Source: Minisyncoccota bacterium (lineage in GTDB: Bacteria; Patescibacteriota; Minisyncoccia; Moranbacterales; GCA-2747515). From it: a stretch of DNA of 27,808 nucleotides. The translations under genes and the position numbers were made by a program. This document shows positions 1 through 27,808 of the stretch, piece by piece. How positions within the stretch are numbered: the stretch's first letter is position 1; each line of letters begins with the position of its first letter. The stretch spans positions 1 to 27,808 of the forward strand of contig CALHMM010000017.1 of the NCBI GenBank assembly GCA_938034715.1, in the 5' to 3' direction. The notes below the pieces were generated by a model that had not been told where the DNA came from, did not search any database, and saw nothing but the letters and a program-made list of their open reading frames with translations.

Positions 1-774
1 GTGCGTGATCTCAATACGCTCGGAACAATTGATCATATCGTAGACATCTTGTCTGCCTTTACGGGGGGAAATCAATCGCTAAGTATGATCGTCTCAGAGC
101 ATGAGAGATTCTACTTGCCATCGTTTGAGATCCTTGTCAAAGCACTTCAAGAAAAGGGGGTAAATCTCACTTTAATGAGAGAAGGAGAGATCCGCTCTCT
201 GTCAGCGCAACAAATTACGCAGCGCAGTGGTGGAAATATCCTCATGATCCCAGAAAGTCTAGAAAGTGTCACTTTAAGAGAGAATCTCTTAGGGCTTTAT
301 AGTAAGGGTGATATAAAATTCCTATTACCGCCAAAGGCATACCTAGGATCAAAGCTGCTACTGCCACATTTGCGCAACTGCACTCAGATGGAAAGGTACA
401 TACCACAGACATATCATGTCTCTAGATACCATGATCTACCGGATGTAACAGTCGGCAAATGGGTCTTGAAGTTAGGTCAGTCATCAGGGATGAAATCTGT
501 ATACTTCAGTGATCAGGAGGTGTTCACAGAGGTACTCACGCAACAGTCCAATGCAAAAAGGGCATCATACATTCTACAACAATACGTGGAGCAACGACCA
601 TATCCATTGAATGTTTATGATGTAAATGGGGAAATCCAGCAAAGAGCAGAATACTTCCGCTTCATTGCCCAATTCACAAAGGATGGCGTAGTCGGTCTCG
701 ACATCACAGGTCGTCCAGACCGAGCCGTTCACGGTGCAAAAGACTGCACGATGATACCAACAATCGTTACATAG
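1..774 (+). CDS. ATP-grasp-fold ligase-like protein (glutathionylspermidine synthase / circularly permuted ATP-grasp-like), probably 5'-truncated by the window edge
   Basis: Frame open from base 1. ATP-grasp-like segments PKAYLGSKLLL, WVLKLGQSSGMKSV, YILQQYVEQ and C-terminal VHGAKDCTMIP. Followed by a terminator hairpin. Confidence 0.6.
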   Translation: MRDLNTLGTIDHIVDILSAFTGGNQSLSMIVSEHERFYLPSFEILVKALQEKGVNLTLMREGEIRSLSAQQITQRSGGNILMIPESLESVTLRENLLGLYSKGDIKFLLPPKAYLGSKLLLPHLRNCTQMERYIPQTYHVSRYHDLPDVTVGKWVLKLGQSSGMKSVYFSDQEVFTEVLTQQSNAKRASYILQQYVEQRPYPLNVYDVNGEIQQRAEYFRFIAQFTKDGVVGLDITGRPDRAVHGAKDCTMIPTIVT

Positions 775-788
775 GTTGCACAACCAGG

Positions 789-827
789 GAGAAACTCCCT
801 CAAGTCATCTGGCTTGAGGGATTTCTT
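789..827 (+). terminator. Intrinsic terminator after the ATP-grasp gene
   Basis: TCCCTCAAGTC (796-806) pairs with GGCTTGAGGGA (811-821) with one G-U and an ATCT loop; extendable by GAGAAA/TTTCTT; T-rich tail. Confidence 0.75.
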
Positions 828-915
828 ATATACAAAAAAGTATCTGGTACAGCAGAAAATCAAAAAAAGATAAAGAGGAAAACTTGCAGCGACAACAGCT
901 ACAATAATCTAGTAT

Positions 916-946
916 AAAAAGAACCTGGTCACAAAATGTGTCCAGG
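916..946 (-). terminator. Intrinsic terminator for the minus-strand gene 981-1400
   Basis: CCTGG-T-CACA AAA TGTG-T-CCAGG (924-946, one mismatch), preceded on + by AAAAAGAA, which is a U-tract after the stem on the minus strand. Confidence 0.55.
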
Positions 947-980
947 CCTAGCCACGTTGGGCGTCACGTACGCACCAGAT

Positions 981-1400
981 TTAACATTCACTGACCTGAT
1001 CAAGAACCTTAATCAACCAGTCCCTCGACAGAATATTCCCCACAGTGGCCAAAACAGGAGAATTATTCTTTCTGGCTTCTTGCGCAATTTCCGTGAGTCC
1101 AAATTCACGTCCCTCATAAATGATTACATCTTGATCGCCAATCCCAGTTTGTATAAACACAGCCGTTATTTCTGTAGGCACTCCTATGAGCCGCATCACA
1201 TCTGGAATGTTTGAAAAATAAATAACCTGTCCGGAGTGTGGAAGTGTCAGAATGTTGGAATTGTCTCGGGGACTATCCACTAACTGAAATAGAGGACGGT
1301 TGTCGTCTCCAGTCTGAGAAGATACGATGAGCCGTGCTCTATCGCCTGGTTGCATACTTGAAAAGGAATTTAATGCTCTGTGCACTGATAGAATCTCCAC
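981..1400 (-). CDS. Hypothetical protein (139 aa, GTG start)
   Basis: Only substantial ORF in the gap; globular-looking composition; own terminator candidate at 916-946. No family recognised. Confidence 0.6.
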   Translation of the reverse strand: MEILSVHRALNSFSSMQPGDRARLIVSSQTGDDNRPLFQLVDSPRDNSNILTLPHSGQVIYFSNIPDVMRLIGVPTEITAVFIQTGIGDQDVIIYEGREFGLTEIAQEARKNNSPVLATVGNILSRDWLIKVLDQVSEC

Positions 1401-1514
1401 TTTTTAAAGAAAAGTCTTATTAGTTACTACTAATGACTCATAGAGAGTTTATATGCATACAACTATGATGTCAATTTCAAGGACTACGCCAAGAGGTAAT
1501 AACATTAGATAGAG

Positions 1515-1523
1515 TGCTATAAT
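1515..1523 (+). promoter_or_regulatory. Extended -10 promoter element (TGc-TATAAT) for the DUF1801/AlkD pair
   Basis: TGCTATAAT 23 nt upstream of ATG 1547; no good -35. Confidence 0.55.
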
Positions 1524-1546
1524 TATAGACATCAAACAAACACACT

Positions 1547-1969
1547 ATGAAGATACAAGCAAAGACTATGAAAGAGTTCTGGGATGCATGTGGTGATCGT
1601 AAAGATGAAATGAAAGCAGTGCACAAGATGATCACAGAAGCAACAGGGCTTAAAGGAAAGCTCTTTAGTGGAATGGGCTCAATGTCTGTAATCGCATATA
1701 AGATAGGGGACTATCGAGCAAGTAGTGGCAAAGTAGAAAAATGGCCACTAATCTCACTAGCACCACAAAAAAACTACATCTCCATCTATATGTGTGCAGT
1801 CGTAGACGGTGCATATCTCATGGAAAAATTTGAAGGGAAACTCGGCAAGGTAAACGCCAGTAAGAGCTGTCTGCGCTTCAAAAAGATCCAAGACCTAAAC
1901 ATCCCAAACGTCAAAAAACTCCTAAAGAAAACAGCAGCACAAAAAAATCCCTTTGGCTTCAATGATTAA
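1547..1969 (+). CDS. DUF1801 (YdhG-like) domain protein
   Basis: 140 aa; pattern IAY..GDY..SSG...WPLISLAPQKNYISIY...LGKV..SKSCLRFKK. Confidence 0.8.
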   Translation: MKIQAKTMKEFWDACGDRKDEMKAVHKMITEATGLKGKLFSGMGSMSVIAYKIGDYRASSGKVEKWPLISLAPQKNYISIYMCAVVDGAYLMEKFEGKLGKVNASKSCLRFKKIQDLNIPNVKKLLKKTAAQKNPFGFND

Positions 1970-1978
1970 ATCATAAAA

Positions 1979-2707
1979 ATGAAAGCGAAAAATGCGCAAC
2001 GAGAACTACTCTCACGCTCTGATGACAAAACCAGAGAGAAAAGCGAATCATTTTTCAAAATGGGAAAAGGGCAGTACAGTCAGCATGATGAATTCATCGG
2101 TATCCGCATGGCAGATGTTAGAGGTGTTGCCAAAGATTATCAAAACCTCTCCTTTGCAGAGGTGAAAATACTTCTCCAATCAAAGATTCACGAAGACAGA
2201 ATTTGTGGCTTGCTCATCCTTGTTCTGAAGATGAAATCAACAGTCAAAAAACAAGACACTTCAAAGGCGCGAGAGATCGCACAATTTTATCTCAAGCACA
2301 AAGAACATGTAAACAACTGGGATTTAGTTGATGTATCAGCACATTATATCCTCGGTCAATATATCCTACTCTACCCAAAAGAGTCGGAAATCCTCTATGA
2401 GCTAGCCCAATCAAAAAGTCTCTGGGATCGAAGAATCGCAATAGTATCGCAGTGGCTCATGATACGAGAAGGGGAATATAGTCATGTTCTTCCTTTAGCT
2501 AAAATCCTTCTCTCAGACAAGCAAGACCTCATGCACAAAGCAGTTGGTTGGATGCTGCGCGAGTACTGGAAAAAGTGCCCGCCAGTCGTAGAAAATTTTC
2601 TAGAGGACAATTATCAAGAGATTCCACGGACTACTCTGCGATATGCAATAGAAAAAATCGAGAACAATCAGAGAAAGAGGATACTATCTGGAGACTTCTC
2701 GAAGTAA
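1979..2707 (+). CDS. DNA alkylation repair protein (AlkD-like HEAT-repeat family)
   Basis: FFKMGKGQYSQHDEFIGI, NNWDLVD, LWDRRIAIV, DLMHKAVGWMLRE, PRTTLRYAIEK motifs. Confidence 0.88.
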   Translation: MKAKNAQRELLSRSDDKTREKSESFFKMGKGQYSQHDEFIGIRMADVRGVAKDYQNLSFAEVKILLQSKIHEDRICGLLILVLKMKSTVKKQDTSKAREIAQFYLKHKEHVNNWDLVDVSAHYILGQYILLYPKESEILYELAQSKSLWDRRIAIVSQWLMIREGEYSHVLPLAKILLSDKQDLMHKAVGWMLREYWKKCPPVVENFLEDNYQEIPRTTLRYAIEKIENNQRKRILSGDFSK

Positions 2708-2862
2708 TTATGCACGAATATTAATACAAACAAGATAATAAGAAAAAGTACGAAAAGTCTAGTGTTTAAGCGACTTTTATACATTTTACTTGACTATATT
2801 TTGATTTTGTGTCAGTATTATGTATCACAGAGAATAAGTATACTAATCGCTAGAAACGACCA

Positions 2863-3270
2863 ATGCCGTACAAAAATACTCTCATCACTATCGCAAAAGA
2901 TTCTCCTGTAGACGTCAGCGAAACTCCGACGTCAACAAGAGAAAACACACCTATGCACATCATTGTGCACGAGCTGCTTTTGGGTAATCCATATGGACAT
3001 AATCATGAACAGCTTGTTTTTGAGTCACATATTATTCACAAAAAGCTTGGTGAACTTACCAGAGAAGAGAAGGAGGTTCTATGGGCAAAACTTACAAAGA
3101 GAACGCATCCCTGCCTCAGAACGTCTCCTCTTACGAAGAAGTACGGCTACGGTGCACATTACGACGCCGTAGGAAATATCGCCCTATATCCGGTAGAATC
3201 CATGGTTTACAAAAAATTTGTTAAAGACCGCGAGATTGAAAAAATACCAGCAATGAATAACAAAAAATAA
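2863..3270 (+). CDS. DUF6157-like protein
   Basis: YKNTLITIAKDSP, NPY...LVFE.H, CLRTSPLTKKYGYGAHYD..G.IALY.VES and C-terminal AM..KK pattern. Confidence 0.75.
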   Translation: MPYKNTLITIAKDSPVDVSETPTSTRENTPMHIIVHELLLGNPYGHNHEQLVFESHIIHKKLGELTREEKEVLWAKLTKRTHPCLRTSPLTKKYGYGAHYDAVGNIALYPVESMVYKKFVKDREIEKIPAMNNKK

Positions 3271-3276
3271 GACGAC

Positions 3277-3306
3277 AAAAGGAGGCTCAATAGCGAGCTT
3301 CTTTTT
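3277..3306 (+). terminator. Intrinsic (possibly bidirectional) terminator
   Basis: AAAAGGAGGCTC / AATAGC loop / GAGCTTCTTTTT; 12-bp stem with two G-U pairs, 6 nt after the stop. Confidence 0.75.
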
Positions 3307-3322
3307 AGTTTCGTAAGTACCC

Positions 3323-3331
3323 TGCTATAAT
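3323..3331 (+). promoter_or_regulatory. Extended -10 promoter element for tspO
   Basis: TGCTATAAT 20 nt upstream of ATG 3352, just after the upstream terminator. Confidence 0.55.
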
Positions 3332-3351
3332 ACAAAAATAAAAAGCAAATC

Positions 3352-3753
3352 ATGAATGAATCACTTCAATACGAACAGCTTATCCAACCTTCCTGGGCCC
3401 CGCCGGCATATCTATTTGGCCCTGTGTGGAGTCTGCTCTACACAATCATTTTTATTACATTTGCCTTTGTTTTTTACAAAGTTTTCAAAGGGGAATTACC
3501 TAGGAAAGTTGCTATACCTTTCATACTAAACCTTGTGTTCAATGCGGCTTTCACTCCAATACAGTTTGGTTTACAAAACAACTTCCTAGCAAGTATAGAT
3601 ATAGCTCTGGTACTCATGACCCTTATTTGGTTAATGAGGGAGATTTATAAGCACCAAACCTACAGGTGGATTGCCTTTGTAAATATCCCATATCTTCTGT
3701 GGGTAAGTTTTGCAACGGTGCTACAATTCACTATTACATTTCTCAATGCATAG
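3352..3753 (+). CDS. tspO: TspO/MBR family tryptophan-rich sensory membrane protein
   Basis: Y..L..PSWAPPAYLFGPVWSLLY, LNLVFNAAFTPIQFG, PYLLWVSFATVL. Confidence 0.92.
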   Translation: MNESLQYEQLIQPSWAPPAYLFGPVWSLLYTIIFITFAFVFYKVFKGELPRKVAIPFILNLVFNAAFTPIQFGLQNNFLASIDIALVLMTLIWLMREIYKHQTYRWIAFVNIPYLLWVSFATVLQFTITFLNA

Positions 3754-3938
3754 CGTACGGAGAATCTGGCAAAAGTCAGTATCTCACACAAGGCTCGTTA
3801 TAAGATCGATACTACCGTCGATCATACTTCGTGAGATAGATATTTCGAACAAGCAAAAAACGGACTATATGTCGTGTGGCTATAAGCCAACTCCTAGTAA
3901 TCACAAAAAATTGACAAAAGACCAAAGTACGTACTGCT

Positions 3939-3967
3939 TTGACCCTACAATTCAAAAAGGATATAAT
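3939..3967 (+). promoter_or_regulatory. Sigma70-type promoter of the mre operon
   Basis: TTGACC (3939-3944), 17-nt spacer, TATAAT (3962-3967). Confidence 0.8.
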
Positions 3968-4074
3968 ACGAACAGTGCACGCTATGCTATTGGTGAGAGT
4001 TTGTATTCAAAAACAAAAAAACAACCGTAGAATCAGTATTAGCTGATTTTTTGTGTAATATAAGGGAAATTATC

Positions 4075-5172
4075 ATGAAAAGAGTCGTAGATGGCCTGTC
4101 AAAAAATGTAAAAAATACAACAAGCAGGGTCTTTGGAAGTCTTTCCAAAGACATTGGAATAGATTTAGGCACTGCCAACACGCTTGTGTACGTCGCAAAC
4201 AAGGGTATTCTGATTAATGAACCATCCGTTGTTGCCATCAACAAGCGAACAGGGCAAATTCTTGCGATAGGCACAGAAGCCAAGCTCATGGTAGGAAAGA
4301 CACCAGGTCACATCGTCGCTTCTAGACCTCTGGTTGATGGCGTCGTAAGTGACTTCGAAGTCACAGAAAAGATGCTCAAGCACTTCATAGACAAAGTCCA
4401 TGCGCAGTCATTCTCAATACTCTCTCGACCCAGAGTGCTAATCGGTATCCCATCAGGTGTAACAGAAGTGGAAAAACGAGCAGTGATCGATGCAGCAATC
4501 AACGCTGGCGCCAGGGAAGCGTACTTAATCGATGAACCAATGGCCGCATCAATTGGAGCAAGGCTGCCAGTTACAGAACCAGGAGGAAATATGGTAATTG
4601 ATATCGGTGGAGGCACAAGTGAAATTGCAGTAATTTCCCTGGGAGGTGTTGTCACGTCACGATCACTTAGAACGGCAGGTGATGAAATGAACGAGGATAT
4701 CATTCGTTTCTGTAGGGATGAATTTAATATCCTTATCGGTGAAAGGACTGCTGAAGAAGTAAAGATTGAAATTGGAAGTGCATATCCGCTAAGCAAACCT
4801 CTCTCTAAGAAGATCCGCGGGAGGGATCTCATCACTGGCCTCCCCAAAGAAGTGAGCATAAATGATGAGCATGTACGTCAGGCTTTGTCACATTCTGTAA
4901 GGATTATTGTAAATGCAGTAAAGACAATCATTGAAGAAACGCCACCAGAGCTAATATCTGACATTATGCAACAAGGAATCATTCTTGCGGGAGGTGGAGG
5001 ACTAACCAGAGGCTTGGATAAGTTACTAGCAAATGAAACAGGTATACCAGTCAGAATGATGGAAGATTCGCTAACAGCTGTTGTGCGAGGAACAGGGATA
5101 GTTCTAGAAAACTTAGAAGACCTAAAGGAAGTCTTGATAGAAAAAGATTCTACAAGACCATTGAGAAGCTAG
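4075..5172 (+). CDS. mreB: Rod shape-determining actin homolog MreB
   Basis: IGIDLGTANT, GVTEVEKRAV, EPMAASIGA, VIDIGGGTSE, LAGGGGL. ATG 4075 preferred over TTG 4051. Confidence 0.97.
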   Translation: MKRVVDGLSKNVKNTTSRVFGSLSKDIGIDLGTANTLVYVANKGILINEPSVVAINKRTGQILAIGTEAKLMVGKTPGHIVASRPLVDGVVSDFEVTEKMLKHFIDKVHAQSFSILSRPRVLIGIPSGVTEVEKRAVIDAAINAGAREAYLIDEPMAASIGARLPVTEPGGNMVIDIGGGTSEIAVISLGGVVTSRSLRTAGDEMNEDIIRFCRDEFNILIGERTAEEVKIEIGSAYPLSKPLSKKIRGRDLITGLPKEVSINDEHVRQALSHSVRIIVNAVKTIIEETPPELISDIMQQGIILAGGGGLTRGLDKLLANETGIPVRMMEDSLTAVVRGTGIVLENLEDLKEVLIEKDSTRPLRS

Positions 5173-5195
5173 TAAATATTTTGACTTTATCAACC

Positions 5196-6014
5196 ATGCA
5201 GTCACTTCATTCGAAAAAATCAAACAAATGGATCATGGTTTTATTTGTCATTCTAGTTGCCCTAATACTAAATCCATTCAAGGTAGGTGATGGTTTACGA
5301 AATATCATTGGAAACTTCTTCAATCCAGTCACGTCATATGGTGCAAGCTTAGGGAGTTCGATTAGCACAACTTTTCAAAATATCGGACGGTTAACAAGCG
5401 TGGAAGCACAAAGGCGAGCCTTACAAAGCGAGGTTGCATCACTCAAAACAAGTATTGCCACAACGGACAAAATGGCCGAAGAAAATCAGAGATTGCGCAA
5501 AGCTCTCAATTTGATCCCAAAACACAAATACAGTCTCGTAGGCGCTGATATAATCGGATATGATCTGCAAAGCGTTGGCGAATGGGTTTTGATAAACAGA
5601 GGACGAAAAGATGGTATAGAAGTAGGCATGAATACAATCCTAGATAAGGACATCCTCGTCGGCCACGTAAGTGAGGTATTCGACAAGTCTGCCAGAGTAC
5701 AGCTCATAACAAGCAAAAAAAGTATACTAGGAGCATTAGAGCCAAGCTCAATGACGAAATTCATAGTCACAGGAGATCATGGTCTAGGCATGATTGCTAC
5801 TGAGATCCCTAGAGATCTTGATCTTGAGATTGGCACAACATTACTAAGTATCAAAAGTGAACGATCTCCAAACATACAAGATCTTGGTATAGGTACCATC
5901 AAAGAGGTAACTCCTACACAAGATAATTTGACGCAGCAAGCGGCTCTTGAACCACTTTTCACACCAAGTAAGCTAAGGCAGGTATACGTGATCACTGCAA
6001 CACTGCTGCAATAA
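5196..6014 (+). CDS. mreC: Rod shape-determining protein MreC
   Basis: N-terminal TM, coiled coil ending EENQRLRKAL, INRGRKDGIEVGM, VGHVSEV...ARVQLITS; follows mreB. ATG 5196 or TTG 5181. Confidence 0.92.
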   Translation: MQSLHSKKSNKWIMVLFVILVALILNPFKVGDGLRNIIGNFFNPVTSYGASLGSSISTTFQNIGRLTSVEAQRRALQSEVASLKTSIATTDKMAEENQRLRKALNLIPKHKYSLVGADIIGYDLQSVGEWVLINRGRKDGIEVGMNTILDKDILVGHVSEVFDKSARVQLITSKKSILGALEPSSMTKFIVTGDHGLGMIATEIPRDLDLEIGTTLLSIKSERSPNIQDLGIGTIKEVTPTQDNLTQQAALEPLFTPSKLRQVYVITATLLQ

Positions 6015-6041
6015 AAATAAATTAACTGACAATACCAAGCA

Positions 6042-6557
6042 ATGTTGGAGTTTACTTTCAGATTATTGATGCTAGCTCTGTTCGTGTTTATTAGTTTTGG
6101 TTTTGGGCCAGCTATTTTTTACTCAAGTAGTTTCCTCGGATTCATGCTCATCTGTATTCTCGTTCACACGCACATACACGACATCCCTCAGTATGGCTGG
6201 CTGGTAGTATATGGAATTGTTGCAGATGTTCTAGTAGGCGTATCTTACGGCTCGCACGCTCTACTATATATTCTATGCGCATTTTTGTATAATATAGTAA
6301 GCAAGAAAATTGCAACCCAACACACTGCGTCAAAAATATCGCAAATGCTACTGGCAATGCTCGTTACCATAGTCATGACAGTAATCTATGAGATTATGAT
6401 AAATGGTTCCTACTTTTTTTTCGCATCATGGAAAGGTATTTTAAGTATCATACTCGGGTATATACTTTTATTTCAACCTCTTACAGCTATCATGACATTC
6501 CTCGAAAAATCATTTCATGATTACCTATCAGCTAGAAACTTCAAAAAACACCGATAA
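6042..6557 (+). CDS. mreD: Rod shape-determining membrane protein MreD (divergent)
   Basis: 171-aa multi-TM protein with GIVADVLVG..YG pattern between mreC and the PBP2 gene; stop overlaps the next start (TAATG). Confidence 0.75.
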   Translation: MLEFTFRLLMLALFVFISFGFGPAIFYSSSFLGFMLICILVHTHIHDIPQYGWLVVYGIVADVLVGVSYGSHALLYILCAFLYNIVSKKIATQHTASKISQMLLAMLVTIVMTVIYEIMINGSYFFFASWKGILSIILGYILLFQPLTAIMTFLEKSFHDYLSARNFKKHR

Positions 6558-8506
6558 TGAATAAATTCAAGAAAAATAATTTGGAGAAAAGTGCGCTGTT
6601 GGCGCAAGAGTTCACCTCAGACGCCTATGCAACCAATGAACAAGGTGTAGCTTATGAATTTGATCGAAGATGGTTTAATGCAATGTGGTTATTGATATCA
6701 ATCGTCCTGCTCGGGTTAGTGGCACGACTGTTTTTTGTAAGTGTGATAAGTCATGATACATATGCCTACACTGCGCAGGGGAATACATTAAGGCAACAAC
6801 CAATTATTGCACCACGCGGGCGAATATTTGCTAGTGATGGTCAAATTCTAGCAGACAATGAGCCCAACTACATTCTCGTTTACTCTCCAAGTGAAGTTCA
6901 AAGTAAAACATCTTTAAGTGAGGCTGATGTAAATTCAAATACCTCTTACATTGCTTCGACATTTGATATCCCTAGAGAACTTATAGACATATCAGTAAGT
7001 GAAGCAACCAAGACAGGGGAGGATGTCGTTCTCAAGGAAAAGGTAGAACGTGAGCAAAACATCTCATACAAAAGTGAAGGCAAACTTGTGCCAGGATTCA
7101 TCGTACAGCAAAACGCAAGTAGGATATATCCCCAAGGAGAAAACTTCGCACATGTCATCGGTTATGAAGGTCTAATCAAGAAAAAGGAACTTCAACAACG
7201 ACGAGAAAATGGTTATCTATTAACAGATCGTATCGGAAAAACTGGTTTAGAATTTCAATACGAAAATAGTCTTCGTGGTCAGCATGGGATGAGCAAAAAC
7301 ATCGTAGATAGTCGTGAAAAAACAGTACGTAATCTACAAGACGATCACGCAACGCCCGGAAGAGATCTCTATACACACATTGATGGCGATCTACAAAAAA
7401 TAATTACGAATAGACTGAAGATAGAGTTAGAACGGGCCCAGACGCAAACAGGAGCTGCTGTGGCGCTAGATCCACAGACAGGCGCAGTCAAAGCACTTGT
7501 AAGTCTGCCATTGTATGACAACAACAAATTTGTCCATGGTGTCGATTCTCTAACATATAGCAACTGGATCACCGACCAAAATAGACCATTATTCAATAGA
7601 GCTGTATCGGGTGCATTCCCTCCAGGATCTACAGTTAAGCCAGTAATGGGAGTCGCTACTCTAATGGAGAACACTGTAGACGCAGGGTACCAGATCGAAA
7701 GTAAGGGGGGATTAATGCTAGGAAACAGGTTCTTTGGAGATTGGAAAGTTCACGGATTTACAGACCTCAGAAGAGCAATTGCAGTCTCTAGTGATGTGTA
7801 TTTCTATACAGTAGCAGGAGGTCATGGTACTGTAAAAGGCATGGGGATCGAGCGAATGCATCATTGGATGACCCGCTTTGGTTACGGAAAAGAAACTGGA
7901 ATAGACCTTCCATCAGAAATAGCAGGGACATATCCAACTCCTGAGATAAAAAAGGATCTCGTAGGAGAAAAATGGTATGTGGGGGATACCTATAATGCAG
8001 CAATCGGTCAAGGGTTCGTAAGCGCAACTCCTCTTCAAGTAGCAAATTCAATTGCTGCTATCGCAAACGGTGGGACGATATACAAACCAACAATCGCCAA
8101 TTACTTCCAGGACGTAGATGGCAACAAAACCATGATCCGGCCAAGTGTTGTTGCTAAGGAGCTATCTTCACAAGAAAGTATACTCGTTGCACAACAAGGC
8201 ATGCGTCAAACTGTAACACAAGGAACAGCGCAAATGATGCAATCAGTTCCAGTAGAGGTAGCTGGAAAAACAGGGACAGCTCAATTTGGCACACAAGATA
8301 AAGTGCACTCGTGGTTTGTTGGTTATGCTCCATACGATGATCCTGAGCTTGTTATACTGATTCTCACACAAGGACAGTCAGGTGAGATATCTTCAAGCAC
8401 AATGCCAGTAGCTCGAGACGTGCTGCAATGGTACTTCGGGAGTCGTGACAAAGACTCTCCATTGCTGACAGACCAACCAAATCAGGAACCCGACGAAACA
8501 CAATAA
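6557..8506 (+). CDS. mrdA: Penicillin-binding protein 2 (class B, elongasome transpeptidase)
   Basis: TM anchor, APRGRIF, IGKTGLEFQYE, SxxK (STVK), SSD, KTG (GKTGTAQ), HSWFVGYAP. Confidence 0.95.
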   Translation: MNKFKKNNLEKSALLAQEFTSDAYATNEQGVAYEFDRRWFNAMWLLISIVLLGLVARLFFVSVISHDTYAYTAQGNTLRQQPIIAPRGRIFASDGQILADNEPNYILVYSPSEVQSKTSLSEADVNSNTSYIASTFDIPRELIDISVSEATKTGEDVVLKEKVEREQNISYKSEGKLVPGFIVQQNASRIYPQGENFAHVIGYEGLIKKKELQQRRENGYLLTDRIGKTGLEFQYENSLRGQHGMSKNIVDSREKTVRNLQDDHATPGRDLYTHIDGDLQKIITNRLKIELERAQTQTGAAVALDPQTGAVKALVSLPLYDNNKFVHGVDSLTYSNWITDQNRPLFNRAVSGAFPPGSTVKPVMGVATLMENTVDAGYQIESKGGLMLGNRFFGDWKVHGFTDLRRAIAVSSDVYFYTVAGGHGTVKGMGIERMHHWMTRFGYGKETGIDLPSEIAGTYPTPEIKKDLVGEKWYVGDTYNAAIGQGFVSATPLQVANSIAAIANGGTIYKPTIANYFQDVDGNKTMIRPSVVAKELSSQESILVAQQGMRQTVTQGTAQMMQSVPVEVAGKTGTAQFGTQDKVHSWFVGYAPYDDPELVILILTQGQSGEISSSTMPVARDVLQWYFGSRDKDSPLLTDQPNQEPDETQ

Positions 8507-8519
8507 CTGATACATCTGG

Positions 8520-9908
8520 ATGAATATATTTACTTACACACTTGAAAATTCAAAACGACTCATACTACATACAGCAATCGCTCTGACATTAACATCAGGA
8601 CTGAGCTATATCGCCGGTTTTATGCGAGACAGAGTTCTTGCACAAAAATTTGGCGCAAGTACGGAGTTAGATACCTATCTAGCGGCTTTTATAGTACCTG
8701 ATTTTATACTTGCAGTAATCGTTACTAGTGCTATCGGATCAGCATTCATCCCTCTATTTACACAAAATTGGAGTAAAGACGAAAAACGAAACATCCAAAA
8801 ATCAAATGCTGATCCATCAGTTACAGCCTCCCAGTATGCATACAGCATCCTCTTTTTCCTCCTCATGATCACTGCTTTTCTTGTAATTATAGCCATGCTA
8901 CTTGCTCCACAAATTGCAAATTTTCTAGTAGGCTCTTATACACCAAAAGAAAAAGAAACATATATCACACTAATGCAGATCATGCTTTTCTCACCCCTGA
9001 TCTTTACAGTAAGTAATATCTTTGGAGGGGTGCTACTCTCGACGAGGGATTATTTCTTCTACGGAATAGCGCCTGTCTTTTATAACTTTGGCATCATTGG
9101 TGGAGTCTATTTTCTCGAACCAATGTGGGGCATTCATGGGGTTGCATTAGGAACAATCGTCGGTGCACTTCTGCACATGCTTTCACGGGCTGTGATTAGT
9201 GTAGGTAGAATTGGTTTTACTTCAGGTATTTCACGTATACAAATTTGGGGAAATCCACAAATCAAAGAGACTGTGATGCTCGTCGCTCCAAAGATATTTC
9301 ACATCATTGCTTGGCAGGTTTTACTGTTATGGTTCGTGCGACTTGCTATAGAAATCCAAGAGGGTGGCGTAACTATATATAGTTACGCGAGAAATTTCCA
9401 GAGCATGCCAGTATCTTTGATAGGAATTGCGATTGCGTTAAGTGCATTTACATCACTATCCTTCGCTGCTGCTAGCAAAGACTTCGTAACATTCAAAAAA
9501 ACACTCTATCAAAAGATGGTCCTGGTCACAATCCTAACACTCCTAGCTGCTTTATCTCTAAACGCACTTGCCCCAAAGCTCGTTTCATTACTTTTAGAAG
9601 GTGGAAAATTCTCGGAGGGAGCTGTAGAGCAAACTGTTTTTCTTTTGCAGGTATATGTGTGGAGTATCCCACTAGAGAGTCTCCTGCATCTTCTCGCGAG
9701 AGCAAACTACGCACTCAAGAAAATACTCATCCCATCAATTATAAACGTCTCTTGTATCGCTTTGATAATAATAACTTCCAGTTTCCTCGCACCTTCTCAA
9801 GGGCTCAGCGCTATACCATATGCATTTCTCGGTGGTTTGATATTGCAAAATATCTTACTCTACACATCGCTGAAGTATTATATAAATAACGCATCCCAAC
9901 AGTCATAA
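8520..9908 (+). CDS. murJ: Lipid II flippase MurJ/MviN family, short variant with about 12 TMs
   Basis: GFMRDRVLAQKFGA..ELDTY.AAF.VPD, SAFIPLF, APVFYNFGII, EGGKFS, ARANYA; position after mrdA. Confidence 0.85.
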   Translation: MNIFTYTLENSKRLILHTAIALTLTSGLSYIAGFMRDRVLAQKFGASTELDTYLAAFIVPDFILAVIVTSAIGSAFIPLFTQNWSKDEKRNIQKSNADPSVTASQYAYSILFFLLMITAFLVIIAMLLAPQIANFLVGSYTPKEKETYITLMQIMLFSPLIFTVSNIFGGVLLSTRDYFFYGIAPVFYNFGIIGGVYFLEPMWGIHGVALGTIVGALLHMLSRAVISVGRIGFTSGISRIQIWGNPQIKETVMLVAPKIFHIIAWQVLLLWFVRLAIEIQEGGVTIYSYARNFQSMPVSLIGIAIALSAFTSLSFAAASKDFVTFKKTLYQKMVLVTILTLLAALSLNALAPKLVSLLLEGGKFSEGAVEQTVFLLQVYVWSIPLESLLHLLARANYALKKILIPSIINVSCIALIIITSSFLAPSQGLSAIPYAFLGGLILQNILLYTSLKYYINNASQQS

Positions 9909-9966
9909 GCGTGTTACAAATACAACAAAAACTTCACAAAACCTCGATAGACGAAGTAAACGTCTC

Positions 9967-9995
9967 TAGACGAGCAATCCTTATTTTGATAGAAT
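9967..9995 (+). promoter_or_regulatory. Putative secA promoter
   Basis: TAGACG (9967-9972), 17-nt spacer, TAGAAT (9990-9995) preceded by TGa. Confidence 0.5.
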
Positions 9996-10070
9996 AGTTT
10001 AACTAATGATTGGGTACAAATAATAGACAAAAAACGTACGCGCATAAATTTCAGATAAATATATACCAAA

Positions 10071-12725
10071 ATGGGACTACTATCAAAATTTTTTGGATCC
10101 AATGAGAAGGAGATTCGTAAATCACAACCACTCATTGATGCCGTCAACGCACTCGAGGAAGACATGAAGAAGCTTCCTGATGAAAATTTTGCTACTAAAA
10201 CGAGAGAATTTAAAGACCGCATAGCAGCCGGAGAAAGTCTCGATGATATCCTTCCAGAAGCCTTTGCTCTTGTACGCGAGGCAGCGCATCGGGTCATTGG
10301 AGAACGTCACTATGATACACAAATTCTCGGCGGGATAGTCTTACATAGCGGAAAAATTGCAGAAATGAAGACGGGTGAAGGAAAAACTTTAACCTCTACG
10401 CTACCAGTATATCTCAATGCACTTGAAGGAAAAGGTGTTCACATCGTCACGGTAAATGACTATCTCGCAACACGTGACTGCAATTGGATGGGGAGCGTCT
10501 ATACAAAACTTGGTATCACAACTGCCTGCATTACGCATGAGGGTGGGTTTTTATATGAGCTCAACACGCTAGATACAAATGAAGTAAGTATTGAAAACGA
10601 AAATCTCAAAAGCATATCAAAAAAAGAGGCTTACGAAGCAGACGTAACTTATGGGACAAACAACGAATTTGGGTTTGATTACCTTCGTGACAACATGGCC
10701 ACAAACCTAGAGAGAGTAGTTCAGAGAAAACCACATTTCGCTATCGTGGATGAAGTTGACTCAATTCTTATTGATGAAGCCCGTACACCACTCATCATTA
10801 GTGCGCCAGACGATGAATCAACGCTTCTATACAGCCAATTCGCAAGCATTGTTCCACAACTCAAGCCAGATGATGACTATAGCATTGATGAAAAGGAAAA
10901 AGCTGTTTCTATTACTGACAATGGTATCTCCAAGGTAGAAAAAGCTCTCGGCATAGGGAATATCTACGAGGATGGGAAATGGCACTATGTACATCACCTC
11001 GAACAATCACTCAAAGCACAAGTTATCTTTGAACGAGACAAGGATTATATGGTGCGAAAAGGTGAGGTTATAATTGTTGATGAGTTTACTGGTCGCGCAA
11101 TGGAAGGTCGTCGCTATAGCGATGGCTTGCATCAAGCCATTGAAGCTAAGGAAAAAGTCACAGTACAAAGGGAATCCAAAACATTGGCTACAATTACCTT
11201 CCAAAACTACTTCCGCATGTACGAAAAAATTGCTGGCATGACAGGTACTGCTACAACAAGTGCGGAGGAACTACAAAAAGTATACGAACTCGAAGTAGTA
11301 GAAATTACAACAAACAAACAGATTCAGAGAAAGGACTTACCTGATATAATTTACAAAACAGAAGTAGGTAAATTCGCTGCTATCGCAAAAAAAATAAAGG
11401 AGCTACATGAGAAAGGACAGCCAGTTCTAGTAGGTACTGTAGCCATCGAAAAATCGGAAGCCTTATCAGTTGCTCTAGAGAAAGCACATGTACCACACAG
11501 CGTACTAAACGCAAAGTTTCATGAAAAAGAGGCGGAAATAATTGCTAATGCTGGGAAGAAGTCCTCAGTTACAATTGCTACAAACATGGCTGGCCGCGGT
11601 ACAGATATTAAACTTGGCGAAGGCGTAGTTGAACTTGGTGGTCTATACATCATCGGGACAGAGCGTCATGATGCCAGACGTATTGATAATCAACTACGTG
11701 GGCGAAGTGGTCGCCAAGGTGACCCAGGGACAACACAATTTTATATCTCACTCGATGACGAGTTAATGCGACGATTTGGTGGAGATAAACTCAAAGGAAT
11801 CATGGAAAAACTTGGGCTACCTGAGGATCAGCCAATTCAAAATTCTATTATTTCAAAGCAAATTGAGAATGCTCAGAGCAAAATCGAAGGATTTAACTTT
11901 GATCTCAGAAAACACGTACTACAGTATGATGATGTAATCAACAAGCAGCGAGAAGTCATCTACGCGAGAAGACGAAATATTCTGAAAAACGAGAATGTCA
12001 AGAATGAGTATCTAGATATGATTCGAGATGAAGTCGAGTCTGTTGTAAGCTTTCATGCTGTAGAGGGACAACATAAATGGGACATGCAGAAAATCTACGA
12101 TGATATAACAATTCTTTACCCGCTGCCAGACAATGCAAAAAGTAAATTAGAAGGCATCATCGGAGATCCAAAGTTCGATGAAAAAGAATCGATCGGAGCA
12201 ATGATCGAGTATCTTGTTGGTGAGGCAAAGCGAGAATACGGGGCGAAAGAAGTAGAAATCCCAACTGAGACCATGCGTCTAGTTGAAAGGCAAATTCTTC
12301 TGCAAACCATAGACAGACAATGGATGAATCACATCGACACCATCGATCATCTTCGTCAGGGTATCGGTCTCCGCGGGTACGGACAAAGAGATCCACTCAT
12401 TGAGTTCAAAAGAGAGTCATTTGATCTATTTTCAGGGTTAGTGGGCACCATCCGACATGACACGCTTCGCAGTATCTTCCATGTCGCACCCATTGAAAAA
12501 GAACAAGTTTCCCCAGAAATTGCTACCCCACTAAAACAAAGCGATCTAACATTTTCAGGCGCTGACAACATCGCAGGAAGCGGACCTATTCCTGCACAAG
12601 TAGCCCAGCAAGGGACGCCGCAATCTACTGCACCAGCAACAAGTGAAAAATCCATAGGCCGTAATGAGCCATGCAGTTGCGGATCAGGGAAAAAATACAA
12701 GAAATGTCATGGGAAAGTCGCATAA
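10071..12725 (+). CDS. secA: Preprotein translocase ATPase SecA
   Basis: EMKTGEGKT, YGTNNEFGFDYLRDNM, VDEVDSILIDEARTPLIIS, ATNMAGRGTDIKL, RGRSGRQGDPG, C-terminal SEC-C motif GRNEPCSCGSGKKYKKCHG. Confidence 0.99.
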   Translation: MGLLSKFFGSNEKEIRKSQPLIDAVNALEEDMKKLPDENFATKTREFKDRIAAGESLDDILPEAFALVREAAHRVIGERHYDTQILGGIVLHSGKIAEMKTGEGKTLTSTLPVYLNALEGKGVHIVTVNDYLATRDCNWMGSVYTKLGITTACITHEGGFLYELNTLDTNEVSIENENLKSISKKEAYEADVTYGTNNEFGFDYLRDNMATNLERVVQRKPHFAIVDEVDSILIDEARTPLIISAPDDESTLLYSQFASIVPQLKPDDDYSIDEKEKAVSITDNGISKVEKALGIGNIYEDGKWHYVHHLEQSLKAQVIFERDKDYMVRKGEVIIVDEFTGRAMEGRRYSDGLHQAIEAKEKVTVQRESKTLATITFQNYFRMYEKIAGMTGTATTSAEELQKVYELEVVEITTNKQIQRKDLPDIIYKTEVGKFAAIAKKIKELHEKGQPVLVGTVAIEKSEALSVALEKAHVPHSVLNAKFHEKEAEIIANAGKKSSVTIATNMAGRGTDIKLGEGVVELGGLYIIGTERHDARRIDNQLRGRSGRQGDPGTTQFYISLDDELMRRFGGDKLKGIMEKLGLPEDQPIQNSIISKQIENAQSKIEGFNFDLRKHVLQYDDVINKQREVIYARRRNILKNENVKNEYLDMIRDEVESVVSFHAVEGQHKWDMQKIYDDITILYPLPDNAKSKLEGIIGDPKFDEKESIGAMIEYLVGEAKREYGAKEVEIPTETMRLVERQILLQTIDRQWMNHIDTIDHLRQGIGLRGYGQRDPLIEFKRESFDLFSGLVGTIRHDTLRSIFHVAPIEKEQVSPEIATPLKQSDLTFSGADNIAGSGPIPAQVAQQGTPQSTAPATSEKSIGRNEPCSCGSGKKYKKCHGKVA

Positions 12726-12753
12726 CAAAAGTACAAAACGTAAATAAAAACTG

Positions 12754-13269
12754 ATGTCTTACGTGAGACAATTTCCACAAATTACAGCTCCATATTGTAT
12801 TGCACTTGAAAAATCAGTTGGTGCAATAATCTTTCGAGTTGTCCACAAAGATAACCAGCAACAATTACAATTCCTTCTCATGCGTTATCCCCATGGGCAT
12901 TGGGAATTTCCTCGTGGTCATGTGGAGCAAGGCGAAGATCATGAGCATATTACAATGTATAGAGAAATAGAAGAAGAAACAGGTATCTCCAAGAAAGATC
13001 TAAAAGTAGACGGTACATTCAGGGAGCACTTCTGCTTCTCATATAGAGCCCAAGGAGATGAAAAAAATGATCGTATAAAAAACAAGAAATGTCTGTTCAT
13101 ACGCAAAAAGGTTGTTTTCTATCTGGCCCAATCTACAAAAAAAGATATAGAACTTTCACATGAGCACAAAGAATTCACATGGCTACCAATCGAACAAGCG
13201 ATAAATAAACTTACATTTGCAAATGCGAGGAAAATCATCGCCAAAGCAAATAGCCACCTCAGAGAGTAA
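12754..13269 (+). CDS. Nudix hydrolase, Ap4A (asymmetric) hydrolase-like
   Basis: EKSVGAIIF, GHWEFPRGHVEQGE...REIEEETGI, LSHEH..F.WL. Confidence 0.85.
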   Translation: MSYVRQFPQITAPYCIALEKSVGAIIFRVVHKDNQQQLQFLLMRYPHGHWEFPRGHVEQGEDHEHITMYREIEEETGISKKDLKVDGTFREHFCFSYRAQGDEKNDRIKNKKCLFIRKKVVFYLAQSTKKDIELSHEHKEFTWLPIEQAINKLTFANARKIIAKANSHLRE

Positions 13270-13371
13270 CGCACGAAGTACACCAAAAACATCGACAAAA
13301 TCAACACCTAGTACGAATTGTCAAAAGAGGCTATAATACGCAGTATATTATTCACAATTTCGGAAATTTCT

Positions 13372-15108
13372 ATGAAAAATAAACATGTAGTGGGGAAGAT
13401 GCTTTTCCTCATCTTCTTGGTATGCACAGTCGGTGTTCTTGCTTCGGGTAAGATGCCACTTCCGATTACCAATATGCAAAACTGGCTAGACACCTTAAAG
13501 GTTAATCTAGGATTAGATCTACAAGGAGGGCTACATCTTGATTACGAAATTGATTTATCAGACATAGATCCCGCAGATCAAGACGACGCTCTAGCTGCTG
13601 TGCAAGCAGTAATTGAAAGACGTGTTAATGCCATTGGAGTAGGGGAACCAATTGTTCAAATTGCAAATCGAGGACTGGATAAATTTCTTATAGTCGAACT
13701 ACCTGGTGTCAGGAATATTGAGCAAGCGAAAGAGATTATCAAAGAAACGCCATTTCTAGAATTCCGGGAAGAAAGAACGCCAGAAGAAATCACTGCCTAT
13801 TTCGAACCACTAAACACAGAGTCTAAGCAAGGAGCTGATGATGCACTGGCGCGGATAAATAACGGAGAAGATTTTAGCCTCGTACAAAAGGAAGTAGATC
13901 CTTTGGCCATTCTACAAGAATCAGAGAGTGAAGAAAGTAGTGAAAGCCAAAACAAACAGATATTTGTTAAAAAGGGCGTACTCGCTGGAGCTCCAGCAGT
14001 TGAGGCTGTCTTATTTGATGAAGAAGTAGCTCCAAATACTGTATTCCCAGAAATAGTGGAGTCAGAAGTCGCATATCATATCGTCAGAAAAGGTGACATA
14101 AGAGGAGAAGGGGAGGAATTAGAGGTTGGTTATGAATTAATTACATTCATCAAACAAAATCAACGCACAAACCCAGCACAATTATACAAATCTACTGAAC
14201 TAACAGGGGAGTTCCTAGACAAAGCAGAAGTCACTTTTTCACAACAAGGAGCACAGAGACCAGAAGTCTCTATCTTCTTTAATGCCCAAGGTGCAGAGAT
14301 GTTCAAAGATCTCACCGGAAGGTCTATCGGTAAAACGATCGCCATTGCTGTCGATGACCAAATTGTAAGCGCACCTTCAGTCGGAGTTGAATTAGCAGGT
14401 GGACAAGCACAGATCACTGGAAACTTCACAATCGAAGAAGCAACCAATCTCGCAGGCAGACTAAACGAAGGTGCCTTACCAGTACCAATTTCACTAGCGT
14501 CTCAGCAAAGCGTAGAGGCATCACTTGGTGCTCAAGCACTCAACACAAGTCTCAAAGCTGGACTGATCGGACTCGCATTTGTAATGATATACATGATACT
14601 CTTCTACCGTTTCTTTGGATTTATCGCTGCTCTTGCAATTGGATTTTATGCACTTACGCTAATCGCAATCTTCAAGCTCTCCAGCACACTCCCAGCAGGA
14701 CTCTCAATTACCCTGACACTCTCAGGTATAGCAGGTCTGATACTATCCATTGGAATGGCAGTTGACGCAAACATTCTCATATACGAACGGATACACGAGG
14801 AACTGAAGCGTGGCAGGCGATTGCATCACGCCATAGAAGAAGGTTTTTCCCGAGCATGGACAGCCATCAGAGACGGTAATATTTCAACTATTCTCACTTG
14901 TCTCATTCTGACAATCATAGGAACAGGGTTTGTAAAAGGCTTCGCCTTAATTCTGATTATTGGTGTTCTACTTTCGATGGTTACAGCTGTAGTCCTTGTA
15001 AAAATAGTAATCCGAGCTAGTGCTGGTAGTTGGCTTTCCAGTAGGCCATGGCTCATAGCTAGAGGGATTAAGTCAATCGACATTACGCCAGACGATAAAA
15101 AACTGTAA
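13372..15108 (+). CDS. secD: Protein translocase subunit SecD with a large insertion in P1
   Basis: LGLDLQGG, IERRVNAIGVGEP, IVELPG, LNEGALP, ILSIGMAVDANILIYERIHEE. ATG 13372 preferred because TATAAT at 13332-13337 lies inside the longer TTG-start frame. Confidence 0.97.
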   Translation: MKNKHVVGKMLFLIFLVCTVGVLASGKMPLPITNMQNWLDTLKVNLGLDLQGGLHLDYEIDLSDIDPADQDDALAAVQAVIERRVNAIGVGEPIVQIANRGLDKFLIVELPGVRNIEQAKEIIKETPFLEFREERTPEEITAYFEPLNTESKQGADDALARINNGEDFSLVQKEVDPLAILQESESEESSESQNKQIFVKKGVLAGAPAVEAVLFDEEVAPNTVFPEIVESEVAYHIVRKGDIRGEGEELEVGYELITFIKQNQRTNPAQLYKSTELTGEFLDKAEVTFSQQGAQRPEVSIFFNAQGAEMFKDLTGRSIGKTIAIAVDDQIVSAPSVGVELAGGQAQITGNFTIEEATNLAGRLNEGALPVPISLASQQSVEASLGAQALNTSLKAGLIGLAFVMIYMILFYRFFGFIAALAIGFYALTLIAIFKLSSTLPAGLSITLTLSGIAGLILSIGMAVDANILIYERIHEELKRGRRLHHAIEEGFSRAWTAIRDGNISTILTCLILTIIGTGFVKGFALILIIGVLLSMVTAVVLVKIVIRASAGSWLSSRPWLIARGIKSIDITPDDKKL

Positions 15109-15131
15109 CTTTAATCTACATTTTCAAAACT

Positions 15132-16049
15132 ATGTACGATATTATTGGAAAAAGGAAGTATACCTATTTATTCTCAGCACTCCTGATGCTAATAAGCATT
15201 GGATCACTTGCCATTTTTGGCCTAAAATTAGGCATAGACTTTGTCGGAGGGACACTACTAGAAGTGCAATCATCCAACGCAAAAGATTTGTCTAGACAAG
15301 CTCTCTGCCAAAAAATTTCACCAAAGATCTGCACAGAAAGTTTCATCGTTCAAGAATCTGAAGACAATAAGGTCATCATCAGGTACAAACAATCCAATGA
15401 ATCAGAAAACCAGGAGGTGCTAGCAGCCATTAGATTGGCAGACCCTGAAATGGAGATTCTGCGAACTGATTTTATCGGAGCTAGAGTTTCTGAGCAATTA
15501 AAGTCCAACACAATCACAGCAATTCTTCTGTCAATTGCAGTAATACTGATATACATAGCATTTGCCTTTAGAAGAATCTCGTTTCCTGTTTCATCATGGA
15601 GTTATGGATTTAGCGCAATCGTTGCATTGGTACACGATGTCCTCATTGTTCTTGGATTCTTTGCAGTTTTCGGACATTTCTTTGATGTAGAGATCGGCAT
15701 TCCATTTATTGCAGCACTCCTTACAATATTAGGTTACTCAATTAACGACACAATCGTCGTATACGATCGCGTACGAGAAAATATTCTTCGAACAAAGAAT
15801 CTTTCCAAGTTCCCACAATTACTCAACCAGTCACTCAATGAAACTTTAGCAAGATCCATGAATACATCCTTGACTGTAGTGGTCGTCCTCGTTGCAATGA
15901 TTATCTGGGGCTCGCCATCACTACTGTGGTTCTCTGTGGCATTACTCATCGGCGTCCTCGCAGGAACGTATTCGTCAATCTTTGTTGCGACAGCTCTTGT
16001 TGTGACTATATACAACTACAAAAAGCGTAAGGGACTATTAAGAGAGTAG
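15132..16049 (+). CDS. secF: Protein translocase subunit SecF
   Basis: LGIDFVGGT, ALVHDV, LTILGYSINDTIVVYDRVRE, ETLARSMNTS, GTYSSIFVA. Confidence 0.97.
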   Translation: MYDIIGKRKYTYLFSALLMLISIGSLAIFGLKLGIDFVGGTLLEVQSSNAKDLSRQALCQKISPKICTESFIVQESEDNKVIIRYKQSNESENQEVLAAIRLADPEMEILRTDFIGARVSEQLKSNTITAILLSIAVILIYIAFAFRRISFPVSSWSYGFSAIVALVHDVLIVLGFFAVFGHFFDVEIGIPFIAALLTILGYSINDTIVVYDRVRENILRTKNLSKFPQLLNQSLNETLARSMNTSLTVVVVLVAMIIWGSPSLLWFSVALLIGVLAGTYSSIFVATALVVTIYNYKKRKGLLRE

Positions 16050-16085
16050 GAGTGAAGCGCAGTACTAATTTTATCAAATACGCAC

Positions 16086-16466
16086 ATGTTTAACATATTC
16101 AACAAGAAAAAGAAGGATGAAATCCAAATTGAAAAAAAGGAAAAAGTGGACGAGCAAATAAAATCAGCAGAATCCATGATGGGTGGGCAACTACCCGAAA
16201 TTACAGATGAAATGATCGATCAAATGCTAGAAGGAAATCTGCCAGGAATGCCCAAACTAGGGCCTATGCAAAAAATGGCAGTTAAGGGCATAAAAAAAAT
16301 GAGTCCAGACAAGAGGAGAGAGGTGTTCGCTCAGGCAATGGGGAAAATGCAAGAAGATGGTGGAGAGTCAAAAGAGGAAATGCTCAAACAGATTGAACAA
16401 ATGCGAGAGGCAGGACAGCTAAACTCAAAGCAGTACAAGATCGCTAAGAAGAGGCTGGGGTTATAG
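16086..16466 (+). CDS. Met-rich small helical protein with a C-terminal SHOCT-like segment
   Basis: 13 Met in 126 aa by hand count; no Trp, Cys or His; ends LKQIEQMREAGQLNSKQYKIAKKRL; 36 nt after secF. Confidence 0.75.
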   Translation: MFNIFNKKKKDEIQIEKKEKVDEQIKSAESMMGGQLPEITDEMIDQMLEGNLPGMPKLGPMQKMAVKGIKKMSPDKRREVFAQAMGKMQEDGGESKEEMLKQIEQMREAGQLNSKQYKIAKKRLGL

Positions 16467-16540
16467 GACACTGATAATTAACTCTACAAACAACCCACTA
16501 TACAAATTTTGAATAGTTCATTAGGGTATAGCAACATATC

Positions 16541-16569
16541 TTGCAAAAAGAGATGATGTATGATACTGT
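16541..16569 (+). promoter_or_regulatory. Putative promoter of the lipoprotein gene
   Basis: TTGCAA (16541-16546), 17-nt spacer, TACTGT (16564-16569) with TG at the extended position. Confidence 0.45.
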
Positions 16570-16596
16570 CGAATGTAACCTATTTAAGAAAACATT

Positions 16597-16998
16597 ATGA
16601 AATACCTTTTTATATGCGCAAGTATATTTGTGCTAGCAGGATGCGGCTCCCTCACTAAAAGTGGTGTTGAATCAGACGTTGAAATCGATGCTCCATCAGA
16701 GATCGCAGCACAGAGTGATGAGCTGTCACAACGACAAAATGACGAATTATTCGCACCAGTTGAAGATAATCGGATTAACCTTGAATCTGGCACCACAACT
16801 GAAACTGTTCTAAATATTGAACCTGAGCAGCAAGATAACACTGAATCAGAAAACCCTACCGATCAAATACAAGAGCGCGAAACATCCCAAGTCGATATTA
16901 CACCAAAAGTTGTAGATTCTATCACCAAAAAAGTATCTCCAGTCACAGGACCAGCAATTCCAGAGCAAGAAATGTTGGAGATTCTCAGTAACCAATAG
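16597..16998 (+). CDS. Putative lipoprotein, acidic and probably disordered
   Basis: MKYLFICASIFVLAG-C: basic N-terminus, hydrophobic core and lipobox LAGC (Cys16); mature part rich in E/D/Q/T/P. Confidence 0.7.
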   Translation: MKYLFICASIFVLAGCGSLTKSGVESDVEIDAPSEIAAQSDELSQRQNDELFAPVEDNRINLESGTTTETVLNIEPEQQDNTESENPTDQIQERETSQVDITPKVVDSITKKVSPVTGPAIPEQEMLEILSNQ

Positions 16999-17015
16999 AG
17001 TTATATTCATGCAAA

Positions 17016-17049
17016 ACTATAAAGGCACCTCTAGAGGTGCTTTTGTAGT
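17016..17049 (+). terminator. Terminator hairpin between the lipoprotein gene and tyrS
   Basis: ACTATAAAGGCACCT / CTAG / AGGTGCTTTTGTAGT; 15-bp stem with two G-U pairs. Confidence 0.75.
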
Positions 17050-17071
17050 AGTCTCAGAATTGCACAATCTA

Positions 17072-17100
17072 TTGATTTAAGAACCTCAAATTGTTATCAT
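17072..17100 (+). promoter_or_regulatory. Sigma70-type promoter of tyrS
   Basis: TTGATT (17072-17077), 17-nt spacer, TATCAT (17095-17100) with TGt extension. Confidence 0.65.
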
Positions 17101-17109
17101 AATAACAAT
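17090..17109. promoter_or_regulatory. Palindromic operator candidate over the tyrS -10 element
   Basis: ATTGTTAT-CATA-ATAACAAT; perfect 8-bp inverted repeat. Confidence 0.45.
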
Positions 17110-17123
17110 AACATAAATCCATT

Positions 17124-18335
17124 ATGACCATTAATACCGACCCACAAAAAATTGACCAGCTTTTGACGCGTGGTGTGGATGAAGTGATTGACGCTAAGAA
17201 CTTACGAAATAAATTACTTTCCGGAAAGAAGCTTCGTGTAAAGCTAGGAATTGACCCCACTAGTCCTGATCTACATCTTGGACGGGCTGTACCATTACTA
17301 AAATTACGTGACTTCCAGGAGTTAGGACATCAGATCATTTTCCTTGTAGGTAACGCGACGGGAGTAATTGGAGATTCCTCAGACAAGGATGCAGAAAGGC
17401 CAATGCTCACACATGAAGATGTGAAAGAAAACATGAAAAAATACGTGGAACAAGCCGGAAAGATTATTGATTTAGATAAAGCAGAGATTAGATACAACGC
17501 TGATTGGCTCAACAAATTAGGCTACAACGAAATAGGACATCATGCTGACGCTTTCTCACTCCACGAATTCCTCCAAAGAGATAATATCAAGAAACGATTG
17601 GATGCCGGGAAACGCGTCTCACTACGAGAACTCCTATATCCTCTTATGCAAGGATATGATTCCATTGCCTTAGAAGCTGACGTCGAGATCGGAGGTACAG
17701 ATCAGAGGTTTAATCTACTAGCTGGAAGGGTGTTACAGGAACAAGCAGGACAAGAAGCACAAGATATTGTCATGGGAAACATCATTATCGGAACTGATGG
17801 GCGTAAAATGAGTAGTAGTTGGGGCAATACAATCAAGCTCACCGATACTCCAAGAGACATGGGCGAAAAGATCATGAATATGCCAGATGATATTGTACCG
17901 GTCTACTTCGAGAACTGCACACGAATGCCACAAGAATTGATTGATGAAGTATTTAGAGATGCTGACCCTCGTTATCATAAGTTAATTCTTGCTGGAGTCA
18001 TAGTTAATTTCTACCATGGAGAATCCGCGGCATGCGATATTAAGGATTATCTTCAAAAAAAGTTTGTCGATAAAAATTTAGATGTAAGCGAAATAGAGGA
18101 AGTTGAGATTCACAAATGCGAACGGCTTGACTCTTTAGAGACAGTGTCTATCCTCATGGTAAGAAAGGGATATGCCACAAGTAAGAGTGACGCTCAACGA
18201 AAAATAGAACAAGGCGGAGTAAAGCTGGATGGAATCAACGTAAGTCATGGCACGAAAATACTTTCAGAGGATGATGATGGTAAGGTTCTCACAGTAGGGA
18301 AAAAAATTCAGATAAGGTTAAAATGTACAAAATGA
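17124..18335 (+). CDS. tyrS: Tyrosine--tRNA ligase (bacterial, with C-terminal S4-like domain)
   Basis: KLGIDPTSPDLHLG, YPLMQGYDS, EIGGTDQRFNLLAGR, DGRKMSSSWGN, SKSDAQRKIEQGGVKLDG. Confidence 0.97.
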   Translation: MTINTDPQKIDQLLTRGVDEVIDAKNLRNKLLSGKKLRVKLGIDPTSPDLHLGRAVPLLKLRDFQELGHQIIFLVGNATGVIGDSSDKDAERPMLTHEDVKENMKKYVEQAGKIIDLDKAEIRYNADWLNKLGYNEIGHHADAFSLHEFLQRDNIKKRLDAGKRVSLRELLYPLMQGYDSIALEADVEIGGTDQRFNLLAGRVLQEQAGQEAQDIVMGNIIIGTDGRKMSSSWGNTIKLTDTPRDMGEKIMNMPDDIVPVYFENCTRMPQELIDEVFRDADPRYHKLILAGVIVNFYHGESAACDIKDYLQKKFVDKNLDVSEIEEVEIHKCERLDSLETVSILMVRKGYATSKSDAQRKIEQGGVKLDGINVSHGTKILSEDDDGKVLTVGKKIQIRLKCTK

Positions 18336-18916
18336 TTGTAGGCATCCAAGGAGGGAGAGGCTCATTCAATGAACAAGCTTTCAGAGCACTGCAAGAACGC
18401 GGTGATCTTGATCCACAAGCAAAACCTAGTTACCTCTTCACAACTCAATCGACACTTCAAGCTGTTCAGGACAACAGTGTTGACTACGGTGTCTTTGCCA
18501 TCTACAACTCAAAATCTAAACTTGTTGCAGAATCCGCCCAAGTTATCGGTCACTATTACTTTGATGTTGTCTCATCGATCACAATACCGATCCAGCATCA
18601 TATCATGATTGCGCAAGGAGCAGACCCACTCAAGATCGACAACCTCATGGGGCACGAAGAAGCTCTGGCACAATGTGCACAGAACCTACAAAAAAAATTT
18701 GCACACATCCCAGCTAGCAGTGGTGAAAATGATCTCAAAGATGGCGCCGGGGTAGCACAAGCAATCAAACAGGGGACTGTTCCAATAACCACCGCCGTTG
18801 TGAGCTCTGAGGCCACAGCGACCACTTTTGGCATGCAAGTGATCGCCTCAAATCTTGCTGACGACCCAAACAATGCCACCACCTTTCTACTAATAAAAAA
18901 CTATTCAATTTCCTAG
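18332..18916 (+). CDS. Stand-alone prephenate-dehydratase-like catalytic domain (no ACT or chorismate mutase domain)
   Basis: GIQGGRGSFNEQA, AIYNS (canonical PIENS), I.HHIM, GHEEALAQC (canonical SHPQALAQC), DDPNNATTF (canonical N.TRF). ATG 18332 overlaps the tyrS stop (ATGA). Confidence 0.8.
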   Translation: MIVGIQGGRGSFNEQAFRALQERGDLDPQAKPSYLFTTQSTLQAVQDNSVDYGVFAIYNSKSKLVAESAQVIGHYYFDVVSSITIPIQHHIMIAQGADPLKIDNLMGHEEALAQCAQNLQKKFAHIPASSGENDLKDGAGVAQAIKQGTVPITTAVVSSEATATTFGMQVIASNLADDPNNATTFLLIKNYSIS

Positions 18917-18961
18917 AAAGCACCTTTTTTGATAAAATTAAGTCCAGAATAAAAAACAACA

Positions 18962-19984
18962 ATGCTACAAAAAATCTCACAACTCGAACAATCAGCTCTC
19001 GAAGCAATTAGAGCGGCTACTACCCAGGATGAGCTGGAACAGGTGAGAGTAATCTATCTTGGCAAAAAAAGTGATTTCACAGCAATTATGAAGAGCCTAG
19101 GCTCACTAGATGCGGATCAAAAGCGAGAAATTGGCCCAATAGCAAACGCAGCTCGCAAAAAAGTACAAGAAAAAATCCAGAGCAAACAGCAGGAGCTGGA
19201 AGATGCATTTGATGCGCAAACACAATGGATAGACGTCACCGCCCCCGGTAAAAGAGACAACCTAGGGCATCTCAATCCTCTGAGCATCGTACAGCGAGAT
19301 ATAGAAGACATTTTCACCTCCATGGGATTTGAGATCTCAGATGGCCCAGAAATAGAAACTGAGTACTATAACTTCGATGCAGTGAATGTGCCTGACAATC
19401 ATCCAGCAAGAGATATGCAGGATACTTTTTGGATAGATGCACCAAGAGGTGAAAAGCACGTCCTTCGCACACACACATCTTCAGTGCAAGTTCGCTATAT
19501 GCAACAACACACGCCACCCTACAGAATTATCATCCCAGGTCGTGTTTTCCGACAAGAAGCAACTGACGCGTCTCACGAGCACACTTTCCATCAATTAGAG
19601 GCTCTGGTGGTAGGAGAAAATGTGAGTGTTGCGAACTTTCTTGATATCGCACAATCATTTTTTAGTGCATTCTTTGGCAGAGAGATAAAGGTTCGTCTCA
19701 GGCCAAGTTATTTTCCTTTTGTAGAACCAGGTTTTGAATTCGATATTTCTTGCACCATTTGTAGTGGGGATGGGTGTAGTGCTTGTCAGCGCACTGGCTG
19801 GATAGAAATAGGTGGTGCTGGCATGGTACATCAAAACGTCCTTGAGGCAGGTGGATACGAAAAAGGGAAATACACAGGATTTGCTTGGGGCTTTGGCTTA
19901 GAACGTCTAGCAATGATGAAATACAAAATTGACGACATTAGACACTTTCACAGTGGTGATATACGCGTTAGTGAGCAATTCTAA
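18962..19984 (+). CDS. pheS: Phenylalanine--tRNA ligase alpha subunit
   Basis: LGKKS, GHLNPL, HPARDMQDTF, LRTHTS, PGRVFR, RPSYFPFVEP, CxxC...CxxC insert, GFAWGFGLERLAM. Confidence 0.98.
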   Translation: MLQKISQLEQSALEAIRAATTQDELEQVRVIYLGKKSDFTAIMKSLGSLDADQKREIGPIANAARKKVQEKIQSKQQELEDAFDAQTQWIDVTAPGKRDNLGHLNPLSIVQRDIEDIFTSMGFEISDGPEIETEYYNFDAVNVPDNHPARDMQDTFWIDAPRGEKHVLRTHTSSVQVRYMQQHTPPYRIIIPGRVFRQEATDASHEHTFHQLEALVVGENVSVANFLDIAQSFFSAFFGREIKVRLRPSYFPFVEPGFEFDISCTICSGDGCSACQRTGWIEIGGAGMVHQNVLEAGGYEKGKYTGFAWGFGLERLAMMKYKIDDIRHFHSGDIRVSEQF

Positions 19985-20037
19985 TTATCCAATGTTACCA
20001 GACCACTCACCCATGAACTCTTAATGTAGATATACTT

Positions 20038-22392
20038 ATGCTTTATAGTTACAAATGGTTACAGGAACTAAGTCAAACAAAAAAAAGCGCGCAAGAAATT
20101 GCACAGCTACTACTGACACACTCCTTTGAAGTAGAAGATGTCAAACCACAATCTGATGGATTAGAAGATGTATTTGTAGGACATGTCATAGCAGTTCAAG
20201 AGCACCCGCAGGCTGATAAGTTAAAGATTGCAACTGTAGATTTGGGACAAGAAAAACTACAAATTGTTTGCGGAGCACCAAATCTATCCCAAGGACAGAA
20301 AGTGCCAGTAGCAATCGTTGGCGCGAACCTTCCTGGAGATTTTGAAATAAAAATGGCAACAATAAGGGGTGTACAAAGTGCAGGAATGATCTGCGCGCCG
20401 GACGAACTAGGGCTAGGTGATGATCACGACGGTATTATGGTACTTGACCACGATGCCACAATTGGAACATCATTTGCAAAACACATGGAACTTGATGACA
20501 CAATTCTTGACATCGATGTACTACCAAATAGAGCGCATGATGCTCTCTCTCACCAAGGCATGGCTCGTGAAATTGCAATGCTTGAAGGACGCAAAGTATT
20601 ATTTGAAGAAAAAAATCTTTCACAAATTCCTAATGGAATAGAGGTAGAAATTCAAACACCAAACTGTCTTCGTTATGTTGGACTGTCCCTAAACAACATA
20701 ACTATAGAGCCTTCGCCAAAATGGTTACAAAACCGTCTAAAGTCTCTTGGACACAATGCCATTAACAATGTAGTTGACATCACCAACTACATTATGCTTG
20801 AGACTGGGCAACCACTACACGCTTTCTCCCAAGAATATGCATCTCAAATAAACGTACGACAAGCCAAAACAAGCGAGAAAATGACTTTGCTTGATCAAAC
20901 GGAAGTTACTCTTTCCAATGAAGATATTGTCATAACAGATGGTAATCTACCAATAGCACTAGCAGGTATAATGGGAGGTAAAGGGAGTGCAATTACAGAC
21001 ACAACCTCGTCAGTAATGCTAGAGATTGCAAATTTCGACGCACGCAGTGTACGAGCTACAAAATCAAGATATGGCCTACAATCAGATGCCGCCTATAGAT
21101 TTGAACGTGACTTAGACCCTAATCTTGTCGATCAAAGTCTTGCACGAGCAGTCGAATTGTTCGAGCAAATATGTGGTGCAAAAATCTCAGCAATCACGGA
21201 TGTTTATCCTGAACCGATAAAGCAATGGAGCATTGCCTTACCTCACGGAGAGATAGAAAAACTTCTCGGTATCGAAATCGAGCACAGTAATGTACAGAAA
21301 ATTCTTCATGACATAGAGATAACTATTTCTCAAAAAAACGACGTGTATCTATGTCATGTGCCTACAGTCCGCAAAGACCTAAATACACCAGAGGATCTCA
21401 TTGAAGAAATTGGCCGTATCTATGGCTATGATAAAATTCATCCACGACCGCTCAATGAAATCGTAAAGGCCCCCGCAAAAAACGAGCAAAGGCTATTTGA
21501 ACGCACAACAAAAGACTTTCTCATAACGCAAGGTTTTAGTGAGGTACGATCATATTCTTTCTACAGTCAAGATGATGCGATTGCCGTAGGATCGACAGAA
21601 GCACACGTCTCACTTTCAAATCCAATGAGTAGCCAGCAAAAGTATATGCGGCGCACGCTCGCTGTAGGGCTCCTACAATCAGCTTCTCAAAATCAAAGCT
21701 ACAAGAACACAACCCAACTCTTTGAAATAGGCCGACTGTACATTCCCAACAAAACAGGCCTTCCAGATGAGAAGATTGTACTCGGTATCTCAGTAACGGC
21801 AAAATCAGATAATGCCCAGCAGTTCTATGTGTTAAAGGGACTAATTGACAAATATTTCAATTCTCTAGGCATCAAAGATCACTACTACAGCGAAAAAGCT
21901 ACACGAAACACTACTAGTGTAGTAGACTTACATCCCTCGCGACAAGCATCAATTCATCTCCAGTCAGGAAGTGTGGTAGGCTCAATTGGTGAAATAACAA
22001 AAAATACTGCTAAATACTTCACGGTAAAAAATGCGTCTACTGCATTTTGTGAGCTTGATTTAGATCTGATACGGCACATCTCACAAGATCTACACGAATT
22101 TATACCATTAGAGAAGTATCCAGCAGTACAAAGAGATCTATCAATCATTGTTGCTGAACGAACTCGTGTCGCAGATATGGAGCGAATAATTGCTTCTGCC
22201 GGAACAGAGATTCTTCAAAAAATCGATCTCTTTGATCTCTACATAGACAAAGAAAAAGCAGAGAGATCAATGGCATTTCACCTTTCTTTTAGCTCTCCTC
22301 AACGGACGCTTACAGCAAAGGAAGTGGACGCAATCATGGAAGATATCACGTCGACTCTCGAGAACGAAGACGACATCCAAATTAAAAGGTAG
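20038..22392 (+). CDS. pheT: Phenylalanine--tRNA ligase beta subunit
   Basis: HPQADKL, IVCGAPN, PNRAHDALSH.GMARE, NNVVDITNY, RFER.LDP, DLIEEIGRIYGY, YPAVQRDLS. Confidence 0.98.
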   Translation: MLYSYKWLQELSQTKKSAQEIAQLLLTHSFEVEDVKPQSDGLEDVFVGHVIAVQEHPQADKLKIATVDLGQEKLQIVCGAPNLSQGQKVPVAIVGANLPGDFEIKMATIRGVQSAGMICAPDELGLGDDHDGIMVLDHDATIGTSFAKHMELDDTILDIDVLPNRAHDALSHQGMAREIAMLEGRKVLFEEKNLSQIPNGIEVEIQTPNCLRYVGLSLNNITIEPSPKWLQNRLKSLGHNAINNVVDITNYIMLETGQPLHAFSQEYASQINVRQAKTSEKMTLLDQTEVTLSNEDIVITDGNLPIALAGIMGGKGSAITDTTSSVMLEIANFDARSVRATKSRYGLQSDAAYRFERDLDPNLVDQSLARAVELFEQICGAKISAITDVYPEPIKQWSIALPHGEIEKLLGIEIEHSNVQKILHDIEITISQKNDVYLCHVPTVRKDLNTPEDLIEEIGRIYGYDKIHPRPLNEIVKAPAKNEQRLFERTTKDFLITQGFSEVRSYSFYSQDDAIAVGSTEAHVSLSNPMSSQQKYMRRTLAVGLLQSASQNQSYKNTTQLFEIGRLYIPNKTGLPDEKIVLGISVTAKSDNAQQFYVLKGLIDKYFNSLGIKDHYYSEKATRNTTSVVDLHPSRQASIHLQSGSVVGSIGEITKNTAKYFTVKNASTAFCELDLDLIRHISQDLHEFIPLEKYPAVQRDLSIIVAERTRVADMERIIASAGTEILQKIDLFDLYIDKEKAERSMAFHLSFSSPQRTLTAKEVDAIMEDITSTLENEDDIQIKR

Positions 22393-22483
22393 CAAACCTC
22401 TTCCCACACCTTGTAATCAAAGGAACGAAAAATGCTTCCAGAATTTGCGTAGTATAAAGCACACAAGCCTTAACTTCAAAGGG

Positions 22484-22513
22484 TTTACAGGGACATTTTT
22501 TGTATGATAAAAT
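22484..22513 (+). promoter_or_regulatory. Putative htrA promoter
   Basis: TTTACA (22484-22489), 18-nt spacer, TAAAAT (22508-22513) with TGa extension. Confidence 0.5.
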
Positions 22514-22541
22514 ATTACTTGCAAAAATTATAAAATACTCT

Positions 22542-23810
22542 ATGAAAAAAAATTCACATGCTCTATCACATCTCTTCGTCATTTGCTTAAGCGTTCTGCT
22601 GAGTCTAATAGCTGTGATGGCATATACAACATTCTCGCGAAATAACGCAATTGCGCCAAGTAATGCGACTCCTACAAACCTTGTCCAACACAATACCCCG
22701 CAAGAAGATCCCGTAACCCAGGAAATGATTAAAGAGGTACAGACAAGAGAACAAGTACTCGTAGATATAGTTGAAAAAGTAAATCCTGCAGTAGTTTCTG
22801 TAGTCGTGTCAAAAGATATACCCGCCATAGATCAGTTTCGTCGTGGGACTGGAAATCCATTCTTCGATCAATTCTTTGGTGATAGCTTTTACTTTGAGCA
22901 ACCAGAAGGATCAGACATAGGTAATGAATCAAGGAGTCAGGAAGTTGGTGGAGGCTCTGGTTTCTTCGTCAGCGCTGATGGATTTGTAGTGACAAATAGA
23001 CATGTAGTAGATGATCGCGATGCGCAGTATACAATATTAACAAATGATGGACAAAGGTATGAGGCAGAAATCCTTGCGGTAGATTCCTCCATAGATATCG
23101 CAGTGCTAAAAGTGCAAAGCGATGAAGAGTTCACATATCTGAAATTTGCAGACTCTGACCAGCTAAGACTCGGTCAAACAGCCATCGCTATAGGGAATGC
23201 TCTTGCTGAATTCCGTAATTCCGTCTCTGTTGGCGTCGTGTCAGGTTTAGCTCGCTCAATTGTAGCTGGTAGTGGGTTTGGACAATCTGAATCCCTTGAT
23301 AATGTCATTCAGACAGATACAGCCATCAATCCTGGTAACAGTGGGGGACCTCTAATGAATATTCGCGGAGAAGTGATTGGAGTAAATGTCGCTGTTGCTA
23401 GAGGAAGCGAAAATATCGGATTTGCCCTACCTTCAAACATCGTACAAAGAATTGTCACATCTGTGAAAGAGAACGGTGAAATCATTAAACCATTTCTTGG
23501 TGTCCGTTACATTCCTGTTTCGCAATCAGTTGCCCAGAACAATAATCTAAGCGTTGATCACGGAAGCCTCATCCAAAGAGGGCAGTTTCTGGAAGATCTA
23601 GCAGTAATGCCAGGATCTCCAGCAGATAAGGCTGGTCTAAGGGAAAACGACATCATTCTCGAAATAGACGGGCAAAAAATCACCAACGAAAAGCCTCTTG
23701 CTACGATTCTAAGAGAAAAAGATGTTGATCAAGTAATCAGCATGAAAGTCCTCAGAGCAGAACAAGAGCTCAGCTTGCAAGCAACTCTAGAAAAAGCTCC
23801 GAGTCAATAG
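22542..23810 (+). CDS. htrA: HtrA/DegP-family membrane-anchored serine protease with one PDZ domain
   Basis: N-terminal TM; triad motifs TNRHVV, IDIAVL, IQTDTAINPGNSGGP; PFLGVRY and GSPADKAGL PDZ segments. ATG 22542 preferred. Confidence 0.95.
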   Translation: MKKNSHALSHLFVICLSVLLSLIAVMAYTTFSRNNAIAPSNATPTNLVQHNTPQEDPVTQEMIKEVQTREQVLVDIVEKVNPAVVSVVVSKDIPAIDQFRRGTGNPFFDQFFGDSFYFEQPEGSDIGNESRSQEVGGGSGFFVSADGFVVTNRHVVDDRDAQYTILTNDGQRYEAEILAVDSSIDIAVLKVQSDEEFTYLKFADSDQLRLGQTAIAIGNALAEFRNSVSVGVVSGLARSIVAGSGFGQSESLDNVIQTDTAINPGNSGGPLMNIRGEVIGVNVAVARGSENIGFALPSNIVQRIVTSVKENGEIIKPFLGVRYIPVSQSVAQNNNLSVDHGSLIQRGQFLEDLAVMPGSPADKAGLRENDIILEIDGQKITNEKPLATILREKDVDQVISMKVLRAEQELSLQATLEKAPSQ

Positions 23811-23827
23811 AGAAAAAGCAAAAATCC

Positions 23828-23855
23828 CAAGAACATAGTGCAAACTATGTTTTTG
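23828..23855 (+). terminator. Intrinsic terminator after htrA
   Basis: CAAGAACATAGT / GCAA tetraloop / ACTATGTTTTTG; 12-bp stem, T-rich tail. Confidence 0.75.
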
Positions 23856-23882
23856 TATTTCTAACAATACCCAATATGATCA

Positions 23883-23906
23883 CGCATGAAATTCGCATGA
23901 TATAAT
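23883..23906 (+). promoter_or_regulatory. Extended -10 promoter with tandem CGCATGA repeats upstream of the exonuclease gene
   Basis: CGCATGA at 23883-23889 and 23894-23900 (11-bp period), directly followed by TATAAT at 23901-23906. Confidence 0.55.
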
Positions 23907-23926
23907 AGGATAAACTAAAAAAATGT

Positions 23927-24727
23927 ATGCAACAACCATCTCTCTTCTGCGATAAAGAAAATGACGAACCAAACCCTCAATCTAACATACATCAGTCCTT
24001 CGATAACATTGTATATTTTGACACTGAAACAACAGGATTAGGTCCTCAACACAGGCTATGTCAACTAGCCTATAAAACACAAGGTGTTGAATACGAGTCG
24101 CTTTTTAAGCCACCGTTACCCATAGATCCAGGAGCAAGTGCAGTTACTGGAATCACTGATCAAACAGTGGCCACAAAAGAAGAATTCATAGGATCCTCAA
24201 TGGCTACGCATTTCAGCAGTCTTGCACGCGATACGGAAAAAATTTTTGTAGCCCACAACGCAGAATTTGATGTTGAAATGCTTAGAAGGGAAGGGATAAA
24301 AATTACAAGATTCTTTGACACACTTCGTATTGCTCGCATTGTTGACAATGGCGAGGCAGAAAATTACAAACAAGAGTACCTCAGAGAATATTATGATCTA
24401 GATGTAGATGACGCCAAAGCACATGATGCATTAGGTGATGTAAAAGTACTCGAAGCACTTTACAAAAAACTCTCGTCCATAATTCTCCAAAACGAAGACT
24501 ATAGTAACGACATTATTACGGAAATGACAAAAATGATGGAAGAGCCCATTCTGTACAAAAAACTCACTTTCGGTAAATACAAAGGGCAGCTCATAGAAGA
24601 AGTTCTCCAAATAGACAAAAAATATCTCGAATGGTTGCTCGGACAGAAAAAAAGTGCGGCAGCAAATGGACAGAAAGATTCAGACTGGCTGTACACACTC
24701 AATCACTATCTTGAAAAAAACAAATAA
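23927..24727 (+). CDS. DEDDh 3'-5' exonuclease (DnaQ/ExoX-like) with C-terminal FGKYKG domain
   Basis: FDTETTG, AHNAEFD, AHDALGDV, and LTFGKYKG.LI.EV...DKKYLEWL. Confidence 0.9.
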   Translation: MQQPSLFCDKENDEPNPQSNIHQSFDNIVYFDTETTGLGPQHRLCQLAYKTQGVEYESLFKPPLPIDPGASAVTGITDQTVATKEEFIGSSMATHFSSLARDTEKIFVAHNAEFDVEMLRREGIKITRFFDTLRIARIVDNGEAENYKQEYLREYYDLDVDDAKAHDALGDVKVLEALYKKLSSIILQNEDYSNDIITEMTKMMEEPILYKKLTFGKYKGQLIEEVLQIDKKYLEWLLGQKKSAAANGQKDSDWLYTLNHYLEKNK

Positions 24728-24728
24728 T

Positions 24729-25079
24729 ATGACTGAACAAAAGAATGCTGCGTCTACCGCAGTGAAAAAACCACTACTAGACTTCTCTGGAACAGAACCA
24801 TGGTTCAAACCAAAAAGATTCTGGAAATACTGGGCGGCCTATTACCCAGTTTCATGGCATGGATGGGCGATAACACTACTACTAGTTACTTCCTTGTTCT
24901 TAATATACATCACTATTGCAGTCAGAACATCCTCACAAATAATTATCCTTGCAAGATTCTTACCATTTGTATGCATCGCTCTGTTGATCTACGATCATTT
25001 CTCACTGTCGCGCGGATTATATCCTAGCTGGTGGAAAAACAGCTGGAGAAAAAAGAAAAAAAGAAAAAAAACCGTATAA
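24729..25079 (+). CDS. Small two-TM, Trp-rich membrane protein of unknown function
   Basis: WFKPKRFWKYWAAYYPVSWHGW followed by two hydrophobic helices and a basic tail RKKKKRKK. ATG 24729 is 1 nt after the exonuclease stop. Confidence 0.7.
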   Translation: MTEQKNAASTAVKKPLLDFSGTEPWFKPKRFWKYWAAYYPVSWHGWAITLLLVTSLFLIYITIAVRTSSQIIILARFLPFVCIALLIYDHFSLSRGLYPSWWKNSWRKKKKRKKTV

Positions 25080-25298
25080 AGTACAGCTGCAGTTAATGAG
25101 TAATCCAGAAATACAACATCACTGATATGGTAATATCGCTTTCTATGATTTTTAATGAGGAAGGGGAAAATGGTAGATGCAACTTCACATTAATAACAAC
25201 AACCAGATCAGTGACATAATTAAATACCAAACTGACGCAGAGACTAACCTTAAAATCACAAAAACATGAAAAACCAAGACAAAATATTTCAAAGATAA

Positions 25299-26609
25299 AT
25301 GGAAGGATTAATGACAATACTACTTGACCATGCAAACCCACTGTACAAAATAGCACTGGGAATTGGTCTTGGTATTTTTATTGGGCTACGCAGGGAGCAT
25401 GAAAGACTGACAAGCACAAACAAAGACAAGATCGCTGTAGACATTCTCGGAATCCGCACAACATCCCTAATAATCACACTTGGTATTGTGGCGACCTTTT
25501 TCAATGACACGCCAATAATTGGAGTTCTCATATTCCTTGGTATTCTGACAATGATTATCATTGCCTATATAAACGGCATGTGGAGACTTAAGCGCTATGG
25601 ACTGACAGCTGAGGTTTCAGGAATATTAATGTTTCTCATTGGTATGCTCATCGGAAATGAAAAGGTATTTGAAGCGATTCTACTAAGTATTGTCCTAGGC
25701 GCTTCCACTGCATACAAAGCTAGCATTCACAATTTTGCCAAAAACTTCTCTCTCAGGGAATGGTCTGGAACACTTCAGCTCATTGTCATCTCAGCCATAA
25801 TCCTACCACTATTACCCGATAAACCAATTGATCCATACGGGATAATCATTCCATTTGATATTTGGGTTCTCGTTATTTTTATCTCAGGAATTAGTTTTGT
25901 GGGATATTTTGTTTCTAAGTATTTTGGCAAGAAAAAGTCAATACTTTTTACATCTTTCTTTGGTGCACTGGCCTCTAGTACAGCGACAACGACTGCGCTC
26001 GCCCGAGAATCAAGATTAACAAAAGGTGACAGACCAGACACTCTTTTTCTACTTGTTGGACTGATGATTGCTATTGGTGTAATGCAGCTACGTGTAATCG
26101 CAGAGATTATTGTCCTAGCACCTCACAGTCATAGCAGCCTCCTAGCACCACCACTTGTAATGTCAATTACTTCATTTGTTTTCGCAATAGCCTATTTTAT
26201 CAGATTACCCAAAGAAAAATCAAAAGCAAGCGCAAAAAGTTTTCATAAATCAAATCGTAGCCCATTCGAAATAATACCTGCATTAACCTTTACAACTTTC
26301 TTTGTTATTATACTTTGCATGATTCATCTAGGTCAGAGTCTACTCGGCGACACAGGCGTCTACATTGGCGCATTGATCGCTTCTTTTGCTGATGTGGATG
26401 CGGTTGTGTTTTCATCACTTCTCTCCCTGACAAATACTTCATTAACATTGTCAACAACAGCACATGTGATCATCATCGCCATAACAGTAAATACTATTGT
26501 AAAGAGTCTCTATATCCTCATATTTGGATCCAAAGAATTTTTCAACAAATCTCTTTTTCCACTACTACTCATTACACTCTCTGGACTTGCAACGATTCTT
26601 TTCTTATAA
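25299..26609 (+). CDS. MgtC/SapB family membrane protein with DUF4010 domain
   Basis: GIFIGLRRE, GIRT..LI, GLTAEVS, IILPLLPD..IDPY, ISGISFVGY, GALASSTATT, ADVDA. Confidence 0.88.
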   Translation: MEGLMTILLDHANPLYKIALGIGLGIFIGLRREHERLTSTNKDKIAVDILGIRTTSLIITLGIVATFFNDTPIIGVLIFLGILTMIIIAYINGMWRLKRYGLTAEVSGILMFLIGMLIGNEKVFEAILLSIVLGASTAYKASIHNFAKNFSLREWSGTLQLIVISAIILPLLPDKPIDPYGIIIPFDIWVLVIFISGISFVGYFVSKYFGKKKSILFTSFFGALASSTATTTALARESRLTKGDRPDTLFLLVGLMIAIGVMQLRVIAEIIVLAPHSHSSLLAPPLVMSITSFVFAIAYFIRLPKEKSKASAKSFHKSNRSPFEIIPALTFTTFFVIILCMIHLGQSLLGDTGVYIGALIASFADVDAVVFSSLLSLTNTSLTLSTTAHVIIIAITVNTIVKSLYILIFGSKEFFNKSLFPLLLITLSGLATILFL

Positions 26610-26630
26610 AAATTGGTGTACAATAGAGCA

Positions 26631-27383
26631 ATGCAAAAACAATACACAACAAAGGAGCTAAGGGATCATATGGAGCAGGAACATAGCCAATCAACCATCT
26701 CTTCATATTTAAAAGAGGTTGTTTATGGCGGTATTGATGGAATAATTACGACCTTTGCTGTAGTCGCGGGATTTACTGGAGTAGCTTCTCTAGAGGATGA
26801 CAACGCCGTGGTAATCCCAATCGTCGCAGTGCTTGTATTTGGACTCGCAAACTTACTAGCAGACGGTTTTTCTATGGGTATAGGAGAATTTCTTAGTGCA
26901 CGCTCTGAAAAGAAGCTCTACGAGAAAGAAAGAGCCAAGGAAGAACGAGAAATTGTAGAGAGCAAAGACTTGGAAATTGCTGAGTCGGAATTATTGCTAC
27001 GTGAAAAAGGATTTACACCACAACAAGCCACCCAACTCATTGCCATTTACAAAACTAACCCCACATACTGGGTAGATTTTATGATGAGGTACGAACTTGA
27101 AATGGATGAGCCAGATGCATCACCGCTCAAGAATGCCGCAGCAACATTCTTTTCATTTCTCTTTTTCGGCTTTCTTCCATTAATTCCGTACTTCTTGAAA
27201 GGACTTGGTGCAAGCGAGACCTTTGCACTTTCTGCCTTGAGCGCAACGATAGCATTAGTAATCTTAGGCGTACTCAGAGCTCAAGTTACCCAAGAAAATC
27301 TTTTACGATCCATAAGTGAAATCGTCTTCCTAGGCGCTCTAGCTGGAGGTATAGCATTTGGTGTAGGAACACTCTTTGGTTAA
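26631..27383 (+). CDS. VIT1/CCC1 family Fe2+/Mn2+ transporter
   Basis: VYGGIDGIITTFAVVAG, ANLLADGFSMGIGEFLS, MMRYEL, FFSFLFFGFLPLIPY. ATG 26631 preferred. Confidence 0.93.
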   Translation: MQKQYTTKELRDHMEQEHSQSTISSYLKEVVYGGIDGIITTFAVVAGFTGVASLEDDNAVVIPIVAVLVFGLANLLADGFSMGIGEFLSARSEKKLYEKERAKEEREIVESKDLEIAESELLLREKGFTPQQATQLIAIYKTNPTYWVDFMMRYELEMDEPDASPLKNAAATFFSFLFFGFLPLIPYFLKGLGASETFALSALSATIALVILGVLRAQVTQENLLRSISEIVFLGALAGGIAFGVGTLFG

Positions 27384-27393
27384 TATAAGTAGC

Positions 27394-27422
27394 TAGACGT
27401 TCAACGACAATTTTGCTATGCT
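27394..27422 (+). promoter_or_regulatory. Putative promoter of the repeat-protein gene
   Basis: TAGACG (27394-27399), 17-nt spacer, TATGCT (27417-27422) with TGc extension; same -35 hexamer as the secA candidate. Confidence 0.5.
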
Positions 27423-27480
27423 TAATATGTCAGAGTAATCGTAAAGATTGCTCTACAAGTAATAAATAAAAGATACCATT

Positions 27481-27808
27481 ATGGGATTACTAGGAGACAT
27501 GGCCGACAAAGCCAAAGACATGGCAGGAGATGCTGTTGACGGTGTAGGAAATGTAGCAAGCTCTGCAACTGGAGCTGTAGGCGACGCTGCATCAGCTGCA
27601 GGAGACATGGCAGGAGATGCTGCTGGCGGTGCAATGAGCATGGCTGACAAAGTAGCAGACGGCGCATCAAATATGGCTGAAGGTGCGATCGACAAAGCAG
27701 CTGACGCTATGGGTGCAACAGGCGATATGGCAAGTGGTGTAGTAGACAAAGCCAAAGATCTGACAGGTAACGCAATTGACGGCGTAGCTGACAAATTCGA
27801 CGGCAACA
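27481..27808 (+). CDS. Ala/Gly/Asp/Met-rich repeat protein (LEA/CsbD-like), 3'-truncated by the window edge and absent from the ORF track
   Basis: Hand translation gives MGLLGDMADKAKDMAGDAVDGVGNVASSATGAVGDAASAAGDMAGDAAGG...DKAKDLTGNAIDGVADKFDGN, 109 codons with no stop. Confidence 0.85.
   Translation, partial: MGLLGDMADKAKDMAGDAVDGVGNVASSATGAVGDAASAAGDMAGDAAGGAMSMADKVADGASNMAEGAIDKAADAMGATGDMASGVVDKAKDLTGNAIDGVADKFDGN

Follow-up and report, generated by a model that had tools for sequence, protein, structure and literature searches.

The window analyzed here, a 27,808-nucleotide stretch of DNA from the ultra-small genome of a Minisyncoccota bacterium of the order Moranbacterales, carries five co-directional open reading frames on one strand: secA, a Nudix hydrolase gene, secD, secF, and a gene for a methionine-rich protein of 126 amino acids. 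The gaps between them measure 28, 102, 23, and 36 nt, and a plus-strand scan, which provides weak evidence, detected no terminator-like hairpin in any of them. This layout is the one given by the first-pass annotation, which had also remarked on the lack of yajC. In line with that remark, YajC was detected neither in the window nor elsewhere in the genome, and none of 31 Moranbacterales genomes gave a match above the cut-off. The secA gene (positions 10071 to 12725, plus strand) encodes 884 amino acids and scores 1,124 bits against the SecA family model NF009538, above the curated cut-off of 814 (NF009538/TIGR00963); the SecA_DEAD, PP_bind, P-loop_SecA, SecA_SW, and SEC-C domains are all present, the last of these as a zinc finger motif at the C terminus. 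The Nudix hydrolase gene (12754 to 13269, plus strand; 171 amino acids) matches PF00293 with 59 bits (E = 5e-16), and its slot between secA and secD is kept in relatives (loci L007 and L008).

The secD gene (13372 to 15108, plus strand) encodes 578 amino acids from an ATG start codon, which is also the start used in the public gene call (P0080), and its product reaches 369 bits against TIGR01129 (cut-off, 244.4), with the Pfam domains SecD_1st, P1 head, and SecD_SecF_C (PF21760, PF22599, and PF02355) in this order. An in-frame TTG codon at position 13318 would lengthen the protein by 18 residues. The secF gene (15132 to 16049, plus strand; 305 amino acids) scores 278 bits against TIGR00966, for which the cut-off is 160. 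As in the canonical SecDF proteins of Thermus thermophilus (PDB entries 3AQP and 5YHF) and the E. coli yajC-secD-secF locus, the two genes are adjacent, and their products are 12-transmembrane RND-type subunits with a P1 base and head, GG motifs, and the membrane Asp/Arg motifs; the membrane motifs retained are GMAVDANIL in SecD and NDTIVVYDRVRE in SecF. Unlike the canonical locus, this one has no YajC, is directly preceded by secA and the Nudix gene, and has a gene for a soluble methionine-rich protein after secF. Within the 102-nt gap that precedes secD, an exact TATAAT hexamer can be read directly from the sequence at positions 13332 to 13337 (plus strand) and may be an internal promoter element; there is no good −35 element at the proper spacing, and a consensus scan made no call there. 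The public sequencing runs that hold the locus are all DNA, from marine metagenomes.

In contrast to canonical SecD proteins, the SecD of the window has a domain of about 125 amino acids between the P1 base and the P1 head. About 105 to 125 extra residues separate SecD_1st (residues 95 to 152) from the P1 head (residues 280 to 389), and we annotate positions 13774 to 14157 (plus strand; approximately residues 135 to 262 of the 578-residue protein) as a degenerate, apparently circularly permuted, parvulin-derived insert. The insert scores only 14.1 bits over 22 residues against Rotamase_3, below the gathering threshold of 22.5, so that neither Pfam parvulin family (PF00639 or PF13616) is called, and a phmmer search against the PDB gave no match. 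It shares 35% identity (E = 1e-18) with the Pfam-positive insert of a related SecD protein (P0087), and a profile built from 58 SecD inserts matches the bona fide parvulins SurA (E = 5.5e-18), PpiC (E = 7e-15), and PrsA (E = 2e-14). Even with a profile from the clade of the window only, the top three matches are parvulins (E = 0.027 to 0.42, with PrsA at 0.027). Judged by these sequence comparisons, the insert is of parvulin ancestry. Most Moranbacteria SecD proteins have a Pfam-positive, apparently permuted parvulin at the same site. The permutation is suggested by the strand order, as the EV.A.HIL segment, normally the first strand of a parvulin, comes after the last one, and it is based on the alignment of the inserts and on their alignment to the junction between the P1 and P2 domains of SurA.

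Among the 120 closest SecD homologues, 73 have all three catalytic residues of parvulins (His, Asp/Cys, and His). In the insert of the window, the histidine of the HIL motif is replaced by leucine and the aspartate of the GGDLG motif by lysine or glutamine, while the histidine of the WHII motif is retained. Hence, the description of the insert as parvulin-like in the first-pass annotation stands with respect to its origin but not with respect to a catalytic set, which is incomplete in this genus. Since two of the three catalytic residues are lost and the hydrophobic strands are conserved, the insert of this genus is most likely noncatalytic. One explanation for this pattern is that the insert is a functionless, decaying remnant left after a separate PrsA-like parvulin took over. 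The loss of one catalytic histidine and the aspartate, the gain of a variable acidic Ser/Glu loop in this genus, the subthreshold Pfam score, and the presence of a stand-alone PrsA-like parvulin in congeners would all fit with decay, as would the faster divergence of the insert, which shows 74, 63, 60, and 52% identity where the rest of SecD shows 84, 69, 68, and 66%. However, across six species of the clade, the insert is kept at full length and has 47 invariant positions, among them the hydrophobic strands and the second histidine, and it has not accumulated deletions. The parvulin domain of PpiD and the first one of SurA are likewise described as noncatalytic and yet working chaperone modules. 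We therefore consider a decaying remnant rather unlikely. Instead, retention of the module after the loss of catalysis suggests that it functions in binding and not as an isomerase, and by analogy to PpiD and the first SurA domain, the insert of this genus would most likely be a noncatalytic substrate-binding or structural module.

Placement of a parvulin-fold module where exported chains exit the channel is a feature that this SecD protein shares with several trans-acting factors, namely PpiD, which acts with YfgM at SecYEG (PMC9643414), SurA, which acts with the Sec holotranslocon (PMC9987972), PrsA, and the Mycoplasma proteins Mpn444 and Mpn436, which have been cross-linked to SecD (bioRxiv 10.1101/2024.09.05.611430). 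It also resembles PpiD and the P1 domain of SurA in being probably noncatalytic. In contrast to all of these, the module belongs to the SecD polypeptide itself and has a permuted strand order, and relatives keep a separate membrane-anchored parvulin as well. We found no literature on a SecD-parvulin fusion. Such a natural fusion makes a parvulin module a fixed part of the SecDF motor and in this way lends support to models of PpiD-, PrsA-, or SurA-type chaperone docking on the translocon.

The last gene of the string (16086 to 16466, plus strand) encodes a protein with 13 methionines among its 126 residues and without an assigned Pfam or NCBIfam family; no Pfam match was obtained at E values of up to 10. 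Its methionine content of 10.3%, versus 2.1% genome-wide, is the highest among the 467 open reading frames of 100 to 200 amino acids in this genome, and the trait is shared by its family (median, 10.9% in close and 9.6% in distant members). The family is basic (median pI, 9.6) and begins with a hydrophobic-polybasic motif, M-x2-4-F-K3-5. Within the predicted helices, methionines recur at i, i+3/4, and i+7 spacings, and the conserved methionine positions fall on helix faces rather than being scattered. The C terminus appears to be of the SHOCT type, with a bi-helical ...SGQ[ILM]...Q...AKK.LGL motif: 7 of 54 family members match SHOCT (PF09851; best E = 6.8e-6), with the copy in the window below the reporting level. 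This motif would be shared with described SHOCT proteins (Eberhardt 2013, PMC3581485; PMC11237479), whereas the methionine-rich core and the N-terminal motif lie outside SHOCT. An AlphaFold2 model is all-helical with six helices (pLDDT, 76.6), and its pTM is only 0.48. With this moderate-confidence model, Foldseek retrieved nothing better than E = 0.64 from the PDB and neither an SRP54 M domain nor an STI1-like fold; the AFDB clusters yielded nothing beyond family members and proteins named SHOCT, and a protein-atlas look-up returned only unnamed Moranbacteria clusters. Like YajC, the protein is encoded alongside secDF, but whereas YajC has a transmembrane helix and is encoded upstream of secD, the small protein is all-helical, has no hydrophobic segment in its sequence, does not match PF02699, and is encoded downstream of secF.

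We identified 75 close homologues of the small protein, and the wider family falls into 23 representative clusters, all of 67 to 190 amino acids and none of them a fusion. A member is encoded in 29 of 31 Moranbacterales genomes and is absent from all 116 class-sample genomes outside the order. Between the window and the related locus L007, identity is 71% for the small protein, compared with 69% for SecA, 67% for PheS, 59% for SecF, 51% for PheT, 49% for SecD, 48% for the Nudix protein, and 37% for TyrS; by this comparison of sequences, the small protein is real and highly conserved, about as strongly as SecA. Gene order is also conserved. At L007, it is SecA, NUDIX, an 87-amino-acid protein, SecD with a Rotamase domain, SecF, and the small-protein homologue, and at L008, it is NUDIX, SecD (again with Rotamase), SecF, and a homologue of only 41% identity. 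The small gene follows the SecD parvulin on the same strand at a distance of 2 to 2.8 kb in approximately 21 of 29 Moranbacterales genomes, and in genome G010, it comes directly 3′ of a SecDF fusion. The synteny with secDF that the first-pass annotation had named as a test thus exists in most relatives. The pairing with the SecD insert that it had also considered does not hold up, as the insert is found in lineages that have no methionine-rich gene.

Conserved gene order does not by itself imply a role in secretion. One member of the string is a Nudix gene, and tyrS, pheS, and pheT come next in relatives as well as in the window, so that the conserved order may be due to slow rearrangement and not to a common function. 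On this basis, the small protein could be a generic SHOCT submembrane protein or a methionine-rich oxidant buffer that rides along in a conserved gene order. In agreement with this, SHOCT proteins are known from many unrelated contexts (PMC3581485; PMC11237479), and three genomes have the small gene separated from secDF: it lies beside unrelated genes in G007 and G025 and on a different contig from secDF in G021. In the last of these, however, it still adjoins secA. Other observations that argue against a bystander are the tight gap to secF (36 nt in the window and 38 nt in L008), with the position being held even at 41% identity, the conservation of methionines on helix faces, and the lack of msr genes near the small gene. 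Taking both sides into account, we regard the absence of a secretion role as possible but doubtful.

The explanation that we favor, with moderate confidence, is that secA-nudix-secD-secF-small gene is a conserved Moranbacterales string that encodes a SecDF motor with a parvulin-derived module and a putative Sec accessory protein. SecD would be a normal proton-driven subunit of the motor in which a parvulin domain separates the P1 base from the P1 head, and in most of the order, where the His/Asp/His set is present, this domain probably acts on chains that emerge from SecYEG, as a foldase or a holdase. The small protein is predicted to be cytoplasmic and under strong purifying selection, and it is probably coexpressed with SecDF. 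Its N-terminal hydrophobic-polybasic motif and SHOCT-type C terminus, the latter of which has been predicted to be an inner-leaflet membrane anchor (PMC11237479), suggest a location at the inner face of the membrane. There, it might act as a lineage-specific Sec accessory through amphipathic helices with methionine-rich faces. Conserved like SecA and usually colocated with secDF, it is a candidate secretion helper for a lineage without a signal recognition particle (SRP), with its confinement to one order setting the limit on its reach.

A genome-wide check of the targeting machinery, as suggested in the first-pass annotation, found no SRP, SecB, or YajC in this genome. Searches of this genome and of about 300 genomes sampled from the phylum gave no Ffh, FtsY, or SRP RNA, an absence that has previously been published for Parcubacteria (PMC4508563 and PMC8080830). 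A search artifact as the cause of the zero SRP54 matches was ruled out, as a phmmer search with E. coli Ffh against the six-frame open reading frames of the genome gave no match, a motif scan detected no TKxDG motif and no DTAGR motif that falls within an open reading frame, and the literature agrees (PMC4508563 and PMC8080830). As the loss is phylum-wide, it is not specific to this cluster. Similarly, the proposal of a self-contained, streamlined export system has to be abandoned: trigger factor is present in 30 of 30 relatives, and nearly all relatives have a second parvulin match, separate from SecD, in a membrane-anchored frame of 312 to 406 amino acids; because both are kept, the cluster is not a complete stand-alone system. 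In the genome studied here, trigger factor and the separate parvulin are missing, and the parvulin gene of the congeners and its neighbor have no tblastn match in the assembly, which is 92% complete and consists of 109 contigs. This looks like an assembly gap; a genuine loss of trigger factor and PrsA was rejected, as both are present in all congeners.

Bacteria of the candidate phyla radiation target membrane and secreted proteins without SRP, and it is conceivable that the methionine-rich protein stands in for SRP and FtsY as a membrane-tethered receptor or holdase, with methionine-lined helices that would capture signal peptides or transmembrane segments and pass them to SecA, SecYEG, or YidC. 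The lineage has no Ffh, FtsY, or SRP RNA, and the small protein resembles the Ffh/SRP54 M domain in its methionine-rich amphipathic helices, its lysine-rich composition, and local motifs (KMSPDKR versus SMTMKER). The methionine content of about 10% across the whole family, the regular spacing of these residues in the predicted helices, the features of both termini, the position after secF, and a conservation equal to that of SecA are all compatible with such a function. In contrast to Ffh/SRP54, however, it has no NG domain and no SRP RNA, and neither sequence homology nor fold similarity to the M domain (PF02978) was detected. An Ffh M-domain remnant was ruled out, with hhalign giving 0.2% probability for a 54-sequence family profile against E. 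coli Ffh. Furthermore, the family is limited to one order while the loss of SRP extends over the entire phylum as sampled, so that the small protein cannot be the general solution, and trigger factor is kept. Cofolding of SecD and SecF with residues 10 to 126 of the small protein returned a score of 0.00, the no-answer value of the method and thus evidence neither way. The holdase or targeting role first proposed for this protein finds no direct support, and we consider a replacement of SRP and FtsY very unlikely. The more specific version, in which a methionine-rich SHOCT protein at the membrane is a receptor for signal sequences or transmembrane segments that feeds SecA, SecYEG, SecDF, or YidC as a nonhomologous, RNA-free, and GTPase-free substitute for cotranslational targeting, is in our opinion a long shot.

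The only published suggestion that we found for how the missing SRP is compensated for is a charged loop of YidC (PMC4508563). This loop is present in the genome studied here, which further weighs against an SRP-like role of the small protein. The impression of two YidC copies in this assembly was dismissed, as contigs C61 and C104 hold identical sequence at their ends.

Five genes lie on the forward strand between positions 10071 and 16466 of the window, separated by gaps of 28, 102, 23 and 36 nt. In order, they encode SecA (884 aa, including a SEC-C zinc finger; 1124 bits against NF009538), a 171-aa Nudix hydrolase, SecD (578 aa when started at the ATG, 13372; 369 bits against TIGR01129), SecF (305 aa; 278 bits against TIGR00966) and a 126-aa protein without a Pfam or NCBIfam family. 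A consensus scan placed no terminator-like hairpin in the forward-strand gaps of this string, and the picture in the first-pass annotation of a co-directional, closely spaced cluster without an evident strong terminator hairpin is borne out. An exact TATAAT hexamer is found at 13332-13337, within the 102-nt gap 5' of secD, so secD, secF and the small gene may have a promoter of their own, apart from secA-nudix. The string is preceded by mreB, mreC and the genes for PBP2 and MurJ and followed by a 133-aa ORF, tyrS, a PDT domain, pheS and pheT. The 133-aa ORF (16597-16998) has no Pfam family, and a peptidoglycan-binding deacetylase stands at its position in a related locus, L007. The SEC-C zinc-finger motif of SecA binds SecB in proteobacteria; its Cys-Cys-Cys-His form is kept at the SecA C terminus (12650-12725), although SecB is undetectable in this genome. 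The source genome measures 953 kb in 109 contigs, with 92% completeness, and homologues of the window's proteins carry the names Candidatus Moranbacteria or Moraniibacteriota.

Starting the secD ORF at an in-frame TTG (13318) instead of the called ATG adds 18 residues; in this longer reading, residues 64-564 align with the 397-position TIGR01129 model, and the surplus falls between SecD_1st and the P1 head. Taken alone, this insert barely touches Rotamase_3 (14 bits) and has no match in the PDB. Among the 120 nearest SecD proteins, almost all match PF00639 and PF13616 at exactly the same site, and the window insert is 35% identical (E = 1e-18) to that of one Pfam-positive relative. A profile built from 58 inserts matches SurA (5.5e-18), PpiC-type PPIases and PrsA, and a profile of the window clade's six sequences alone has parvulins as its top three, weak PDB matches (0.027 to 0.42). 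The parvulin-like nature of the insert, as first proposed, is upheld by the relative's insert and the 58-insert profile. Judged from motif order, the insert appears to be a circularly permuted parvulin with the usual first strand placed last: GEDF..LA, DPGS.D.GGDLGF, VPEFD.VLF and FGWHIIKK all precede EV.A.HIL, and the HMMER alignment of the stretch spans the SurA P1 domain and the first strand of SurA P2.

The catalytic residues are mostly retained across these SecD homologues, with the HIL His kept in 100 of the 120, the WHII His in 106 and the GGDLG position occupied by Asp or Glu in 93. The window clade (P0080-P0085) has Leu, His, and Lys or Gln at these three positions, taken in the order HIL, WHII and GGDLG, and has a variable loop rich in Ser and Glu in place of the GGDLG loop. 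The decayed insert nevertheless keeps its full length, with 47 invariant positions in the clade over an aligned 151-residue stretch that includes the flanking SecD strands, and its sequence diverges a little more quickly than the remainder of SecD. From these substitutions, we read the insert of the window genus as a probable non-catalytic, parvulin-fold module; this decayed state is new here.

The small gene after secF (16086-16466) is real, and its product has 75 close homologues with 48 to 87% identity. A HMMER search of 1.84 billion representatives added only 23 further clusters, all of 67 to 190 aa and none with a fusion to another domain. The gene was found in 29 of 31 sampled Moranbacterales genomes; in the class sample, it was present in 5/5 genomes of the order, the source genome included, and in 0/116 from other orders. 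In a comparison of eight genes with a relative's 1.5-Mb contig, the small protein was the most conserved (71% identity, against 69% for SecA and 49% for SecD). Family members open with an N-terminal M-x2-4-[FL]F-K3-5 motif, joined by a variable, charged linker to a ~75-aa core that ends in a SHOCT-type ...SGQ[ILM]...Q...AKK.LGL. PF09851 (SHOCT) is matched by 7 of 54 members, and some AFDB relatives bear the name SHOCT. Close members have a median Met content of 10.9% and distant ones of 9.6%, compared with 2.1% for the genome as a whole; the median pI is 9.6. The AF2 model (pLDDT 76.6, pTM 0.48) has six helices, on which Met residues are spaced, according to the sequence, at i, i+3/4 and i+7. 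Since it has no hydrophobic segment or signal peptide, the protein is predicted to be cytoplasmic. SHOCT domains have been suggested to function in oligomerization or nucleic-acid binding (PMC3581485) and, more recently, to anchor other domains to the inner membrane leaflet (PMC11237479). Together with the N-terminal motif, whose pattern is like that of SecA's own lipid-binding N terminus, the latter proposal makes a sub-membrane location plausible. The order-wide census, the conservation of the protein and its tentative SHOCT assignment are also new.

The linkage of this gene to secDF, presumed in the first-pass annotation, is strong but not absolute. By coordinate comparison, it is co-oriented with the SecD parvulin and 2 to 2.8 kb 3' of it in ~21 of 29 genomes, and in G010 it directly follows a SecDF fusion. 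L007 reads SecA-NUDIX-SecD(Rotamase)-SecF-homologue, with an 87-aa, two-TM ORF before secD, and continues with tyrS, pheS and pheT; in L008, the order is NUDIX-SecD(Rotamase)-SecF-homologue, and the homologue there is just 41% identical. The 87-aa ORF (L007 6944-7207), with two hydrophobic segments and no Pfam family, lacks a counterpart in the window. The exceptions are G007 and G025, where the small gene sits among unrelated genes, and G021, where the order is secA, a 214-aa transposase-like ORF, the small gene and, farther on, tyrS, with the SecD parvulin match on another contig. In G021 (L035, C29 3699-7353), the transposase-like ORF stands where other genomes have nudix-secD-secF, and the arrangement looks like a rearrangement scar. 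Because tyrS and pheST also travel with the block, part of the link may be conserved gene order. Nor is co-occurrence with the SecD insert strict across the CPR: G023 carries the insert but lacks the small gene, and in G073, G105, G133, G165, G149 and G203 the insert is present and the small gene is unmatched or the genome lies outside the search range.

The source genome encodes SecY, SecG and one YidC, which has a charged Met/Lys-rich cytoplasmic loop without a long C-terminal tail; two apparent YidC paralogues (C61:5934-6578 and C104:3-434; L012 and L013) are one gene, with identical sequence at the ends of two contigs. SecB, SecE, the SRP54 M domain, the SRP GTPase domain and SRP RNA were not found in it, nor was YajC, which fell below the cutoff in 31/31 Moranbacterales genomes; the first-pass annotation had seen no yajC in the cluster. 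A phmmer search with E. coli Ffh (NC_000913) against all six-frame ORFs returned nothing at E up to 10, and a motif scan detected neither TKxDG nor, within any open reading frame, DTAGR. The SRP GTPase domain, detected in 14/14 control genomes, was not found in 30 relatives, where nothing beyond weak P-loop matches appeared, or in the 121 class and 151 phylum genomes sampled. This phylum-wide loss is known from the literature: in 2015, Nelson and Stegen could find ffh and ffs in no Parcubacteria genome and proposed that the charged region of YidC compensates (PMC4508563), and the absence was repeated by Moreira et al. in 2021 (PMC8080830). That the small protein is a true SRP-replacing receptor is very improbable; no kinship with Ffh was detected (hhalign 0.2%, no fold match), and these negative tests are likewise new.

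Trigger factor and any Pfam-level parvulin were also missing from the source assembly. However, trigger factor is present in 30/30 relatives, three congeners included, and nearly all have a second parvulin match, separate from SecD, in a frame of 312 to 406 aa, with a hydrophobic N-terminal segment in all three frames read. As the congeners' stand-alone parvulin and its neighboring gene both lack a tblastn match here, the two absences are best explained by assembly gaps rather than gene loss. The cluster is therefore not the self-contained, streamlined translocon proposed, given the retained trigger factor and separate parvulin, the decayed insert, the phylum-wide loss of SRP and the loose co-occurrence of insert and small gene. 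None of the three grounds for refutation named in the first-pass annotation applies, the small gene being syntenic, the insert parvulin-like and the targeting set incomplete for SRP, SecB and YajC, and the idea lives on in a weaker form. A Sec-associated accessory role is, by a modest preference, the most likely single reading of the small protein; that it has no role in secretion at all is less probable, although a good deal easier to entertain than SRP replacement.

The SecD-parvulin fusion itself is not special to Moranbacterales, as the order SecD_1st-Rotamase-P1_head occurs in SecD or SecDF of five other CPR lineages of the same and other classes. We found no paper on this fusion. The nearest published biology concerns parvulin chaperones at the translocon (PMC9643414, PMC9987972, bioRxiv 10.1101/2024.09.05.611430), which act in trans, whereas the Moranbacterales module lies within the SecD polypeptide. 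Some of the other lineages have larger inserts with a full-length, unpermuted Rotamase match. In L029 (G149) and L030 (G203), SecD (821 aa) or SecDF (1035 aa) carries an insert of ~245 to 345 aa that matches from Pfam model position 1 across the whole model, with no visible permutation. In the compared genome G006 (C14:10642-12434), a stand-alone parvulin gene apparently adjoins a parvulin-bearing secD, directly upstream, which hints at the origin of the fusion or its duplication.

Follow-up and report, generated by a model that had tools for sequence, protein, structure and literature searches.

The gene X locus and its product

The window analysed here, by which we mean the whole stretch of 27,808 nucleotides from a Minisyncoccota bacterium (contig CALHMM010000017.1), carries a co-directional series of genes in the order secA, a NUDIX gene, secD, secF, a short open reading frame that we refer to as X, a small lipoprotein gene, tyrS, a PDT-like gene, pheS, and pheT. 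X begins with an ATG codon separated by 36 nt from the secF stop codon, and the + strand has no terminator-like site in the secF-X interval or immediately 3' of X. The features that concern us are the following.

10071..12725, + strand: secA, at the head of the co-directional secA-nudix-secD-secF-X block
13318..15108, + strand: secD, a context gene whose product contains an insert of about 125 aa
15132..16049, + strand: secF, directly 5' of X
16086..16466, + strand: coding sequence of X, a 126-aa Met-rich protein, stop codon included (from the ORF list, the sequence, homologues and pN/pS)
16086..16118, + strand: N-terminal hydrophobic-polybasic motif of X, residues 1-11, MFNIFNKKKKD (from conservation and the family consensus)
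16119..16175, + strand: variable charged linker, residues 12-30 (from the alignment; pLDDT 58-63)
16176..16358, + strand: Met-rich helical region, residues 31-91 (from conserved Met columns and predicted AlphaFold2 helices 41-49, 60-70 and 74-92, pLDDT 79-89)
16371..16463, + strand: putative C-terminal SHOCT-like bihelical module, residues 96-126, KEEMLKQIEQMREAGQLNSKQYKIAKKRLGL (from sub-threshold PF09851 matches in relatives and predicted AlphaFold2 helices 96-108 and 114-123)

An earlier note on this DNA had drawn attention to a Met-rich reading frame at 16086-16466 after secF, quoting the segments MFNIFNKKKK at its N-terminus, LPGMPKLGPMQKMAVKGIKKMS in its middle and GQLNSKQYKIAKKRLGL at its end, and all of these are present. 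X is a real gene under purifying selection over its whole length, because comparison with nine orthologues gives a pN of 0.15-0.22 per site while pS is 0.81-0.91 and saturated, and because there are 75 close homologues, which are 91-133 aa long with a mean column identity of 66%. Its Met content of 13 in 126 residues (10.3%) is far beyond the range of its own genome, in which ORFs of 150 aa or more (726 in number) have a mean of 2.4% (sd 1.1%, maximum 7.1%). The enrichment extends to the family, with 8-15% Met in most of 97 members, and among the 31 close homologues aligned M43 and M106 never vary and the conservation of M47, M61, M64, and M72 is 90% or higher; the conservation of Met among homologues on which the earlier note had leaned is thus borne out. 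The protein has a net positive charge, with 25 Lys and Arg residues versus 21 Asp and Glu, and its relatives reach +16. No stretch is hydrophobic enough to form a signal peptide or a transmembrane helix and X should therefore be cytoplasmic, as judged from its sequence.

The family to which X belongs is small. When 1.84 billion representative proteins were searched exhaustively with a profile, with no limits on length, only 23 clusters were recovered, all of proteins of 67-190 aa, and no fused forms were found among them. Scans of X against Pfam and NCBIfam gave nothing above noise, with no Pfam match at E <= 1, and the family profile found only chance matches (E >= 0.86) among PDB sequences. 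Neighbours of X in the ESM Atlas are exclusively unnamed Moraniibacteriota clusters, with no named look-alike.

Four parts of X can be told apart by conservation and predicted structure. The N-terminal motif consists of two hydrophobic residues, the second of which is usually Phe, and then a run of Lys residues, with the consensus M-x-x-x-[FLIM]-F-K-K-K or MWNPFKKK. F5 is invariant in the close family and K7 and K8 are at least 90% conserved, and the motif is also kept in remote members, with examples in the family such as MGITDLFKKKK, MLGKLFKKK, MLKKFFGKKK, MWNPFKKK, MGLLDKFKKKK, and MGITDFFKKKK. When the strict form of this pattern is applied to its own genome, X is the sole real ORF that matches. 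The linker that follows ranges across the family from Lys/Glu-rich to Ser/Gly/Asp-rich and accommodates inserts of up to about 100 aa. The Met-rich region begins with a segment, MMGGQLPEITDEMIDQMLEGNLPGMPK, that is specific to the subfamily of X (in which MPEITDEMIDQMLxGxMPGMPK precedes the Met-rich helices) and continues with the family-wide helices MQKMAVKGIKKM and SPDKRREVFAQAMGKM; the family-wide consensus here is kMnMlQrmAmKk..KMsPeer..lmkKa, of which remote members retain kMnMlQrmAmKk..KMsPeer. The C-terminal module has the family consensus ..Il.qlEeMk.SGQ(m/l)s..QY..aKkrLGL, and within the close family its residues G110, Q116, Y117, and K122 do not vary.

The C-terminal module and its relation to SHOCT domains

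The end of X had been described in the earlier note as SHOCT-like, and the support for this description is indirect. Seven of the 29 family members searched match PF09851 at their C-termini (E <= 10), over profile positions 3-27 of 28, and these matches all end 1-4 residues short of the C-terminus. The best of them scores 26.1 bits (E = 6.8e-6) and the others 14-20 bits, all below the 27-bit gathering cut-off, and X itself gives no match to PF09851 at E <= 1. The tail of X is predicted to be bihelical, with AlphaFold2 helices at residues 96-108 and 114-123 (pLDDT 86-88), and it shares with PF09851 the pattern G-x-[IL]-x-x-x-[QE]-[YF]-x-x-x-K-x-x-L. It also resembles the SHOCT and SHOCT-like bihelical domains (Ravi et al. 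2024) in being a two-helix module of about 28 residues that ends a short protein. We thus describe the tail as SHOCT-like rather than as a proven SHOCT domain, its scores being borderline. By the same borderline measure SHOCT or SHOCT-like small-domain proteins would be the closest known kind to X, from which it differs in its Met-rich helices, its N-terminal polylysine motif, and its sec synteny, none of which is described for them. The link between SHOCT segments and oligomerization, which the earlier note had treated as established, is a hypothesis that the experiments in the original SHOCT paper do not support. A later study in comparative genomics predicts that a variety of proteins are anchored to the inner leaflet of the membrane by SHOCT-like domains (PMC11237479).

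Phyletic range and gene order

A family profile search finds X as a single copy in 37 of the 41 genomes of its own order, in 10 of the 12 families, and the source names of its homologues are Candidatus Moranbacteria or Moraniibacteriota. Three of the four genomes that miss X have contigs that end at or just after secF (no more than about 170 nt beyond), and in G020, one of these three, an X homologue is cut off by the contig end after its first 37 residues. The sole miss of another kind is G029, which looks complete, lacks X, and has a different gene directly 3' of secF. Outside the order, a sample of 199 genomes from across the phylum gave no match to X, and secF has no X-like ORF behind it at any of the 27 loci taken from the other orders of the class.

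Synteny by tblastn places X on the same strand as secF and directly 3' of it in about 27 of 31 genomes of the order. The order secA-nudix-secD-secF-X-tyrS-pheS-pheT is kept where SecF identity is only 44-68%, and the adjacency of secF and X persists even where identity to the window proteins has fallen to 33-40% for X and 44-55% for SecF. In one family (f4, genomes G038 and G027) secD and secF lie on another contig, and X is found directly 3' of secA and is followed by a gene for a P-type cation ATPase; the two loci are L024:4998-5255 on the - strand, about 50 nt after secA, and L022 at about 4198-4428, also on the - strand. In two further genomes X has unrelated surroundings, lying after glyA-folD in one (G031) and elsewhere in the other (G007). 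The linkage with sec genes for which the earlier note had looked is therefore there, beside secF in most genomes and beside secA in two, and it is strong but not absolute, with all instances coming from one clade.

Between X and tyrS the window encodes a 133-aa lipoprotein (16597-16998) with the lipobox LAGC and an acidic low-complexity body. It can be detected in just two genomes, which belong to the same genus, and is therefore an insertion that is either recent or fast-evolving. In other orders the gene that usually comes after secF codes for a protein of about 350 aa (loci L048-L073), which has a sigma-70 region 4-like N-terminus with an invariant ITRERVRQI helix and then about 280 aa of unknown nature. 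We considered that X might derive from this gene and rejected the idea, as hhalign gives a probability of 2% and the orthologue of the longer gene is present in the same genome as X, on another contig (C8:14221-15225).

SecD carries an insert at approximately residues 160-290 in 16 loci from within the order; at this position the 27 loci compared from elsewhere in the class show only a gap of about 20-30 residues. The insert in G029 contains a canonical-looking parvulin motif (DFSSLASEYSQDPGSSDKGGDLDFVKRG). The phyletic range of the SecD insert coincides with that of X, and a single remodelling of the export apparatus in this lineage could account for both, although because this range is a single clade the two do not constitute independent evidence.

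Targeting factors in the genome and across the phylum

The genome that encodes X (953 kb in 109 contigs, 92% complete) has no match to PF02978 (the SRP M domain), PF00448 (the Ffh/FtsY GTPase), or RF00169 (the bacterial SRP RNA, 4.5S), and tblastn with E. coli Ffh and FtsY gives best E values of 1.7 and 0.2, respectively, which are not matches. SecB, the trigger factor N domain, and YajC are likewise without a match in this genome. YidC is present, with matches at C61:5934-6578 and at C104:3-434, the latter at a contig end. The earlier note had suggested that X would be most interesting in a genome lacking ffh/ftsY or secB, and this is what we find, with 4.5S RNA, trigger factor, and yajC also not found.

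This situation is not peculiar to the order in which X occurs. PF00448 gives only short P-loop-type matches in 40 relatives and, at a threshold of E <= 1e-8, is without a match in 121 genomes drawn from the whole phylum, and PF02978 has none in 201 genomes drawn likewise; 14 of 14 control genomes were matched each time. In Parcubacteria neither ffh nor ffs had been detected previously, and a peculiarity of YidC was suggested as compensation (Nelson and Stegen 2015, PMC4508563). The phylogenetic profile against ffh/ftsY loss that the earlier note had proposed as a check therefore cannot link X to loss of SRP, because that loss extends far beyond the lineage in which X occurs: SRP genes are found in none of the 121-201 phylum genomes, and X is confined to one order. 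For the same reason, with SRP genes not found phylum-wide while X is restricted to a single order, X cannot be a general substitute for SRP.

A comparable argument applies to YajC, the usual small partner encoded with secDF, which is a single-pass membrane protein whose gene lies upstream of secD. X resembles YajC (PF02699) in being a small protein encoded in one block with secD and secF, but differs from it in having no transmembrane segment and no Pfam match, in lying 3' of secF, and in that the two do not have complementary distributions. In 201 phylum genomes no YajC match is above the family cut-off, with four matches below threshold, and the proposal that X replaces YajC was rejected as an argument from profiles, since YajC is not above the cut-off across the phylum sample either.

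Structural models and the comparison with signal-sequence-binding modules

AlphaFold2, supplied with the family alignment, predicts X to be all-helical (mean pLDDT 77.8, pTM 0.50), with helices at residues 5-31, 41-49, 60-70, 74-92, 96-108, and 114-123, and the conserved core alone (residues 53-126) gives a pLDDT of 80.3 and a pTM of 0.39. The helices are predicted with fair confidence and their packing is not, and because the pTM values are low no confident hydrophobic groove can be claimed for X. Foldseek searches of the PDB with both the whole and the core models returned nothing with E < 1. Alignment by VIA-align to 48,161 representative chains gave best Z scores of 4.3 for the whole model (41 residues aligned) and 4.9 for the core (rmsd 15.8 Å), which are far under the level that the tool describes as meaningful for helical proteins. 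SRP54, STI1/DP, SecB, and calmodulin-type folds are absent among the Foldseek and VIA-align matches listed for both models, although weak helical likenesses to STI1/DP may exist.

The earlier note had likened X to signal-sequence-binding modules, and we find no support for this resemblance in sequence or in fold. Comparison of the family profile with the E. coli Ffh M domain by hhalign yields a probability of 1.1% over 19 columns, on which basis M-domain homology was rejected. X has no match to the SRP_SPB or STI1 Pfam families at E <= 1, nor are these among the 25 listed of the 70 families matched by 29 family members. There are likenesses to the SRP54/Ffh M domain (PF02978) at a more general level, in that both have Met-rich amphipathic helices and occur in a context of protein export, and the Gly/Pro/Met loop LPGMPKLGPM in the close subfamily of X recalls the M-domain finger loop. 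However, this Gly/Pro/Met segment is missing from remote members of the family, and X differs further from the M domain in having no RNA-binding motif, no NG domain, and no detectable homology. Neither an SRP RNA (RF00169) nor an NG GTPase (PF00448) that could serve as a partner for X is found in the genome, and the exhaustive profile search recovered no fused forms of X.

Discussion

We have described here a small Met-rich protein that is encoded at the end of a secA-secD-secF block in one order of the phylum. The combination of a polylysine N-terminus, Met-rich helices, a SHOCT-like tail, a position behind secDF or secA, and a lineage free of SRP is, as far as our searches show, undescribed in the literature searched. 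The searches described above found no homologue of known function and provide no link of sequence or fold to components of the Sec, SRP, or chaperone systems. We tentatively propose that X is a lineage-specific, membrane-peripheral accessory of the Sec machinery, acting with SecA and/or SecDF, a reading that we regard as plausible while placing it somewhat short of probable.

The proposed role can be outlined as follows. X would be expressed together with the Sec genes and would act at the cytoplasmic face of the membrane, where the SHOCT-like tail and the hydrophobic-polylysine N-terminus may retain it at the inner leaflet or attach it to a partner. A membrane location mediated by the tail is suggested because SHOCT-like domains are predicted to be membrane anchors (PMC11237479). 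Tethering by the N-terminal motif, either to the membrane or to a partner, is suggested because the motif is reminiscent of how SecA and FtsY begin, with a short hydrophobic pair followed by basic residues; E. coli FtsY starts with MAKEKKRGFFSW. The N-termini of SecA and FtsY bind lipids. The SecA of the window itself begins MGLLSKFFGS (10071-10100), which resembles the N-termini MGLLDKFKKKK and MLKKFFGKKK of relatives of X, and this likeness may reflect a shared lipid- or partner-binding motif, or may be a matter of chance in Lys-rich proteomes. We note that where SecA continues with FGS-x-N-[DE]-R, X has an unbroken run of Lys, and that the resemblance is at the level of the motif only.

Between the two ends of the protein, the flexible Met-lined helical faces could offer a pliable hydrophobic surface for a helix of a partner protein or for an unfolded hydrophobic segment, by analogy with the Met-rich surfaces of the SRP54 M domain, which bind hydrophobic segments. 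In a cell in which SRP, FtsY, SecB, trigger factor, and YajC are not found, X could hold Sec substrates or hand them over, or it could tune the activity of SecA or SecDF. Within this proposal, actual binding of signal peptides or transmembrane segments by X would be an unlikely component. A more ambitious version supposes that X is a stand-alone recognition module, free of both RNA and GTPase and tethered to the membrane or to SecA, whose Met-lined helices would capture signal peptides or transmembrane segments and so do some of what SRP, SecB, or trigger factor does elsewhere, in an order that has none of these; we consider this improbable. Several observations weigh against our reading: the synteny, coming from a single order, may be inherited gene order, with X also lying just upstream of tyrS; X has unrelated neighbours in G031 and G007 and is missing after secF in G029; the tertiary arrangement of the models is not confidently predicted and the SHOCT assignment is below threshold; and other lineages of the phylum manage with neither SRP nor X.

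There are several other models to consider. The main rival is that X is a general small SHOCT-type protein, a membrane-proximal or scaffold protein without any role in export, whose position after secF is inherited; we think this somewhat less likely than a Sec-accessory role, and a number of observations speak for it. SHOCT-like modules occur in many unrelated contexts, X is found outside the sec context in the two genomes G031 and G007, it adjoins tyrS in many genomes just as it adjoins secF, and a single clade as the source of all of the observations amounts to one evolutionary origin. However, mere inheritance fits less well with the retention of secF adjacency in 10 of the 12 families despite the divergence of X down to 33-40% identity, nor does it readily explain why, where the block is broken in family f4, X remains directly after secA and not with tyrS. 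A second model is closest to that of the earlier note, with X as a holdase for signal sequences or transmembrane segments, or a targeting factor, that has a Met-lined groove like those of the SRP54 M domain and STI1 and partly replaces SRP, SecB, and trigger factor. The high and conserved Met content on amphipathic helices, the strong Sec synteny, and a genome in which Ffh, FtsY, 4.5S RNA, SecB, and Trigger_N are not found are all in keeping with this, and the absence of SRP in Parcubacteria is an acknowledged open problem (PMC4508563). We nonetheless consider it unlikely, given the hhalign probability of 1.1% against the M domain and the failure to match SRP_SPB or STI1, the lack of a structural match (best Z scores of 4.3 and 4.9) together with the low pTM, and the disparity between SRP genes not found phylum-wide and X occurring in one order only.

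Two further models are less likely. X could be a small basic protein that binds the ribosome, for example at the tunnel exit, or nucleic acid, for example as a regulator, and its excess of Lys and Arg over Asp and Glu (25 versus 21, and up to +16 in relatives), its place next to tyrS-pheST, and the inclusion of nucleic-acid binding among the published hypotheses for SHOCT would agree with such a function; but no ribosomal or RNA-binding family is matched, there is no similarity to helix-turn-helix proteins, and hhalign against sigma region-4-like domains gives 2%, which together leave it a slender prospect. The least credible model, to which we attach almost no weight, casts X as a regulatory monitor of secretion that acts through its nascent chain. 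SecM, VemP, and MifM are of this type, being encoded upstream of the sec gene that they regulate, with an export signal at the N-terminus and an arrest motif at the C-terminus. X shares with them the property of being a small ORF within a sec cluster, but lies downstream rather than upstream of the sec genes, has neither an N-terminal signal or transmembrane segment nor a Pro-containing arrest motif at its conserved C-terminus, is followed by a gene that varies (lipoprotein, tyrS, or P-type ATPase), and is under strong purifying selection along its whole length. We also considered copper-binding Met motifs and set these aside: X has no export signal, and the P-type ATPase beside X in family f4 has Cation_ATPase_N and Cation_ATPase_C domains and no heavy-metal-binding domain.

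The absence of Ffh and 4.5S RNA in Parcubacteria was reported in 2015. A whole phylum apparently manages without the otherwise near-universal SRP pathway, and how membrane and secreted proteins are delivered to SecYEG and YidC in these cells is a question on which X may bear. Its significance is limited by its narrow range, and even if it should prove to be unrelated to export, X would be one of a small number of SHOCT-like proteins with a clear genomic context. The order-specific insert in SecD suggests a lineage-specific rebuild of the export apparatus. X, as a conserved, Met-rich, and probably membrane-peripheral protein that travels with secDF or secA, offers a concrete candidate for a part of the answer that one lineage may have found.

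Follow-up and report, generated by a model that had tools for sequence, protein, structure and literature searches.

In E. coli, the dehydratase domain of the P-protein PheA is fused to a chorismate mutase (CM) and an ACT domain and is under pheL attenuator control, and pheL-pheA lies beside tyrA-aroF, unlinked to the phenylalanyl-tRNA synthetase (PheRS) genes pheST. The excised PheA dehydratase domain is said to be active and insensitive to phenylalanine (Zhang et al. in 1998), and T278, N160, and Q215 have reportedly been implicated in PheA catalysis (Zhang et al. in 2000). We know of no model bacterium in which Phe/Tyr finishing genes share one transcription unit with pheST. The monofunctional prephenate dehydratases (PDTs) of Brucella (6vh5), Chlorobium tepidum (2qmx), Arthrobacter (3mwb), and S. 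aureus (2qmw) all have a two-lobed catalytic domain. Plant arogenate dehydratases retain both the TRF motif and the ACT domain, with specificity mapping to the latter (PMC13217925). A PDT homologue from Komagataeibacter, GqqA (7am0), has AHL acylase activity; it retains its ACT domain and rescues an E. coli pheA mutant (PMC8192741).

The locus described here lies on a contig of 27,808 nucleotides from a Minisyncoccota bacterium (GCA_938034715.1, CALHMM010000017.1), the whole of which was analyzed and is referred to as the window. ORF calling places four genes on the plus strand in the order tyrS, PDT-only gene, pheS, and pheT. The tyrosyl-tRNA synthetase gene tyrS (17124-18335, 403 amino acids [aa]) is identified by Pfam tRNA-synt_1b (9.1e-64) and S4 domains and by its orthologues, and is followed by a gene for a stand-alone, ACT-less dehydratase of 194 aa (18332-18916), assigned to the PDT family by PF00800 (3.8e-29) and fold and to a T-[T/S]-F clade by tree and motifs. 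Next come pheS (18962-19984, 340 aa), encoding the PheRS alpha subunit with tRNA-synt_2d (2.7e-97) and Phe_tRNA-synt_N domains, and pheT (20038-22392, 784 aa), encoding the beta subunit with B3_4 (the editing B3/4 domain), tRNA_synthFbeta, tRNA_bind, FDX-ACB, and B5 domains; adjacent and carrying full alpha and beta domain sets, the two form a bacterial pheST operon. The dehydratase ATG (18332-18334) overlaps the tyrS TGA (18333-18335) in an ATGA (18332-18335) consistent with translational coupling, and its TAG (18914-18916) is separated from the pheS ATG at 18962 by a 45-nucleotide (nt) spacer (18917-18961). A second in-frame ATG at 18323 was considered as the dehydratase start and rejected; orthologues begin M-[I/T]-V-G-I-Q-G-G and preserve the ATGA overlap, so that 18332 is the conserved start. 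The DNA sequencing runs containing this sequence are marine metagenomes from a single study, with no RNA run listed.

The spacer holds TGATAAAAT at 18930-18938, an extended -10-like element of the form TGnTAAAAT with no -35 match, which the original prediction had taken as a possible pheST promoter; gene order, overlap, gap, and element are all present in the sequence as it described them. Boxes are found at the counterpart position, 22 to 24 nt before the pheS ATG, in two relatives (TGGTACAAT in L125 and TATAAT in G002), giving three genomes or contigs of the lineage with a -10-like box before pheS. A consensus promoter scan returned 17 sites against 15.4 expected from shuffles and did not include the 18930 element. 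Since that count is about that of the shuffles, the case for a separate pheST promoter is the conserved position of the element in relatives, and we retain it as a candidate. The scan does report a promoter-like TTGATT-17-TATCAT with TG 5' of tyrS (17072-17100), a consensus match within a site count equal to chance. No terminator-like site was found on the plus strand between 17124 and 22392, and Rfam at gathering thresholds gave no matches in the window, neither T-box nor Phe leader.

The dehydratase scores 102.2 bits against PF00800 (cut-off, 25.2), with residues 3 to 190 of 194 covering model positions 1 to 178 of 181. It aligns across the whole dehydratase domain of E. coli PheA (residues 101 to 285) and matches the four monofunctional PDTs with profile E values of 1e-18 to 4e-20. 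In an AF2 model (pLDDT, 97.1), the predicted two-lobed, periplasmic-binding-protein-like fold superposes on solved PDTs, the best Foldseek matches being 6vh5, 2qmx, 3mwb, and 3luy (TM 0.81 to 0.85, root mean square deviation 2.2 to 2.7 Å); GqqA shares the fold (TM, 0.78 to 0.79) at 18% identity. Despite this similarity, the protein is not a canonical feedback-regulated PheA-type PDT, from which it departs in TRF motif, ACT domain, equivalog score, and pathway context. In alignments to 6vh5, 3mwb, 2qmx, and E. coli PheA, the counterpart of T278-R279-F280 is T183-T184-F185 (codons at 18878-18886), retaining Thr but not Arg; likewise, PIENS of the monofunctional enzymes becomes AIYNS and SHPQ becomes GHEE. 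Pfam detects no ACT domain, and the chain stops 9 residues past TTF, where a canonical PDT from a related genome (G004) continues into ACT/ESRP in the alignment; without ACT, the window protein has no Phe feedback site. An NCBIfam search matched PDT models only, below the equivalog cut-offs of NF008865 (83.9 versus 219 bits) and NF008866 (74.9 versus 359 bits). It nevertheless retains every residue that is near-invariant across its clade; those matching E. coli N160, H209, Q215, C216, and T278 are among them. Specific to the subclade are HEE in place of HPQ and Tyr in place of E159; the orthologue in G002 has TTM where the window protein has TTF.

The protein belongs to a large clade, represented by 46 rows in a tree, that is split from the TRF enzymes at SH-aLRT 97 and within which it pairs with the G002 protein at 98. 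About 170 representative clusters are found at E<1e-30, and the motifs are GIQGGxGSF, A-x-x-N-S, H-x5-Q-C, and N-x-T-[TS]-F, with the proteins ending right past the motif strand. Among 159 tabulated proteins, which count the window protein twice (as WIN and as collection entry P0001), 80 carry TTF, 21 TSF, and only 5 TRF. By tree and motifs, the same clade includes the ACT-less dehydratases of TyrA fusions and of CM-aminotransferase (AT)-dehydratase operons in CPR bacteria, Dormibacterota, Melainabacteria, and others, where members are fused to CM_2 or PDH_N or stand with pathway partners and sometimes chorismate synthase; the window gene stands alone, coupled to tyrS. Same-order relatives carry the clade in AT4-CM-PDT, PDT-CM-AT, and PDT-PDH.CM-AT operons, and in four genomes with CM-(AT)-PDT-pheST operons it is the sole PF00800 gene, two of the four having chorismate synthase about 1 to 2 kb away on the same contig. 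Of the 70 TyrA domains fused to members of the clade, 69 carry Asp at the site equivalent to residue 222 of GmPDH1, the determinant of arogenate specificity (PMC5681985). Our literature searches turned up neither biochemical work on ACT-less T-[T/S]-F dehydratases nor a study of pheA-pheST linkage.

With respect to gene neighborhood, tyrS-PDT-pheST is kept in G002/L044, L125, and L126 in addition to the window (the L126 contig ends after the dehydratase gene), with tyrS orthologues of 65 to 68% identity occupying the corresponding place in G002/L044 and in L125 and the ATGA junction seen in the window, G002, and L125. We conclude that the four genes tyrS-pdt-pheS-pheT make up a genuine operon, passed down vertically within one lineage of Moranbacteria type. 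Of 160 related loci, 17 have a PDT gene directly 5' of pheS on the same strand, and these fall into three or more distinct clades of the tree. The order (CM-AT-)PDT-pheS-pheT is seen again in MAGs of Levyibacteriota, Acidobacteriota, and Alpha- and Gammaproteobacteria, so that linkage of the homologues to synthetase genes extends well beyond this lineage.

A further difference from the monofunctional PDTs is that the bacterium's own genome has neither a CM nor a transaminase. Profile searches of its assembly (953 kb, 109 contigs, 92% complete) did not find PF01264, PF01817, PF07736, PF02153, PF00793, PF01761, PF01063, or PF00202; chorismate synthase, the DAHP and DHQ synthases, CM_1, CM_2, and TyrA/PDH_N are all missing, and aminotransferase classes I/II, III, and IV gave SHMT as their one match. 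The only PF00155 (class I/II aminotransferase) match proved on inspection to be this SHMT, not a transaminase, and an ELFV dehydrogenase match is of the GDH type, not a Phe dehydrogenase. Class I/II and IV transaminases are likewise not found in the genus, which has the same other pathway gaps. The original prediction had reported no CM, prephenate dehydrogenase, aminotransferase, or shikimate genes in the window; this holds for the whole assembly, where nine pathway and transaminase families are absent and a complete Phe pathway is not encoded. Its premise that CPR bacteria generally lack amino acid biosynthesis was too broad, as same-order relatives carry CM-PDT-aminotransferase operons, two of them with chorismate synthase. 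Neither of the two findings that the original prediction named as speaking against it, a complete Phe pathway or homologues unlinked to synthetase genes, was obtained. For its ideas of Phe/Tyr sensing, channeling, or quality control, the tight tyrS coupling is the one observation that bears on the matter. Overall, the earlier interpretation is partly supported.

Because the genus has lost the rest of the pathway and kept the dehydratase alone, its likely function is to finish an externally obtained intermediate, and this tiny-genome Moranbacteria-type bacterium probably converts a borrowed precursor to phenylalanine. That the protein is an unregulated cyclohexadienyl dehydratase acting on such a scavenged intermediate is, in our judgment, an even bet. 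Elsewhere, the clade provides the only dehydratase, often fused to an arogenate-type TyrA, of compact CM-AT-dehydratase operons that repeatedly continue into pheS-pheT; of these pathway genes, the genus has just the dehydratase. An intermediate taken from a host or neighbor would be converted by the dehydratase into the substrate of PheRS; the ATGA coupling would have the dehydratase made in step with TyrRS, and pheST may additionally be transcribed from an extra promoter of its own. Prephenate would give phenylpyruvate, which would still need a transaminase that the genus lacks, and arogenate is the only precursor yielding Phe directly; the arogenate route (TyrAa with Asp222, arogenate dehydratases) needs no transaminase, matching this genus. 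The salvage and arogenate-to-Phe proposal of the original prediction fits the absence of aminotransferases and the arogenate-type fused TyrA, while activity, substrate, and salvage are what we infer. Against this reading, the Arg of TRF is missing, HPQ and E159 have changed to HEE and Tyr, G002 has TTM, and the genome contains no TyrA to account for the tyrS coupling; we also know of no arogenate or prephenate importer and identified none. In addition, the closest homologues in the family's other genera do not adjoin synthetase genes, G004 has the short form together with a canonical PDT, and the assembly, in 109 contigs, is 92% complete. A bolder and more tentative version, which we hold possible but rather doubtful, is that all of the ACT-less T-[T/S]-F clade are arogenate and not prephenate dehydratases, and that the genus lives on arogenate acquired from its host, by leakage or by uptake, which it turns into Phe in one unregulated step encoded within a TyrRS/PheRS operon. 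The plant enzymes for arogenate retain TRF (PMC13217925), so TTF is no established mark of arogenate use.

The protein might instead have given up its enzymatic part in Phe synthesis and serve as a small-molecule binder, whether partner or sensor, that recognizes Phe, Tyr, or a cyclohexadienyl ligand and acts with TyrRS and/or PheRS. As a partner of TyrRS it would account for the translational coupling to tyrS, which is conserved in three genomes, and this role is also consistent with the loss of the remaining pathway, transaminases included, from the genus, with a fold that Foldseek matches to LysR effector domains and to ligand binders of the periplasmic-binding-protein kind, and with the motif changes in the subclade (HEE, and TTM in G002). 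We consider it unlikely, given that all clade-wide invariant residues are kept, the T278, N160, and Q215 counterparts among them, and that the nearest homologues in the family's other genera lie away from synthetase genes, beside VirD4-like, glycosyltransferase/Wzy, or hydrolase genes. Such variation of neighbors at the family level speaks for another reading, in which the protein is an enzyme of a different reaction or substrate and the synthetase neighborhood in this genus is incidental. GqqA, among the best structural matches, is a precedent for a PDT-family protein with another activity (PMC8192741), though its ACT domain is absent from the window protein. In G004, moreover, the genome that encodes the short form also has chorismate synthase and a canonical operon, AT4-CM-PDT(TRF+ACT/ESRP) (for G017, matching results at search level only), so the family role may not be ordinary Phe supply, and the TyrA-fused form of Dormibacterota adjoins a CM+TRF-PDT gene, suggesting nonredundant roles. 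Set against this are the placement of the clade in CM, aminotransferase, and TyrA operons, as the sole PDT-family gene in the four genomes noted above, and the recurrence of pheST linkage across several phyla. We give a different reaction or substrate only a small chance; the candidates are a BacA/AerD/SalX-type non-aromatizing prephenate decarboxylase, a GqqA-like acylase, or another cyclohexadienyl dehydratase; no bacilysin- or aeruginoside-type cluster genes are found near the dehydratase.

Decay was also considered, in which the gene would be what is left of a vanished CM-AT-PDT-pheST operon and would serve no function today. It is the sole pathway gene left, and the G002 copy, besides its TTM, shows a dN of 0.45 versus 0.24 to 0.35 for its neighbors. 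The reading frame, however, is uninterrupted in all four genomes or contigs (48 to 66% identity), 46 columns are invariant among seven members, and the tyrS coupling is conserved. The dN of the dehydratase gene against L125 (0.27) equals those of tyrS (0.25) and pheT (0.26); dS is saturated in all other pairs, so neighboring genes were compared by dN only. With a dS of 2.5 and a dN/dS of 0.11 against L125, the dehydratase is under purifying selection, and the remnant reading is disfavored as very improbable.

Where Phe/Tyr finishing genes are joined with pheST in one transcription unit, as happens repeatedly and here with tyrS as well, supply and charging are combined in a simple design. Activity of the enzyme, if confirmed, would point to a concrete metabolite (arogenate or prephenate) for which an ultra-small CPR bacterium depends on a partner, and would make that dependency testable; if the arogenate version is true, a CPR symbiont would be salvaging an amino acid with a single finishing enzyme. 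An active enzyme would also define a widespread, feedback-insensitive dehydratase branch, known from sequence, that is missed by the standard equivalog models and that would be the only Phe route in many uncultured phyla.

The four-gene order that the original prediction had described is borne out by open reading frames (ORFs) and Pfam matches, all on the forward strand: tyrS (17124-18335), pheS (18962-19984) and pheT (20038-22392) each carry a complete domain set, and the ORF between tyrS and pheS (18332-18916) matches the prephenate dehydratase (PDT) catalytic domain alone (3.8e-29). The finer details also hold at the sequence level, with the dehydratase ATG (18332-18334) overlapping the tyrS stop TGA (18333-18335), a gap of 45 nt to pheS and TGATAAAAT present at 18930-18938. 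An in-frame ATG also exists at 18323, 9 nt before the conserved one and preceded by AAGG at a distance of 6 nt. Starting there would make the product 197 aa long, the form of the protein's collection entry (P0001); orthologues favour 18332. No forward-strand terminator-like site was found inside the tyrS-pheT cluster, and no Rfam elements in the window. The best promoter-like match of the region (TTTACA-18-TAAAAT with TG, 10/12; 22484-22513) spans the start of an HtrA-like protease ORF after pheT (listed TTG start 22500). The lineage has MAGs of Moraniibacteriota and Pacebacteria as its named relatives. Within it, G002 and L125 share the ATGA overlap with tyrS, a −10-like box lies 22 to 24 nt before the pheS ATG in all three PDT-pheS spacers (TGATAAAAT, TGGTACAAT and TATAAT), and upstream synteny reaches secF and a Met-rich gene.

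The window protein ends nine residues past the catalytic motif strand, and Pfam finds no ACT (Phe-feedback) domain in it. A profile built on the window protein plus its first homologues matches solved prephenate dehydratases across the entire catalytic domain, and its AlphaFold model (pLDDT 97.1) superposes on 6vh5, 2qmx and 3mwb with a TM score of about 0.8. When aligned to E. coli PheA from the annotated genome, N160 (window N59), H190 (H89), H209 (H108), Q215-C216 (Q114-C115) and T278 (T183) are kept, as is the acidic residue at E232 (D137). Changed positions are R279 (T184), the arginine of the canonical T-R-F motif, E159 (Y58), S208 (G107) and P210-Q211 (E109-E110). Judged by its dN against L125 (0.27, with 0.25 for tyrS and 0.26 for pheT) and by the 46 invariant columns common to seven members at 44 to 66% identity, the dehydratase gene is under constraint. 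The G002 orthologue (L034, 5627-6217) has T-T-M in place of T-T-F, and its dN of 0.45 is above that of its neighbours (0.24 to 0.35).

From sequence and tree position, the window protein is a member of a distinct clade rather than a single case of decay. Exhaustive searching with a profile returned some 170 representative clusters at E < 1e-30, compared with roughly 5,000 ordinary PDTs at 1e-10. The motif is TTF in 80 of the 159 tabulated proteins (which include the window protein twice, as itself and as its collection entry), TSF in 21 and TRF in only 5; common to them are GIQGGxGSF, A-x-x-N-S, H-x5-Q-C and a C-terminus directly after the motif. In the tree, the ACT-less clade is set apart from TRF enzymes (SH-aLRT 97). 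Relatives also carry other unusual PDT-family genes, of about 250 to 330 aa with T-F-F and about 568 aa with T-E-F (L019 and L029 in G010 and G015; L017 and L018 in G031 and G042), both long-branched.

Members of the clade carry N-terminal fusions to chorismate mutase (CM; about 285 aa) or to the dehydrogenase TyrA (about 445 aa), and in same-order relatives the stand-alone form lies in overlapping operons, namely one with CM and a class IV aminotransferase (AT4-CM-PDT; G037 and G044), PDT-CM-AT (G035) and PDT-TyrA.CM-AT (G046). In four genomes with CM-(AT)-(TyrA.)PDT-pheS-pheT, a clade member is the only PF00800 gene, with chorismate synthase about 1 to 2 kb away on the same contig in two of them. 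These operons and fusions, together with the sole PF00800 genes, provide strong support from gene context that the working dehydratase of the Phe branch comes from this clade, despite the absent TRF arginine.

The expected linkage of PDT homologues to synthetase genes is also observed. Neighbours were annotated, using seed proteins, in 160 loci from genomes and metagenomes, and in 17 of these pheS immediately follows the dehydratase on the same strand; an eighteenth (L126) has tyrS, then the dehydratase, then the contig end. In the window's lineage, G002/L044 and L125 both have tyrS in front. Elsewhere, (CM-)TyrA.PDT-pheST is found in Acidobacteriota, Levyibacteriota and Gammaproteobacteria MAGs, PDT-pheST in an Alphaproteobacteria MAG, and CM-AT-PDT-pheST in a Levyibacteriota MAG and a complete 1.6-Mb "Gammaproteobacteria" chromosome, which are sister sequences (support 100). 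Since the tree places the PDT-pheS loci in three or more separate parts, the adjacency is recurrent and not a single inherited accident. On the complete chromosome (L059, OZ246394.1), the operon at 5001-5579 and flanks reads CM-aminotransferase-PDT(TTF)-pheS-pheT. Chorismate synthase was not found in that genome or in the Levyibacteriota genome of L108, and both operons represent post-chorismate modules lacking a shikimate pathway. The PheT encoded after the dehydratase in other phyla (L059, L088, L101, L113, L120, L177 and L202) is about 650 aa long and matches the 784-aa window PheT only from residue ~140-150 on, indicating that it is without the N-terminal tRNA-binding domain.

With respect to the window's own genome (953 kb in 109 contigs, 92% complete), family searches for aro, phe and tyr pathway genes found no chorismate, DAHP or DHQ synthase, no CM_2, CM_1 or PDH_N, and no class IV or class III aminotransferase. 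The single class I/II match is serine hydroxymethyltransferase (SHMT), and the only ELFV dehydrogenase is of the GDH type. The same pattern holds in the other assemblies of the genus, with no CM_2, chorismate synthase or class IV enzyme, and with class I/II matches of SHMT strength only in two of three and none in G003. From prephenate the protein would make phenylpyruvate, and no recognised enzyme of the genus can transaminate that product; from arogenate it would make Phe directly. The TyrA domain of the fusions has soybean PDH1 as its best solved relative, and 69 of the 70 TyrA fusions in the set have Asp at the position of PDH1 residue 222, where an acidic residue makes the enzyme arogenate-specific in both plants and bacteria (PMC5681985). 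The simplest expectation for a dehydratase joined to an arogenate dehydrogenase is a substrate in common.

The proposal that the protein salvages prephenate or arogenate is partly supported: it gains from the missing pathway and the arogenate-type fusion partners, and is weakened by coexistence with canonical PDTs and by plant arogenate dehydratases, which keep TRF and have their specificity located in the ACT domain (PMC13217925). The window's nearest subclade, of family-level relatives, has varied neighbours (a VirD4-like ATPase, GT4 and Wzy, an alpha/beta hydrolase). G004 carries the short form alongside a canonical AT4-CM-PDT(TRF, ESRP) operon and chorismate synthase; G017 shows the same picture at the level of search matches. 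In Dormibacterota (L051, L058, L067, L090, L100 and others, ~2900-5580 per locus), a TyrA-fused ACT-less dehydratase (TSF) is divergent from an adjoining gene of about 680 aa encoding CM and a canonical TRF dehydratase, and these free-living genomes therefore keep both types. After the canonical operon of G004, a 1.2-Mb relative, lies a putative threonine-dehydratase-like gene (L205, 2-823 of G004:C66; PALP-type by eye), so that this relative has kept more of its amino-acid metabolism than the genus of the window has.

Given the varied neighbourhoods and the coexistence with canonical PDTs, the short form is probably not simply redundant with PheA. This fits a different substrate, but another reaction or a role in binding would agree with it too. 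We put at about even the chances that the protein is an unregulated, active dehydratase working on a cyclohexadienyl intermediate that the cell scavenges, with arogenate favoured. A different enzymatic activity, for which GqqA offers a precedent of other chemistry in the PDT fold (PMC8192741), seems unlikely, and we hold a non-catalytic binding partner of the synthetases to be just as doubtful. That the gene is a decaying relic is very improbable, given a dN against L125 equal to that of tyrS and pheT and the invariant columns of the seven members. What the window adds is a recurrent linkage to pheST across phyla, together with a genus in which, SHMT aside, no transaminase is left among the searched families.
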